Assembly (NCBI GenBank): GCA_039028735.1
Contig: JBCCHQ010000011.1
Location: forward strand, 7,127-71,126
Length of the DNA stretch: 64,000 nt
From: Planctomycetota bacterium
GTDB lineage: Bacteria; Planctomycetota; UBA8108; UBA1146; JAJFFE01
Direction of reading: 5' to 3'
The notes under the pieces are model-generated. The model was not told the DNA's origin. It did not search any database and saw only the letters and a program-made list of their open reading frames with translations. Shown piece by piece: positions 1 to 64,000 of this stretch. Made by a program: the position numbers and the translations under genes. Numbering within the stretch: position 1 is the first letter of the stretch; every line of letters starts with the position of its first letter.

Positions 1-56
1 GTCCTTGCAGCAAACAGGGCAGAAACAAGAAAGCAGAGGATCAGCAGCGCACGCAT
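1..56 (-). CDS. 5' end of a secreted protein, truncated by the window edge
   Basis: ATG at 56 reads MRALLILCFLVSALFAAR..., a signal-peptide-like sequence, with a purine-rich AGAGAGAG upstream. Confidence 0.5.
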   Translation of the reverse strand, partial: MRALLILCFLVSALFAAR

Positions 57-311
57 ACGTACTCTCTCTCACTGATTGTTCATTTCTGAGAGGCAACGAG
101 CCTAGCGCGCAGTTTCGTATGCCGTGCAAGCCCGGTCAAGTACTCCCGGTGGTTCTATGACCCCGAGTGAGAGAGGCCAGATACGGCGGTGCTGCAGGAT
201 CGCAAACCGCCGCAACTCGCAGAGTGGAGCCGTCGCGCGCGGAAGGGTGCACGGGACGATGACCTAGGGTCGGGATGTCTCATGCCTCCATCGTCACGAG
301 ATATCTTGGCC

Positions 312-3083
312 TCACTTCCGACGCAGCTCGACGATCACGTCCGTCGGGTCGCCCACGCGGACATCGACGCGTCGGGGCGGGACCGGGTGGTACTTGTCGG
401 CGTCGATGTCTTTGAAGCTGACCTCGTAGACGCCGGGGGCGCTCACCTCGACGAGCATGTTGCTCTGCAGGCCGTCGCGCAGCACGCGACCGTCGTGGTC
501 GATCGGGCGAATGTTTCGCATCACGTACATCCCAGGGTCGCCGACCGGTAGCGCGACGCCGTCTTCGCGGAACTCGAATCGCATCGCGTAGGCAGGTCGG
601 AGCTTCAGCGTCAGTGTCTGAAGACCCGGCTTCAAATCGAGGACCTTCCCAGAGCCAGGGTCGCGATCCGCGCCGGTCGGGTACTTCGACCACACCATCA
701 CTTTGCCGGGCGGTGCCCAAAAACGAAAGCGGCCCGGTTCCTCAGTGTCAGCCTTCGTGAAGTCGTTCTGCCTCTGCAGCGGATGGGGTTCTTCGTTTCG
801 GTAGTACATCTCGTTGAGCGGTACGAGTTCGCCGGTCTCCCTGTGCACGGTTTCGGCGACCACCTCGGCGAGCTCTGGCATCACCAACTGCGCGTCGTCG
901 CGTCCTGAAGCGGGCAAGTCGATCATCCAAACCTTCAGAAACGGCATCAGCTGAACACGGTACACTCCGATCGGTTGGTCCTCGATGCGAAACGACCAAC
1001 TGGGGTTCGTGCCGCCGACGCGCTCGAGGTCGGCGAGCGAGAACTCAAAGTCCGGTCGACGCCACTTCTGCGTCGGTTGAAAGTAGACCTGCAACCGTAC
1101 CTTCTCTTCGGCCCACTCAACCGTCGGAGCTGGGAACGAGATCATGCCTCCGAGGGTCGCGCGCGCCGGAGGCGCGGGCGGGTCGGCCAACTCCAACAGC
1201 ACGTCGCGCGTCTGGCCGGCGGCGAGGGCAAGCTCCCCGGTGAGCTCTGCGCGCGCGAGGACTGGTTGCTTCGTCCACGACCCGCCACCAAGCTCGACGA
1301 CGACGCGGTACTCACCCGGCACCAGACTATCGAGGAGGAGGCCATCGCTCGCGAGCTTCTCGTCGAGCGGTGCGAAGTGGACCCAACTGTTTCCGCGGTC
1401 CTCGCGGATCCAGTAGATGCAGAGCATCGGCCGTGTGTCGAGCTCGGAGTAGCGTTCGACCTGCACGTTCGTCAACCGCACGTCCAGCGTCGCGCCAGGC
1501 TGCAGGAGCAACTCGCGCTCGCCCTTTGACACGTCGAGTGAAACCGAACCCCATGCGTACCCGGGTGCCCGCGCGGATACGCGGATGCCACGCGCGGGCG
1601 GCCGACGTCGCGCGAGCTCGACGAGGTGCGGATCGTCGTTCGTGGATGACAGCGCCAACGCTGCGACCGTGTTTTCGTTCGGCACTCGCCCGCCCATCAT
1701 CTCGATCGGTGAACTCACGCCGTCGCCAAACAACGTCGTCATCTCAGTGCGCCCGCGCCCCCAGATGGCCATGCCTGGGCCTTGGTCGATGCGAAGCTCG
1801 ATGTTGTCGAGGTGCGCCAGCGTCTGCGCGTCGCGCACAGCCAGCGTGAACGCCGGCCAGAACTCTGGGTGCACCAACTGCACCCGCACTTCGTGAACGG
1901 TCTGACCATTCGGGCACTCCACGCCGTCAGACAGCGGCACGCGGGTCAAAGCGAGGAAGCACGCCGGATGCTCGACCTCGACCTCCAACTCATCCACTCG
2001 GAGCTCTTCGTGGTACGCCGACACGCGCGCCAAGAACGGGTCGAGATTGAACTCGCTCTTCAGTGCGCTCGCTGCGCCTTGCCATTGCCACGACGCCCAA
2101 AGGTCCGATGGCCACTCTTTGCGACGCTCGTCCGAACCGGTCAAGGTGATGCGCGAGGTCGCCGCTTCCTGTGCTGTGACTCCGTCGAGAATCACGCGCA
2201 GTACATGCGTTCCTGCAACGGTAGGCGCCTCCAACGGTGTTTCGTCAGCGGCAGCAGGAACGCGTCCACTTTCTGTGATCAAGCGCTCGGATGCGTTGTC
2301 GGATGGTGTTTCGAAGCCGTGGGTATCACCAGGCCGCTGTGGAGAAGCAGCAAGATCGCTCCGCGATCCTTCAGAGGTGGCTGGCGGCTGCTGCATGAGT
2401 CGTGGAACGACCAACAACAAAAGAGCAATAAAGACGAACGCCAACGCGAGCTTCGCTTTTGTCGACATGAGGATTCCCTTCCCGATACTCGCAGCGGTGG
2501 CGCCCGCCCCGGATGCGACCTTCAACGGAGGCACCGGCATAGCCAGCGGCAGAAGCGCAAGCTGCCAAGATCGGCGATTGCCGTTCGCTCGGTCGTCGAG
2601 TTGTTCGCGCAGTCGCGCCATCCCCCGCTTCAGGCGAGTCTTGACGGTTTCTACGGGCACACCGAGCTGAGCCGCGATCGTGCGCGGAGGCAAGCCCTCG
2701 AAGAAGCGAAGAAGAACAACGTCACGCTGGCGATCGTCTAGTTGGCGAACCGCATCAACGATCCGCCGCCTGAGCTCCTCTCGCTCCAGGAGCTCTTCTG
2801 GTGTCGACACCGTGGTCGGTGAGAACGAACGTTGCTCTCTTCGATGCTTGCGATCTTCGTTGCGCCCCTGTTGGCGAACCACGTTTCTCACAACGGTCGC
2901 GAGCCATGCCTTCAGCCCGGGCCCTGGAGCGGGAGGGCGCTTGAGCGCAGCGAGCCACGTGCTTTGAACCACGTCGTCCACTCGGTCACCGCCAAAGACC
3001 AGGCGGTGAGCCAGACCACGAACGAAGTCCTCATGTTGTAGAAGCTCTTCGATGTCCAACGAGATCGTCCGTCCTGAGCGCAT
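312..3083 (-). CDS. ECF sigma-70 factor fused to a TM helix and a large extracytoplasmic beta-rich extension
   Basis: Region 2 (DDVVQSTW...WLATVVRN) and region 4 (VVLLRFFEGL...IAAQLGVPVETVKTRLKRG), then TM LALAFVFIALLLLVV and ~690 aa of beta-rich sequence. Confidence 0.9.
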   Translation of the reverse strand: MRSGRTISLDIEELLQHEDFVRGLAHRLVFGGDRVDDVVQSTWLAALKRPPAPGPGLKAWLATVVRNVVRQQGRNEDRKHRREQRSFSPTTVSTPEELLEREELRRRIVDAVRQLDDRQRDVVLLRFFEGLPPRTIAAQLGVPVETVKTRLKRGMARLREQLDDRANGNRRSWQLALLPLAMPVPPLKVASGAGATAASIGKGILMSTKAKLALAFVFIALLLLVVPRLMQQPPATSEGSRSDLAASPQRPGDTHGFETPSDNASERLITESGRVPAAADETPLEAPTVAGTHVLRVILDGVTAQEAATSRITLTGSDERRKEWPSDLWASWQWQGAASALKSEFNLDPFLARVSAYHEELRVDELEVEVEHPACFLALTRVPLSDGVECPNGQTVHEVRVQLVHPEFWPAFTLAVRDAQTLAHLDNIELRIDQGPGMAIWGRGRTEMTTLFGDGVSSPIEMMGGRVPNENTVAALALSSTNDDPHLVELARRRPPARGIRVSARAPGYAWGSVSLDVSKGERELLLQPGATLDVRLTNVQVERYSELDTRPMLCIYWIREDRGNSWVHFAPLDEKLASDGLLLDSLVPGEYRVVVELGGGSWTKQPVLARAELTGELALAAGQTRDVLLELADPPAPPARATLGGMISFPAPTVEWAEEKVRLQVYFQPTQKWRRPDFEFSLADLERVGGTNPSWSFRIEDQPIGVYRVQLMPFLKVWMIDLPASGRDDAQLVMPELAEVVAETVHRETGELVPLNEMYYRNEEPHPLQRQNDFTKADTEEPGRFRFWAPPGKVMVWSKYPTGADRDPGSGKVLDLKPGLQTLTLKLRPAYAMRFEFREDGVALPVGDPGMYVMRNIRPIDHDGRVLRDGLQSNMLVEVSAPGVYEVSFKDIDADKYHPVPPRRVDVRVGDPTDVIVELRRK

Positions 3084-3167
3084 TCCGACTCGCGCTCAGT
3101 CACTACATCCCACCGAAGGGCGATCGAGTTCAGAAAAACTCAATAGAATGCCAAGCCGAGAGCTAGA

Positions 3168-4712
3168 TCATGCCGGGACCGGCGTCTCCTGCAAGCTGAG
3201 CTCGGCCATCTCCTTACCTGCCTCGACGAGCGGCACCCCGACAGCCTGGATACCCTCCTCACGCAGTGCGACGTCGTCAGCCTCTTCGCGAACGAGTGCG
3301 CGAATCGCGCCGCGGTACCCTTCCTCACGCAGTAGCCGGGCGGAGCGCAACTTCGCCTTGAGGTTAGGCACAGCCAGCAGCACGCCTTGGACCTGATCGA
3401 GGTTGAGGTGGCGCCACAGTTCCGGGTCTTGCGCATCGGCGAAATGCACGCGTCGACCAGCCTGCAGATTCTCGGCGAGCCGGTTGGGATCCGCTTCGAA
3501 ACCCAGCGGTCGTTCTCCATGTTCCACCAGGTAGTCGTACGCCGCCGCACCAGCGCGTCCCATCCCGACAACAATGTAGGCTGCCGAGCCGATGGACTCG
3601 GGCTGCTTGTCGGGATGTTCCACCTCGGCCCGCTCCCACCGCACCAACCACGATTCGAGGCGCAGCCAAAGCCGGTTGGCCTTTTGGTTCGCGTAGGCAT
3701 TGAGTGCGTAGGAGAGCACAACCAACAACGCGATCGCGAGCACCACCTCGGTCGGGACAACTCCCGACGCCGCCCCCGCAGTCGCAACAATGAGCGCAAA
3801 CTCGCTGTATGCTGCCAGCGCGAGCGATGTCATGAAGCCCGTCCGCGCGCGCAATCTGAAGATCATGAACAGGCCGAAGAAGCAGACAGCCTTGAGCGGC
3901 AACAGCGCGAGTAGAACGAGCGCTGTCAGCACACCGCTAGGTTCCGGAAATCCTGCGAGCCCCACGAGCAGGAAGAAGCCGATCAGGAACAGTTCCTTGA
4001 TCCCCCACAGTCGCTTGGACAGCTCATCCGCTTTTGTGTCTCCGGCCAAGAGTATCCCAGCCACCAGAGCTCCGAGCTTGGCATCCAAACCGACCAGCTC
4101 GAACATCGCACCACCGCCTACCGCCAGCAGCACGCCAAAGAGAAGCAGCAGGTCGTCGTGGTCGGTGAGACGCAGGAAGTAGAGGAGTGCCGGTCGCAGT
4201 AGCGGCAGGCCAATCAGGCAGAGTGCCCAAAGCGTTGGTGTCGCCGACCCCGTGAAGGCCAACAGCGCGACAGCAACAAGGTCCTGCAGAATCAAGATGC
4301 CGATCGCTAGGCGCCCGTGGTACGAGTCCAGCTCGTCTCGAGATTCGAGAGCCTTCGCCGTGAGCACCGTGCTCGAGAACCCAAGGCCGATGGCCATCAG
4401 CAACGCTGAAGTGCCCGTGAACCCCAGAAGCAGTAACACCCCGCTGTAGATCATGGCACTGACAAGCAGGTGTAGCCCACCTACGCCCAGGACCTCGATA
4501 CGCAACACATTCTGCAGACGGATGTGCAGCCCCAGGGTGAACAGGAGGAACATCACCCCCAGGTCACCGATCTGCTTCAGTGTGGCGTCGGCCTTGAAAC
4601 CCAATGCTGCAAGCAGCAGCCCAGCGACCAAGTACCCGACAAGCGTCGGGAGCTTGATCAACTTAACCGCTAGGCCAACTGCCCACGCTACAACGAGAAA
4701 GAAGACGTCCAT
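3168..4712 (-). CDS. Cation:proton antiporter (CPA2, KefC/YbaL-like) with C-terminal TrkA-N/KTN domain
   Basis: Many TM helices, SSTV and GILILQD motifs, C-terminal VVGMGRAG Rossmann motif. Confidence 0.9.
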   Translation of the reverse strand: MDVFFLVVAWAVGLAVKLIKLPTLVGYLVAGLLLAALGFKADATLKQIGDLGVMFLLFTLGLHIRLQNVLRIEVLGVGGLHLLVSAMIYSGVLLLLGFTGTSALLMAIGLGFSSTVLTAKALESRDELDSYHGRLAIGILILQDLVAVALLAFTGSATPTLWALCLIGLPLLRPALLYFLRLTDHDDLLLLFGVLLAVGGGAMFELVGLDAKLGALVAGILLAGDTKADELSKRLWGIKELFLIGFFLLVGLAGFPEPSGVLTALVLLALLPLKAVCFFGLFMIFRLRARTGFMTSLALAAYSEFALIVATAGAASGVVPTEVVLAIALLVVLSYALNAYANQKANRLWLRLESWLVRWERAEVEHPDKQPESIGSAAYIVVGMGRAGAAAYDYLVEHGERPLGFEADPNRLAENLQAGRRVHFADAQDPELWRHLNLDQVQGVLLAVPNLKAKLRSARLLREEGYRGAIRALVREEADDVALREEGIQAVGVPLVEAGKEMAELSLQETPVPA

Positions 4713-5357
4713 AACCGTTGATCCTCTGGTCCCACTGGTGCGTATGCTTCAAAACCAGACGGCAACCCTAAGGTCCGAGAAAGTTGCCCCACGCCTGAAC
4801 CGAACGCTCTGCTGGAGCACCGGATCCGCTACTTAGAATATCGAGCGACGAAACATTATTGTTCACACAATAGTGACAAACAGCCTGCCACTTGAGGTCG
4901 CGATCGACCTGCTATCACCAAGAACGATCCTGGACCCTCGAGATACCTGCCACCAAATGCATGAGCCGAACAATCCGACTGGTGCGCTTGGTGCCGCGCC
5001 CCCGTCCTCGGGTCCCAGTGGCTGCGGCCCTGATCCGACGCTAGACACACTCCCCTTCACTGCGAGTATCTGCCGCAAGTCTGGCGTTTGACAATCCAGA
5101 GACTCCACAGAACCTGATTACGTTTCCTTCTCTCCGCGCCAAATCAGACGACACTCTCGAACTCGACGAGGAGCGAGCGGGCATTCGTGACGCTCGATTC
5201 AGATCTGCCTTCCATGGCGCTGCGATATCGAGTGATCGTTTGGGCGATGGATGCGTTCTACGCTGCGTTGCGCGGCGGGACTCGCAAGGACATGACGCCG
5301 AACCTATCGGCGGTTGTCGAAGCTGTACCGCGACGCCGAACGCTCGTAACTCTCCCG

Positions 5358-6332
5358 CTAGATCGAGGGATTGGCCCATTCGCTCGCGGGGAGATCAAGG
5401 TAGGGTGCGTCTTCTCTCACGTTGCGTGCGGCTCGCTCCAGGAAACGTTCGTGAATCGGACGCTTCTTCGGCATCGTCTTGGTTAGGAACAGAACGGTCA
5501 CTTCGCGGAGGGAGAGAAAGTCATCGACTCCGTGAGGCCAGGTCTCGGGAAGCTTATGCACTGACGTATAGCCACGCAGGAATGGTCCGGTGAACGACGC
5601 GATGGCCTCGTGGTCGAGGTTCTCTTCGCCGAAGAAGCGATAGAAAAGACAGATCGCCAAATCGTGAGTGGCGCTCCCATAGGCACAGTCGTCGAAGTCG
5701 AAGAGCGTCATGGTGCCGTCTTCGGCAACGTGCAGGTTGCCATGATGGGCATCCTGATGAATGAGAAGCTCGGTGCCGCCGGCAGGGACCGCACGCGCGC
5801 GATCGACGATTGTCTCAAAGCGAGACCGTAGCGGATCGTCGCCAAACCCCGGATCCAGCTGCGAGCCAAACCACGGCGGTCGTCGATGCGAGGGCTTGCT
5901 GGGAACGAAGTCGTTTGCGGCCACGTGCAACCGGCCGAGTGTACGACCGTAGGTCTCGCAGTCCTGACTTGTCCACAGCTCCGGTGACTTGTGGGCCCCG
6001 GGAGCCGCGGACATCGCAACAATGAGCACCGGCGCTCCCGCCTCGGTCAGCCGCTCGACACACAGATGGCCGTCTTTTGTGTGCACGGGACGTACGACGG
6101 GCGCGCCGCGCCGGGCAAGATGTTCAACGAACTCGAATTCCCCTCTGATCTGATCGACGCTTCGGCGGCCTGCGTGCGTGACGCGCACGACGACGCCAGG
6201 TGGATCCGTCGAGCGGAACAGCAGGTTCTCGAAACCACCGATAGGTTCGATCTTCCGCAGGCCGAAGAGCCCCGCGATTCGGTCTAGCTCCTCGTCCCCA
6301 AGCACGAGATCTGCGGCACGAACAATAGGCAT
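5358..6332 (-). CDS. Phosphotransferase, APH/homoserine kinase type II-like
   Basis: GFENLLF N-lobe, LIHQDAHHGN catalytic loop, LFDFDD metal-binding motif. Confidence 0.85.
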   Translation of the reverse strand: MPIVRAADLVLGDEELDRIAGLFGLRKIEPIGGFENLLFRSTDPPGVVVRVTHAGRRSVDQIRGEFEFVEHLARRGAPVVRPVHTKDGHLCVERLTEAGAPVLIVAMSAAPGAHKSPELWTSQDCETYGRTLGRLHVAANDFVPSKPSHRRPPWFGSQLDPGFGDDPLRSRFETIVDRARAVPAGGTELLIHQDAHHGNLHVAEDGTMTLFDFDDCAYGSATHDLAICLFYRFFGEENLDHEAIASFTGPFLRGYTSVHKLPETWPHGVDDFLSLREVTVLFLTKTMPKKRPIHERFLERAARNVREDAPYLDLPASEWANPSI

Positions 6333-6533
6333 ACGGAACTATCCTTCCGACGATCTGTGGGCTACAACCCGTCGTGGAACGCGAGTTCAAAGGGGCAATA
6401 GTTTCGGCGACTTCCCAGGAATGCGCAATCTGCACGGCGCGTTTCCCCGAACAACCAAGGGGCCCGATCGCCGACTTGGAGTCGGATCGTAGGGGTTCTC
6501 GACTGATCCGGGAACGAGGCAAGTGGGACGCAG

Positions 6534-7223
6534 ATGAAACCTCTTTTGAAGATCGTGCTGGTGCTATGGCTCTTCTTCACCAGCATCCTGATCCTGCTAA
6601 AGGTCACCGGGCTCGTGACCGTCGAGAAGATCAAGCTCTGGATCGAGATGGCCGAAGAGGCCGACCCGACCTACGCCGCCCTGGCCGTCGCGGGCCTGCT
6701 CTTCGTCGATCTCTTCATCGCCATTCCATCCACCACCGTCACACTTCTCGGCGGCTACTTTCTGGGACCTGTCTACGGTGCGATCGCTGCCTTCACCGGC
6801 CTGCTGCTCGCCGGGACGACCGGCTACGGCATCAGCAGGAGGTACGGAGACTCGCTGCTCAACTTCCTGATTCGGAACGAAGAGAAGCGTGCCGAAGCGG
6901 TCGAGTTGTTTCGCACTCACGGAGCCGTCGTCGTGCTGCTCTCGCGGGCGATGCCGCTCCTGCCCGAAGTGTCGGCCTGCATGGCAGGAATGACTCGCAT
7001 GCCGTTCGCGAAGTTCCTCCTGGCCTGGGTCGTCAGCACCGCGCCCTACGCGATGATCGCGTCGTATGCCGGTTCGGTGAGCACAGTCGAGAATCCTCTC
7101 CCAGCAATCCTCGCGGTGATCGGGCTCACCGGGTTCTTCTGGCTCGGCGGCTTCGTCATCAAGAAGAGAAACGACGGCAAACAAAGAGACGGCGACCTGC
7201 AGAGCGAGGCGTCGCGAGTCTGA
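6534..7223 (+). CDS. VTT/DedA (TVP38/TMEM64-like) membrane protein
   Basis: Hydrophobic; PSTTVTLLGGYFLG and LLSRAMPLLPEVSACMAG motifs. Confidence 0.85.
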   Translation: MKPLLKIVLVLWLFFTSILILLKVTGLVTVEKIKLWIEMAEEADPTYAALAVAGLLFVDLFIAIPSTTVTLLGGYFLGPVYGAIAAFTGLLLAGTTGYGISRRYGDSLLNFLIRNEEKRAEAVELFRTHGAVVVLLSRAMPLLPEVSACMAGMTRMPFAKFLLAWVVSTAPYAMIASYAGSVSTVENPLPAILAVIGLTGFFWLGGFVIKKRNDGKQRDGDLQSEASRV

Positions 7224-7316
7224 CGTTCCGCGACAACTCGATACGCGAACAAAGCGCTGACTATTGTGCAACCCGGTCACACTTCCGAAGCGGCAGCTAC
7301 CTGAAAGGCTGAAGTC

Positions 7317-7808
7317 ATGACGAGCCTGATCCTGCTTATCGTCGCGACGTTCCTATGTACCCTGGTGGCGGGTTTCGTCCTGACCTTCGCCATTGTGGTG
7401 ATGCCTGGGATTCGGACCCTGGGTGATGGCGACTTCCTGCGCGCTTTCCAGGTGATGGACCGGGTCATCCAGAAGGGGCAACCTGTCTTCATGCTGGTCT
7501 GGCTTGGATCAGCCGTCGCACTGATTGCTGCCAATGCCGTTGGCTTCGCAGGCATGGACGCAACGGGGCGCACACTCGTGACGACGGCGACAGTGGTGTA
7601 CCTGCTGGGTGTTCAGCTACTGACGGTTGTCATCAATATCCCGTTGAACAACAAAGTGCAAACCCTCGACATACCAAGCATGGACACAGACGCTTTGAGT
7701 GAAGCGCGTCGTGAGTTCGAAGCGCGCTGGAACGCTGCGAACCTCACACGGACGCTCTTGTCCAGCGTAGTTGCCCTCTTACTGATGACGCAGCTCCATC
7801 GAAGCTAG
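7317..7808 (+). CDS. DUF1772 / anthrone oxygenase family membrane protein
   Basis: 4 TM; VVMPG, INIPLNN and FEARWNAANLTRT motifs. Confidence 0.85.
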   Translation: MTSLILLIVATFLCTLVAGFVLTFAIVVMPGIRTLGDGDFLRAFQVMDRVIQKGQPVFMLVWLGSAVALIAANAVGFAGMDATGRTLVTTATVVYLLGVQLLTVVINIPLNNKVQTLDIPSMDTDALSEARREFEARWNAANLTRTLLSSVVALLLMTQLHRS

Positions 7809-7948
7809 GCAGCGCTTTCGCATTCGAGCCGAGAGTCCGACAATCATGGGATCATGACGCCTTCGGAAGCACGAGTTCGTACTCCCAGTAGTCCGTGAAG
7901 AGAACCCGTCCTCGCACTGCCCCACCCGCACGACCTCTAGCGACTCTT

Positions 7949-9580
7949 CTATTTGACCTCAGGGTGAAACAGATGCTTCTTCAAATCGATGACCCGTTCC
8001 TTCTTGTCGGCGGTCATCAGAATGCTGATCCCTGATTCGCCCACGGTCTCGAAGTATTCGATGCGCAGGTCGTGTAGGCCGGGGGTGAGTTCGATGCTGC
8101 TCTTGGGAAAACTGTCGTTGGCGCGGCGCCAGGAATTCATGACCTGGCGGCCGTCGATCCAGATGCGAACGCCATCAGAGACCTGCACGTAAAAGGTGTA
8201 ATTGTCTTCCTCGGGCAGCTCGAGCCAGCCTTGCCAGCGAGCCGAGAAGTAGTCGCGGGGGACGCGGCGATCAGGGGAATGCCAGCTCCAGCGGAAACTG
8301 ATCTCGGAGTCGATGCGGGTCAGGACGAGGTCTTTCTCCGCCAGCTCAACGCCTTTGAAATAGCTACCGTGCAGGCCCGCTTTCTTGTCCTGGGTGCGTG
8401 CGAGAATCGCGTTGCGGGCGGTGGTCAGCTGCTGCAGCGCGGTCCAGGCGACCGGCTCTTCAATAGACTGGCCGTAGTGATCGGCGAGTCGCGTATAGGC
8501 GCGCTCGAGGCCATCGAGATGACCGCGGCGGGCAAGGATCGTGAGCATCTGCTTGTGGGCTTCGGGCCAGCGCTTCAATTCCATCAGGGCGCTAGCGCGA
8601 TTGATGGAAACGATATCGTCTTCGGGCCAGGCCTTGAGGGCGGTATCGAACTCGCCCAGGGCTGCCTTGTAGTCACGCTGGCGGGCGGCGATCACGCCGA
8701 GGTTGATGCGGGCTTCGATGAGATGGCCGTCCAATTGCAGAGCTTGCTGAAACTCGCGGCGGGCCACGTCCAGCTGGTCCTGCTTCAGCAAAGCGTAGCC
8801 GTGATTGTTGATGAGGTGAGCGGCGGCCTGGCGGGGCTCGAGGCGGCGCAGCAATCCGTAGCGCTGTCGGTACCAGGCTTCCGATCGGACCTTGCCGCCT
8901 TGCGTGGTTTCGATGTTGAGATCGGCGTTCGTGCCGTAGCGCACGAAGATGTGGCGCGGGGCCCAGAAGATCTGCAGCGGCCACTCGAGACGTTCGCCGA
9001 GGTCGACGAGCAGTAGCGAGAGGCCGAGGCAGAAGCCGCGTTTGCGCTCGAGGATGGCATCGGGGTAGAGGTTGTCGAGGGTGCTGAGATCGAGGTCGGC
9101 GTCGATGCCACGCTGGACGAAGAGAAAGCGTTGCAGCAGCGCGGCGCGGGTCGTGGCGCTGGTGGGCGAGCCTTCCTTTTCGAAGAAGCGGAGGAACTCA
9201 TCGGCGAGGCGGGCCATGGTGCGTTCGTGAGCTGCGCTGTTGCGGCCAGCGGCCGTGAGAAACTCGCGGGTGATGGCGCGGTACGTGAGGGGTTCCTTGG
9301 CAGTGCGACGGGTGAAGGCCAGGAAGCTATCGTCGAGGGCGCGAATGCCGGGCTGCTTGGGCAACTCGGGCTGCGATGACTGGGCGCGGGCCGCCCTAGG
9401 AGCCGGGAGCAGTAGAGCTGCGGCGCCAGTCATCAGGGCCGGAGTGATCAGGGCCAGAGTGATCAGGGCCAGAGTGATCAGGCTGCGGGTGATCAGGCTG
9501 CGGGTGATCAGAGGACGCGCGGAGCTGCAGGGCATGGGAGATCTTCGTGCTGAGAGTTGGCGGCGCGGGTCCAATGACAA
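7949..9580 (-). CDS. Secreted transglutaminase-like (SirB1/Transglut_core2) + TPR + PA14 protein; start uncertain
   Basis: RGFCLGLS...PRHIFVRY...NIETT (Cys-His-Glu), TPR helices, PA14 signature FSARWQG...SDGVRIWIDG...GLHDLRIEYFE. Confidence 0.8.
   Translation of the reverse strand: MSLDPRRQLSARRSPMPCSSARPLITRSLITRSLITLALITLALITPALMTGAAALLLPAPRAARAQSSQPELPKQPGIRALDDSFLAFTRRTAKEPLTYRAITREFLTAAGRNSAAHERTMARLADEFLRFFEKEGSPTSATTRAALLQRFLFVQRGIDADLDLSTLDNLYPDAILERKRGFCLGLSLLLVDLGERLEWPLQIFWAPRHIFVRYGTNADLNIETTQGGKVRSEAWYRQRYGLLRRLEPRQAAAHLINNHGYALLKQDQLDVARREFQQALQLDGHLIEARINLGVIAARQRDYKAALGEFDTALKAWPEDDIVSINRASALMELKRWPEAHKQMLTILARRGHLDGLERAYTRLADHYGQSIEEPVAWTALQQLTTARNAILARTQDKKAGLHGSYFKGVELAEKDLVLTRIDSEISFRWSWHSPDRRVPRDYFSARWQGWLELPEEDNYTFYVQVSDGVRIWIDGRQVMNSWRRANDSFPKSSIELTPGLHDLRIEYFETVGESGISILMTADKKERVIDLKKHLFHPEVK
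9429..9511. repeat. 15-bp in-frame tandem repeat, 6 degenerate units
   Basis: GT(G/C)ATCAG at 9429, 9444, 9459, 9474, 9489, 9504; encodes LITRS-LITRS-LITLA-LITLA-LITPA-LMTGA on the minus strand. Confidence 0.9.
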
Positions 9581-9620
9581 GGCGATCCAGAAGGCGAGCC
9601 CCTTCAGAGACGAGGTGAAG

Positions 9621-9660
9621 AAAAAACAGCCTGCGTAGCGGTGTGCTACGCAGGCTGTTT
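9621..9660 (-). terminator. Rho-independent terminator of 9681-10091
   Basis: Perfect 16-bp stem AAACAGCCTGCGTAGC/GCTACGCAGGCTGTTT, 5-nt loop, T-tract on the minus strand, 20 nt after the stop. Confidence 0.85.
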
Positions 9661-9680
9661 CGGCGAAGCGAAGAAGCTGA

Positions 9681-10091
9681 TCACTTCTTGGCTGCCTTGA
9701 TCCCCTTGAGCATCAGCTTGATCTCGGCGATCTCCTTGCGGAGCTGGTTCACCTCGTAGCGAAGCTCTTGCGTCTCGGTCTTCTTCTTACCAGTAGCCTT
9801 CGTGAACTGCTGGCTATCGAGAATCCCAGCCGCAGCCGCGACAAAGGTGTCGACATGCGGATCGAGGGCGCGGTTCGGCTTGCCCTGCTGGTTGTAGAGA
9901 CGCTCGGTAGCGCGGAACTGCTTGTTGAGGTCCCACAGCGAGGCGATCTGGTCCTTGTTGAGAGAACCCTTCATGCGCTCGATCTTGGTGAAGATCTCGT
10001 TGAAGTAATCCGAGTGGCACGCCAACGCGGTGCTGGTAGAGAACACACAAACAACCATCGCAATGACGACAAACTGGGCAGACTTACGCAT
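9681..10091 (-). CDS. Small secreted helical protein of unknown function
   Basis: ATG 10091 with GAAAGGA RBS; signal peptide ending ALA-C; C-terminal coiled coil; own terminator. Confidence 0.75.
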   Translation of the reverse strand: MRKSAQFVVIAMVVCVFSTSTALACHSDYFNEIFTKIERMKGSLNKDQIASLWDLNKQFRATERLYNQQGKPNRALDPHVDTFVAAAAGILDSQQFTKATGKKKTETQELRYEVNQLRKEIAEIKLMLKGIKAAKK

Positions 10092-10708
10092 GCCGATCCT
10101 TTCTGGTCGGGCAGCCGGTACGGGGGGACGACCCACACCGGGAGCTCTCCTGCAATCCTCCGCCAGCTTCCGCGAGGGGCCATGCCACCACTACGACAGG
10201 CCGCGAGCCCACGAAAGCTAGGACCGCGGGATAGACCGTGAGGGATACCCGCAGCTGCCGGATCTTAACTCAGTCCCGAGCCCGAACAACAACTTCTTCT
10301 CTCCCTCCTGGAGCCCTCGAAGCAGGGTCAGTCGGGCCCTAGGGTTCTGTCGATACCGAAGCGGCGGAGCCACCCTCCGCCCTGTTGAATCTTGAGTTGA
10401 GCGAGGTGACTATTGGTATTCTGGATTCGAAGCAACACGGACTCATGCGTTGTAGAAGCCAGAGCTTTGACTTGAAGCTTCCGAACTGTCAGTGATGTCT
10501 CCTCCCGCGGCTTGGGCCTTGGTTCAAGACTAGAGGCAGTGCTGCTTGCGGTCTGACGACTGGCCCGCGTCACGCGATCTTCGTAGTCAGCCGCGCGGCG
10601 GAGGCTGCGCGTTCTGATCGTCGAGCAGGACGAACGTCCGGTATCTTCAGGTTTGGCCGGACTTCTTGCCGGAATCGCCTTCAATAGAGTCGTGTCAGTG
10701 GAGCTCCG

Positions 10709-11599
10709 ATGGACCCGAATTCATGGCGGAAACAGGCTGCTGCTCGGTTGACCTCTTCGCTACGCAACACTCCTCAGATTGGGGCTGTGATTCTCGGCGG
10801 GTCCGTTGCCCGAGGATGGGCTGACTCGTATTCGGACCTCGAGCTTGGGGTGTTTTGGACACAGCCACCGAAGGACGAGGTCCGACTTCGCCTTCTGTCG
10901 GAGACTCGCCCCGAGCGCATTGGTGGATTCCGAGCGTTCGACCCTTCACCTCGCGCGGCAACTGGGACCGAAGACAACCTACTGGTTCACGGATTCCAGG
11001 TGGATCTATGCCATCATCTCATCGATCGGGTCGACGATTGGATCACGAACGTCGTTAGCGAGGCCGATACGAGCCTCGAAAAGCAAACCTTGGTTTCCAC
11101 GATCCAGCACGCGCAGCCGCTGCACAACGAGACCTGGCTGACGGAACGGCAGGCGCAGGTGGCTGACTATCCAGACCAGCTCGCCAAGGAAACACTTCGA
11201 CAGAACTACCCGTTCTTCTTTCAGAAACACATGGAGTACTTCATAGCGCGAGATGAGGTAACCCTCTTCTACAACTATCTCACAGGACTTCAAAAGCGGA
11301 TCTTCACCACCATCGTTGCGCTAAACAGACGGTACTTTGCCGGCTTCAAGCGAATGGCCCGGCAGGTGGAGTCGATGGAGCGGACACCTTCAGAAATGAT
11401 CGAGCGGTTTGAGCGCTGCTACGGGAACTCGATTGCGGACGCTTGGACATCGACTGAGGCGCTTGTCAGTGAAGTTGTCGAGTTGGCGACTGCCGTACAC
11501 CCCGACGTCGACTCTAAGCGTCCTCGAGAGCAGGCCTACAGACGCAAAGGCTGGGACACTCCCCCGCAAGGGTTTGGCGACTTGCGAGATCAGACCTAA
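10709..11599 (+). CDS. Pol-beta-like nucleotidyltransferase domain protein with helical C-terminus (DUF4037-like)
   Basis: GGSVARGWADSYSDLEL (GS...DxE) motif; GGAG RBS. Confidence 0.8.
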   Translation: MDPNSWRKQAAARLTSSLRNTPQIGAVILGGSVARGWADSYSDLELGVFWTQPPKDEVRLRLLSETRPERIGGFRAFDPSPRAATGTEDNLLVHGFQVDLCHHLIDRVDDWITNVVSEADTSLEKQTLVSTIQHAQPLHNETWLTERQAQVADYPDQLAKETLRQNYPFFFQKHMEYFIARDEVTLFYNYLTGLQKRIFTTIVALNRRYFAGFKRMARQVESMERTPSEMIERFERCYGNSIADAWTSTEALVSEVVELATAVHPDVDSKRPREQAYRRKGWDTPPQGFGDLRDQT

Positions 11600-11710
11600 G
11601 TCCACAATGCCCGCGCTGCGCCTTCGGGACTCAAGTTAGGCCAATGCGTCGGGTGGAATGCGGGTGTCCGGGAGGGTGACGCAAGCTGGCTTTCCAGGTC
11701 GGAGGAACTC

Positions 11711-12673
11711 GTGGTTGATCCGCTCGAACACAGAACCAAAGCCGAGTTCGGTGATCGATTCGAGGGTGCGCTCTTGGGACTTGCCCTCGGCGATGCACTC
11801 GGTGCACCGCATGAGGGAGGCCCATTCGAGCGATTGCTGTGGCGCTTCGTCGGGAGGACACGTGACGGACTTCGACGGTGGACCGACGACACGCAGATGA
11901 CGTTAGACATCGTCGACAGTCTCGTCGAGTGCAAGGCTGTCGAGCTCGATGACCTGGCCGCTCGCGTCGCGAAAAGCTACCGGTGGAGCCGAGGCTACGG
12001 TCCCGGAGCGACCAAAGTCTTGAAGCGGATTCGACGCGGGCAAGACTGGAGAGTTGCGCGTGTTGCAGTCTACACCGACGGCTCGCATGGAAACGGCGCT
12101 GCGATGCGTTCGCCGGCGGTCGGACTCTACTTCCATTGGGACATCGATCGTCTCTGGACGCAGGCGGGTGAAGTTGCCGCAATCACCCACGCACACCACC
12201 TCGCAGTCGAGGGTGCGCAGTTGATTGCAGTCACGACTGCGCTGTCCCTTTTCGACGAACCTGACCTCTCGCTAGTTCAGGTTTTGCGGTCGAAGGCCAC
12301 CGCAGCTGAGTTCATAGATCGACTCGAAATCCTCGAGTCCTGGATTCGAAAGAACGAATTCCCTGTTCCACGTCAAGTCGGGCGCGAGTTCGGTCGCGGG
12401 ATGGCCGCCACCGAGTCGGTCGTGACGGCCATCTCAGTCGCACTGCTCCATCGCGAGCGTGCGTTCGAAGGACTGGTCAACGACTCCATCGCGATTGGCG
12501 GCGACGTTGACACGATCGCGGCCATGGCTGGAGCGATCTGGGGCGCGTGCAACGGCGCTTCTGCGCTCCCCCAAGAGAGGCTCACTGAGGTCGAGGGGCT
12601 CGAGCGGTTGCGCGCACGGTCGAAGTTGTTGCTAGCGGCCTCGCACGACGCTAGCCGCGGCAGGAGTGCCTAG
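11711..12673 (+). CDS. ADP-ribosylglycohydrolase (DraG/ARH family)
   Basis: GLALGDALG, WTDDTQMT, GNGAAMR, ITHAH, GGDVDTIAAMAGAIWGA. Confidence 0.92.
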   Translation: MVDPLEHRTKAEFGDRFEGALLGLALGDALGAPHEGGPFERLLWRFVGRTRDGLRRWTDDTQMTLDIVDSLVECKAVELDDLAARVAKSYRWSRGYGPGATKVLKRIRRGQDWRVARVAVYTDGSHGNGAAMRSPAVGLYFHWDIDRLWTQAGEVAAITHAHHLAVEGAQLIAVTTALSLFDEPDLSLVQVLRSKATAAEFIDRLEILESWIRKNEFPVPRQVGREFGRGMAATESVVTAISVALLHRERAFEGLVNDSIAIGGDVDTIAAMAGAIWGACNGASALPQERLTEVEGLERLRARSKLLLAASHDASRGRSA

Positions 12674-12930
12674 GTCGGCATCAAGTCTGGCCCCACGATC
12701 TCGCCGGGATCGTGGTCGGGTGACCGTCGCTGGAAACGCACGAGAATGCTGGAGATAGGATTCAGTATTGAGGCATGTGAGTGGACAGGCAACACTATTG
12801 TCCCACTCGTGACGTTGCATCGAATGCCGGTGTTCGCGAGGGTGCGCGACACTAAAGTCGGGCATGTCGCAGTTCTTACCTGCGACATCGTAGGGCCATG
12901 ACACGAAGTCATTCCGTAGCGAGGGGAAAG

Positions 12931-14367
12931 ATGCTTAGAACGGTGGCGAGCTTGATCGTCTTCCTCTCACTCATTGGATGTGAAAGGCGATCGAAGTATC
13001 CCGAAGCCGCTGCGCCCGAACCCGTCGCGGCGAAGGCAGCCGATAGCAGCACCGAGTCCCAACAAGGTACGACGGCCAAACATGGGCCGGTCCCTGCGGG
13101 CTCCCTCGTCGAGGACGTCGTTTTCATCGAGTTCGCGGTCTACTTGCTTGAAGACCTCGAGAAGGACCTGAAGGCGGAGGCAGAGGCTGCGGCCAGAGAG
13201 CACGCGGGCGCGCTCAAAGTGACAACGTTTCAGAATGAAGACCCGGAGCTGCCGGCGCTAGTCTTTCACGAACCAGAGATCTCGGAGTACCGCCCGCCGG
13301 ACGCCGAGAGCATTCGCTTTTCGTCACGGGGCCTGAGCGAAGAGGAGAGCAAGAAGGCTCCAAACGCAAAACAAGTGCTCGTGCTGACAGCGATGACCAC
13401 TGCCCCCCAGGCCGATTCCGTTCATAGGCAGATGCTGACGCTGACGGATCACCTGGCACGCAAGCTTAGCGGCCTCGCTTGGGATGAGGCGACCCGACAA
13501 GTGTTCTCGCACCAAGCTTGGAACGACGAACGACTGACCTGGAAGTCCGGCCCACCGCAGCTCAGCGAACACATCACGATGCACGCCTATCGTAGCGGCC
13601 CGTTGATCCGAATCGTGACCCTCGGAATGAGCAAGTTTGGGTTGCCCGAAGTCGTCGTCAACGATGTTCCGTCTGGATCCACCCGTGGCATCGGCAACCT
13701 CATCAATCTGGTGTGCCAGACCATATATGAACGCCCGAGGCTCGAGACTTCTGGAGTACTCGAGGTCAGCATCGACCGAGTCGATAACCCGAAGACACGG
13801 GACGTTCAACAAACAAACATCCTCGACAACGCCAAGCGCAGCGCCGTACTCATCGTCGAGTACACCGCGCCTGAGGAAGGTGACGCTGAGAACCGCCTGA
13901 TCGAAATCGTGTTTGGCAATGCCGAGGGAGGAGAGTCGCCGCAAGTAGCGCAAGATCGAACCCTCAGTGAACTCTACGGCAGCAGCGACGAGATCTCGAT
14001 GGTTTCTCACGACGACGAACTCCAGGCCGCTAGCGAACGTGCACGGACCGAAGTGCTCAAACTCAAACCGACCTTCGCCGACGGGCCCGACCTGAACGAA
14101 GAGCTTCTGGTAAAGGCACCGTTTGAGACCGAGTCCGGCGGAACCGAGTGGATGTGGGTCGAGGTCGTTACGTGGAAGGACAAACAGATTCTGGGAATCC
14201 TAACCAACGATCCGTTTGAGATTCCCGATCTGCATGCCGGTGCTAGAGTCGAAGTTGATGAGGAGTTGCTGTTCGACTACATCCATCGCCGACCGGACGG
14301 CACGCAGGTCGGGAACGAGACCGGCGAGATTGTCCGCCGTAAGAGAACGAGTTCACGCAAGAAATAG
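12931..14367 (+). CDS. DUF2314 (YegJ-like) domain lipoprotein; alternative start 12898
   Basis: Lipobox LIGC; TLGMSKFGLPE; C-terminal VKAPF...EWMWVEV...GILTNDP...GNET. Confidence 0.8.
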   Translation: MLRTVASLIVFLSLIGCERRSKYPEAAAPEPVAAKAADSSTESQQGTTAKHGPVPAGSLVEDVVFIEFAVYLLEDLEKDLKAEAEAAAREHAGALKVTTFQNEDPELPALVFHEPEISEYRPPDAESIRFSSRGLSEEESKKAPNAKQVLVLTAMTTAPQADSVHRQMLTLTDHLARKLSGLAWDEATRQVFSHQAWNDERLTWKSGPPQLSEHITMHAYRSGPLIRIVTLGMSKFGLPEVVVNDVPSGSTRGIGNLINLVCQTIYERPRLETSGVLEVSIDRVDNPKTRDVQQTNILDNAKRSAVLIVEYTAPEEGDAENRLIEIVFGNAEGGESPQVAQDRTLSELYGSSDEISMVSHDDELQAASERARTEVLKLKPTFADGPDLNEELLVKAPFETESGGTEWMWVEVVTWKDKQILGILTNDPFEIPDLHAGARVEVDEELLFDYIHRRPDGTQVGNETGEIVRRKRTSSRKK

Positions 14368-14471
14368 CTGGAGAAGCGACGCTCCTAAGTTGGAATTCCT
14401 GTCACCAGAGGCGATCTCACCGGGATCCTGATCGCCGTGAGTCGCCTGACGCCCGGTGCTTTGGAACGAAG

Positions 14472-15089
14472 TCACTCGCCTGACCTTTCGTCGGCCTTCA
14501 GCCGCTGCACTTCCGCCTCGAGCTCGCGAATTCTGCGCTGGTAGTCTTCCAGCATCGGTGCGAGCTGTTCGTCGGTGTAGCGCGGCACGATGTGCTGTGG
14601 GCAGTTCACGTCCCAGGCCGTGATTCGAAAGAGGAGCACCCTTTCGACGCGCGCTCGATACGTCTCGTCTTGAACTTGCGCAACCAACGACGCGTCATCT
14701 TCCGAGTACTCTAGAGTCCCCCAGATCTTGATCCGCTTTCGGTTCGCGTAGTCCATCAAGAACATCATTGCTCTCGGGTTCTCGTCCACGTTTCCAATTG
14801 ATATGTACTGTGCGTTGCCGCTGAAGTCCGCGAGAGCAAGCGTCTTCTCATCGAGCACCGTCACAAAGCCCCGAGCGCCGCCACGGTGCTGGATGTACGG
14901 TTGGCCGTCCGCACTCGCCGTAGCGAGGTAGAGCGAGTCACGGTCGGCGATGAACTCTCGCAGTGCATCCGTGACGCGATCGTGCCACGCCCCGTTGGCT
15001 TCTTGCCGCTGGTAGATTCCACGTGAACCGCGTTGCTCTTGCGCGGCTTTGACGCTGTCGGTGAATGCTACGTCACTGGTCGGCTTCAT
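14472..15089 (-). CDS. Pyridoxamine 5'-phosphate oxidase-related FMN-binding protein
   Basis: YLATASADGQPYIQHRGG, ADFSGNAQYISIGN, AWDVNCPQHI; AAGGGAG RBS. Confidence 0.9.
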   Translation of the reverse strand: MKPTSDVAFTDSVKAAQEQRGSRGIYQRQEANGAWHDRVTDALREFIADRDSLYLATASADGQPYIQHRGGARGFVTVLDEKTLALADFSGNAQYISIGNVDENPRAMMFLMDYANRKRIKIWGTLEYSEDDASLVAQVQDETYRARVERVLLFRITAWDVNCPQHIVPRYTDEQLAPMLEDYQRRIRELEAEVQRLKADERSGE

Positions 15090-15174
15090 TGGCCGACTCC
15101 CTTTCTTGGGAACGAACGAGTGGACCTGCAAAGCCCCAACTCGCTCGCTCCCCTTTGAGTGGTCGATGCGCAAC

Positions 15175-16182
15175 TCAGCGCGCCGCGGCCGCGTGTTTGT
15201 CGAGGAACTCCAGCATGAGCCTCGCGATGGTGTCACCTTCCTCTTCGAGCGCGAAGTGACCGGTGTCGAGAAGGTGAAGCTCTGCGCCTGGGAGGTCCCT
15301 CAAGTACGGAGTGGCGCCCTCAGCCGGGAAGATATGGTCGTTCTTCCCCCACGTAATCAGCGTTGGTGGCTGCCGGTCGCGAAGATACTGCTGCCACTTC
15401 GCATACTTGGGTGGGTTGCTGCCGTAGTCGTAGAAGAGCTGCAGCTGAATCTCTTCGTTACCCGGACGATCGAGGAGCGGTTGATCGATGTTCCAGTTGT
15501 CTGGGCTGACTCGGGTGACGTCCCGCACTCCATGCGTGTACTGCCACTTCGTCACGTCCGGTTTGAGGAAACCGCGGAGTGGCTCGGCGTTCTTGTCAGT
15601 GCGGTCTTTCCAGTACGCTTTCAGCGGTTCCCAGAACTCGCGAAGACCCTCGGCATAGGCGTTGCCATTTTGAATGATCAACGTCTCGACCTTGTCCGGA
15701 TTCCGGGTCGCCAGACGGAAACCCACTGGGGCCCCGTAGTCCATCAGATAGAGGCTGTAGCGCTCGAGCCCCAACTTCACGGTCAACTTCTCGACGACGT
15801 CAGCAAGACCGTCAAATGTGTAGTCGAACTGATCCACAGTTGGCATTGAACTGTTGCCGTAGCCGGGATAGTCCGGCGCGACCACGTGGTAGCGATCCGC
15901 GAGCTGCGGAATCAGATGCCGAAACATGTGCGACGATGTCGGGAAGCCGTGGAGCAGCAGGACGACAGGTGCGCCTTTCGGTCCAGCTTCGCGATAGAAG
16001 ACGTCTAGGCCATCCACCTCCACAGTCTTGTGCGCGACGGCTGCCTGCACAACGGACGGAACCTGCGTCGACTCAGAAGAGCCTTGGCTGTTGTCGCCTG
16101 CGAGCAGGACGGCTGCAGCAAGAAACAAGACAAGGCCAGACGCGGCAGCGAAGAGTTTCATTGTTTTCTTCCTTCGATTCAT
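15175..16182 (-). CDS. Alpha/beta-fold hydrolase (epoxide hydrolase/dehalogenase-like) with signal peptide
   Basis: [21 protein letters not shown] (Asp nucleophile), DTGHFALE. Confidence 0.9.
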
Positions 16183-16215
16183 TGGTCAGTTTGGACAGAT
16201 TCAGGTCTGCTTGGT

Positions 16216-16947
16216 TTACCGCTGCATGGCGCCGTGTGTCGCACTGTCGAGTGCTGCCACGTCAGCTGCATCTTCGGTAGCTGCGTACATACGTCGCGCG
16301 GCTTCCTCGGTGGTAAGAACTTCGCTCGCAAGCATCCGGAAGTTCGTCGTCGCCGCCGCAAACCCATCCAGACCAGGAACCTCGGCCGCTGCGGTTGCGT
16401 CCGCAACGACGGCTGTCTGAAAGCCCTGTTCGAGAAGTTCGCGGAGATGGCTCTCGACGCAAAGGTTGGCCGACATGCCGGCGATCATGACTTTTGCGAT
16501 GCCGCGCTTTCGGAGCTGAAGCACGAGATCGTTCGTCTCTGGGCCAAAGACTTTGTGCGGACTGACGACGATCGTTTCGCCATCCTCGATGTACGGTTTG
16601 TACTGCTCGAGCCAGTCCGCTCCTGAGCCTTCGAAGCCCTCGGTCGTCAACGGACCCTTGCGGTCGAACATGTTGATGTCGTGCATCAGCTGCTCGAGAG
16701 CTCCCTCGAACTTCCATCCGTGATCGTGTGGGTAGTAGTAGTGCGGAGAAACGAAGACCGGGATGCCGACAGCCTTCGCGGTGCGGAACAGAGTCTCCAG
16801 ATTGTCGACGGTGCCATTCTCCGTGACACTCTCACCGACGACGCCCCACGTGACGCCTTGCGGGCTGAGAAAATCGTTTTGCGGATCGGTCACCAGCAGC
16901 GCGGTGGTCTTCGGGTCGATCGTAAAGCCAGGGTTCGGCAGAGACAT
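16216..16947 (-). CDS. Isochorismatase-family cysteine hydrolase
   Basis: LLVTDPQNDF, SPHK, AGMSANLCVESHLR, VADATA; GAAAGGAG RBS. Confidence 0.9.
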   Translation of the reverse strand: MSLPNPGFTIDPKTTALLVTDPQNDFLSPQGVTWGVVGESVTENGTVDNLETLFRTAKAVGIPVFVSPHYYYPHDHGWKFEGALEQLMHDINMFDRKGPLTTEGFEGSGADWLEQYKPYIEDGETIVVSPHKVFGPETNDLVLQLRKRGIAKVMIAGMSANLCVESHLRELLEQGFQTAVVADATAAAEVPGLDGFAAATTNFRMLASEVLTTEEAARRMYAATEDAADVAALDSATHGAMQR

Positions 16948-17003
16948 GTTGTCTCCTTTCAGGAAGAGGTTGGTTAGAAACGACACGACTGCCCTCCTCT
17001 TAG

Positions 17004-17017
17004 GCATCCACAGTGCC
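17004..17017 (-). promoter_or_regulatory. Sigma-54 (-24/-12) promoter of the hydrolase operon
   Basis: Minus strand GGCACTGTGGATGC = GG-N10-GC, close to TGGCAC-N5-TTGC; lies between the operon and a divergent sigma-54 activator. Confidence 0.7.
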
Positions 17018-17087
17018 CAAGCCAGACAAAGCGCCATAAGATCCTTAATAGACGATGCTTAAGAGAATTTGGCCGCCCCAAGGCGGG

Positions 17088-17142
17088 CAACGAAATCTCA
17101 TGAATCCAGAGATTTCACTACACATCCAATGAGATCTCGTTG
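17088..17142. promoter_or_regulatory. Candidate upstream activator sequence for the enhancer-binding protein
   Basis: GAAATCTC-N9-GAGATTTC perfect inverted repeat (17092-17116), plus CAACGAAATCTCA (17088) / TGAGATCTCGTTG (17130) with 1 mismatch. Confidence 0.6.
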
Positions 17143-18774
17143 TTCATCGGAGACATGAAGCAAGCCAACTCATCGCTCCCCGCCGCCAACTTTCATCGCC
17201 TATTGCTCGAGATGGCGGAGATGCGAACTACAAGCGAGCTCCTGTCGTTGGTCGTGAAACGATTTCGCGAGCTCGAGGACGTGGCGCTGGCCCGGATCTG
17301 GCTGCTGGATCGAGGAGACATCTGCGATCGGTGCTACCTGCAGACCGACTGCGTAAGTCGCACGCGCTGCTTGCACCTCGTCGCAAGCGCCGGCTCGCCG
17401 CTGGCAACCGATGAGGACTGGGATGGGATCGACGGACGGTTTCGTCGTTTTCCGATGGGCGTGCGCAAAGTCGGTCACATCGCCGCCAACGCAGAGCCGG
17501 TCGAGATCGTCGACATCGATGAAGGATCGCACTGGATCGCCGACCCAGCGTGGGCGATCCGTGAGCAAGTCCGTGGATTCGTCGGACAACCCCTCGTGCA
17601 TCGCGATGAAGTGATCGGTGTGATTGGGATCTTTCTGCGCGTGCCGCTTGTGGAGGACTCGCTGATGTGGCTCCGCATCATTGCGGATCACCTGGCGATC
17701 GCGATCGTAAACGCGCGAGCGCGTGAAGAGATCGAGCACCTGCAGGCGCAGCTCGCTCTCGAGAACCAATACCTCCGGGACGAAGTGCGTGCGGCGCAGC
17801 AACACGGAGACATCATCGGTTCGAGTGGAGCGTTGCTAAAGACGCTGCAGCAGGTCGAACTGGTAGCGCCAACCGACTCGAGCGTCCTCGTACTCGGCGA
17901 ATCAGGTGTCGGCAAGGAGTTGATCGCCCGCGCGATTCACGACCAGAGCTCACGGGAGGAGGGGCCGCTCATCTCCGTCAATTGCGCCTCCATCCCGGCG
18001 GAGCTGTTCGAGAGCGAGTTCTTTGGTCACTTGCAGGGGTCGTTCACCGGGGCTGTGCGAGACCGCGTTGGACGCTTCGAGCTCGCCGATGGGGGAACAC
18101 TGTTCCTTGACGAAGTTGGGGAGATCCCCATCGACCTGCAAGGGAAACTACTGCGCGTCCTGCAAGAGGGTTCGTTCGAACGCGTCGGGGATGAACACAC
18201 GCGCACGACCGACGTTCGTGTCGTCGCTGCCACAAACCGCAACCTCGAGGAAGAAGTCGAGGCCGGGAGATTCCGACAGGATCTGTTCTACCGACTGAGC
18301 GTCTTCCCGATAGAAGTGGCCCCCCTGCGGGAGCGGAAGGAGGACATCGCACCGTTGGCAGCACACTTCCTCGAGCATCACGCACGGAAACTGGGACTGC
18401 CACCGCCAAGACTAACAGAGCAACATGTGAAAGTTCTCAAGGGCTACGACTGGCCCGGCAACATCCGTGAGCTACAAAACGTCGTCGAGCGAGCTGTGAT
18501 CCGCGCGCGAGTCGCCCCGCTTTGCTTCAAGCTGCCTTTGGCTGCCGCCCCGTCGGCGCCCCGCCGCACTCAAGTCGCAGCAGATCCAGCTGCCCTTCTC
18601 ACGGATGCTCAGATGAAGCAAAGAGAACGCGACAATCTGGTTGCAGTGCTCGAGCATCTCGACTGGAAGATCTCAGGATCGGACGGTGCGGCCGAGTTCC
18701 TGGGGCTGCATCCGGCGACACTCACCTCTCGACTCAAAGCGCTAGGAATCCGGCGACCTGCGCGACCAAACTGA
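17140..18774 (+). CDS. Sigma-54 enhancer-binding protein (GAF-AAA+-HTH, FhlA-like); ATG 17155 also possible
   Basis: [40 protein letters not shown]-terminal HTH; N-terminal GAF. Confidence 0.93.
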
Positions 18775-18783
18775 ACATGAGGA

Positions 18784-19248
18784 GTGATGAACACCCGATT
18801 CGATGCCATCGACCGAGCCATCGCTTCGACGATGATGCGCTGGGGTCAACCCGCGTTGCGTTACTCGCTCGCGATCGTCTTCGTTTGGTTTGGACTCCTC
18901 AAACCACTCGGCCTCTCCCCCGCTGAGAACCTCGTTCGCGAGACCGTGTCGTGGATGCCACTCTTCACACCTGCGGTATGGGTGAAGATCATCGGTTGGT
19001 GGGAAGTCGCGATCGGCTTGTTGTTTCTGTGGAACTACACTACGCGGATCGCGATCGCGCTGCTCGCTGGTCAGATGATCGGCACGTTCTTACCTTTGAT
19101 TGTGCTGCCGGAAGTGGCTTTTCAATCCGATGGATTCCCCTTCGCGTTGACGATGGAGGGGCAGTACATCGTAAAGAACCTGTTGATTATCTCCGCCGCC
19201 CTCGTGATCGGCGGACGAGTACGGGAAACAGCGGCCAGCAAGCCCTAG
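18784..19248 (+). CDS. DoxX/YkgB(RclC)-like membrane protein
   Basis: LRYSLAIVFVWFGLLK, IGWWEVAIG, TMEGQYIVKNL. Confidence 0.8.
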   Translation: MMNTRFDAIDRAIASTMMRWGQPALRYSLAIVFVWFGLLKPLGLSPAENLVRETVSWMPLFTPAVWVKIIGWWEVAIGLLFLWNYTTRIAIALLAGQMIGTFLPLIVLPEVAFQSDGFPFALTMEGQYIVKNLLIISAALVIGGRVRETAASKP

Positions 19249-19360
19249 TACATACGGCGCTTGCCGACCGACTGTCGTTGGGGTTGAAAATCGGGTGCCC
19301 AATCATCAAACACCGCTGTTCGTACTCTTGATGGTCCCAACACGAAACTTCAACTGCCCA

Positions 19361-20392
19361 CTAGGACATCTCCTCCAAGGCGGCGAACGGATCGACTCCG
19401 CGCTCGCGAGGCGGAAGGATATGCGGGTACTCCGGCTTCAGCCTGCTGACTTCGTCTAGGCGCGACAGATCGTCGGCAGACAGCTGCAGATCGACGGCAG
19501 CGAGATTGTCTACCAGTTGCTCGTGCTTGCGCGCACCAACAATGATGCTGGTCACACCTTCCTGGTGCAGTAGCCACGCCAGCGCCACGCGCGCCGTGGA
19601 CGTGTCGTGGGCGCTACCGACCTCGCGCAAGACCTCGACGATCCGGTCTCCCTGTTCGAGATCGATCGGCGGGTAGTTGAACGCGGCGCGGCGTCCTTCG
19701 GACGCGCCCTCGCCAGTGTACTTGCCCGAGAGGAAACCACCGGCTAGCGGGCTCCACACCATCACGCCCAAGCCCAGGTCGCGGACAGCGGGCAGGATCT
19801 CGCGCTCGAGCTCACGCCCGGCCAGTGAGTAGTATGCCTGCACGGAACAAAAGCGCTCGGTGCCTAGGTGGCGCGCGAGGCCGTCGGCCTTGGCGATCTG
19901 CCACGCGGCATAATTGGACAAGCCAATGTAGCGCACCTTGCCCTGGCGTACACAGTCGTCGAGCGCGCGCAGCGTTTCCTCGAGCGGGGTCGTCGGGTCG
20001 ATACAGTGCACCTGGTACAGATCGATGTAGTCGGTGCCCAGACGCTCGAGGCTCCTGTCGACCTCACGCATGATCGACAGACGACTGGTGCCAAGTGCGT
20101 TGATCTCGGTGCGGTTGGTGAAGTAGACCTTGGTCGCGATCACGGCGTCTTCACGTTTGCCGGCCAACGCCTTGCCGAGCATTCGCTCGGACGATCCCTC
20201 GCCGTACATGTTGGCGGTGTCGAAGAAGTTCACACCCGCGTCGAGGGCGGTGCCAATCATGCGGTCGGCGTCGGACTGCGACATTCCGCCGACGATCTGC
20301 GCGAATGCCGACCCTTCGTCGTTGAAGGTCATCGCGCCGAAACAGATACGGGACACGTAGAGGCCAGTGTTTCCGAGGGGCAGGTACTGCAT
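19361..20392 (-). CDS. Aldo/keto reductase
   Basis: GVNFFDTANMY, IATK, LERLGTDYIDLYQVH, GKVRYIGLSN, WSPLAGG; AAGGAG RBS. Confidence 0.95.
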   Translation of the reverse strand: MQYLPLGNTGLYVSRICFGAMTFNDEGSAFAQIVGGMSQSDADRMIGTALDAGVNFFDTANMYGEGSSERMLGKALAGKREDAVIATKVYFTNRTEINALGTSRLSIMREVDRSLERLGTDYIDLYQVHCIDPTTPLEETLRALDDCVRQGKVRYIGLSNYAAWQIAKADGLARHLGTERFCSVQAYYSLAGRELEREILPAVRDLGLGVMVWSPLAGGFLSGKYTGEGASEGRRAAFNYPPIDLEQGDRIVEVLREVGSAHDTSTARVALAWLLHQEGVTSIIVGARKHEQLVDNLAAVDLQLSADDLSRLDEVSRLKPEYPHILPPRERGVDPFAALEEMS

Positions 20393-20449
20393 TAGCCAAC
20401 TCCTTGACTGGAAGGCGGTTACGCCAGTTGATAAAACGGGGTCCATAGG

Positions 20450-20514
20450 CTACACTGCACAGTGTAGTCTACACGACCCCAACATCAAGAAAAACCTACA
20501 CTGCACAGTGTAGT
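20450..20514. promoter_or_regulatory. Twin TetR operators
   Basis: Identical palindrome CTACACTG-CA-CAGTGTAG at 20450-20467 and 20496-20513, between the divergent AKR and TetR genes. Confidence 0.85.
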
Positions 20515-20535
20515 TTACCCCAGTGAGGCGATGCG

Positions 20536-21138
20536 ATGACCCCGAAGCGCGACACCAGCCGCAAACGGCACGAGATCCTCGACGCGGCCGCCCGAGAGTT
20601 CCAGGCCGTGGGTTACGACAACACAAGCATGGACCGCATCGCCGATTCGGCTGGGGCCTCCAAGCGAACCGTCTACAACCACTTCGCAAGCAAGGAGCTG
20701 CTTTTCGAAGCCGTCTTCGACCGCCTGAAGGACGAGCTGCAGGAATTGAAGCGTATCCAGTACGACCCGGAGCGCGCCTTGGCGGAGCAGCTCGGCGAGT
20801 TCGTCGAGGCGAAGCGTGCCGTCGCCGAGAATCCAGCTTGGCTGGGACTCATGAAAGTCGCGACGACGGTCTTCATCGCCAATCCTGAGATGGCGCGGGA
20901 GACGATGGCCCGCATGGCGCAAGAAGAAGACCAACTTGTGTCATGGTTGCGGGACGCCGCGGCGGATGGACGCATCCGCGTGGAGGATCCGACGCGAGCG
21001 GCCCAGGTGTTCTGGGCCATGGTCTCCGGGGGGTTCTTTTGGCCGTGCCTGTACCTCGGCCCGGTGAGCGAAGAAGCGGCGACTCCGCTCAAGGAGGATA
21101 TGGTAGCGCTGTTCCTGGCTCGCTACGCTTCGGAGTGA
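20536..21138 (+). CDS. TetR/AcrR family regulator
   Basis: ILDAAAREF..GYDNTSMDRIA..AGASKRTVYNHFASKELLF. Confidence 0.95.
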   Translation: MTPKRDTSRKRHEILDAAAREFQAVGYDNTSMDRIADSAGASKRTVYNHFASKELLFEAVFDRLKDELQELKRIQYDPERALAEQLGEFVEAKRAVAENPAWLGLMKVATTVFIANPEMARETMARMAQEEDQLVSWLRDAAADGRIRVEDPTRAAQVFWAMVSGGFFWPCLYLGPVSEEAATPLKEDMVALFLARYASE

Positions 21139-21231
21139 AACAAGTTGCGCGTAGTTGCAAGCTCAACTGTGCTACTGACGGAATTGGGAACCGTGCGCAA
21201 ACCCTCTGCCGAGTCCGATCCGAGAGCCTAA

Positions 21232-22224
21232 CTACGCAAGGACTTCGCGCTCGGCTATAGGGTCGCGCTCCATCGACTTGGTGGATTCACCGTCAGCCGA
21301 ATCTTCGTGCAGGGCCGAATTCCCATCGGGCGTTCCCTCCTTGGTGCCCATCATCTCGAAGTACTGATCGAGCTTGTTCTTCAGCTCCCGCAGTTCACCG
21401 TTGATCTTGCCCTGTTCGGGACCTTCGTATCGCAACTCTTCGACCAGGATTCGGGTGATCGACTTGCTGACTCTTCGCAATGGAGAGATCATCTGCTGGT
21501 ACTCCCTGGGCAATGGGACGACCTTCTCGCTTTCGGCAATCGCGGCCGTGATCCCCTCCTTCTTGGCCACGGCTACGATCCGGCGCGCGTCCTTCGCAGT
21601 CTTGTTGGCGACCAGCGGCAAGATCTGCTCCTGCGCCTTCTTGTCGAGCCTAATGATCTCGTTGGTCGTGGTCGCGTTCAGCTCTCCCTGTCCGCGTGCG
21701 TGCTTCACGGCGTCGGACGCCAGGGCATCTCGCTTGATGGCGCCCTTGATGACGGACTTCGACAGGCCGAGTTTCTCTGACGTAACCGCAGCAAAGGAAT
21801 CCTTTTCGTTTTCTTCCTTCTCCTTCTGCTGCTGTTTCTCTTCGGGAGAGAGGTCGTCGGCCGATAGATCCACCTTGCTTGCCGTAGGGTTGAGCGTCTC
21901 GAAGATCTCTCGCCCACGATTGAGCAACTTCTCGAGTTCGAGCTTGCCGAGAGGAGAGCGCACCAGATTCTCATCGATCGAGATCAGTTCCTGGACCAGA
22001 ACGTCTCGGTCGACCACATGCACGGGGATCTCGTCCCAACCAAGTTCTCGCACGGCCTGAAAGCGGCGAGCACCGGCAAGTAGCTCGTTGTCTTTGTTGA
22101 TCGTCACGGGATGGATCAGACCGACGTTCTCAACGCTCTTCCTCAGCGAGGTGACATCCGTTTCCACGCGGAGGTACTCGCTGTTGAGCTTGATTTCTGA
22201 AAGTTTGACGCGGGAGATCTTCAT
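21232..22224 (-). CDS. Stand-alone ParB-like protein (ParB N-terminal/CTPase domain + HTH)
   Basis: SVENVGLIHPVTI, LLAGARRFQA arginine patch, IDENLVRSPL. Confidence 0.85.
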   Translation of the reverse strand: MKISRVKLSEIKLNSEYLRVETDVTSLRKSVENVGLIHPVTINKDNELLAGARRFQAVRELGWDEIPVHVVDRDVLVQELISIDENLVRSPLGKLELEKLLNRGREIFETLNPTASKVDLSADDLSPEEKQQQKEKEENEKDSFAAVTSEKLGLSKSVIKGAIKRDALASDAVKHARGQGELNATTTNEIIRLDKKAQEQILPLVANKTAKDARRIVAVAKKEGITAAIAESEKVVPLPREYQQMISPLRRVSKSITRILVEELRYEGPEQGKINGELRELKNKLDQYFEMMGTKEGTPDGNSALHEDSADGESTKSMERDPIAEREVLA

Positions 22225-22483
22225 GCTGGGTCTTTCTTGTGATTCGGCTTGGAAGCGCAGCATTATGCGGAGCTCCCTCGCCATGCCAAGCGGACTTCGG
22301 AGTCAGTTCGACTTGACAGCGAGCGACATAGGAAACCAGGTCTAGAAGTCTCCCGAACCACTACGGCGACCGAAGGAAAGAACGCAGAAAAGAAACGACA
22401 GGTTTCTGGGGATTCCAGACGCTGTTTCAGGTACACATCGCGAACGAACACACACAATAACGCTGCTGAACGGAGTAGACCCT

Positions 22484-23317
22484 GTGTCCAAATCAACGCT
22501 CGCCGTCGTGGCTGCCACCCTGCTTGGCGTTGCCGGCTGCCTCGCCTCGGAAGAAGATCCGATTGGATCGCCGGCTGACGTCGTACTGGTATCGGATGTC
22601 AACTGGGAGCAACTCAATCCACTGCGCCGCGACAAGAGCCCGAAGGCCGGAACGTTGTGGGGCGATCGCACGGGACCGGGTCCGGCTGGCTTCCTGTTGC
22701 GGCCGGTGGATGGCTTTCGGTCACCGCCACACATCCACGACGGCGCCTACCGAGGAGTCGTCATCCGCGGCCTTCTCCACAACGCCGATCCGAACGCCGA
22801 GGACATGTGGATGCCCACAGGATCTTTCTGGACGCAGCCAGCGGGGCACGTGCACATCACCGCCGCTCAGGGCGACGATTGCTTGGCCTACATCGAGGTC
22901 GATGATGCCTTCGGAGTACTGCCTGCCGAGAAGGCGTTCGACAGCGGGGAGAAACCAGTCAACGTCGATGTGACGAACCTCGTGTGGATCGATCCGCCGC
23001 GGCAACCGGTCACACCGGGCGGGCCTCAGGTCGCCTTTGTGTGGGGCAATCCGCAAGACAGTGCTGCGTCTGGAGCCCTGGTCCGGTTCCCGGCTGGCAC
23101 ATCCGGCACGATCCGCAGCAAGGGCGCATCGCTTCGCGCTGTCGTGATTGACGGTAGCCTTGATCTTCACGGCTCAGGCCCCGAAGCGAAGCAGACCTTG
23201 GATCCTGGTAGTCTCTTCAGCTCGAAAGGCGACGCGGTCCACAAGGTCTCGGCAGGTTCTGCGAAGGCGACCCTTCTCTACTTGCGTGTCGAGGGGACGT
23301 TCGACGTCGAGGACTGA
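22484..23317 (+). CDS. DUF4437 cupin-domain lipoprotein
   Basis: Lipobox VAGC; [40 protein letters not shown]. Confidence 0.85.
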
Positions 23318-23448
23318 TCGTTTTGCGGGTGGTGCTCACTCAGACTCACTGAGATCACGGGCACTTGGTAAGATGGCCGCGCGAAAACGACCCCAAAGCA
23401 TCGAGTATCAAAAGCGTGATCCGTCCTTGGCGTTGCGCTGCGGACGCA

Positions 23449-24924
23449 CTAGTTGCGGACCATGACACCTTCGATGTTCACGTGCCCATCGGACTTCGCC
23501 CCCACGTCCACCTTCACGCTTGGCTGAGACCAGTCTCCGCGCGACGGGTAGCCATCCCCGTTCACTTCGGCCACCACGGTCACGTAGTAGATCCCTGGGT
23601 GCAGATACGTGAAGGTCATCTCCTTCTCTCCGGCGGTGAGCTCGGGAAACGATAGGATTCCATCGAACGCATCTTGTCGGGGGACGCCGTGCTGCATGAG
23701 AAGCTTGCCGGTCGAGTCTGTCAGGAGCCCCTTCGACAGGTAGACGTGTAGAGTTGCGTCCTCCAGATCGGTGGCACGCGGAAACGTGACCCGCAGCTTG
23801 GCCAGATGCGGTATCTGGTCGATTCGAATGGGATCCCCTGAAAGCCTCGCCAACGCATCGAGTGACAGTTTCGCATCGTTCCAGATGTAGCTGTACGAAG
23901 TGACTGGCAAGTCTGGTCCCCAATCTGGGATGGGCATTCCCTTCGGGAACTTGTACTCCGTGTTCTTCTCAGGGAACCCGACCGTCTTTGCAGCCGCGCC
24001 CGCAAGCTCGGGATGCCTGCGCTTACCTGTGAAGCGCATGTGTATCTTCGGCGGTGCGGCCAGACCAAGGCGACTGGTGTACGACCTGAATTGCAATTCA
24101 TCGCCAGTGAACTCCAGACTCATCCACATGATGCCTTCGCCGCCGTAGGCGTCCACCAGGCGATACTTGGTCGACCGCCCATCTTCTGTTAGGCGATCGA
24201 GGATGAAGTAGCTCGTTCGGTAGATGCCGTTCAAGATGCCCCCATTACGAGCCATGATCGTGCGCTTCCCCTTGAAGTCAGCGACGAAGAACGACGTGAA
24301 GAGGTTCCCCATCGTGCCCCCTTCAAAGATCGCGTGCACGTGGGCTGGAGCAATCGCGCGGTAGTCCCACGAGAACCACGAGAAGTCCTGCCCCATCACG
24401 GTCATGTCCCCTATCCAGTGCCCCTGCAGCCGCTCCAGAAGCTCGAAACCGCTGTTGGAGATGTCGAGGGCTTCGATCTCCGGGGGATGGAACGGTGCGT
24501 ACTTCGGCGCCTGAGAGGGATCGCCTTGGTTCATAAAGCCTCCGTCTGCCCAAGCCTCAAATAGTGCACGCTGCCGCTTCGACATCAGTCCAACTGGGGG
24601 CATGGGGTCCGCGTCGTCATTGATCCGCGCCAACAGCTCCCCGTCTTCCACCTTTGCGCGCACGGCGTCAAAGCTGGTCAACGCGAAGCCGCCGTCGGGG
24701 TCCGCCCCTGAATGGCACGTCGTGCAAAAGTTCTCAACGATGGGACGAATGTCGTTCGTGTAGGAAACCTCTTCTGTGAGCGCCTTGCCGGTTGCGGGCG
24801 GCTCGGGTCGAGAGCGGCTGTCGTCGCTGTCTCCCGCGCCTCTCACGGCGACGCACGACAGGCCGGTCGCAAGCCCGACGACCGAGAGCGCCAGCAACCA
24901 CGGTCTCATGCCAGTCTCCTTCAT
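23449..24924 (-). CDS. Lipoprotein with N-terminal c-type cytochrome domain and uncharacterised beta-rich domain
   Basis: Lipobox GLSC; SYTNDIRPIVENFCTTCH and distal PMPP; ~330-aa C-terminal region starting LQGHWIG. Confidence 0.8.
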   Translation of the reverse strand: MKETGMRPWLLALSVVGLATGLSCVAVRGAGDSDDSRSRPEPPATGKALTEEVSYTNDIRPIVENFCTTCHSGADPDGGFALTSFDAVRAKVEDGELLARINDDADPMPPVGLMSKRQRALFEAWADGGFMNQGDPSQAPKYAPFHPPEIEALDISNSGFELLERLQGHWIGDMTVMGQDFSWFSWDYRAIAPAHVHAIFEGGTMGNLFTSFFVADFKGKRTIMARNGGILNGIYRTSYFILDRLTEDGRSTKYRLVDAYGGEGIMWMSLEFTGDELQFRSYTSRLGLAAPPKIHMRFTGKRRHPELAGAAAKTVGFPEKNTEYKFPKGMPIPDWGPDLPVTSYSYIWNDAKLSLDALARLSGDPIRIDQIPHLAKLRVTFPRATDLEDATLHVYLSKGLLTDSTGKLLMQHGVPRQDAFDGILSFPELTAGEKEMTFTYLHPGIYYVTVVAEVNGDGYPSRGDWSQPSVKVDVGAKSDGHVNIEGVMVRN

Positions 24925-24945
24925 GTGCTTTCTCCATCGCCGAAC

Positions 24946-24989
24946 ATTGTCGACCTTGACAATCTACGGCATCGGCGATAGATTGTCAA
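24946..24989. promoter_or_regulatory. TetR operator(s) overlapping back-to-back TTGACA -35 boxes
   Basis: TTGACAATCTA-N12-TAGATTGTCAA perfect inverted repeat (24956-24989); ATTGTC-N6-GACAAT (24946-24963). Confidence 0.7.
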
Positions 24990-25028
24990 CTATGAATATT
25001 TTCGTGCGCGAAACCACGGAGGAAGTGA

Positions 25029-25613
25029 ATGCCGAGAAGAGACCTCACCGAAGAACGGACCGAGCAGATCCTAGCTGCCTATGAACGCTGCGTCGCTCGC
25101 TTCGGCCTAGAAGGAACATCGCTCGAGCGAGTCGCCGAAGAAGCAGAGGTCAAGAGGAGCCTACTTCGACACTATGTCGGCAACCGCGATGACCTCGTTC
25201 TGGCCATGGCCGAGCGTTTCGGGCAGAGGTATCGTGATCAGTTACAAGCGATGACACAGCACATCCGCGAGGGGCAGACACGCGATCTGCTAGACATCCT
25301 GTTTGCGAAGACGTCGTCCGGTGACGTCCATGATGTCTTAATCATGGAGGCGCTGATCGTCGCTTCCGGCCAGTTCGACGAGATCCGGGCTCTCGTCAGC
25401 TTGCTCGTTGAGGAGACGATCAACGCAGTCAGAGACCAGCTTCGACTTACCTTCCCTCGAGCTGATGCAAAGAACGTCTGGACCATCGCCTACGGAGTGG
25501 TCGCCATCTACTTCAATCTCGAGTCGCTAGCCCCGCTCCGACTGCCACGTCGGCATCGCTCGTCCGCAAGGTCGGCAGCTGGTGCGTTGATCGAGACTCT
25601 TGCGCCGCGGTGA
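25029..25613 (+). CDS. TetR family regulator (BetI-like)
   Basis: ILAAYERCVARFGLEGTSLERVAEEAEVKRSLLRHYVGNRDDL HTH. Confidence 0.9.
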   Translation: MPRRDLTEERTEQILAAYERCVARFGLEGTSLERVAEEAEVKRSLLRHYVGNRDDLVLAMAERFGQRYRDQLQAMTQHIREGQTRDLLDILFAKTSSGDVHDVLIMEALIVASGQFDEIRALVSLLVEETINAVRDQLRLTFPRADAKNVWTIAYGVVAIYFNLESLAPLRLPRRHRSSARSAAGALIETLAPR

Positions 25614-25759
25614 ATGCGCCACTGGACTCACGCCAGAAGCAATCGCCGCGCGCTTCTTCGCGAGCGCCCGCTCCGCCCCGTTCAGGCATGATTCGATGAC
25701 ATTGCGACTGTTGTTCGTATACTCCCTGATGGACCGGGATCGACTTCTCTACTGATTGA

Positions 25760-27397
25760 ATGCTGTCCTTTGTTGCAGTGAGGCGAGGAGCCTTGGCGAA
25801 CTTGCATTGCCTCGACCAGACCACTCTAGGCAGGCGTAAGAATGGAAAGCGTCCTTCAGCCTGCCGCGGCGGCGCGGCGTTCTTCTTGCTGTTGGCCCTC
25901 CTGGTCGGTTGCCGCTCCTTCGACCCGGATCACTTCGACGCGGCCCTTCGCGAGGCAACCTTCGACGCATGCCTGCAACAGATGGAGCTGTCCAGCGGCG
26001 CGGGGCAGAGCGGTGCGCTCGACGTCGCAGCCCTTCGCTCTCGGTATCGTGACCGTGCGATCGCTGCGGCGCGACCTTCCGACTTCTATGGCCTGCTACG
26101 CGACCTCCTGTTGGAGCTCGACGACCCGCACCTAACCGTGCACTTCTCGCCGCGGCACTGGGAAGACGGCAACCTCGTCGGCTACCCCGATCGCTGTCAT
26201 TTCATCACGATCGGCGACAACCTCTTTGTGGGTTACCCCGAAGGCTACGAGGATGTGCCCTTGCCGGATCACACGAGTTGGCCTGCGAGCCGAGCCCGCA
26301 GCGCTACCGACATCGCTGCAGCGCTCGAAGGACGGCAGCTGCAGTCGAAGTTGCGCTGGGAGAAGGTGCTCGCCATCGAAGGGCAGGCTCCTACTTGGCT
26401 CAACAGCCGCTGGCTTCGAATCGGCCTGCTGCTGACAACGCTCGAGGTAACGGTAGAAAGGGACGGCCAGCCGTACGACCTGTCGCTATTGCGCGACGCT
26501 GCAGTGACGTTGTCGTCGAGTTACAAGACAACGTGGCACAGTACAAAGGCGACGATCGCGCGACTGCGCAAGCTTGACGAGTCGGCCGCAGTGGCCGGCG
26601 AGCCGTCTAGCGGCAACAAGGTGAGCAAGGAGTTCTCCTTTGTAACGAGCCCGTTCCGCGATGCAGAGCGGATCACCGCAGCAGACTCGCCGGTCTTCCA
26701 CATGTGGAAGCACCGCGACTTTGCCTATGTGCGGCTGACCAGCCTGAGTCGGCGCAAAGCGCAGGAGACTCACGAGGAGTTCTCCGACCGGGTCGATCGC
26801 GCTTATGCGCAGCTCGACGCTGGGAAGCCACTGATCATCGATCTCTCGGCCAACGGCGGCGGCACAGCGAACGTGCTCGGTGAGTTCGTCGACCCGTTCC
26901 TTCCGGAAGAAGAAGAGGAACTGCCGATCTCGCATCGGACTGCAGCCGTCTACGACTTCTGGTTGTGGGAGTTCGTGAACCTCAAGGACGTGAGCTTTCC
27001 GATCACACCGTCGCCACGAGTTCCAGCGTGCCCGGTCTTCGTCCTCGTCGACCGGCACACGGCGAGCTGCGCTGAGATGGCGGCGGCGATCCTGCGAGCC
27101 CATCGCGACGCGATGTTGATCGGTGAGACGACACTGGGCGCCGAGTACACACTGCACAAGTTCGAGATCATCGATGGGACTTACGTCGAGTTTGGTGCGG
27201 GCGGCGGGATGGCGGCGTGCTGTGAACCGTTTCAAGGCACGGGCTTGCAGCCAGACGTTAGAATCGATCTCACCCTCGAGAGCGTACGCAAGCTCGGTCT
27301 TCACCGGGCTTATCGCGAAGTAAGACTTCGCTCGCTGTCGGAAGCGGTGCGTCGGGTGGGAGCGGACCCCGCCGACGTGCTGCGGAGGGCGCGCTAG
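25760..27397 (+). CDS. S41 family peptidase, probable lipoprotein; start uncertain
   Basis: LDDPH, LIIDLSANGGG, TASCAE (catalytic Ser), LIGETTLG, GLQPDV; lipobox LVGC. Confidence 0.85.
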   Translation: MLSFVAVRRGALANLHCLDQTTLGRRKNGKRPSACRGGAAFFLLLALLVGCRSFDPDHFDAALREATFDACLQQMELSSGAGQSGALDVAALRSRYRDRAIAAARPSDFYGLLRDLLLELDDPHLTVHFSPRHWEDGNLVGYPDRCHFITIGDNLFVGYPEGYEDVPLPDHTSWPASRARSATDIAAALEGRQLQSKLRWEKVLAIEGQAPTWLNSRWLRIGLLLTTLEVTVERDGQPYDLSLLRDAAVTLSSSYKTTWHSTKATIARLRKLDESAAVAGEPSSGNKVSKEFSFVTSPFRDAERITAADSPVFHMWKHRDFAYVRLTSLSRRKAQETHEEFSDRVDRAYAQLDAGKPLIIDLSANGGGTANVLGEFVDPFLPEEEEELPISHRTAAVYDFWLWEFVNLKDVSFPITPSPRVPACPVFVLVDRHTASCAEMAAAILRAHRDAMLIGETTLGAEYTLHKFEIIDGTYVEFGAGGGMAACCEPFQGTGLQPDVRIDLTLESVRKLGLHRAYREVRLRSLSEAVRRVGADPADVLRRAR

Positions 27398-27681
27398 CGG
27401 GCCTGCCTTTTGGGGCTGTGACCCTGCTATTGAAAGATTGCGTCGTGATTCAGCTACTGAGGTGTAGCTAAGTGACACGCAGCCCGCTTGCGACAAGAGG
27501 GTTGCGTCGCGCGTCGAATCTCGTAGGGTGAAAGTCATGACTCCGAGACTCGTTGACTCTCCCCTTCCGTATCCCTGACGCCGCTCGCTGTGCGGGTCCG
27601 TCAAACTCCACGAGTACAGTTCCGTGTAGATCCTCGCCTGGATTAGGAGAGGGTCTCCTCAATCGCAAGGAAGAAGTGATC

Positions 27682-28809
27682 ATGCGTTTCTTGATGTTGT
27701 CTGTCGTGTTTCTCTGCGTCGGTTGTGCTCAGCCCCCGGGTCGTGAACACAGCCCCGGGTTGTCCACTGGCAAAGTCGGAAACTTCGACGTTCAACACAA
27801 CTTCGCTGTCACCGTACCTAACGGCGCCGAGGGCGTGGACATTTGGTTCGCTGTGCCGAACCAGAACGACCGCATGCAGAGCATCTCCGACTGGAAGGTC
27901 GAACCCGCTGGGCTGCCTGCGAGGATGGTCCGTGACCGCCTCGGCAATCCCTTCTTGTACCTCCACCTCGACAACCCCGAGCCCGGGGAGTTTCACGTCG
28001 ATACGAGCTTCAAGATTGAACGATATGAAGTGAACGCGGACCTCGATCCGTCGAAGACACGTCCGCACACGGCCGAAGAGCTCGCCGAGCTCAGCATCTA
28101 CCTGAAGGGCTCCTCCCAGAGCGTGATCAACGGCGACGTGATCGCGATGGCGCGCAAAGTAGTCGGCACGGAGAAGAACCCAGTCATTGCTTCGCGCAGC
28201 ATCTACGACGCGATCCTCGATCACGTCGAATACCACGTGAAGGATCCAAAGCCCAACGTCGCCAAGACAATGAATCCAACCGGAACCGGCAACAGCCGGC
28301 TTTGCTACGCCAGCTGCACCGGCAACTGCACCGACTTCCACTCTCTCTATGCCGCAGTTTCTCGCGCGGCGGGCATCCCAACACGTGCCGTCTACGGCTC
28401 CTTCTTCAAGGGCCCCCTGAGCGGCGTCGACAAGGACCAGAGCTATCACTGTTGGATCGAGTTCCACGCTCCGAACCTTGGCTGGATCCCACTCGACGTA
28501 GCCGTCGCTGACATCTTCGTCGATAGCTTCCAAGCCAATGAGCATAGCCAGCCTCGCGCGAACTTGACTGTGGCCAACGGTTACGCGGGCCCGGATCCAA
28601 AGCTCGTGAACTACTACTTCGGCAACCTGGAAGAGCGCCGGGTGACGTGGCACTGGGGACGTGATCTCGAGATGGTGGATCCACGCCAGAAGGGCGAACC
28701 CCTGCTGTGGAACCCGAAAGCCTATGCAGAAGTCGACGGTCAGGCCGCTTCGATCGTGAAACGCAAACTAACGTATCACGAGATCGGTGCGACGCAGGCA
28801 GCCCAGTGA
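27682..28809 (+). CDS. Transglutaminase-like domain lipoprotein
   Basis: GNCTDFH, RAAGIP, YHCWIEF, GWIPLD (Cys-His-Asp); lipobox CVGC. Confidence 0.9.
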   Translation: MRFLMLSVVFLCVGCAQPPGREHSPGLSTGKVGNFDVQHNFAVTVPNGAEGVDIWFAVPNQNDRMQSISDWKVEPAGLPARMVRDRLGNPFLYLHLDNPEPGEFHVDTSFKIERYEVNADLDPSKTRPHTAEELAELSIYLKGSSQSVINGDVIAMARKVVGTEKNPVIASRSIYDAILDHVEYHVKDPKPNVAKTMNPTGTGNSRLCYASCTGNCTDFHSLYAAVSRAAGIPTRAVYGSFFKGPLSGVDKDQSYHCWIEFHAPNLGWIPLDVAVADIFVDSFQANEHSQPRANLTVANGYAGPDPKLVNYYFGNLEERRVTWHWGRDLEMVDPRQKGEPLLWNPKAYAEVDGQAASIVKRKLTYHEIGATQAAQ

Positions 28810-29017
28810 TCGACTGTCAGTAGGATCTACGGGGATCCCGAGAAGCAGCTAGCTTCCTCGCCAACTCGATGCCCTGACCTCCGCCCATCTTCGCCAGCTG
28901 GTGGTTCGACGGTCCGGCGACCGGACTGGCTATCGTGGTTTGTGATCGCGGAGAGGCTCGACTACCATGGCTGTCTTGCCATCAAGCCACCGAGAGTAGC
29001 TGCGAAGGGACTCGCCC

Positions 29018-30157
29018 GTGCTGATCCGGATCTACGTCGCATTCATCTTGTTGGGTTGTTCGGTCAGCCTCGCCCAAGAAGCGCCGGAGGCCATGGATGT
29101 CTGGCTCGGTTCCGGCAGTAGGAAGCCCAGCACCGGCATCTATCACGCCACGTTGAACCCGAAGTTCGGCACCCTGTCGACTCCAACGCTGGTCGCCGAT
29201 ATGCGCGGCCCCGGTTTCCTGGCGATGCACCCCAGCGGTAGCCCGCTCTATGCCAAGTCTTCGATCGACGGCAGCACATCAGTTGCGGCCTACGCGGTCC
29301 ATCGACCGGACGGCAAAGTGTCGCTGACCCTCGTCAACACAATTGAGATCGGTAGTCCTGGGACGGCTCATGTCGCCGTGGATGCAACCGGCAGGATGTT
29401 GCTGACGGCGCAGTACGGAGGGAGCTCGGTCGCGGTATTTGCCCTCAACACGGACGGCTCCATCAAAGAGCGCACACAGTTGATCCAGCACGAAGGAGCT
29501 TCCAAAGTCGTGCCCCGCCGGCAGAACCGACCGCACCCCCACTGGGTTGGCTTCTCCCGTGATAATCGTTTCGTATTCGTCCCCGACCTGGGCCTAGACC
29601 AAGTGGTCATCTACAAAGTCAACTTGGCCGCTTCCAAACTGACCCGCCATGGAGTCGGTGTGGTTCCCCCTGGGAGCGGGCCGCGACACATGAAGTTCCA
29701 CACTACTGCCAAGTGGGCCTATGTCCTGAATGAACTCGAACTCAGCGTCACGGTGTTCGACTATGACACCCAAGCGGGAACGTTGATCCCGAAGCAGACG
29801 GTGCTCACGGTACCCAAGGAACAAGTCGCCCAGGAAGTGTTCGCCAGCGCATCAGAGATCCGCGTGCATCCAAACGGGCGCTTCGTCTACACCGCCAATC
29901 GCGGCCACGACACGATCACAGCCTTTCGGGTGAACGAGGAGAGCGGCGAGCTGACGGTCGTCGAACGAGAACCCATCCGAGGAGCAACGCCGCGCAACTT
30001 CAACATCGATCCGACGGGACGCTGGTTGCTGGCTGCGGGACAACACTCGCACACGCTGACGGTGTTTGCCGTGGATCAGGAAACTGGCGGCCTGACCTAC
30101 AACCGAGCCTGCCTCCCCGTTCCATCCCCGATCTGCGTTCTGTTCGAACACGAGTAG
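29018..30157 (+). CDS. pgl: Lactonase family protein (6-phosphogluconolactonase-like beta-propeller), secreted
   Basis: PHPH, PDLGLD, GSGPRH, YVLNEL, ANRGHD, PRNF motifs. Confidence 0.88.
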   Translation: MLIRIYVAFILLGCSVSLAQEAPEAMDVWLGSGSRKPSTGIYHATLNPKFGTLSTPTLVADMRGPGFLAMHPSGSPLYAKSSIDGSTSVAAYAVHRPDGKVSLTLVNTIEIGSPGTAHVAVDATGRMLLTAQYGGSSVAVFALNTDGSIKERTQLIQHEGASKVVPRRQNRPHPHWVGFSRDNRFVFVPDLGLDQVVIYKVNLAASKLTRHGVGVVPPGSGPRHMKFHTTAKWAYVLNELELSVTVFDYDTQAGTLIPKQTVLTVPKEQVAQEVFASASEIRVHPNGRFVYTANRGHDTITAFRVNEESGELTVVEREPIRGATPRNFNIDPTGRWLLAAGQHSHTLTVFAVDQETGGLTYNRACLPVPSPICVLFEHE

Positions 30158-30170
30158 TGTCGATCGACAG

Positions 30171-32009
30171 CTAGAAGCTGCCCCGCTGTGCTTGCGGGCG
30201 CGCGTACCACTCGAAGTAGCCAATCATCATCTCGTCGAAGGTCTGTTCGCCAAAGCGTACTGTTTGGTTCGGGTCAGGATTGGCCGGGTTGTCGGCACTG
30301 TTGTCGAACCAGGCGGTGGCATGGATGACAGAGCCTGCAGGAATGTCGATCGGCTCGGCAAGTTTGTAGCGCAGCTGCCAGTTGAAGTCGTACCGAGGAA
30401 CATCGAGGAGCAGCTGTCGGACGCCATCGGGTCGCGCCAGCTCGTAGCGGAAGGCCTTGCCGCGCAGATGCATGTGCGGTGCGAATGAATAGACCGTCGC
30501 GTCCTCGGAAAAGGCAAAGTGCGCTTTGACTTCATAGGCTGGATTTCCGGGCGGGATACGAAACCGCGTAGTAGCCGCGGACGCCGTTGTGATCTCGTAC
30601 TGGGGAGGCGTGTCGCGAAACTTGAAACCGATCGCGGTGCGATCTTTGGCGGCCTTCCCGTTCGGCGTGTAGTGGACCTGGAACTTCAGCGAGGCGTTTG
30701 CGGGCAGCTTCTTGCCAACGTGATCGGGATAGATCGTCCAACCGTGGCCCGGCACCATCCCTGCGAAGTAGCCATGGAGCCCGCCGGCAAAGCGCCGCCG
30801 AAAAGCACGTCGACTCTCGCCAGGTTGTCGCGGTTCCTCTTGGAACACCAGCACGTGATGCACGACCTCGGGGGCTGTGGACCGAATCTCCATGCTCTGG
30901 ATCCAGCGGTCTTCCTTGTTCGGGGTCCTTACGTACATGTAGCGATAGTCGACAAAGCCCTCCGCCGGAATCGACTGCGTTTCCGGAATCTCGATGACGA
31001 GATCTGGCTTGCCGATGTGCCAACCCTCGTCGCGCGTAACGGTTGCAGGTGCATCTTTCGCACTGCCTTCGGGGCACTTGTCATCAATCCACGACAGCAG
31101 CGCGCTGCGATCACGATCGGAGAGTCGCCGATCATTTAGCCAGGGGCCGGTACCCTCCGCCGCAAACCAAGGTGGCATGATCTGCTCCTCCAATACGTAC
31201 TTGATCATGCTCTTGCGCGCTTTGACCTGGCGGTAGGCCTCCAGCGGGAACGGACCGACGCCACCTTTGCGATGACAGGACTGGCAGGAGGCCTGAACGA
31301 TGCGACTGATTCGGTTGTGGTACGTGATCTTGCCTGAAGGCTGCCAGTCAGGAGAGTCGAGCTCAATGACACACCCGGGGCTCGTCGTGGCAGGAGTCGA
31401 CACCGGACGCCCCTGCAGCACCTCGTCGATAGCATCGATCAGGTAGTTGCGGCTGGGCGCCTGCTTCGAGTAGCCGATCCCATACTGGTCGTCGACCGCG
31501 CCTCGGTATCGCAACGTCCCGGCACTGTCGATCACGAAGGCCTCGGTGGTCGTGCGCACCCCCAGCACAGCGGCAACCTTTCTTTTGGGGTCGTGGACAT
31601 AGATACCATCGAAACCAAAGGCCTTCTGTTCGTCGTGCATCATCTTCGGCGTGTCGGACTCGTTGACGTTCAGGAACAAGAACGTCACTGGCTTCTTGTT
31701 CTGCCCCGATGCCGCGTACTTTCTCGTCAACTTCCCAAGGCGAGGTCCATAGCGCTTGCAAAGAGGACAATTGACATCGCGTGTCACGACAACCAGCGCG
31801 CCCTGTAGCTGCAGTAGGGAAACCCGTTTCCCTGCGAGGTCCGTGGCGTGGACGTCCGGCAAGCGCTCTCCGAGATGTTGCACTTCTTGGCGAGCTTGAG
31901 GCCGCGGCGCCACCCGCACCGGACCCTGGTCTGTCTTGTCCGCGGCGGTGAGTTGGGTCCCACAAAACGCGAGGGTTACGGTCAGCGTGATCACAGGAAG
32001 TCGTTGCAA
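30171..32009 (-). CDS. Redoxin + c-type cytochrome + copper type II monooxygenase-like fusion protein
   Basis: CPLC thioredoxin fold with YRGAVDDQY, CQSCH...MPPW, VVHH, FQVHY, PHMHLRG, YDFNWQ, DEMMIG. Confidence 0.88.
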   Translation of the reverse strand: MQRLPVITLTVTLAFCGTQLTAADKTDQGPVRVAPRPQARQEVQHLGERLPDVHATDLAGKRVSLLQLQGALVVVTRDVNCPLCKRYGPRLGKLTRKYAASGQNKKPVTFLFLNVNESDTPKMMHDEQKAFGFDGIYVHDPKRKVAAVLGVRTTTEAFVIDSAGTLRYRGAVDDQYGIGYSKQAPSRNYLIDAIDEVLQGRPVSTPATTSPGCVIELDSPDWQPSGKITYHNRISRIVQASCQSCHRKGGVGPFPLEAYRQVKARKSMIKYVLEEQIMPPWFAAEGTGPWLNDRRLSDRDRSALLSWIDDKCPEGSAKDAPATVTRDEGWHIGKPDLVIEIPETQSIPAEGFVDYRYMYVRTPNKEDRWIQSMEIRSTAPEVVHHVLVFQEEPRQPGESRRAFRRRFAGGLHGYFAGMVPGHGWTIYPDHVGKKLPANASLKFQVHYTPNGKAAKDRTAIGFKFRDTPPQYEITTASAATTRFRIPPGNPAYEVKAHFAFSEDATVYSFAPHMHLRGKAFRYELARPDGVRQLLLDVPRYDFNWQLRYKLAEPIDIPAGSVIHATAWFDNSADNPANPDPNQTVRFGEQTFDEMMIGYFEWYARPQAQRGSF

Positions 32010-32163
32010 TGGATTCTCCGGTCTAGAGTGAGACGCTGATCCTAACCGGTCACTGACGGCTTCTCGCTCCCGAGATCAGTCGTCACCACCAGGGCTGATG
32101 GCGAGCAGAGATAAGCAAAATAAATAAAAGGACTTAAGAGGATCCGACGAGCGCCCAACTCGC

Positions 32164-32194
32164 CCTTGACAACAAATCTTGTCAAGGCTATCGT
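32164..32194 (+). promoter_or_regulatory. Sigma-70 promoter with operator over the -35 box
   Basis: TTGACA (32166)-N17-TATCGT (32189); palindrome CCTTGACAA-N6-TTGTCAAGG (32164-32187). Confidence 0.75.
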
Positions 32195-32200
32195 GTGGGC

Positions 32201-32803
32201 ATGTTGGACGTAGATGTCATCGATGATCCCGGCGCCGCAACGATCGCGCTGGAGCCTGTGCGCAGTCGGCTCCTCGCCGAGTTGGCCGAGCCCGCGTCCG
32301 CAGCGGCGCTGGCCACTCGCGTCGGACTGTCCCGACAGAAGGTCAACTACCACCTGCGCTCGCTCGAATCACACGGACTGGTGCGGGTCGCCGAAGAACG
32401 GCGCTGGGGTGGGCTGACCGAACGGCTGTTGGTGGCCACCGCTTCGTCGTACGTCGTTTCGCCGCATGCGCTCGGGCCTGTCGGTGCGGACCCGGAACGA
32501 AGCGCCGACCGTCTGTCAGCCACCTATCTCCTCGCCTTGGCGGCTCGGATCATCCGTGAACTGAGCGGGCTACTGCGACGTTCACGCGAGGAGAAGAAGG
32601 GTGTCGCGACGCTAGCGATCGACACCGAGATTCGATTTCGTTCGGCGGCAGACCGTGCCGCATTCACCGGTGAACTCACGAACGCGATGACGTCACTCGT
32701 TGCCCGCTACCACGACACGGCAGCTCCAGATGGCCGCCCGCATCGGGTGGTCCTCGTCGCGCACCCGTTACCCCAAGACAATTCTACGAAGGAGGAATCA
32801 TGA
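32201..32803 (+). CDS. ArsR-type helix-turn-helix regulator
   Basis: LEPVRSRLLAELAEPASAAALA..VGLSRQKVNYHLRSLESHGLV. Confidence 0.9.
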   Translation: MLDVDVIDDPGAATIALEPVRSRLLAELAEPASAAALATRVGLSRQKVNYHLRSLESHGLVRVAEERRWGGLTERLLVATASSYVVSPHALGPVGADPERSADRLSATYLLALAARIIRELSGLLRRSREEKKGVATLAIDTEIRFRSAADRAAFTGELTNAMTSLVARYHDTAAPDGRPHRVVLVAHPLPQDNSTKEES

Positions 32804-33618
32804 GCGTTCAAAGTGACGGCTCTGGCAAGCGATGGATCCAGGTCGAGATCGAAGTTCCCGGCACGCCGGAAGAAGTCTGGAAGGCTATCGCAACGGGTCC
32901 CGGCATGGAGTGCTGGTTCATGCCGCTCGGGACCAATGCGGACGAGACAGAACAGAAGGTCGGCGGCGCGATCTACATGGGAAGCGGCGACGAAAAGCAG
33001 AAGGTCGGCGAATACACAGAGTGGGATCCGCCGCGTCGCTTTGTCGCCGAAGGTCAGTCCTGGGGCCCCGACGCCCCGGCACTCGCTCATGAGTGGACCG
33101 TCGAAACCAAAGCCGGTGGCACGTGCATCGTGCGCGTGGTCAACAGCTACTTTGCAGACTCGAGCGACTGGGACAATCAACTCGGCGATATGGACCTGGG
33201 TTGGGCCCGCTTCTTCCGCATTCTCCAGCGCTACATGACCGATTTCAGCGGTCAGCCCTGTGCCGCCATCCACTTGATGGGGCCGACGGGGATGCCACAG
33301 TCCAACGTCTGGGAGACGATGACAGGCGCCTTCGGGCTCGATGGCGCAAAAGAAGGTGCTCCGTGGAAGTCAGCCATCGCCGGCGCGTCCGAGCTCTCTG
33401 GAACCGTCCATCAAGTCGAGGCAGGGGCGGCACCCAGTGCCATCTTGCGAGTCGACGGGTCCGTATCGGGCACGGCTTCGCCACTGGCCTTCACGATCGG
33501 CGGCCAGACGATGTTTGCAGTCGGTATCTACCTCTATGGCGACGGCGCGGCTGACTTCGTTGCGCGCGAGGAACCCAAGTGGCAATCGTGGATGCAGGAG
33601 ACTTTCTTCGGCGGTTGA
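32800..33618 (+). CDS. SRPBCC/AHSA1 domain protein
   Basis: EIEVPGTPEEVWKAIATGPG..WF, EWDPPRRF, GW..FF; ATGA overlap with the regulator. Confidence 0.9.
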   Translation: MSVQSDGSGKRWIQVEIEVPGTPEEVWKAIATGPGMECWFMPLGTNADETEQKVGGAIYMGSGDEKQKVGEYTEWDPPRRFVAEGQSWGPDAPALAHEWTVETKAGGTCIVRVVNSYFADSSDWDNQLGDMDLGWARFFRILQRYMTDFSGQPCAAIHLMGPTGMPQSNVWETMTGAFGLDGAKEGAPWKSAIAGASELSGTVHQVEAGAAPSAILRVDGSVSGTASPLAFTIGGQTMFAVGIYLYGDGAADFVAREEPKWQSWMQETFFGG

Positions 33619-33971
33619 TGCGGGGGCAGCAGCAACCTCAAGACAGCGAGGTGACTCGAGATCACTGGGGCACCTCGCTGACTTCCTCGAAGAACTCGAC
33701 GTCGTCACAGTCAGCAACCACCTCTGCCCCGCACGAAGCGTCTCGAACTGCCCTCGGAGGCAGCAACTTCGCCCGATCCAAGGCGGCGAAGAAGCGCTTC
33801 CGGCACTCTGGCCGGAGCACTCTCTGCCGGATGAACCATCATGCTCAGGATGATATTCGTTCCACGAAACCCGAGATGTCAAGCGCGCGCACGCGCGTCA
33901 GTGCGCCATTGTGATGCGGCGGTGCTCCATACCTGAGAGAGAAACAAAACCGAGCTGGTGCCGATGCAGCA

Positions 33972-35189
33972 CTACGAACCCTTCTCTGACGTGGTAATAC
34001 GCTTGGCCAGAGCTTCGAGATCATTGCCCCGCAAAGCGCCTTCCATCAACTCTGGAAGTCGTTGCGGGGAACATCCAAAGCAGGGGATGCCGAGCCTCGC
34101 GAGCTTTCGCGCCAATGCTTCATCGAAGGACGGGATGCCACTGTCTGAGAGCGCCAGTAGGCACAAGACTCGAACCCCAGAAGCCACCATGTCGCCGAGG
34201 CGGCGCACGAGTTGAGCCTCGTTGCCCCCCTCGTACAGATCCGTAATCATGATGAACAATGTTCGGGCGGGATCTGAGACGAACTGTTCGCAGTATGCGA
34301 CCGATTTGTTGATGTCTGTTCCACCACCAAGTTGAACGCCAAACAGCATATCCACCGGATCGAGACCGCACTTCTCCGTCAAATCGACAACCTCGGTGTC
34401 AAACGCAACCACTCGTGTGTCTAGCGCTGGGAGACTCGCGAAGATCGAACCACAGACGGCGCCGTAGACGACCGAGTCAGCCATCGAGCCGCTCTGATCC
34501 ATGTCTACAATCACCGTCCAGTTGTTGGTGCGCTGCGACCGTGAGTAGAAGTAAACGCGTTCGGGGATCAGTCGCTCGAGTTCCTTGTTGTAGTTCTTCA
34601 GATTGCGCCCGATGGTCCACTTCCAGTCGATGTTGTTGACGTGCGGGATTGGAGAATGGTCGTTGCGGTTCAGGGCGCCCATGACCGCCCGCCGAATCTG
34701 CTGTTCGAGCGTCAGTTTGATCTCCTCGACGACTGAACGAACAACCATACGCGCTGTTTCTTTGGTGCGTTCTGGGATCTGGCCGCTGAGCGACATGAGA
34801 GTGCCAACAAGCTGAACGTTGGGTTGGACGTTCCTCAGCATTTCGGGCTCGAAGAGCAGCTGGTCCATGCCTCGGCGTTCGATCGCGTCTTGCTGAATCA
34901 CGGTAACGACGTCCTCGGAGAAGTACGTGCGGATGTCTCCAAGCCATTTCGACAGTCGTGGAGAGGAAGATCCGAGTCCGGCTGAACGCTGAGAATCTCG
35001 ACCGTCGCCAGTATCATCGTAGATAGCTGCGAGAGCTTCATCCATGAGGTGCTGGTCCCCCGAGAGGCCTATCCCATCGCCGTCGGAAACGTACTCCCCG
35101 AGGCGCTCCTCGGAAGCACTACCCAAGATGAGACGCCAGCGTGTCAGCTGTTCGCGATCGATCGGTTCGTGGTCCATCCCTGGTTCCAA
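33972..35189 (-). CDS. VWA domain protein (CoxE/YehP-like)
   Basis: RWRLILG, MIDAS DQSGSM, FDTEVVDLT, GGGTDI, ITDLYEGG. Confidence 0.92.
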   Translation of the reverse strand: MEPGMDHEPIDREQLTRWRLILGSASEERLGEYVSDGDGIGLSGDQHLMDEALAAIYDDTGDGRDSQRSAGLGSSSPRLSKWLGDIRTYFSEDVVTVIQQDAIERRGMDQLLFEPEMLRNVQPNVQLVGTLMSLSGQIPERTKETARMVVRSVVEEIKLTLEQQIRRAVMGALNRNDHSPIPHVNNIDWKWTIGRNLKNYNKELERLIPERVYFYSRSQRTNNWTVIVDMDQSGSMADSVVYGAVCGSIFASLPALDTRVVAFDTEVVDLTEKCGLDPVDMLFGVQLGGGTDINKSVAYCEQFVSDPARTLFIMITDLYEGGNEAQLVRRLGDMVASGVRVLCLLALSDSGIPSFDEALARKLARLGIPCFGCSPQRLPELMEGALRGNDLEALAKRITTSEKGS

Positions 35190-35198
35190 TGCAATCCA

Positions 35199-37553
35199 CT
35201 AGAGGTCATCGAAGTCGAAGTCGCTCAACTCTTCTAACGACTGCTCCTCCTCGTTCGTCAGGGGCTGACTCAACATCTCGCTCGCAACGTCAGCACCTGC
35301 GCCCCAGTACTCGCCCAAGTTCTCTGCGATGTGCCGCTTCTCTTGCGGGCTGAACCCGCCGAACGAGCGACGAAGAAAGACGAGTGCGCGCAGGAACTCC
35401 CCCTCTTCGAGGGACTCAACGTAACCGGCCAGCTGTTCCCACAAAGGTTGCCGCGCGAGCAGCGCATACCGATTACGCTTCGACAGGCCTTCGAACCACC
35501 CCGCGCCAAGGTCCGCGTCGATACCTGGCGATAGACGGCGGGACATCTCGCGGGCGAGATCCTCGTTGTCTACGAGGTTGCGTTCCAAGAGAATCGCGCA
35601 CGCGTACCCCGACAGTAGTGGGTTGTGCTGATCGGAGTCTGCCAGCCGCCTCAACTCGCCAACCCACAGGTTCTCGTCAACGCGATCGCTGTACTCGAGG
35701 TTCACCTTGTTGAGCTCATCGATCGCAACGACAGCTGACTTGGCAGCTGCATCATCGCAATTGGCCGCCCCTATCAACGCCAGCGATCCCTGAACGAACA
35801 AGTCTTCCACTAGAGGCATCAACGGTTCAGGGTCGAACTGTCGTACATCTCCGTAACGAGCAATCATGCCGAGGCGGTTGGCAGCATGTGCAATAGCCCT
35901 GAACTCGGATGTTCCCGATGCCAGTTCCTGCAAGCGCTGACGCGCCTGGTCCATCGCGGCGATCATTCCGCACTTGCAAGCGTCACTCACCATGCTTGCT
36001 GCTTCAGCAACGGATTCGCACTTCGACAGCTTCGACTTGAAGGAGTAGCCGGTCGCTACTTCGATGGTTTCACCGAGGAGCACCGCTTCGACGAGCTGAA
36101 TCTCCGACTCGGTCGACCATTGGACATGCCACTTCTCTGCCCAAGTCGTCGAGTCTTGGTGAGTTTCCTGTTCGACTGCGAACTCGACGCCGATGACTCG
36201 GAGGCGATGGAGGAGCGACGACCGATTCAGGTCGAGGTATGCAGCCTCCTCGCTCTTGGCGCGTCTATTCTCTCGGAGATCGAGGCCAAGCTCCTGCTTC
36301 ACCGTCGTGCGGTACTTCGTTAGCTTGTAGCGAGCGAGCTGCCGTTCGAAGTCGTCTTGGATGGACGTCTGACTGACTCCCGCCGGGAGCTGACCGATGG
36401 CCGTCCCGACTTCGACGTATGCCATCGACTGGGATACCGAGGAGACTTCGCCGTGGCCAATGAGTGTCGTCGCGGCGTCGCGGAGGTCCGCAAGCGTCGG
36501 TGCTTGGCCGCCTTTGAGCGCAGCGAGACTTTGCGCGAGACGAACCCCCTCGATGACCTCGGCTGTCGATCGGTGCGTTCCCTGCTCGCGAGTGTGCCTT
36601 GCGACCATGGACAGATAGCGCGAGGGCAGGTGTTCGATTCGGGCTTCCTGTAAGGACTCCCACAGCAGCTCGAAGTAGGCGGGTGCGTGGTTGCCGGCGC
36701 CGTAGCCAGACTGCGACGACAACTTGAAGTAGGAGTACGGCATCAGCGTCAGTTTGCTGGGACGACGCTTGAGTGTTGAGAGCTCGTCGTCGGTCATCGC
36801 CGGCAAGTGGCCACCGATCGCTGACGCGTGATACGCTCCAACCAGGACGACGATGTCCTCCGGAGCCATGCCGGCGTCGATCGTCTCTTGGATTCGCCGC
36901 CGCATGTATGCTTCACGAACTAGATTCTCTGCATCGGACTGGGGCGAACGCTCGTCGAATTCGCGCAGCCCAGCGCCGAACTCGATCGCCGCGAGGCGGT
37001 AAGAATCGTCGGTCAGATTGTGCTCGAAGTTTCGCTCCCAATAGGTTTCATAGTCGGGCTCGCCGGCGTGCCTTGCGAATCGTTCATAGAGAGACTCACG
37101 CTCATGACGAGCCTCGACGTCGAGCTCTTCTTGCGGTGCTTCTCCCTTCCGCTGCTCTGGCGAGTCTTTGGAAAGTTCCTTGTCTGGTAGAGGAGTCTCG
37201 TCCGTTCGCTGCTGGGATTGCAGGGCGAGGAAGACGTCGGAGGGCAGATCGATCCATTCGGCTCTCGCACGATTCTGCTTCGCCCAAACGAGAGCTTGAT
37301 ACTCCGGGCTGTACCTCGCGATGGGGTAGACAACGGTGCCCACCGGAAGATCCTCCGTGTAGGCAAGGATGGCGATCGGAGGCACCGTGCCTCGTCGAGT
37401 CATGTCTGGGATCAATGCCCCAGCGTCTGACAGCCCCTCGATCAAGACCGCCTTGGGCTTCTTCTGGTCGAGAAATCGACGGAGGTGCCACGCCCCGGAC
37501 GGGGACAGGTGACGGATTCCGAACACATGAACCTGATCCAGAGAATCAGTCAT
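35199..37553 (-). CDS. DUF5682 (YehM-like) protein
   Basis: FGIRHLSP, VLIEG, YSPEYQA, WIDLP, REAYMR, GAYH, YGAG. Confidence 0.88.
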   Translation of the reverse strand: MTDSLDQVHVFGIRHLSPSGAWHLRRFLDQKKPKAVLIEGLSDAGALIPDMTRRGTVPPIAILAYTEDLPVGTVVYPIARYSPEYQALVWAKQNRARAEWIDLPSDVFLALQSQQRTDETPLPDKELSKDSPEQRKGEAPQEELDVEARHERESLYERFARHAGEPDYETYWERNFEHNLTDDSYRLAAIEFGAGLREFDERSPQSDAENLVREAYMRRRIQETIDAGMAPEDIVVLVGAYHASAIGGHLPAMTDDELSTLKRRPSKLTLMPYSYFKLSSQSGYGAGNHAPAYFELLWESLQEARIEHLPSRYLSMVARHTREQGTHRSTAEVIEGVRLAQSLAALKGGQAPTLADLRDAATTLIGHGEVSSVSQSMAYVEVGTAIGQLPAGVSQTSIQDDFERQLARYKLTKYRTTVKQELGLDLRENRRAKSEEAAYLDLNRSSLLHRLRVIGVEFAVEQETHQDSTTWAEKWHVQWSTESEIQLVEAVLLGETIEVATGYSFKSKLSKCESVAEAASMVSDACKCGMIAAMDQARQRLQELASGTSEFRAIAHAANRLGMIARYGDVRQFDPEPLMPLVEDLFVQGSLALIGAANCDDAAAKSAVVAIDELNKVNLEYSDRVDENLWVGELRRLADSDQHNPLLSGYACAILLERNLVDNEDLAREMSRRLSPGIDADLGAGWFEGLSKRNRYALLARQPLWEQLAGYVESLEEGEFLRALVFLRRSFGGFSPQEKRHIAENLGEYWGAGADVASEMLSQPLTNEEEQSLEELSDFDFDDL

Positions 37554-38655
37554 GCTGCTCCATACACGCCTGGTAAAGCGGTCTCCAAGCGGCACCCCGC
37601 TTCTTCATCACGTTCTTCAGATACTCCTGCCAGACGATGTGGTCCTTCTCCTCATCTTTGACAATCGCACCTTGGAGACCTGATGCCATGTCAGCTGCAT
37701 CGACTTCGCCATTCCCGAAGTTGCCGGCCAGTGCCATGCTGTTCGCGAGCAGTGAGATCGCCTCGGCCGTCGACAAAACCCCCGATGGCGACTTCACCTT
37801 GCTCTTTCCATCCAGGGTTTGGCCGGCGCGAAGCTCCCGAAAGATCGTGACGACTTTCTCAATAGCGTCCTCGGCCGGTACCTCCGCGTTGAGGTCGAGG
37901 CTCGACGCGAGCTCGCGCACTCGCTTGCTGACAATGTCAATCTCGGTTTCCAGCTGACTTGGCGTAGGTAAAACGATGATGTTGAAGCGCCGCTTGAGTG
38001 CCGCAGACATGTCATTTACGCCGCGGTCACGGGTGTTTGCCGTAGCGATGATCGAGAAACCCTTCGAAGCTGCGACTTCTGTCTCGAGTTCCGGGACCGA
38101 GATGCGCTTCTCGGACAGCAACGAGATCATGGCGTCCTGAACTTCGGATGCGCAGCGAGTGATTTCTTCGAAACGGGCAATCGCGCCGTTCTCCATGGCG
38201 CGGAAGATCTCACTCTTGATGAGAGCCTCATGACTCGGGCCGTGGGCAATCAACATGGCGTAGTTCCAGGTATACCGGATCTGTTCTTCAGTGGTTCCGG
38301 CCGTGCCTTGCACGACACGAGTCGAGTTGCCGTTTATCGCTGCCGTGAGGTGTTCAGAAAGCCATGACTTTGCAGTTCCGGGCTCGCCGATCAGCAACAA
38401 GGCTCGGTCGGTGACGAGTGTAGAAATGGCAATCTCCACCAGGCGCTGATGGCCGATGTACTTAGGAGTGATGTTCCTTTTTCCGCACTTCCCACCACAG
38501 ACGTACAAGAGCACGGAACGCGGGGACATCTGCCAACCGGTCGGAACATCATGCTTCTCTGCTTTGATCAGGGCGTCGATTTCCTCTGCAAACAACGCTT
38601 CGGCAGGCTGTCGTAGCACGCTGCCTTCGTTGCCCGCTGACTTCTTCTTTGACAT
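37546..38655 (-). CDS. MoxR-type AAA+ ATPase (YehL-like)
   Basis: GEPGTAKSWLSE, QGTAGTTEEQIRYTWNYAML, RFEEITR, ATANTRDRGVNDMSAALKRRF. Confidence 0.93.
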   Translation of the reverse strand: MSKKKSAGNEGSVLRQPAEALFAEEIDALIKAEKHDVPTGWQMSPRSVLLYVCGGKCGKRNITPKYIGHQRLVEIAISTLVTDRALLLIGEPGTAKSWLSEHLTAAINGNSTRVVQGTAGTTEEQIRYTWNYAMLIAHGPSHEALIKSEIFRAMENGAIARFEEITRCASEVQDAMISLLSEKRISVPELETEVAASKGFSIIATANTRDRGVNDMSAALKRRFNIIVLPTPSQLETEIDIVSKRVRELASSLDLNAEVPAEDAIEKVVTIFRELRAGQTLDGKSKVKSPSGVLSTAEAISLLANSMALAGNFGNGEVDAADMASGLQGAIVKDEEKDHIVWQEYLKNVMKKRGAAWRPLYQACMEQHD

Positions 38656-38664
38656 CGTTTCCTG

Positions 38665-40440
38665 CTACCTCTTCTTCAGCTGTTCCAGGACCGGGATCAG
38701 CAAATCGATGGTCTGCTCAGAGAGTTTGGGCACGACTGCCTCGATCTTTGATACGGCATCCTTGGGCAGATAGGGAATCAACTCCATGAGCCAGTGGGTG
38801 TAGTAGCCTGGACGGGAGCCGTCCTGCACCACCAACAAGTTCACAAAATGCTCGACACACTTCGGGTGTTCGATACGGATCATGACGCGTAGCAAATCCG
38901 AGACGTCGTAGTCTGTCGCGCCTTTCCCCTTGAGCTTCGCGTCGACTGTCTTCGAGAGTAGCTTGATAGCGCCTCTGTGCTTGGGCTGTGCTAGGGCCAT
39001 TACGACCGGCAAGTCGTTCAGCTTGACCGCAGCCTCTAGCCAACGCGAGTCGAGCTTGGCTTTGCTCGTCTGCGACGAATGTCCCGTCTCTCCAGACAAG
39101 AACCCTGCGACGACTTCTTGCTTGTCCTTCGCAGGATTGGCGCCGCGCTTCTTGGGGATAGTGGCGACGTAGTACGGCGAGAACAACGTGAAGAATCTCT
39201 TTATCGTGCAGGTCTGGAGTCCGGCGACGAGCGCCCACTCGAGGGCATCTGGCGGCAGGGACTCATGGGCCTCGATGAGTTGTTCTTGAGCCGACTTCGA
39301 CTTGGACTCTGCCAACAGGCCGGCAACTCGCTCGACGACACAGCTACCATCGGTGCCCCCCCGGTTCTTGACTCTCGCCAGATTCTCACGCTGCTCGAAG
39401 CATCCGAGCAGAAAGGAGATCGACTTCTTGTCACTGCGCGACTGAAATCCCAGAAGCAGATCGAAGAGTCTTGTGAGAGCCTCGAGGCGCTTCGCCTTGT
39501 CCTTCGTGGCAAGCACCGCTTCCAATTGCTCGTTCGTCAGTTCGAGCAACCTGTCGAGCAGTTCGGGACTGCGATTTCGACTCACTGCGTAAAGGGCGAA
39601 GACGGCGTCCGTACCACCGAGCGCGCCGAGGAGAGCCTCGACCACTTCAGGCTGCGAGAAGCCAGCAATGGCGTCGAGCGCAGCACGCCGAACCTCCTGG
39701 GATCTTGCCTTGACTTGACTCAGAAGAAAGGAGAGGTGCTCCTCCGAATCCTTGAGGCAAGAGATAGCTGCGACCTTCAGTTCCTTCGAGCCGGATTCGA
39801 GCGCCTCTTCGACTTTCTTTCGTGACCCGACCGAGTCGAGCTTGTGCATCAACACCAAGCGGCGAGCGTGCCCTCCCTTCCCTTTGACGTCCAGCGTCTG
39901 CGCCAGCTCGGGGAGGATCGCAGTGCCGTATGCCGGAAGTATCTGCGTTGCGACGTATTCGCCGATCTCGCTGTAACCATCATCGATCGCGGCTACTGCG
40001 AGTTTCACTAATCGTATGTCGTTGAAGACTCCGCGCTCATGCGCTTCTGAAATGATCTCCAAACGTCCGGAGCCTGTCGATTTCAAGGCTTCGATCAAGG
40101 GTTTCAGCACTCGTGCGCTCGTGTTCGAAGACGTAAGACCAAAGTCAGAGCCCTCTATCGAGCGCGCTTCCTTGGCCGCACCGGTCCTCCCCTGGGTGTA
40201 TCGGATCGCTGTCACGAGGGTTCCTAGCTCGAGAAGCCTCTGCGGAGAGGACTCTGCGTCGCTACTGACAACATCCTTCACCGCTTGTGCAACCCGAGCG
40301 AAAACGGGAGCCTTCTCTCCGGCCTTCTGCAGCGGGTCGATGAGCTTCTTCAGCCGAAAGTCGTCGCTGGCCAGATTGCTGCCTGCGATCGCGAGGCGCC
40401 GAGTTTCGGCATAGACTTCGTTCAGAACTGCGATGCTCAT
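38665..40440 (-). CDS. HEAT-repeat protein of the MoxR/VWA operon
   Basis: All-alpha; HEAT-like ELKVAAISCL and EVRRAALDAI; operonic spacing. Confidence 0.8.
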   Translation of the reverse strand: MSIAVLNEVYAETRRLAIAGSNLASDDFRLKKLIDPLQKAGEKAPVFARVAQAVKDVVSSDAESSPQRLLELGTLVTAIRYTQGRTGAAKEARSIEGSDFGLTSSNTSARVLKPLIEALKSTGSGRLEIISEAHERGVFNDIRLVKLAVAAIDDGYSEIGEYVATQILPAYGTAILPELAQTLDVKGKGGHARRLVLMHKLDSVGSRKKVEEALESGSKELKVAAISCLKDSEEHLSFLLSQVKARSQEVRRAALDAIAGFSQPEVVEALLGALGGTDAVFALYAVSRNRSPELLDRLLELTNEQLEAVLATKDKAKRLEALTRLFDLLLGFQSRSDKKSISFLLGCFEQRENLARVKNRGGTDGSCVVERVAGLLAESKSKSAQEQLIEAHESLPPDALEWALVAGLQTCTIKRFFTLFSPYYVATIPKKRGANPAKDKQEVVAGFLSGETGHSSQTSKAKLDSRWLEAAVKLNDLPVVMALAQPKHRGAIKLLSKTVDAKLKGKGATDYDVSDLLRVMIRIEHPKCVEHFVNLLVVQDGSRPGYYTHWLMELIPYLPKDAVSKIEAVVPKLSEQTIDLLIPVLEQLKKR

Positions 40441-40451
40441 CAGATACCCCC

Positions 40452-41909
40452 TCAGTACGTCAACCGGACGATCGCCGTCTCGGTGACAATCCCGAGAGGT
40501 TTGACGCGTAGCCTCTGAGAATCGAGATCGTGATCGAAACGCCCGACGAGTGTTTGATCCTTGAATAGATCGTCAGACAGCAACCGCAACAGATGGCAAC
40601 TTGAAGGTTCTTCGCTCAGTCCACGATCGGTGAGAGCGATCCGAGTTCCGCTTGCGTCTTCGATGACGAACTCTCCGTCCTCGGTTTCCATCATGTTTGC
40701 GTATGACAACGCATGGACGGGGTGCTTGTCAGCCAACGGCGCCTTGAGTTGACCCTTGACGGACTTGATCAGTGCTTCGAAGTCGCTGCCAGCGAGCTCT
40801 CGGATGGCTCGGCAGTCTGCATCTTTCAACGGGCGCGGGGCCATCTCTTCCCAGCGCACGCGAGGATTGACGTCTCCCGGGTACACGCACAGCTCTTTGA
40901 CGACTGCGACTTGGAAGAAGCTGTCACCGCTCTTGATGTAGTCGAGTGCTTTGTACGGGCGAAAGGTCTGAGTGATCGAGACGCGGCCCGAGCGAAGGTC
41001 GATCCAGGTGCCCGTATCAACGTACTCTCTTCTGGCAACGTCGTCGTGCGAGTTGAAAGCGAGTTGCACCAACTCGACGTCGTTCTCGACGAGTCCCGCG
41101 TCCCGAAGCTCCGACAACTGCCACGCATGCCCCAACCACGCTGCGATGGCGGTCTCGGTTTCTGGTTTGAGATCTGGGTCCGCGAGGCGGCGACTCAGGT
41201 AGGCTCGGCCGTTCTTGATCAATGCGTGGATCCGTGTCAGCTGATCGAGTGCTTCGCTGTAGATTGCTTCGAGGTTCACTGACTCGCCGTTGCCGCCGAT
41301 TCGACCGTCGTCGCCGGCGAAGAGCTTCGTGTAGTCCCGTAGTGCTGCTTGTGCTCCTGGAAGAAAGGCGTTGCCTAGCTGTTTCGCCTGGTCGTCGATC
41401 TGTGTGGCGGTCTTCGCGTTCGTATTGCCCATGCCCATGCGAACGAGGTCGTGAGTCAGTGTCTCGAGGAGGTCGAGCCCTTTGAGCTGAGCCTGGATCT
41501 TCTTGTTCAGCGCGGTCTTGTTGACCTTTTTGGGCTTGCCCGAGTCGGCCTTCTGCTTCTCCTTTCGAGCCGCGAGCTTCTCTCGCTTCTCTTCGATGTC
41601 GCTCGGCACCTCCGCGACTTGGAACGACTTTCCCTGAGTCCAGGCGTACATGAGGCCCAAGCAGTGCTTGCACGGAAACTGTCGGCTTGGACAACTGCAG
41701 CGGTGGGTCGGAGCCTCTGGACGAACGAAGTCGCAGGAGCAGTGATAGTTGGATTTGCCGCTACCCTTGCACTCTCCAAAGATGATTGTCTCATCTTCAG
41801 ACTTGTTGAGTGCGAGATACTTACCCTTCAACACCAGCCCGCGCCCGTTCTTGATGGCACTCGCGTTCGGCGCAGCGGAGTCGACGTACGACTCGTCGAT
41901 CTGAATCAT
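40452..41909 (-). CDS. SWIM zinc-finger protein (YehQ-like)
   Basis: GECKGSGKSNY, CSCPSRQFPCKHCLGL. Confidence 0.9.
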   Translation of the reverse strand: MIQIDESYVDSAAPNASAIKNGRGLVLKGKYLALNKSEDETIIFGECKGSGKSNYHCSCDFVRPEAPTHRCSCPSRQFPCKHCLGLMYAWTQGKSFQVAEVPSDIEEKREKLAARKEKQKADSGKPKKVNKTALNKKIQAQLKGLDLLETLTHDLVRMGMGNTNAKTATQIDDQAKQLGNAFLPGAQAALRDYTKLFAGDDGRIGGNGESVNLEAIYSEALDQLTRIHALIKNGRAYLSRRLADPDLKPETETAIAAWLGHAWQLSELRDAGLVENDVELVQLAFNSHDDVARREYVDTGTWIDLRSGRVSITQTFRPYKALDYIKSGDSFFQVAVVKELCVYPGDVNPRVRWEEMAPRPLKDADCRAIRELAGSDFEALIKSVKGQLKAPLADKHPVHALSYANMMETEDGEFVIEDASGTRIALTDRGLSEEPSSCHLLRLLSDDLFKDQTLVGRFDHDLDSQRLRVKPLGIVTETAIVRLTY

Positions 41910-42185
41910 GGGGAACCCCAGGAGCTATGAGTTCGTGAGCTAAGCAGTCGTCACGGTACAAAGGCTCGCATCAAGGAGAAAGCGATTTCGCCGGTTCTTC
42001 GCGCGAGAGCAGGGATTGAAGCTCTCGCAGATGGCTTGGGCGAAGGCAGAGTCGTTCAAACGGCACTGCGGAAACCTCGCCCTCACGCCTCGCCCAAGTG
42101 GGATTCACCCAGGCAGAGATTGCGATGGCACAGTTTCGATGAGACTCTGGTTCGGAAGGTAACAAGAACCTAAGGAGATCGAGTC

Positions 42186-42521
42186 ATGAAGAAATGGGTG
42201 ATGTTCGGCTTGCTGGGCGTGTGCTGCGTCGTCGGTGTCATGGCGGTCATGAGCTTCATGGGAGTTCGGGCGAACGAAGGTGCGCTCGAAGAGATTCGAG
42301 GCCAAGAAGGAGTCGTAGTTCTCTCTGTGGCAGGCATGACATGAGGCGTTGGATGCAAACTGAGCGTGCGGGACACGCTCCTTGCCCTAGCAGACGTCAA
42401 AGATGCAGCCGTCGACTACGACCAAGGCCTTGCTTACGTGCTTCCAGCCGGCAACTTCGACACTGAGCAAGCCATCGCTGCGCTCGGTGAAGGAGGAAGG
42501 TACTCGGCGAAGACTCAGTAG
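42186..42521 (+). CDS. Probable selenoprotein: membrane-anchored HMA/MerP/CopZ-like metal-binding protein, 111 aa, Sec at codon 53
   Basis: TAAGGAG RBS; N-terminal TM; VLSVAGMT-[TGA 42342-42344]-GVGC, then 54 more HMA-like residues to TAG; SECIS-like hairpin; not in the ORF track. Confidence 0.85.
42355..42385 (+). promoter_or_regulatory. Bacterial SECIS-like stem-loop
   Basis: GCAA..GAGCGTG-CGGGA-CACGCTC.TTGC; 24 nt between the UGA and the loop; G at loop position 2. Confidence 0.75.
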
Positions 42522-42639
42522 GTTGAGCTCAAACTTCGACTCCATTGCTGGGCGAACACGACGTTGCGCTCGTTCTGTTCTTGGCTTCGTTCTGTTCCTG
42601 GCGTCGGTCTGTTAGCCTCGGGCCTGCTGGTCGCTATCG

Positions 42640-45033
42640 TCAACCTTGCACGGCGCGCTCCAGCGCTTGCAGCGTCGCCGAGCGTCCAGGCAAGGCGGCT
42701 CGGAGCGCGTTGACTTGCCCCGCGAGCTCCTGGGTGTTTCCGACTTCGTCGAGGATGCGCCGCGCTTGCCGAGCCCAAGCGAAGGCACTTGCGCGACCAC
42801 GGGGCGACGCCGCCTCGAGCCTTGCCAGATTGAGATAGCTGAGAGCGATGTGTCGGTGTTTCTCCGGCAGTACCGAACGTCGCAGCTCCAGAGAGCTGCG
42901 CAAGTGTGAATCGGCTTGCCGCTGGCGCCCCATTTCGAGGTAGAGCTCGCCCAGGTTGTTCAGCGCGCTGGCCAGTTCAATGCGCGACCCCGGCGACTTG
43001 CGCCACTCCTTCACCGCTGCAACGAGCCTTTCCTCGGCCTCGTCTTGGTGACCTAGAATCAGCAGCAAGCGACCGAGGTTGTTGAGACAGTGCGCCGCCT
43101 GGGCGTGGTCTCCGGCGGCCACTTCCATACGAATATCGAGCGCTTCCCGATAGTGTTCGAGGGCCTCTTCGTACCGCTTCTGCTCCTCACAGAGTGCACC
43201 GAGATTGTTGCGATAGCGGGCGCTGCCTTGGCGAGGACTGAGGGCGATGCACTCTTTCAGAAAACGTTCTGCAGCGCGGTACTCGCCAAGTCCGAGCGCA
43301 GCGAGGGCGCGATTGTTGGTCGCATCGCGAAGCACGCTGGGGGGCACCTCCGAGAGATTGGCGATGGCGCGTGCGGCGACGGCGAAGCGCCGTTTGGCCT
43401 TTTCGTGCTGACCCATCTGACCATACACCATACCGAGGTTGCTCTGCGTCTTCGCGACGTCGATGTCTGTTGGGCCGAACGCTTCGGACAGTCGTCGCAC
43501 CGCAAGCTTCAGGTACGTTTCGGCGTCGCCCAATTGCCCCGTCTGCAGAAACAAGCAGCCGAGCGCTCGCACCAGTTGAGCCATGTCGCCGCCGCGGTCA
43601 GAAACGCTGCGCGCGTATTCAATGCAGCGCCGAACGTGTGGTTCCAACGCTTGTTGCTCGGCCAGTGGTGCTGTCGGGAACCGACGCTTCATGACCTCGC
43701 AGAGGTCGCTGCGCAGCCGAGCTCGCTGCGAGCGCGTCAACGAGCGCTCAATCGATTCGTGTGCGATGCAGTGCAACGTGTACTGCTGCGTTTCGGTATC
43801 GATCGCGACGAGCGAACGACGCACCAACCCGGACAACGCTGCCTGGGCGTCTGCGGTCGAAACGCTTTCGGTGTGGGCCAGGTCGATCGCGAGGTCCGTC
43901 GGGATTGGCGCGACTGCCGCCACCGACAAGAGTCGGATCAGCCGTGCGGCAGTAGGCGCGACGGCTTCCACGGCAGCCAAACCCCGGCGCCACGGCGCGC
44001 GAACGGTGCGCGGGAACCGAAACCGGCGCCAGTGGTCGTCGACGAACGTCGTGTAGCTGCACCGACGCGCCGACACGAACGCAGCGATTGCCTCCAAAGC
44101 AGGCAAGTAGTTACCAAGAGCGAGCGTCAACGACGTGGCGGCTTGTAGCTCCCCCTCCTCGCGCGGCGACATCGCCGTGGCGGCCGCTGATCGGCGACGC
44201 TTTCGCGACGAAGAGCTACGATGCACACCCCATTCCTGGCAACGGTCTGCGGAGCGGTGGCACAAGAGATCACCACGACCACCTCGCAGCAGTAGGAAGT
44301 CGACAGCATCGCTGTCAGGCAGGTTCGGCACATCGACGCGAACAAACCCGGACGGGACCGAGTCCTCGTTCGCTGTCGTCAAGAGAACATGCCCCGACGC
44401 GACGTCGCGCGGCAACTGGCTCCACCACGGCGGCTGTGTTTCGACACCGTCGATCACGAGGAGCCAGTCGGTGCTGTGTGTGAGCGCGGCGAACACGGCG
44501 CGTGCATAGACCTCGGGGTCGTTGTTGCGGCGCACACCGAGAAGAGTGCCGATACGATTGAGGCAGCTGGCACCCCCATCCGACGACGCGGCGTCGATCC
44601 AATACACATCGCCAAACCCTGCTTGCTGGCGGACAGCAAACTGACAAGCGATCTCGCTCTTGCCCACTCCTGGCATGCCGACAAGTGCAACGCGTCGCGT
44701 GGGAGCCTCCGACCTACGCGACGCCGCTCGGAATGCGTTGGACAGTTGCAACAGGATGTCGGTGCGCCCGACGAACAGAGGCGAGGGGACACGAGGTACC
44801 GACCAGTGATCCGTGGCAAGCGTCTGCGGGAAAGCGATGTCTTGGAGGCCGACATCCAAAGCGTTCGCCAAGCTCGTAAGACACGCAGCAGTCACGCGCT
44901 CGCCGGCTTCCGCACGCCGAAGCGTTGCAATGTCGACGCCCGCCGCTTGTGCAAGTTCGAGTTGTCGCCAGCCGCGAAACGATCTCAACCAAAGAATCGC
45001 TCGTGAGTCGGGCAGCACGCTACGATGCGACAT
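42640..45033 (-). CDS. XRE-HTH + NB-ARC (STAND NTPase) + TPR protein
   Basis: LRSFRGWRQLELAQAAGVDIATLRRAEAG HTH; FVGR, GMPGVGKS Walker A, LLVIDG Walker B; TPRs with NNLG motifs. Confidence 0.85.
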   Translation of the reverse strand: MSHRSVLPDSRAILWLRSFRGWRQLELAQAAGVDIATLRRAEAGERVTAACLTSLANALDVGLQDIAFPQTLATDHWSVPRVPSPLFVGRTDILLQLSNAFRAASRRSEAPTRRVALVGMPGVGKSEIACQFAVRQQAGFGDVYWIDAASSDGGASCLNRIGTLLGVRRNNDPEVYARAVFAALTHSTDWLLVIDGVETQPPWWSQLPRDVASGHVLLTTANEDSVPSGFVRVDVPNLPDSDAVDFLLLRGGRGDLLCHRSADRCQEWGVHRSSSSRKRRRSAAATAMSPREEGELQAATSLTLALGNYLPALEAIAAFVSARRCSYTTFVDDHWRRFRFPRTVRAPWRRGLAAVEAVAPTAARLIRLLSVAAVAPIPTDLAIDLAHTESVSTADAQAALSGLVRRSLVAIDTETQQYTLHCIAHESIERSLTRSQRARLRSDLCEVMKRRFPTAPLAEQQALEPHVRRCIEYARSVSDRGGDMAQLVRALGCLFLQTGQLGDAETYLKLAVRRLSEAFGPTDIDVAKTQSNLGMVYGQMGQHEKAKRRFAVAARAIANLSEVPPSVLRDATNNRALAALGLGEYRAAERFLKECIALSPRQGSARYRNNLGALCEEQKRYEEALEHYREALDIRMEVAAGDHAQAAHCLNNLGRLLLILGHQDEAEERLVAAVKEWRKSPGSRIELASALNNLGELYLEMGRQRQADSHLRSSLELRRSVLPEKHRHIALSYLNLARLEAASPRGRASAFAWARQARRILDEVGNTQELAGQVNALRAALPGRSATLQALERAVQG

Positions 45034-45140
45034 AAGCGCCTCATTGACTATAGCTTAGCGAACACACTGAACTGATGGGTCCAGCCTCCTCCATGCAACA
45101 CATGATACCCGCTCAACTACGATCCGTGGAGGAGGTGACC

Positions 45141-47099
45141 ATGTCACGCAACGTATCTATCTGGTGTCTGTTCATTCTGACGATGGCGACGCCGCTCGCT
45201 GCCCAGCCACTGACCTGCGGCACGCAACTCGCAGGTTCGATCTCCGGGGCAGGCGAAGAGGATGTACTTGTGCTGCAAGCAACCGCGGGGGACACGATCT
45301 CGCTGGTGCTTTGGCAAACGGGCGGCAGCAACTTCACAGTGCATGGCGACCTCTACCCTCCGAGTTCTACCAGTACACCCATCCTGCAGGATCTCAATGG
45401 CGAGAACCAGATCGACCTGACCGAGTCCGGCACCTACATACTGCGGGTGCACGACGACAACCTCGCGCACACCGGCAACTACGCAGTCGAGTATAACACC
45501 ATCGCACCGGCCTCGAACCAATGCGGTGTGCAAGCGGTGAGTTGCGGGCAAAACGTCACCTCGACGATCGCCGTCACAAGCGAACAACACTTCTATGCGA
45601 TCGATGCACAGGCGGGCGACACGATCTCGCTGGTGCTGTGGCAAACAGGCGGCAGCAACTTCACGGTACATGGAGATCTGTACGCTCCGGGGGGCGCCAC
45701 CGTGCCGCTGGCCACTGATCTCAACGGCGAGAATCAAATCGATGTGACGCAAACGGGCACCTACACGCTGATCGTGCACGCGAGCACCTTCTACTACACC
45801 GGGAACTACTCACTTGAGTTCAGCACCATTGCACCGTTGACGAATCAATGTGACGTACAGGCGATTGCATGTGGCGAGAACGTGGCGTCCACGATCGCGG
45901 CCACGGCAGAGCAGCACTTCTATACGTTCGATGCTCAGGCTGGGGATACGATGTCACTGGTGCTGTGGCAGACGGGTGGCAGCAACTTCACGGTTCATGG
46001 AGATCTCTATGGTCCCGGTGCGACCACGACGCCGCTGGCAGGCGATCTCAACGGTGAGAACCAGTTCGATATCACGCAAACGGGAACCTACACGCTGGGC
46101 GTACATGCCAGCACGTTCTACTACACCGGCAACTACTCACTGGAGTTCAACACCATTGCACCGCTGGCGAATCAATGTGGCGTGCAAGCGATTACGTGTG
46201 GCGAGAACGTGGCGTCCACGATCGCGGCTACGGCAGAACAGCACTTCTATTCTTTGGATGCTCAGGCCGGAGACACGATCTCGCTGGTGTTGTGGCAGAC
46301 CGGCGGCAGCAACTTCACGACCCACGGCGACCTCTATGGGCCGGGCGCAACCACTGCACTGCTGGCTGATCTCAACGGAGAGAATCAGATCGACGTGACA
46401 CAATCAGGGACCTACACACTCGCCGTTCATGCCAGCACCTACTACTACACCGGCAACTACTCTCTAGAGTTCAACACCGTCGCGCCAGTCGCGAATCAGT
46501 GCGCCGGGCAAGTGATCGCGTGTGGCAGCAACGTATCGGGTAGCATCGCCGAAACCGGCGAGCAGCACATTTACTCGATCGACGCGCTGGCCGGCGACAC
46601 GATCTCTCTGCAGGTCCAGGCGACCGGGGGTAGCAACTTCGTGGCTCACGGGGACCTGTTCGAGCCGGGGTCTACTGTCCCCCTCGTGGAAGACTTGTCT
46701 AGTGTGGAGGAAATCACTCTACCTATCGCTGGCATCTACACGCTGCGGGTGCATGCGAGTACCTACTACTACACTGGCAACTACGTGATCGATCTGACGT
46801 GGACCGGGCCGTTCTCGCAACAGTGCTACGATTTCATTCGCGGCGACGCGAGCGCCGACGGATCCGTGAACCTGCTCGATGCGATTCTGACGTTGAACTA
46901 CCTGTTCCTCGGCGATGCGCATCCGTGCCCGGAGTCGCTGGATTCAAACGATGACTCGGCAGTGAACCTCGTGGACCCGGTTCATACACTGAACTACTTG
47001 TTCGCGATGGGGCCTGCCCCAGGATCGCCGTTCCCCGGTTGCGGACTCGACGGCGACCCCGCTTCGAGTCTGGGTTGCGATCCGGCCGCCTGTCCCTAA
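45141..47099 (+). CDS. Secreted protein with five ~109-aa beta-sandwich (PPC-like) repeats and a C-terminal dockerin-like domain
   Basis: GGAGGAGG RBS; signal peptide; repeated AGDTISLVLWQTGGSNF...GTYTL; FIRGDASADGSVNLLD...DSNDDSAVNLVD. Confidence 0.9.
   Translation: MSRNVSIWCLFILTMATPLAAQPLTCGTQLAGSISGAGEEDVLVLQATAGDTISLVLWQTGGSNFTVHGDLYPPSSTSTPILQDLNGENQIDLTESGTYILRVHDDNLAHTGNYAVEYNTIAPASNQCGVQAVSCGQNVTSTIAVTSEQHFYAIDAQAGDTISLVLWQTGGSNFTVHGDLYAPGGATVPLATDLNGENQIDVTQTGTYTLIVHASTFYYTGNYSLEFSTIAPLTNQCDVQAIACGENVASTIAATAEQHFYTFDAQAGDTMSLVLWQTGGSNFTVHGDLYGPGATTTPLAGDLNGENQFDITQTGTYTLGVHASTFYYTGNYSLEFNTIAPLANQCGVQAITCGENVASTIAATAEQHFYSLDAQAGDTISLVLWQTGGSNFTTHGDLYGPGATTALLADLNGENQIDVTQSGTYTLAVHASTYYYTGNYSLEFNTVAPVANQCAGQVIACGSNVSGSIAETGEQHIYSIDALAGDTISLQVQATGGSNFVAHGDLFEPGSTVPLVEDLSSVEEITLPIAGIYTLRVHASTYYYTGNYVIDLTWTGPFSQQCYDFIRGDASADGSVNLLDAILTLNYLFLGDAHPCPESLDSNDDSAVNLVDPVHTLNYLFAMGPAPGSPFPGCGLDGDPASSLGCDPAACP
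45216..46830 (+). repeat. Five intragenic tandem repeats of 324-327 bp
   Basis: Units start at Cys codons 45216, 45543, 45870, 46197, 46521; units 2-4 are closely similar in DNA. Confidence 0.9.
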
Positions 47100-47188
47100 G
47101 GCAGGCCGCCGTTCCACCGACGAAGTGCAGCGTGCTGGCTCACGCCCTGTTCCGGCGCTAGACTGGCTCCGTGTGAAAAGGAGCTGCC

Positions 47189-48208
47189 ATGCGTCGCAAG
47201 CGAACGGTGATCTGCATCGCCCTGTGCCTCCTGGGGTCGCTACTGCCAACCTCGGGTAGCGCTCAGAGCCGACTGTTTGCCCTGCGCGCTGGCCAGCTGG
47301 ACGAACTCGAGCCGACAACGTTGGGCACGATCGCTACGACGCCGCTGACGAGCAGTGGTGGCGCACTGCTGTACGTAAACTGCGCGGCGGTGAGCCCGGC
47401 AACCGGCGACGTCCTCGGCGCAGCGATCTTCAGCATGCAGCCGAGCACCATGATGGTCTCGATCGACATCGTCAGTGGTTTGGTCGCGCCGATAGGTACG
47501 CTGAGCCAGCACTTCGAGTCGATCAGCTTTGCAGGAAACACCTTGTACGGAGTCGCGCCGATTGACGACGCGACGACCGTATTCACGATTCCACCGGCGC
47601 CACCGTTCCTTCAGGGCACGTCAGCGCTCACCGCCCGGCTGGCCTACCGAACCATCGACGGACAGCTCTATCGCGCCTACGGACCTCCGGCTGCGCTCGA
47701 GCGCATCGACCCTGCCACCGGAACTGTCGTGCAGATACCTCTCTCTGTGCCGACTATGACGCCCGTGGGGCCGCCGATGTCACTGACTTACCTGCCGGAT
47801 GTAGACGAGTTCCTGCTGCTCGACGGCAACGCGATCAACGATGTCTTTCGCGTCACGCCTGCCGGCGTCGTGACCCACGCTCATACTTTCGGTGTTCCCG
47901 TTATCTCTTTGTTTGGCATGTCCGCCGAAGTCCGACGCGGGGATTGCAACTCCGATGGCAACATGAATCTCGCCGATGCAATCACGCTGTTGAACCATTT
48001 GTTCCCGGCCACGCCACCGGCGCCGCCGCTGCCATGCCACGATGCATGTGACGGCAACGACGACGGTCAGTTGGATCTCGCAGACGCAATTGCGATGTTG
48101 ACTGCGCTCTTCCCGCAGCCGACCGGACCTGCTCCGATGTTGGGCGATTGTGCGGTCGACGCAACCGCCGACGCATTGGGGTGCGCAGGTGATTCCACGT
48201 GCCCATGA
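47189..48208 (+). CDS. Secreted beta-propeller-like protein with a C-terminal dockerin-like domain
   Basis: AGGAG RBS; signal peptide; IDxxTG/SG blade-like repeats; RRGDCNSDGNMNLADAI...DGNDDGQLDLADAI. Confidence 0.85.
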   Translation: MRRKRTVICIALCLLGSLLPTSGSAQSRLFALRAGQLDELEPTTLGTIATTPLTSSGGALLYVNCAAVSPATGDVLGAAIFSMQPSTMMVSIDIVSGLVAPIGTLSQHFESISFAGNTLYGVAPIDDATTVFTIPPAPPFLQGTSALTARLAYRTIDGQLYRAYGPPAALERIDPATGTVVQIPLSVPTMTPVGPPMSLTYLPDVDEFLLLDGNAINDVFRVTPAGVVTHAHTFGVPVISLFGMSAEVRRGDCNSDGNMNLADAITLLNHLFPATPPAPPLPCHDACDGNDDGQLDLADAIAMLTALFPQPTGPAPMLGDCAVDATADALGCAGDSTCP

Positions 48209-48343
48209 CACCAACAACGTGTCGAGGCTCGAGCAAGCCAAGGTCAGGCTAGCGCGCGCACTCGCACCGCCAAGCAGCGACTGCAACGCCGTGAGGCGCG
48301 CGCCTGTTCCGAGATTCACGCGCTGCGACCTCGAGGTGTTGCG

Positions 48344-49189
48344 CTACTGGATCTCCTGAACCTGCATGACGAGGTCGTTCCAGTTGCGCTGATTCTCCAT
48401 GTCGTGCTCCATGCCCTTCTCATCGGCAATTGTGAAGCGCTTGATCGCGGGTGTTTTGCTGGTCGCTTGGTACAGCCAGTAGGCTTCCGCCTTGAGGGCT
48501 TCATCGATCGGCTTGTCGATCGACTCATACACCGCTTGCTTGCAGGCGTTGATCGATTCTGCCGGAAACTTTGCGATGCGGCTGGCGAGCCGATCGACGT
48601 AAGCACCAATCTCGTCTGGGTCCAAGGCTTTGTTGATCGTGCCGTAGGCCTCGGCCTCGTCGGCATCGAAGTCGCGTGCGCTCAGAATGATCTCCAGCGC
48701 ACGCCCCAGCCCCACCTGCCGCGCCATCCGGGATGCACCGCCGCCACAGGGAAGGATGCCCATGCCGACTTCCATCTGCATGAACTTGAACTTGCCGCGT
48801 GCCGCAAAGCGCATGTCCAAAGCCAACGCCAGCTCGTGACCTCCACCTCGCGCAAAGCCCTCGAGCTTGGCGATGGTTGCTTGCGGTACCTTACTGATGC
48901 GCTCGCAGATCGACTGCAAGTCGAGTAGCTCGACGTCGTCGCGAGAAGTTGCTTCCGTCGACATGTCTTTCAGTAGCTCTGTGTCGTAGTGGCAAACCCA
49001 GATCTCGGGGTGCGCCGACTGGAAGACGACGACCTTGGTCTCGCGGTCGCGTTCCAGCCTCATGGCGAGGCTGTTCAAGTCGGCAAGCATGGCCTGCCCT
49101 TGGACATTCACCGGCGGAAAGTCGAAAGTGACCGTAAGCACACCGTCGGCGTGCTCAGCCGTGAACGTTGTGAATCCTGCGTACTTCAT
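48344..49189 (-). CDS. Enoyl-CoA hydratase/isomerase (crotonase) family protein
   Basis: ATIAKLEGFARGGGHELALALDMRFA, QMEVGMGILPCGGG; AAGGAGG RBS. Confidence 0.92.
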   Translation of the reverse strand: MKYAGFTTFTAEHADGVLTVTFDFPPVNVQGQAMLADLNSLAMRLERDRETKVVVFQSAHPEIWVCHYDTELLKDMSTEATSRDDVELLDLQSICERISKVPQATIAKLEGFARGGGHELALALDMRFAARGKFKFMQMEVGMGILPCGGGASRMARQVGLGRALEIILSARDFDADEAEAYGTINKALDPDEIGAYVDRLASRIAKFPAESINACKQAVYESIDKPIDEALKAEAYWLYQATSKTPAIKRFTIADEKGMEHDMENQRNWNDLVMQVQEIQ

Positions 49190-49505
49190 GTGCGTTGCCT
49201 CCTTGGAACTGCGCCGCGACCTAGACCAAGTCCATTTGCGCCGGCAGCATTGCTGGCAACGAACAACGCCACAAGTACCCACATTTTTGTAAGTAGCTAT
49301 CAGCACTGGCACCACTGCCGCGCCTTCCGCTGACGCAAGAACTCGTAACTGGGCGCCAGCTCTCAGTACGGTGCTCCACTCCAAGTCGTCGCTATCTCTG
49401 CCAGCGTGGCGGCAATGTGAAGCTGCACCGCCGGACAACAACGGAACCACTGCTAGAACCGTGAGGAGTGCAGCGCGTCGCCAACTTTGCTGCTGCGTCA
49501 GCGAG

Positions 49506-50798
49506 TCATTGGTTCGAGCGCTGTCCGGAATCTGCCACAGCCGCTTCGAGTGAAGACAAGATCGCCGTCGTCCCCTGATCGAGCTCGCTGCTCAGCTCGA
49601 GTTGCCAGCCCGCTCGGCTCGCAATGCAGTCGACGATCGAAAGACCCAGGCCGATGCCCTCTTTGCGGTCGCCACGGACCCATGGCTCCGTGACTCGTGC
49701 TAGTAGGTCATCGGTGATCCCGGCTCCGGTGTCTGCCACGACAATCCGCTGAGGATCCACAGACACTCGAATCGAACCCGTGGCTGTGTGGGTGATCGCG
49801 TTCTCGACGAGATTCAGGATCGCCACGATCCAAGCGGCACGCGGGCGCGGCAGCGCGTCCACAGCATCGGGGCCAATGGTACAGTCCAACTGAACCTGTG
49901 CAGAAAGACCCGGGCGCAACTCGTCGATCGCATCTGTAAGAGTCTCGTGAAAGTCATCTCGACCGAGAGTCACCAGCGCCTGCTCACGCCGGTGCAGCCA
50001 CAAGAGTGTCCGGACCGCATGCTCCATCCGGCTCACGTTTCGCGACACGCGTTCGATCTTGTCTTGCCACTGCGCTGCGCCCCCGGGACCTGCTGCTCGA
50101 ACCACGTCGACAACCCCACGCAACGTCTGCAAGGGAGTGCGTAGCTCGTGGGCGGCGTCGCGGAGAAAGCCTCTTTCGCGAGCCACCAGGGCTTCGTTCT
50201 CCTGCACATAGTCGTCGAGTCGGCGAGCGACGAGTCCTATCTCGTCTCGACGAAAGCTGGCGGAGAAACCCTCTGGTAGCCCACGCGTCGTCTTGTTCTC
50301 CAGCACCTGGGCCAACTCGACAGCAGGAGTGACGATTCGACGTGCACTTGCCAGCGCCAGCCCCAGTGCAAGCAGCGTTGACACGAGCGCGCCCGAGAGC
50401 ACTGCTACCGTGATGAAGAACTTCGGGTCGTCCTCGGGTACCTGCAGAAACGCGACGACGCGACGCCCGTCCTCGGTCGTGTCGACGAGAACATGACGTT
50501 CTTGCGTGTTACCTGACAGCTCGTGTACACCGTCGGCACTATCGTCGACAAGAGCGGCCACATCAGCGGGAAGCGGCGAGGCCTCATCATAGACGCGAAC
50601 TACCGCGAACTCAGCTGGGAGTGGTCCGTCGGCATGAGCATCCACCGCAGACTGCAGCAAAGAGTCCATGGTGTAGTCTTGCGCGAAGAAGAAGAAGAGC
50701 CACAACAATAGGCCACTGCCTGCGGCAACGAAGCAACCCAGAACCAAGTGAGAGACGAGGAGCTGTCTCAAGATCGAGAACCGGTAGGCATCGGGCAC
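49506..50798 (-). CDS. Sensor histidine kinase (ColS-like)
   Basis: 2 TM, HAMP, AAHELRTPL, NLVENA, DTGAGI, GIGLGLSIV. Confidence 0.92.
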   Translation of the reverse strand: MPDAYRFSILRQLLVSHLVLGCFVAAGSGLLLWLFFFFAQDYTMDSLLQSAVDAHADGPLPAEFAVVRVYDEASPLPADVAALVDDSADGVHELSGNTQERHVLVDTTEDGRRVVAFLQVPEDDPKFFITVAVLSGALVSTLLALGLALASARRIVTPAVELAQVLENKTTRGLPEGFSASFRRDEIGLVARRLDDYVQENEALVARERGFLRDAAHELRTPLQTLRGVVDVVRAAGPGGAAQWQDKIERVSRNVSRMEHAVRTLLWLHRREQALVTLGRDDFHETLTDAIDELRPGLSAQVQLDCTIGPDAVDALPRPRAAWIVAILNLVENAITHTATGSIRVSVDPQRIVVADTGAGITDDLLARVTEPWVRGDRKEGIGLGLSIVDCIASRAGWQLELSSELDQGTTAILSSLEAAVADSGQRSNQ

Positions 50799-50800
50799 GC

Positions 50801-51490
50801 TCAGGCCTCCTTTCGGACGTCGGCAATTCGATAGCCCACGCCGTGCACCGTGTGGAGAAGCGCAACGTTGAATGGACGATCGATCGCCCGCCGCAAGTGG
50901 TAGATGTGTGTCCGCAGGACGTCCCGATCGTCCTCTTCGTCGTTCCAGATGATGCGCACGAGTTGTTCTCGTGGAACGACGGCGGGAGAGGCTCGCATCA
51001 AGACTTCGAGGATCAACATCCCAGTGCGATTCATTGCGATGGACACGCCCGCTCGGTGGACTTGCATAGTCTTGGTGTCGAACACGAGATCGAGGACCTC
51101 TAGTTGCGTCTCTCCGCTCCGTCGAGCGCGGCGGTCGATCGCGAGAACGCGCACTTCGAGTTCAGACAACGCGAACGGTTTGATCAGGTAGTCGTCGGTG
51201 CCAACGCGAAATCCTGCTAGACGATCTTCGAGGGCGTCACGAGCCGTCAGCATCAAGATCGGCGTTTCGCTGCGAGTCCCGGTGCGGAGCCGTCGGCACA
51301 CGTCCAGCCCATCCATACCGGGCAGGCCTAGATCCAGTACGATCGCATCCCACGCTTGCCGCTGTCCAAGTTCGAGTCCTTGGTGCCCATCATAGGCGTA
51401 GTGTACATCGTGACCCTTGGCGCTGAGGTACTCCCCCACAGTGGTTGCCAGGTCAAAGTCGTCTTCGATCAAGAGTAACCGCACGACCAC
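50801..51490 (-). CDS. OmpR-family response regulator (ColR-like)
   Basis: IEDD, VLDLGLPGMDG, MLTARD, DDYLIKPF, LRRAIDRPF..LLHTVHGVGY. Confidence 0.95.
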   Translation of the reverse strand: MVVRLLLIEDDFDLATTVGEYLSAKGHDVHYAYDGHQGLELGQRQAWDAIVLDLGLPGMDGLDVCRRLRTGTRSETPILMLTARDALEDRLAGFRVGTDDYLIKPFALSELEVRVLAIDRRARRSGETQLEVLDLVFDTKTMQVHRAGVSIAMNRTGMLILEVLMRASPAVVPREQLVRIIWNDEEDDRDVLRTHIYHLRRAIDRPFNVALLHTVHGVGYRIADVRKEA

Positions 51491-51492
51491 CC

Positions 51493-52362
51493 CTAGAACC
51501 TGTAGCGTACGCCGAGAAAGCCCTCGAACCCAAACCGACTCCCCTCGTCGTCGATCAGAGGAGTGTCCGCCGCCTTGTCGAAATAGTACTCCATCTCAGT
51601 GCCCAGCAGCACACTCCAACCATCGGTGACGAAGTACTCTGCCTCGACACCGAACGTCGACGACTTCCAACCACCGCCGGGCTCGTAGTGTGCGTACGCT
51701 GTTGTGGCCGCCTCTGCGCGCTCGATGCCAAACTCGTTGTCCATGTGAGTACCGTCGCCCAAGCTCACATCCAGAACCGCAGCTACGCGGAGCCTCTCGT
51801 CCAGAAGGACGCGGTCGTATCCCAACGCTACGAAGCCGACGAACCCCTTTCCTCTTCCGAGCAAATCAGGCTGTGCGACCGCGGCGATCGAGAAGTCACC
51901 GAACCGATAGCCCAGCGTTGCCTGCAACTCTACCGTCGCGTCTTGGTCATCGAGGCCAGTCAGTGCGTCATTGTCATCAGACTCGCGCCCTTCTTCGTAC
52001 TCGAACTTCAGCTGTAGGACGGTGTCTTCGGTCAGGTCGAAGCTCGAGTTCCATTGACCCAGGCTCAAGCTGTGCCGGTTCTCCCACGGGTCCACATAGA
52101 GGACACGCAAGTCCAGTTCGGGCTCCGTCTCGTAGTCGTCAGAGCCAACGTAGTCCGGCGCGAGCTCCGCCCCAACGAAGCCATCGAAGTACCAAGTCTT
52201 TTCAGCACTTTCGCGGTACCAGGGGCTGTTGGGGTTGTAGCTCTGGGAGCTCCGCCCTTCCACGACCTCGACGGGCGTCGCCTCCAGGTACGAACGATCG
52301 GACTGCAGCCGACAGCCAACAACAACAGGCAAGATCAGAAAACAGAGCAACACACCTCGCAT
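51493..52362 (-). CDS. MipA/OmpV family outer-membrane protein
   Basis: APDYVGSDDYE motif, amphipathic beta strands, C-terminal GVRYRF; GAAAGGAG RBS. Confidence 0.85.
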   Translation of the reverse strand: MRGVLLCFLILPVVVGCRLQSDRSYLEATPVEVVEGRSSQSYNPNSPWYRESAEKTWYFDGFVGAELAPDYVGSDDYETEPELDLRVLYVDPWENRHSLSLGQWNSSFDLTEDTVLQLKFEYEEGRESDDNDALTGLDDQDATVELQATLGYRFGDFSIAAVAQPDLLGRGKGFVGFVALGYDRVLLDERLRVAAVLDVSLGDGTHMDNEFGIERAEAATTAYAHYEPGGGWKSSTFGVEAEYFVTDGWSVLLGTEMEYYFDKAADTPLIDDEGSRFGFEGFLGVRYRF

Positions 52363-52424
52363 GACAATACTCCTTTCTCGGGGCGGCACTACCGCTCCAC
52401 GAGCCCGAAGCTAGCCACACGCAT

Positions 52425-52440
52425 GTCAACTACGCGTCAA
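52425..52440 (-). promoter_or_regulatory. Candidate OmpR/ColR-type direct-repeat box
   Basis: Minus strand TTGAC-N6-TTGAC (11-bp period), 63-78 nt upstream of the mipA-like ATG. Confidence 0.5.
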
Positions 52441-52681
52441 ATCTGCGGCACGCACGCCCAAGAGTCGCGGCATGGAGTGGGATGCACGCACTCCACTGCG
52501 GGTCAGTGTCTCCGGGACCCGCTTCGGGTCACTCGCTCGCTTGGCGATGCTCGCGTGACACAACGGCGAGAACGCAACGCGAGTCACAACTTCCGCGGTT
52601 TCCAGCTTCCTCGGTTGATCTGACCCCAAACTGCATACACAGTAGAGAGCTCGTTCCGGAGAACATGGCGAAAGGGTTCCG

Positions 52682-54511
52682 ATGCGAGTATGGGCAGCCA
52701 TCCTTCTGAGTGTCTTGATCTGCCACCCGTTGGCAGCCGTCAACGAGCTCCACGTCACGAACGCGAGCCTCGACGGTGAAGGGCCGCACGACGGCCAAGT
52801 CTGCGTTGTGACTGACAACCTTCTGGTTGCCTACTCTCTCAGGGTGCAGTATCCGCCCACCGACGTAGCAGTTTCCAACGTCCACATAGACACGACCTAT
52901 CTCGCCACGGTGAATGCCAATCCAGATCTATTCGTTGTGCAGATCGACAACACTGCGGGCGTCTTCACACTCGAGTACGCAATTGACACCACTCCTCCGT
53001 TCAGCGGTGTCCCGTTGAGCCCAATTCCCAGCTGCCAGGACCTCGCTTACTTCGAGTACTCCGCATTTCCGATCGTGGCGCCACTGAGTGTCGATTGGTC
53101 CTTCGTGGACGGACTCACTGGATCTCCCCCCGTCGTCAACGAGCTGCAGTTCTTGGATGGCACGAGCGTGGCGGTCGGAAGCGGACTTGGGCTCTTCTCC
53201 GGCGTGCATCAGATTGCACCTTCTCTGCGATTCACATTGACCGAGGGTGGGCTGATCGAACCGAATTCTTCCGACGTCGTCGGCGTATGCGCCGTCAACA
53301 TCGCGGGACCGTGGGAAGGGTTTTTTGTAGCTTTGAGCCACGGGGACCTCTTCCTTCAGTCGATCGACATAGATCCAGCGGTTACGTCGCAACTCTTGAT
53401 TGAGTTCATGGAAACGACGCTCGACAACGTGTCGGGAGGCGGAGCAGTCACGGCGATTTTCGACGCCAATCCGCCGTTCGGCGGACAGGTCATCGCGCCG
53501 GGTTCCAGCCCATTGCGCTTGGCGAATTTCACGTACTCTTGCACCAACCATCCTACCCACCCGCAGCCGAATGAGACCAAGCTCATCAGCTTCAGCGATG
53601 GCCAGTTCGGCTTCCCTCCTGTCGACAACGGAGCGCTGATCGCTGGCCAGTCGCGACCACCATTCGCGACCAACGGTTCGATCGATTGCCGAGCGATCTT
53701 TCCTCCAGCAGATGCCACGTTCACCTGCGGTCCAGCAGGTGACCCAACCGCGGTAGGATCAGCAGTAGCAGCAGCAGGAACGACCCTCGCCCTGGGCTTC
53801 TACTACAGTGAGAGCAACTATGAGGTCACGGCGTTCGAGTTGGCAGTGGCAATGGACTGCTTGCTGGAACCACAAGTGGGCTCCTTCTCGGTGCAGGGCA
53901 CCGTCGCCGCAGCCGCCGAGTTCGTGAATGCTGCGTTCGATGTTGACCCCAACGATGGCGACGGCTGTGAGTTTATTGCGGCAGTCGTTCTGGACTACGT
54001 ACCGCCTTTCGATCAAACCCCGCTGCCGGTGGCCTCCGATCTAAGCGAGTTTGCGCGGCTCGATGTTCAGGTGAGCTCGTTTGCGACGACGGGTTCAGTG
54101 TTGATGGTAGACCTTGTCGATGGAATCAACGGCCCTGGCGGCTCACCGTTCTCAAACTCGTTGACCGCTGTGCAACCACCAAGTCTCGCCAATCTGCCGA
54201 TTGCGAATCTTCTGCCGTGCGCCATTCATGTGGAAGTCCCGTTCGTGAGAGGCGACATCAATGCGGACGGGTCAATAAACCTCGCCGACGCAATCTTCCT
54301 GCTGACGTTTCTGTTCCAAAGTGGGACACCGCCGACATGCTCAGCTGCCGCTGACTCCAACTACGATGACGGCGTCGACATCGGCGACGCCATTCATCTG
54401 TTGACGTTTGTTTTCCTTGGTGGCGCCCCACCGTCGGCACCCCATCCACAGTGCGGCGCTGGGTCGCCATCGAGCCTTGATTGCGGTGCGTTCGCACCCT
54501 GCACTCCATAG
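52682..54511 (+). CDS. Secreted protein with three cohesin-like modules and a C-terminal dockerin-like domain
   Basis: Signal peptide; three ~155-aa beta-rich units sharing DxxPPF and (F/L)xDG...GxP..xN; FVRGDINADGSINLADAI...DSNYDDGVDIGDAI. Confidence 0.75.
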   Translation: MRVWAAILLSVLICHPLAAVNELHVTNASLDGEGPHDGQVCVVTDNLLVAYSLRVQYPPTDVAVSNVHIDTTYLATVNANPDLFVVQIDNTAGVFTLEYAIDTTPPFSGVPLSPIPSCQDLAYFEYSAFPIVAPLSVDWSFVDGLTGSPPVVNELQFLDGTSVAVGSGLGLFSGVHQIAPSLRFTLTEGGLIEPNSSDVVGVCAVNIAGPWEGFFVALSHGDLFLQSIDIDPAVTSQLLIEFMETTLDNVSGGGAVTAIFDANPPFGGQVIAPGSSPLRLANFTYSCTNHPTHPQPNETKLISFSDGQFGFPPVDNGALIAGQSRPPFATNGSIDCRAIFPPADATFTCGPAGDPTAVGSAVAAAGTTLALGFYYSESNYEVTAFELAVAMDCLLEPQVGSFSVQGTVAAAAEFVNAAFDVDPNDGDGCEFIAAVVLDYVPPFDQTPLPVASDLSEFARLDVQVSSFATTGSVLMVDLVDGINGPGGSPFSNSLTAVQPPSLANLPIANLLPCAIHVEVPFVRGDINADGSINLADAIFLLTFLFQSGTPPTCSAAADSNYDDGVDIGDAIHLLTFVFLGGAPPSAPHPQCGAGSPSSLDCGAFAPCTP

Positions 54512-54561
54512 CCGCTCAGCAGCAAGCGCAAGCTTCATTGCCGAGATCCAACGCAGTTGAA

Positions 54562-57216
54562 CTATGTCTTGCTCGCCGGGAACAGCGAACGGCCGCCGAG
54601 CGCGGCGTAGTAGCTCCACGCGCCAAAGACAATCAACACGCCGACCGCCGTCAGGAGCGGCGTCGCATGCCAGGCGCCGAGAGCGGTCGATCCTGTTTGC
54701 ATGAGCGCGGACCCGGCAAACAACGTCGCCCAGGCAGCGACAAGTCCGAAACGCTGTTGCACGTACAAGATTCCAGCCGCGCGGATGGCAGAGATCGCAA
54801 ACGCGACGACCACATCGTGGCGTTCAACGAGCGGTGGCGAAGCGAGGATCGCAATCAACGGCCATGCTACAGCGAGCGCCAGCCATTGCTTGCGCACGGC
54901 GAGCTGCAGGAGAAGTGGCAAGAGCGTCACGGCCAGTGCGCCGACCATCGCGATCAAACCGTAGAGCGCGAGCGACCCCAAGATGCCTCGAGCGCTCATC
55001 ACGGGCCAGGCTGCGGTCAGATAGGGCGCCGTTCCTTGCGCAACGTCCACGCCGATGCCGAGCAGCGAACCGCCCGAAGCCAGCAACGCCCCGGTCGAGA
55101 ACCCCACGAGAAGATCGCGCCCGACGATCGGATCTCGCCAACGACCCGCGACCAGGCGTTGCCAGGCGACCAGCCGATGCGGCGACCGGCGACGCACGAA
55201 CGGCTCGAGTGCAAGATACAGCAACCAAGCAACCGCAGCCCAGAACAGCCCCAGGGCAATGGCGCCAAATCCACTGGCGACAAGCTCCGGACTTGGGTTC
55301 GGAAGCCGACTGATCGACAGCAGCCAGTAGACCGTGTGGCAGGTCAACACGATCAGCGCCGCCCAGTTCGCACCACGTCGGTCACCGCGACCTTGGCGCA
55401 AGTGTCGCAGCGCAATCAGCACGAAAACGCACGCCAAGACCAACAAACCGAAACCGATCCAAGCTTCCCCCACTGGACGTTGATCGGCGACCAGCGCGAA
55501 CTCCGGAGTATGCCATGGGTAGCCCGTATCGAACGCAACGACGCGATTGCGAAGCGCGCGCCCCTCGACTCGGATAACCGTGGGTTTGTCATCGCTAGCA
55601 GTACCAAACCACGTGTGCTGTTCGTCGGTATCGCAGTAGACGACCCAATTCCAATCGGTCGGCGCAGCCGTTTCCTGGAAGCGATCGATGTCTAGACCAG
55701 CGCGTTCGAACAGGCGTCCCCAGTCAACCGGAGGGCGCGGAGCCGCCTCGGTTGTCAGCAGATCGCGTGCTGGCGGGCGGGCAATGAAGTCGTTGAGGCG
55801 CCCCTGCATGTCCAACCGGAGCGCCAAAGAATCGACGGGAGCTTCGGGGTTGTGGTACGTCGCAGGATTTAGATACACGCCAGCGACCGGGTGCGGATGC
55901 AGCGACTGCGAACTCTGTCGGTACCAGAAACGCAGAAGGGCTGGCGCTGAGCCCAGCGGCGACCACCGATCCAGCGATCGTGATCGATCCGCGAGGTAGC
56001 GCAAGTACCTGGTATCCGGCGCGACTCCCCAAACTCGATCGTAGGTATCGGTTGAGTATCCCAACTCCTCGACGATCTCGCGTGCCGTCTGCTCCAGCGC
56101 TTCGGGGCGCTGCGGCGCAGCGATCTTCGTGAACATCGATCGTTCCTCGGCAACAAAGAAGCTGCCGACCAAACTGAGGACCAGAACTCCGATCAAGACC
56201 GCCCCGACTGCGGGTCGCAGCCACTCTCTACGATCTCCAGCTGCCGCGACCATGTCTGGAGAGGGGGTCTCGCCCGCCTCGAGCGCTGCAGCAAGCGGAT
56301 CGCCGCCGGGTAGTGCGGCGGCGACCGCGAACGCGGACTCGGGACGCAGCGCGGGATCTTTCTGCAGGCAGCGCATGATCACACGCTCGACCACTGGGTC
56401 GACGTCTTCGACAAGGTCGGTCATCGGCGTCACCGCGCTCGATTCGTGCGCGGCACGAAACTCTTGGCGGCTCAAGCCATCCACAGCGGTGCGACCCGTG
56501 AAAATCTCGTACAAGACCAGGCCCAGCGCGTAGAGGTCTGCCTGCGGCGTTGGAGCGGCGCCCGCGAACTGCTCTGGTGCCATGTACGCTGGGGTGCCGA
56601 CGATCTTATTGGGTTGCGCAGTGGAGTCAGCGAGCGCCGCAATCCCGAAGTCCGTGATGCGCACGTTCCCGCGACCATCCAGCATGACGTTCGCGGGTTT
56701 CAGGTCACGGTGAATCACGCCTTGGGCATGGGCAGCGGCAAGGCCTGCGCACAACTGCCGCGCGATCTGCACGGCTTTGTCGACCGGCAAGCGACCAATT
56801 CGCCGCAGTAAGCTGCTGAGGTCCTCGCCATCTACGTACTCCATCGTCAGGAAGGAGCGTCCATCCATCTCGACGATGTCGAACGTGCGGCAGACATGCT
56901 GGTGGGCGACTTCGCGCGCCACCCGTACTTCGGCACGGATACGCGCTATCCACTCTGGGTCGGCAGCCCGCGTCGGCGGCAAGAACTTCAGCGCCACGGA
57001 AACCCCAAGGGTCAGGTCGTCCGCGCGATAGACCTCGCCCATCCCACCCGAACCGAGGCGTGAGATGATGCGAAAGCGCCCACCCAGTACGTCGCCGGCT
57101 GCAACGCTTTCGGCACCACTAGGCGGAGTTGGCCCCGGAGCCGCCTGCGTTTCGTCCGGATCGTGGAAGTCCGCACCAGCGGTGTTGTCTGCGGAGCTCT
57201 CTACCATAGAGCGCAT
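54562..57216 (-). CDS. Hanks-type Ser/Thr kinase with extracytoplasmic domain and polytopic membrane C-terminus
   Basis: LGSGGMGEVY, VALK, HRDLKPAN, DFG, GTPAYMAPE; one TM, ~230-aa loop, then many TMs. Confidence 0.92.
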   Translation of the reverse strand: MRSMVESSADNTAGADFHDPDETQAAPGPTPPSGAESVAAGDVLGGRFRIISRLGSGGMGEVYRADDLTLGVSVALKFLPPTRAADPEWIARIRAEVRVAREVAHQHVCRTFDIVEMDGRSFLTMEYVDGEDLSSLLRRIGRLPVDKAVQIARQLCAGLAAAHAQGVIHRDLKPANVMLDGRGNVRITDFGIAALADSTAQPNKIVGTPAYMAPEQFAGAAPTPQADLYALGLVLYEIFTGRTAVDGLSRQEFRAAHESSAVTPMTDLVEDVDPVVERVIMRCLQKDPALRPESAFAVAAALPGGDPLAAALEAGETPSPDMVAAAGDRREWLRPAVGAVLIGVLVLSLVGSFFVAEERSMFTKIAAPQRPEALEQTAREIVEELGYSTDTYDRVWGVAPDTRYLRYLADRSRSLDRWSPLGSAPALLRFWYRQSSQSLHPHPVAGVYLNPATYHNPEAPVDSLALRLDMQGRLNDFIARPPARDLLTTEAAPRPPVDWGRLFERAGLDIDRFQETAAPTDWNWVVYCDTDEQHTWFGTASDDKPTVIRVEGRALRNRVVAFDTGYPWHTPEFALVADQRPVGEAWIGFGLLVLACVFVLIALRHLRQGRGDRRGANWAALIVLTCHTVYWLLSISRLPNPSPELVASGFGAIALGLFWAAVAWLLYLALEPFVRRRSPHRLVAWQRLVAGRWRDPIVGRDLLVGFSTGALLASGGSLLGIGVDVAQGTAPYLTAAWPVMSARGILGSLALYGLIAMVGALAVTLLPLLLQLAVRKQWLALAVAWPLIAILASPPLVERHDVVVAFAISAIRAAGILYVQQRFGLVAAWATLFAGSALMQTGSTALGAWHATPLLTAVGVLIVFGAWSYYAALGGRSLFPASKT

Positions 57217-57689
57217 CTAACACGCGCGCAGGCGCGGGTGCCACCGAAACAGCCGCGGCGACAACCAATCACGCTACGACTGGTACCGCCTGCAGACACT
57301 TCGCTCTACCGCCTGGCACCGGCACGTGCCTGTGGCCAGATCTACCGTCGGGGTAGGCACGGTTCTGCGAGTTGGCAGATGACACTAACGATGTCGCTTC
57401 CCCGGCGTCCGAGTATTTGCGTTAACTCTATGTAATCCTGCACCTAGTTTGATCGTTGCGACCCTAGACAGCCAAGGCATCCCAAAGGACCGCGCCCCTG
57501 GCCCCACGAACAAAGGGACAATCACGCCGGCGCGGGACGGCCAAGCTTGTAGAGACGCACCTAGATTGTTAGTCTCTGCATGTGGGCCGGGGGGCACCGC
57601 TGAACGAACACGCCGAGTACTTCTACTCCCGGACTCCGTGAATTTTTCATAGCGACGATCGCTGTTCCCACAGTTCCAGGAGCAATCGG

Positions 57690-59642
57690 ATGAGCAGACC
57701 CCTCGAAGCGATGATCGTTCGCGACATCGACGGTCGCAAGCTTGCCCGCATCAACACCGTCTTTGCGCAACGGTTCGGCTTCGAGGTGGCCGATCTCGTG
57801 GAGCTGCCGCTCCGCGAGTGGATCCATCCAGCAGACCAAGAAGCATTCGATGCCGCTCTCTCGGCCGGCCGTGGAGCGTTGCGAGCACGACATCGCACGC
57901 GAGACAACGGTTGGGAGTGGCTTTCTTGGCGCTTGAAAACCACGGACTCGGGACGACATGCCTTGGGGATTGCGCGGTGTCCTGAAGCTGACGAACCAAC
58001 CGTGCACGCCGGGAGCAGCCTCGGGGACAGCGTAGAGATTGCTGAGACGTTGCGCGAAGTCGCGCTGATTGTGGAAGATCAGCACAACGGGATGAAGTGT
58101 TCTATCCTGCTGCTGAACGAGGCCGGCGATGCGGTCCGGGTCGGTGCCGGGCCCAGCCTACCAGCAGAGTACAACGCCGCTGTCGAAGGGTTGAAGATCG
58201 GCCCGGGCGTCGGCTCCTGCGGCACTGCCGCATTCTGGAACGAACGCGTCGTCGTGGACAACATCCAGACGGACCCGCTGTGGGTCGACCTCAAAGAGCA
58301 TGCACGCGCAGCCGGGGTCGGCTCCTGTTGGTCTCAACCCATCACCGATCGCGAGGGCAAGGTTCTCGGAGCAATGGCGCTCTACGACGCCGGGCCTAGA
58401 GTGCCCACACAAGCGGAGCTGGACGGCCTCGAGGCTGCAGCACGGATTGTCGGGCTCGCGATCCAACGACGGCAGGCCGAGGATGCGCTGCGAGCGATGG
58501 AGCGCCAACTGCATGAAGCGGCAAAGATGGAGGCACTCGGAGTTCTTGCTGGAGGCGTCGCCCACGACTTCAACAACATGCTGGCGACGGTGCTCGGCAA
58601 TGTCGAGTTGGCCGCCATGAAGAGCAGTCCATCTTCTGAGGTGACTCCTCTTCTCCGAGAGGCAGTCATCGCTGTGCAAAGAGCCACCGAGCTCTGCAAT
58701 CAGATGCTCGCTTATGCTGGACGTGGCCTTCTCACAACGCAACGGCTCGAGCTCAATGCGCTCGTCAGTCAGATCGGCAGCCTGCTCCGCAGTGCGATCT
58801 CGAAGAAGGCCAACCTGATCTACAACTTCTCGAGCGCTGACCTGTACGTGGAAGCCGACGAAACGCAACTACGACAGGTGGTCATGAACCTGATCACCAA
58901 CGCGGCAGAGTCCCTGATGAATGAGTGCGGAACGGTGACCGTCACTACGGGCGTACGACGATTCAGCGCACGCGACTTGGAGCCAAAGGGATCTCACCGG
59001 CTGGCTCCTGGCAACTACGTCGAACTAACAGTGACTGACAATGGTATTGGCATGGACGCGATGACCCGCGAGCGGATCTTCGACCCCTTCTTCACGACGA
59101 AACCTTCCGGGCGCGGCCTTGGCCTAGCTGCAGTGCAGGGAATCGTGCACCGACACCACGGCACGGTTTTGTTGGAGACAGCTGTCGGCAAGGGATCCGC
59201 CTTCACTGTGTTGCTGCCGCTGCGCAGCGCGAAGGCACCCGCCGAATCGACACCGGCAGGTGGCGAACCAGCAACCACACGAAAGTGCGTGTTGGTCGTC
59301 GACGATGAACCCAATGTGCGGCAAGCTCTGTCGGCGATTTTGAGACACTCTGGCTTCGAGGTCTTGGGTGCCAGCGACGGCGAGGAAGCCATTGAGTTGT
59401 TTCGGCGCGAAGCCACGAACATCAGCTGCGTGCTGCTCGACTACAGCATGCCCAAGATGGATGGCGAAGAGACCTTCCGCGCGTTGCAGGCGATTCGCCC
59501 CGACGTGCGCGTTGTCTTGAGCAGTGGATTCACTGAGCAAGAGATCCTCGACCGCTTCCGTGGTGCCGGGTTGGCGGGTGTGGTGCAGAAGCCAACGCCC
59601 GCACGCGTACTCATCGAGAAGGTCGGGATGGCGCTCGGCTGA
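57690..59642 (+). CDS. Hybrid histidine kinase (PAS-GAF-HisKA-HATPase-REC)
   Basis: WIHPAD, GSCGTAAF, AGGVAHDFNN, NLITNA, DPFFTTK, VVDDE...DYSMP. Confidence 0.93.
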   Translation: MSRPLEAMIVRDIDGRKLARINTVFAQRFGFEVADLVELPLREWIHPADQEAFDAALSAGRGALRARHRTRDNGWEWLSWRLKTTDSGRHALGIARCPEADEPTVHAGSSLGDSVEIAETLREVALIVEDQHNGMKCSILLLNEAGDAVRVGAGPSLPAEYNAAVEGLKIGPGVGSCGTAAFWNERVVVDNIQTDPLWVDLKEHARAAGVGSCWSQPITDREGKVLGAMALYDAGPRVPTQAELDGLEAAARIVGLAIQRRQAEDALRAMERQLHEAAKMEALGVLAGGVAHDFNNMLATVLGNVELAAMKSSPSSEVTPLLREAVIAVQRATELCNQMLAYAGRGLLTTQRLELNALVSQIGSLLRSAISKKANLIYNFSSADLYVEADETQLRQVVMNLITNAAESLMNECGTVTVTTGVRRFSARDLEPKGSHRLAPGNYVELTVTDNGIGMDAMTRERIFDPFFTTKPSGRGLGLAAVQGIVHRHHGTVLLETAVGKGSAFTVLLPLRSAKAPAESTPAGGEPATTRKCVLVVDDEPNVRQALSAILRHSGFEVLGASDGEEAIELFRREATNISCVLLDYSMPKMDGEETFRALQAIRPDVRVVLSSGFTEQEILDRFRGAGLAGVVQKPTPARVLIEKVGMALG

Positions 59643-59663
59643 TCGTGTTGACTACCTAGCCGA

Positions 59664-62330
59664 TCATCCTGTGTTTCGAAGCCCCGCTGCGATGCCGTTG
59701 ATCGTCATGTGCAGCGCATCACGCAACCGCTCGTCGGGGACCGTCCGAAACAAGCGCAAGATCTCAGCCTGTAGGACGTTGATCGGGTCGACGTATGGGT
59801 TGCGAACCTCAATCGATCGCCGGATCACCGGGTTCTGAGCGAGCAGTTGCTTGCTACCGGTCACTTCTAGTACCGCCGCAACAGTGTTGTCGAAACGTGC
59901 ACGCAGATCGGCACCCAGCGAATCGGCGGAAGGCGGCTCCAACAGTTCCTCGTAGAAGCGGTGCACGTCGGGTTCGGCTTTCGCCAAGACCAGCTCGATC
60001 AACGACAGGAACGATCGGAAGAAGCGCCACTCGCGTGCCATCTCCAGCAATATGTCGCGTTGCTCGGAGGCGAGGGCGGCCCCCAACGCTTCGCCGATTC
60101 CCAACCACGATGGCAACAAGAGTCGCGTCTGCGTCCACGCGAAGTTCCATGGGATTGCGCGCAGAGACTCGACCCCACCGCCCGCCTTGCGCCGCGCAGG
60201 TCGGCTGCCGATGTTGAGTTCCCCAAGCTCCGACTCCGGCGTCGCACCGCGGAAGTACGGCACGAACTCTGCGTCGTCGAAGACGATTCCGCGGTATGCG
60301 GCGGCGGATTGATCGGCCAACTGTTCGATCAACTGCGTCCATTCCGGTCGCGCTGTAGCAGGCGGCTGCAGCGCCGCTTCCGCCATCGCCGTCGTGTACA
60401 GTTCGAGGTGACGCAGCGCAATGTCTTCGAGACCGAAACGGCTCTGGATCACCTCTCCCTGTTCCGTCACGCGAATGGAAGATCCGAGAGACCCCGGTGG
60501 TAGGCTCAAGATCGCCGCATGGGCCGGTCCGCCGCCACGTCCGACCGTCCCGCCGCGGCCGTGGAAGATCGTCAACTCGACGCCGTTTTCGACAGCAATC
60601 AGGTGCAATCGCGTCTGAGCGCGGTGCAGCTCCCACGCAGCGGCCAGCAGCCCCGCGTCCTTAGCTGAGTCGGAGTACCCGACCATCACTTCCATGCGAT
60701 CGCCCGCCGAACGGATCTGCTCACGATACGCCGGGATCGCTAGCAGTTCGGTCAACACGTCGGGAGCACCCGCCAAATCTGCGCGAGTCTCAAAGAGCGG
60801 GACGACTCGCAGAGGTGTCGACACACCGGTCCGACGCTGCAGCACCTCGACCGCTAGTACGTCTGATGCAGACGTGGCCATCGAGATCACGTAGGCGCCG
60901 AGCGCGTCGGGTGATTCGGCCGCGACCACGGCAAACGTGTCGATCACGTCGCGCACCTCGTCACTCGCCAATAGGCCGTCAGGCACCGGCCGCGGCGACT
61001 GTAGCTCCGCAACCAGCGTCGCCTGCCGGGACGCTTCATCGAGGTCGCTCAGGGGACGCTCCCCGGCCGCAACCGCAAGCGCGTCGAGGGCCGCAGTGTG
61101 GCGCGTACTTTCCTGCCGGATGTCGATCTTGACGAGCGTCGCTCCGAAGCAGGCTACTCGGCGCAGTAGATCTTGCAGCCGACCGTGCGCAACAATCTCG
61201 GCGCCCACCGCGCACAGAGAGTCATGGATCAACGTCAACGGTTCCCAGAGTTCGCTGCGCTGAAGATCTGGGCAACGAGGGAGTTCACTGGCGGTCTTGC
61301 CGTGTGCGACAGCTTCGGCACGGGCGCGCGCTTGCCCGAGGCGCTTCTCTAGTTGACGCAATAGCGCGCGATGCGGCTCGCGCGCGTCACCGACCCGCGC
61401 GCGGACGGCGGCACTACACGACTGCAGCGACAACTCCGCGCGCAGCGCTTTGACCTCGCGCAGGTAGAGGTCAGCCGCCAGCCAGCGACAAAGCCCACAC
61501 ACGCGTTGCGTCATTTCGGGCGTGACGTTGGGATTCCCGTCACGGTCGCCGCCCATCCAAGACCCAAAGCGAATCGGCGCTACGTCCAGCGGCAAACCTG
61601 CACCGGTCTGCTGCTGCAACTCCGCGTCGAGGTTTCGCAGGTACCGCGGCACCGCGTCCCACAGGCTCTGCTCAAACACTAGCAGCCCAGCGTTCGCTTC
61701 TTCGAGTGGAGTCGGCCGAGCGCGGATGATCTCGTCGGATTCCCAGATCACCGTGATCTCCCGCTCGAGCGCTTCGTGCATGCGCCCGCGCTCTCGGGCC
61801 AGCAGGTCTCCCCGATCCAGCTCTGCGAGCAACGCAGCAATGCGGTTGTGCTTCTGCAGAATCGTACGCCGATTCACTTCTGTCGGGTGCGCCGTGAGAA
61901 CCAGTTCGATCCGCAGCTCTACGATCTGCTTGTGCAGCGCTTCCGCGGAAACCCCCGCCGCAAGCAGTTCGGCGAAAGTACGGGCTAGCGATCCTTGCTG
62001 TGCCGGCGTTTCGGGATCGCGCAAGTAGTCACGCCGCCGACGCGTGCGGTGATGCTGCTCAGCGATGTTGGCGAGGGCGAGGAAGTGTGTGAAGGCTCGC
62101 GCCACTGGGGCCACTTCTTGGAGGCGCAATCCAGCCAACTGCTGCTGCACGTCGCCGAGACGAGTTTCGCCTTCACTGCGATACTCTTTGGCCATGCGCC
62201 GGATCGCTTCGATGGTTTCGAAACACCGGTCGCCCTCGCGGCGACGAATGACGTCACCGAGAAGGCTGCCGAGCAGCCGGATGTTGTCGCGCAGAGGTTC
62301 GTGCGGGTCTGAGGTCTTCTGTTCGTTCAT
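59664..62330 (-). CDS. ppc: Phosphoenolpyruvate carboxylase; alternative starts 62384/62432
   Basis: VLTAHPTE, WMGGDRDGNP, VMVGYSDSAKDAG, FHGRGGTVGRGGGP, LRAIPW, C-terminal GLRNTG. Confidence 0.97.
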   Translation of the reverse strand: MNEQKTSDPHEPLRDNIRLLGSLLGDVIRRREGDRCFETIEAIRRMAKEYRSEGETRLGDVQQQLAGLRLQEVAPVARAFTHFLALANIAEQHHRTRRRRDYLRDPETPAQQGSLARTFAELLAAGVSAEALHKQIVELRIELVLTAHPTEVNRRTILQKHNRIAALLAELDRGDLLARERGRMHEALEREITVIWESDEIIRARPTPLEEANAGLLVFEQSLWDAVPRYLRNLDAELQQQTGAGLPLDVAPIRFGSWMGGDRDGNPNVTPEMTQRVCGLCRWLAADLYLREVKALRAELSLQSCSAAVRARVGDAREPHRALLRQLEKRLGQARARAEAVAHGKTASELPRCPDLQRSELWEPLTLIHDSLCAVGAEIVAHGRLQDLLRRVACFGATLVKIDIRQESTRHTAALDALAVAAGERPLSDLDEASRQATLVAELQSPRPVPDGLLASDEVRDVIDTFAVVAAESPDALGAYVISMATSASDVLAVEVLQRRTGVSTPLRVVPLFETRADLAGAPDVLTELLAIPAYREQIRSAGDRMEVMVGYSDSAKDAGLLAAAWELHRAQTRLHLIAVENGVELTIFHGRGGTVGRGGGPAHAAILSLPPGSLGSSIRVTEQGEVIQSRFGLEDIALRHLELYTTAMAEAALQPPATARPEWTQLIEQLADQSAAAYRGIVFDDAEFVPYFRGATPESELGELNIGSRPARRKAGGGVESLRAIPWNFAWTQTRLLLPSWLGIGEALGAALASEQRDILLEMAREWRFFRSFLSLIELVLAKAEPDVHRFYEELLEPPSADSLGADLRARFDNTVAAVLEVTGSKQLLAQNPVIRRSIEVRNPYVDPINVLQAEILRLFRTVPDERLRDALHMTINGIAAGLRNTG

Positions 62331-62526
62331 AGGATCAGGCTGGCGCAGAGTGTTGGTCAGGTCAAGGTGCTGGCTCAGGGTCATGGCAGTCGTCGGCAAC
62401 CGATGTGACGCACAAGAGGTGGCGAGGTGCATTTCCTACTTGCCCTGCCCCGGTAGATTGGCGACGCTGCCAGTGAGCGCACCGAACGCGCCACGAACAG
62501 GCAGCGCTACTCGAAAGGAACGACCA

Positions 62527-63111
62527 ATGAAGGCAGCAACGACGTGTATCCAGCTGGCAGCATGCGCGCTACTGATCGGGTTGAGTGCGTGCTCGTCGCC
62601 AATGGCAGAAACCGCTGAGTACCCTGTGTCTGATCAACCGACCGCGGGCGCGACTGCCGACAGCGGCAAGTCAGTGATGCTGGAGTTCAAGTCGGAGATC
62701 GCAGCCCCAGTCGTCAAAGTCTGGGATACGATGTTTGCGCCGGATACCTACACGAAATGGACCAGCGCGTTCATGCCGGGCTCCTACTTCGAGGGGTCGT
62801 GGTCAGAGGGATCCCGCATTCACTTCTTGGCCCCAGGCGGGGACGGAATGGTGTCAGAGATTGCGGTGAACCGTCCGCGCGAGTATCTATCGATCAAGCA
62901 TCTGGGTTACGTGCAGGATGGCGTCGAGGACACGACCAGCGACGCTGTGCGCAGCTGGGCGCCGTCGTACGAGAACTACCGGTTCAAAACGATACCGGGC
63001 GGGACGTTGGTGACTGTCGAACAAGAAGTCCCCACGGAGTACGCAGACTCGATGACCGAAACCTGGCCAGCGGCGCTGGCGATGCTCAAGTCGCTATGCG
63101 AGGCTGACTGA
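62527..63111 (+). CDS. SRPBCC domain lipoprotein
   Basis: GAAAGGA RBS; lipobox LSAC; KVWDTM..YTKWTSAF.PGSYFEGSW, ENYRF. Confidence 0.88.
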   Translation: MKAATTCIQLAACALLIGLSACSSPMAETAEYPVSDQPTAGATADSGKSVMLEFKSEIAAPVVKVWDTMFAPDTYTKWTSAFMPGSYFEGSWSEGSRIHFLAPGGDGMVSEIAVNRPREYLSIKHLGYVQDGVEDTTSDAVRSWAPSYENYRFKTIPGGTLVTVEQEVPTEYADSMTETWPAALAMLKSLCEAD

Positions 63112-63161
63112 ACTCAGCGCTGCATCGCTGTCCGTAGAATCCAGTCCGGCAACCGCACTCG

Positions 63162-64000
63162 ATGGAGGCTCTTGTGATTTCTCGCCCAGGCACCGCTTCG
63201 GCCATCGTGATTGCCTCGCTCAGCCTCATAGCGCTGGGTTGCCAACCTTCCGCGACCCCGGGGCAACAATCAGCGCCGACGCGGAGTTCGAGAGAGTTCC
63301 TTGCGGATGAGACTGCTGCGGTACTGGACGCCAACAGCGCCGGGCGCCTGAGCAGCGACGCGATCAAGGCGCTGGAAGCCGAGGTTGCCAAGAATCCGGC
63401 GGACATCGGCGCCCGAACGAAGATTCTGGGATACTACTTCGCAAACCGTGGGAGCAAGTCCACACGGCGCGAATCGCGCGAGCATGTGTTGTGGCTGATT
63501 CGGAATGCGCCGGGGACACCCATCCTCGGCACACCCTACGGAGAGATCGACTACTACCTATACCCCAAGCTGTTCGCGGCAGGGAAGAAGGCCTGGCGAG
63601 CACAAATGGACAAGCACCCGTCGAACCTCCGCGTGCTCGCGAGCTTTGCCAACTACATGCAGCACGCGGATATCGAGCAAGCGCTCGAAGCTTTGGCGGA
63701 AGCGTTCACGCTCGATCCGGACAACCCCTTGTGGCCGACTCGCATCGGCGGCCTGCATCGGTTGGCAATCATCGGCGGGTCACCCGAGGCTCAGGTGAAA
63801 TCGGCAGAGCTGGCCTTGGAGCACTTTGAGATTGCGTACAGGCAGACCAAAGGAATTCGTCAGGTGTCGCTACTCAACGACCTTGCCAGCATGGCACTCG
63901 CGGCGAATCAACTAGACAAGGCCAAGCGGTACGCCGAAGAGATGCTACGTCGACGTACCGTGGCAGGGCGTCTCGACGACTCCAACCTGCACCATGGCAA
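63162..64000 (+). CDS. TPR-like lipoprotein, truncated by the window end; GTG 63174 is an alternative start
   Basis: Frame open to the window end: ...LSLIALGC lipobox, ILGYYF, HVLWLIRNAP, TPR-like helices; not in the ORF track (no stop). Confidence 0.8.
   Translation, partial: MEALVISRPGTASAIVIASLSLIALGCQPSATPGQQSAPTRSSREFLADETAAVLDANSAGRLSSDAIKALEAEVAKNPADIGARTKILGYYFANRGSKSTRRESREHVLWLIRNAPGTPILGTPYGEIDYYLYPKLFAAGKKAWRAQMDKHPSNLRVLASFANYMQHADIEQALEALAEAFTLDPDNPLWPTRIGGLHRLAIIGGSPEAQVKSAELALEHFEIAYRQTKGIRQVSLLNDLASMALAANQLDKAKRYAEEMLRRRTVAGRLDDSNLHHG

Follow-up and report, generated by a model that had tools for sequence, protein, structure and literature searches.

A predicted exported selenoprotein with an HMA-type domain and a U-x3-C motif in a planctomycete genome and its relatives

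INTRODUCTION

A 2022 table of 87 prokaryotic selenoprotein families places selenocysteine (Sec) in a cation-transporting ATPase (UxxC), a UxxU protein, and MerT (PMC9312934), and the same Sec entries stand in the accessible part of the 2026 update (PMC13188914). In the accessible text of these reviews, the UxxU family is listed as a "putative mercuric reductase / metal-binding protein" (PMC9312934, PMC13188914). Table 2 of the 2008 GOS paper includes a "Mercuric transport protein MerP" selenoprotein family with two sequences, for which that table gives no motif (PMC2398784), and selenoprotein candidates from planctomycete genomes are given in a supplementary table, according to the available portion of that paper (PMC4807772).

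The DNA analyzed here (the window) is a stretch of 64,000 nucleotides from a marine member of the Planctomycetota, and it contains a small gene in which an in-frame TGA coincides with the first metal-ligand position of a heavy-metal-associated (HMA) domain. A preliminary description of this DNA stated that Sec had been predicted before in HMA/MerP-like domains, and this is true of several sister families (UxxC ATPases, the UxxU protein, and a MerT/CopZ fusion). All NCBIfam cut-offs lie far above the scores of the window protein, its ortholog, two paralogs, and a Cys form. The UxxU metal-binding (seleno)protein (NF041115) resembles the window protein in being a small stand-alone HMA-type protein with Sec at the first ligand position. 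Among NCBIfam models it ranks second for the window protein, the ortholog, and one paralog, and first for the remaining paralog. However, the window family scores 30 to 37 bits against a cut-off of 95 (30.0 bits for the window protein), and NF041115 has two Sec residues in its UxxU motif, whereas the window family has one in U-x3-C, together with an extra loop residue and export signals.

Sec also replaces the first Cys in the homologous HMA domains of cation-transporting P1B-type ATPases (UxxC), as described in the accessible text of the reviews (PMC9312934, PMC13188914). Those domains form the cytoplasmic N-terminal part of a large pump and have xx spacing, whereas the window protein is free-standing, predicted to be exported, and about 100 residues long, with x3 spacing. 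The MerT/CopZ fusion-like heavy metal transport selenoprotein (NF045683) is curated and has an HMA-type domain linked to a membrane part, but the window protein matches it at 19.7 bits (cut-off, 375), is without a MerT domain, and has one hydrophobic segment. MerP (TIGR02052; structures 1afi and 1osd) is a small exported HMA protein, as the window family is predicted to be, with an end-to-end profile match (E 1.9e-17), although the window protein scores 21.4 bits against a cut-off of 92.55, MerP has Cys residues with xx spacing, and there is no mer operon beside the family members examined. Chaperones of the CopZ/Atx1 type share the single HMA domain with the window protein, whose genome also codes for copper ATPases; the best NCBIfam match of the window protein is NF047957 (CopZ_AFE_1862), but at 34.9 bits versus a cut-off of 85, and CopZ has CxxC. 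CopZ is cytoplasmic and lacks a signal sequence.

RESULTS

A candidate selenoprotein gene and its surroundings

The coding sequence (42186..42521, plus strand; translated with TGA as U) has 111 codons, with Sec as codon 53 and a TAG stop at 42519-42521. A Shine-Dalgarno-like TAAGGAG can be seen directly in the sequence at 42171..42177 (plus strand), 8 nt 5' of ATG 42186, where the preliminary description had placed a ribosome binding site. The only internal stop in the frame from this ATG is the TGA of codon 53 (42342-42344), and the earlier translation, with its one internal TGA at GMT-U-GVG-C, was reproduced letter for letter. A separate downstream gene beginning at GTG 42366 was considered and rejected, as it would be without the first beta-strand and the metal loop.

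The gene is flanked on the minus strand by genes for a SWIM zinc-finger protein (40452-41909) and an HTH/NB-ARC/TPR protein (42640-45033), and neither mer nor cop genes were found among the flanking genes examined, which bears out the earlier statement that no such operon is adjacent. The SWIM gene is one of three consecutive minus-strand genes (37546-41909), the others coding for a MoxR-like AAA_5 ATPase and a HEAT-repeat protein, and these may constitute one operon. The gene at 42640-45033 codes for a 797-residue STAND-type regulator with an N-terminal HTH, an NB-ARC ATPase, and TPR repeats, and its G+C content (0.61-0.685) is above that of its flanks (0.56-0.60). A scan of positions 41800-42800 revealed no promoters or terminators, and a search of the whole window with Rfam at gathering thresholds gave zero matches. 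Because Rfam finds no tRNA in the window at the gathering score, an 89-nt tRNA-Ala (anticodon cgc) called by ARAGORN at 46799-46887 (minus strand), inside a 674-residue open reading frame (45075-47099, plus strand), is probably a false call.

Orthologs and selection on both sides of the TGA

In a tree of 52 family members, the window protein and a single ortholog (L058) share a long branch with support of 100/100. The ortholog comes from another family of the phylum and has the same organization, with 111 residues, a hydrophobic start beginning MKKW, and a TGA at codon 53. The two loci have zero neighbor genes in common. The proteins are identical at 32 of 52 amino acid positions upstream of the TGA and at 38 of 58 downstream, and dN/dS is 0.086 upstream and 0.11 downstream, with synonymous sites near saturation (pS 0.69-0.74); purifying selection thus acts equally on both parts of the frame. 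L058 is the only other member of the window subfamily examined as DNA, and no Cys-form member of the subfamily was seen.

An exhaustive search of 1.84 billion representative proteins gave 76 matches at E <= 0.001, including one 111-residue protein that is 51% identical and has W at the Sec position, five 52-residue proteins ending in GMT or GMD, and four C-terminal pieces. These stubs, pieces, and the W copy are the expected output of gene callers from TGA-bearing orthologs. The ortholog stored with Trp at the Sec position (P0004; NCBI source, 948-base contig) is read as a caller translating TGA as W. A word-index protein search with the window protein alone returned one fragment, and a related-locus search of genome contigs recovered only the locus already known.

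The simplest alternative is that the gene is a nonsense pseudogene or carries an assembly error, such that a 52-residue peptide or nothing functional is made. Standard gene callers do end the gene at the TGA, and 52-residue fragments are present in databases, but a TGA occupies the same column in dozens of divergent sequences, and the dN/dS of about 0.11 downstream of the TGA contradicts the relaxed selection that the preliminary description had named as the mark of a simple pseudogene. The TGA is also present in a separate assembly by Logan of the probable source run, which agrees exactly across 601 bases (depth, about 9x) and is independent of the assembler, though not of the sample. These comparative data and the Logan assembly contradict a nonsense pseudogene and an assembly error, and the residual probability we would give to either is minimal. 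A search of sequencing runs found the stretch only in the probable source metagenome and listed no RNA runs containing it.

Recurrence of the TGA in paralogs and across the phylum

Two further copies in the same genome as the window (G000 C29:20015-20251, plus strand, and C37:8217-8495, minus strand; L038 and L039) came to light when 61 related genomes were searched in six frames with the read-through protein. Both have a single in-frame TGA that coincides in position with that of the window gene, within GM[AT]-U-x3-C-PP (GMAUAENCPP and GMTUGKGCPP), and each has a preceding lipoprotein-type signal and a SECIS-like hairpin of its own. The three genes of this genome are 24 to 30% identical, and all have the TGA at GM[TA]-U-x3-C. 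In other genomes the motif is GMT-U-x3-C-[PA]-P, or a Cys form, GM[AS]-C-x3-C-PP, at the same column.

A family profile (A1; 14 members) was then searched against 401 genomes of the phylum, and 32 of the best 50 matches have one in-frame TGA; among 30 family loci fetched from this survey, the motif contains TGA in 19 and Cys alone in 11. Metagenome contigs were scanned with the pattern G-M-T-x-G-V-G-C, leaving the third base of the fourth codon free to avoid selecting for TGA. This gave 66 loci, of which 33 were judged by eye to be family members (a beta-strand before the motif and HMA-like sequence for 55 to 65 codons to the stop), the other 33 being chance matches. The family members comprise 32 with TGA and one with TGT; many of those with TGA are nearly identical to each other, and the distinct sequences among them number at least 19. 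Cys-form homologs in databases have GM-x-C-x3-C at the same column in 77 of 95 instances. As the sequences are related to each other, the contrasts between Sec and Cys counts overstate their independence.

Some genomes carry family genes next to each other. Two U forms adjoin in one locus (L051, G385:C3), and in another a U form lies beside a Cys form with GMTCPVKC (L057, G144:C39); further adjacent pairs were seen among the survey matches in G259, G244, G180, and G410. Two variants depart from the common motif, one with GMG-U-SS-C and thus xx spacing (L068, G312:C435) and one with PMQ-U-GGA-C and no GM motif (L067, G140:C31).

With TGA or Cys at residue 53 of the homologs, conservation both upstream and downstream, and the TGA-specific SECIS-like hairpin described below, the selenoprotein reading put forward in the preliminary description has held up well, and the window gene is very probably a real selenoprotein, as judged from comparative sequence analysis.

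A SECIS-like hairpin conserved in the Sec forms

A SECIS-like stem-loop lies at 42355..42385 (plus strand), as recognized by folding, the SECIS model, and comparison with the ortholog L058. The upper stem pairs GAGCGUG (42362-42368) with CACGCUC (42374-42380) around the loop CGGGA (42369-42373), the lower stem pairs GCAA (42355-42358) with UUGC (42382-42385), and the UGA-to-loop distance is 24 nt; all parts of the hairpin reported earlier (stems, loop, spacing, and the GCAA/UUGC extension) are thus present. Taken alone, however, the hairpin folds no better than chance, with z = -0.51 for 75 nt (58 of 200 shuffles fold as well) and z = -0.58 for 49 nt (52 of 200), and the minimum-energy fold of the 49-nt stretch of L058 is a structure other than the hairpin. 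Because the single-sequence hairpin is no more stable than shuffles, comparative tests were relied upon, and the significance of this candidate SECIS comes from comparison across homologs. The hairpin itself is kept in L058, whose stem differs from that of the window by a single U-A to U-G change.

The 60 nt 3' of the Sec/Cys codon were compared in 41 distinct Sec forms and 17 Cys forms, which are related to each other, such that the contrasts are not between independent samples. A hairpin with at least 6 uninterrupted bp whose apical loop begins at +17 to +30 follows the codon in 31 of 41 Sec forms and in 2 of 17 Cys forms; for shuffles the figure is 21%. The bacterial SECIS model, as laid out in the accessible part of the 2026 update, has a loop of 3 to 9 nt, an upper stem of 4 to 16 bp, a G in the first two loop positions, a distance of 16 to 37 nt from the UGA, and a minimum free energy of <= -7.5 kcal/mol (Fig. 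2 legend; PMC13188914). When the four constraints of the model in this form are applied strictly, to the bare hairpin only, 26 of 41 Sec forms conform, as do 1 of 17 Cys forms and 244 of 2050 shuffles. The window element is among those that satisfy the model as given there (7 bp, loop CGGGA, spacing of 24 nt, and -10.8 kcal/mol for the bare hairpin).

The stems are wholly different between subfamilies (AAGUGCG, CCCCUGC, GAGCGUG, CCUCCGCA, GUGCUCCGC, and others), while the position of the hairpin and its G-rich loops (GGU, GGUCU, GUU, and CGGGA) are kept. Within the largest subgroup (A5; 21 sequences), compensatory changes on both sides occur in 4 of 9 pairs, the covariation score is reached by 0 of 500 shuffles, and the pairing is lost when the partners are slid.

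Selenocysteine machinery of the genome

Outside the window, at C102:9785-13252 of the same genome (G000), selA (539 bits), selD (356 bits), and tRNA-Sec (72 bits) form a cluster (loci L001, L011, and L012), all scoring over cut-off. The selD gene itself contains a single in-frame TGA, located near the N-terminus within CAGUASK, so that it would be a further selenoprotein gene. We take this U to be the catalytic residue of SelD (Cys or Sec), in which case selenophosphate synthesis would require the organism to read UGA as Sec. TGA is otherwise an ordinary stop codon and ends 779 of the 2235 open frames with 400 or more codons; a global reassignment of TGA was rejected on this basis.

The preliminary description had proposed that selA, selB, selC, and selD be sought in the genome, and selA, selD, and tRNA-Sec are in place, whereas selB was not found in this incomplete assembly. 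With TIGR00475 there is no match over cut-off in the genome, and its eight partial matches are read, from their lengths and ends only, as other translational GTPases (EF-Tu, IF-2, EF-G, and similar). The SelB winged-helix model (SelB-wing_3) likewise has no match in the genome, and tblastn with the SelB proteins of two relatives from the same family finds nothing in it past the GTPase-like region. Because the assembly searched is 93% complete (252 contigs) and selB scores over cut-off in 5 of 5 relatives tested, an assembly gap is the likelier reason for the missing gene. Elsewhere, 5 of 5 other genomes with a U form have selA, as do 4 of 5 genomes with a Cys form, the exception being a complete genome carrying a Cys form.

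The missing selB would fit a different reading, in which the organism lacks SelB and the UGA is suppressed without selenocysteine, for example, by a near-cognate tRNA inserting Cys or Trp. This is very improbable, however: selD with its active-site UGA would be truncated too, selA and tRNA-Sec stand intact beside selD, selB is found in all of the relatives tested and the assembly is incomplete, and the conservation of the SECIS-like hairpin would have no reason. With selenocysteine insertion as the preferred reading, SelB carrying Sec-tRNA(Sec) would bind the hairpin at 42355-42385 during translation and insert selenocysteine at codon 53.

A predicted HMA domain with a longer metal loop

Residues 43-111 (42312..42518, plus strand) constitute an HMA-like (ferredoxin-like metal-binding) domain by the Pfam HMA model and a family profile (A3). 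With C substituted for U, residues 45-85 score 25.6 bits against Pfam HMA (PF00403), narrowly passing the cut-off of 24.8, and the Cys forms in databases carry PF00403 as well. Compared with solved HMA domains, the A3 profile (41 members) gives full-length matches that include MerP (1afi, E 1.9e-17), the N-terminal domain of MerA (2kt2), CopZ, and the six domains of ATP7B, and these full-domain profile matches suggest the beta-alpha-beta-beta-alpha-beta fold.

The predicted first ligand is the selenocysteine U53 encoded by TGA 42342..42344 (plus strand) in GMT-U-GVG-C, at the TGA/Cys column of the homologs, and the second is Cys57 (42354..42356, plus strand), which is invariant in both alignments (14 rows in A1 and 41 in A3). 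The canonical GMxCxxC loop is replaced by U/C-x3-C, and every alignment with a solved HMA domain has a one-residue gap in the canonical partner (for example, GMTCgvgC versus GMTCQ-SC), confirming the unusual spacing noted earlier. The gap implies that, by this profile-based prediction, the family has an HMA domain whose loop is extended by one residue and whose first ligand is Sec or Cys. HMA repeats with C-x3-C and without Sec are also found in proteins of 1066 to 1405 aa in which the last repeat is a canonical CxxC, and the spacing alone is therefore not unique to the U-x3-C family. Six long proteins of 550 to 1405 aa (P0005, P0007, P0012, P0024, P0037, and P0052) contain three to five C-x3-C HMA repeats (e.g., GMSCAKNC), and all but one of these end with a canonical CxxC repeat.

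Predicted export

The N-terminus of the window subfamily consists of MKK, a hydrophobic stretch of about 22 residues, and [VI]-[RQ]-A-N, which is conserved. In the window protein the hydrophobic segment spans codons 4-25 (42195..42260, plus strand; Kyte-Doolittle), with a 19-residue mean of 2.43 compared with 2.27 to 2.77 in six orthologous N-termini, and it is followed by V-R-A-N (42264..42275, plus strand), a possible signal peptidase I site at which the protein may be cleaved. These features would be compatible with a signal anchor or with a signal peptide whose cleavage follows V-R-A. A lipobox ([LVI][ASTVI][GAS]C) is absent from the window protein and L058, whereas a lipobox-like motif is present in 36 of 49 others by a loose pattern and, among Cys-form proteins from databases, in 86 of 95. 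By the positive-inside rule, the N-terminal segment would place the domain outside the cytoplasm, and the window protein is likely exported.

The preliminary description also drew attention to a Cys-Cys pair in the hydrophobic segment. The pair is present (C13 and C14), but it occurs in none of the six orthologous N-termini and is probably meaningless; a functional role for it was rejected on this lack of conservation.

Metal and function

Clustering of 318 flanking open reading frames from 51 loci revealed no conserved neighbors pointing to a metal or a partner. Recurrent neighbors are confined to closely related loci and consist of unrelated housekeeping genes (those for PntB, a glycosyltransferase, MOSC, HAD, IF-3, an aldolase, and DUF1501). 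In the genome of the window, two copper P-type (P1B) ATPases score over cut-off, no MerT was found, and there is no MerA over cut-off (best, 315 bits versus 454).

Metal binding is a fairly probable predicted function of the window protein on these sequence comparisons. The main rival is a redox role of the selenol-thiol pair, in which the protein is an exported selenoprotein but U-x3-C is a redox center (a selenylsulfide, as in thiol-disulfide oxidoreductases and peroxidases) and the HMA fold has been co-opted outside the cytoplasm. The loop one residue longer than the metal-binding GMxCxxC would suit such a role, as would the lack of conserved metal-resistance genes beside family members. 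Nonetheless, all solved relatives recovered with the family profile are metal-binding HMA domains, the GM motif and the ligand positions are retained, C-x3-C variants occur as N-terminal repeats in the 1066- to 1405-aa proteins that end with a canonical CxxC domain, and the sister Sec-HMA families are curated as metal binding, which together make a redox center improbable.

An exported selenoprotein that is an HMA-type metal binder using U53 and C57 is, taken as a whole, the best explanation and a probable one. The hydrophobic N-terminus would direct the protein across the cytoplasmic membrane, where it would be anchored or else cleaved after V-R-A, and the C-terminal HMA-fold domain on the periplasmic side would hold a soft metal ion between the U53 selenolate and the C57 thiolate, in a loop predicted to be one residue longer than canonical GMxCxxC. 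We infer both the metal and the physiological role of the family. The likeliest metal is Cu(I), given that two copper P-type ATPases are encoded in the genome and that neither MerT nor a MerA above its cut-off was found there, with Hg(II), Ag(I), and Cd(II) also possible, and the putative role is likely that of a periplasmic metal buffer, scavenger, or chaperone without a dedicated operon.

DISCUSSION

The U-x3-C family appears from its sequences to be widespread, mostly Sec containing, and, by prediction, exported. A stand-alone HMA family with U-x3-C is absent from the 2022 table (PMC9312934) and from the accessible part of the 2026 update (PMC13188914), and no mention of PF00403, UxxxC, or a lipoprotein was found in that part of the update (PMC13188914). 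The main text of the deep-Sep and BSepDB papers likewise does not contain HMA, heavy, MerP, mercur, or copper. In public sources the Cys forms are named "heavy-metal-associated domain-containing protein," "mercuric ion binding protein" (some, from JGI), or "copper chaperone CopZ," and none of these names refers to a selenoprotein. The "Mercuric transport protein MerP" family of the GOS paper could equal the U-x3-C family, as far as the entry in its Table 2 indicates (PMC2398784). As judged from the published lists examined, the U-x3-C family is an apparently uncatalogued variant within the known group of HMA-type selenoproteins. The preliminary description had allowed that the family might not be wholly new; this is correct insofar as HMA-type sister families are known, but the U-x3-C family itself is not in the selenoprotein lists examined.

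A broader and tentative proposal, which we consider possible but doubtful, is that these proteins constitute a phylum-wide, mostly Sec-containing, and uncatalogued family of exported HMA lipoproteins and anchored proteins of marine Planctomycetota, in which the enlarged U-x3-C loop would create a selenolate-thiolate site specialized for a single soft metal, either Hg(II) or Cu(I), and would provide a selenium-dependent layer of scavenging or hand-off outside the cytoplasm that is independent of mer and cop operons.

Gene calls cut at the TGA leave a widespread selenoprotein family unannotated in Planctomycetota and marine metagenomes, and the family offers dozens of natural SECIS variants within one coding context. 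If the predicted function is true, an exported selenium-based metal site would join the few metal-handling selenoproteins known, and natural Sec/Cys pairs, in related genomes and side by side in L057, could be used to gauge what selenium contributes to an HMA site. The supply of selenium in the ocean would then also be linked to the handling of copper or mercury.
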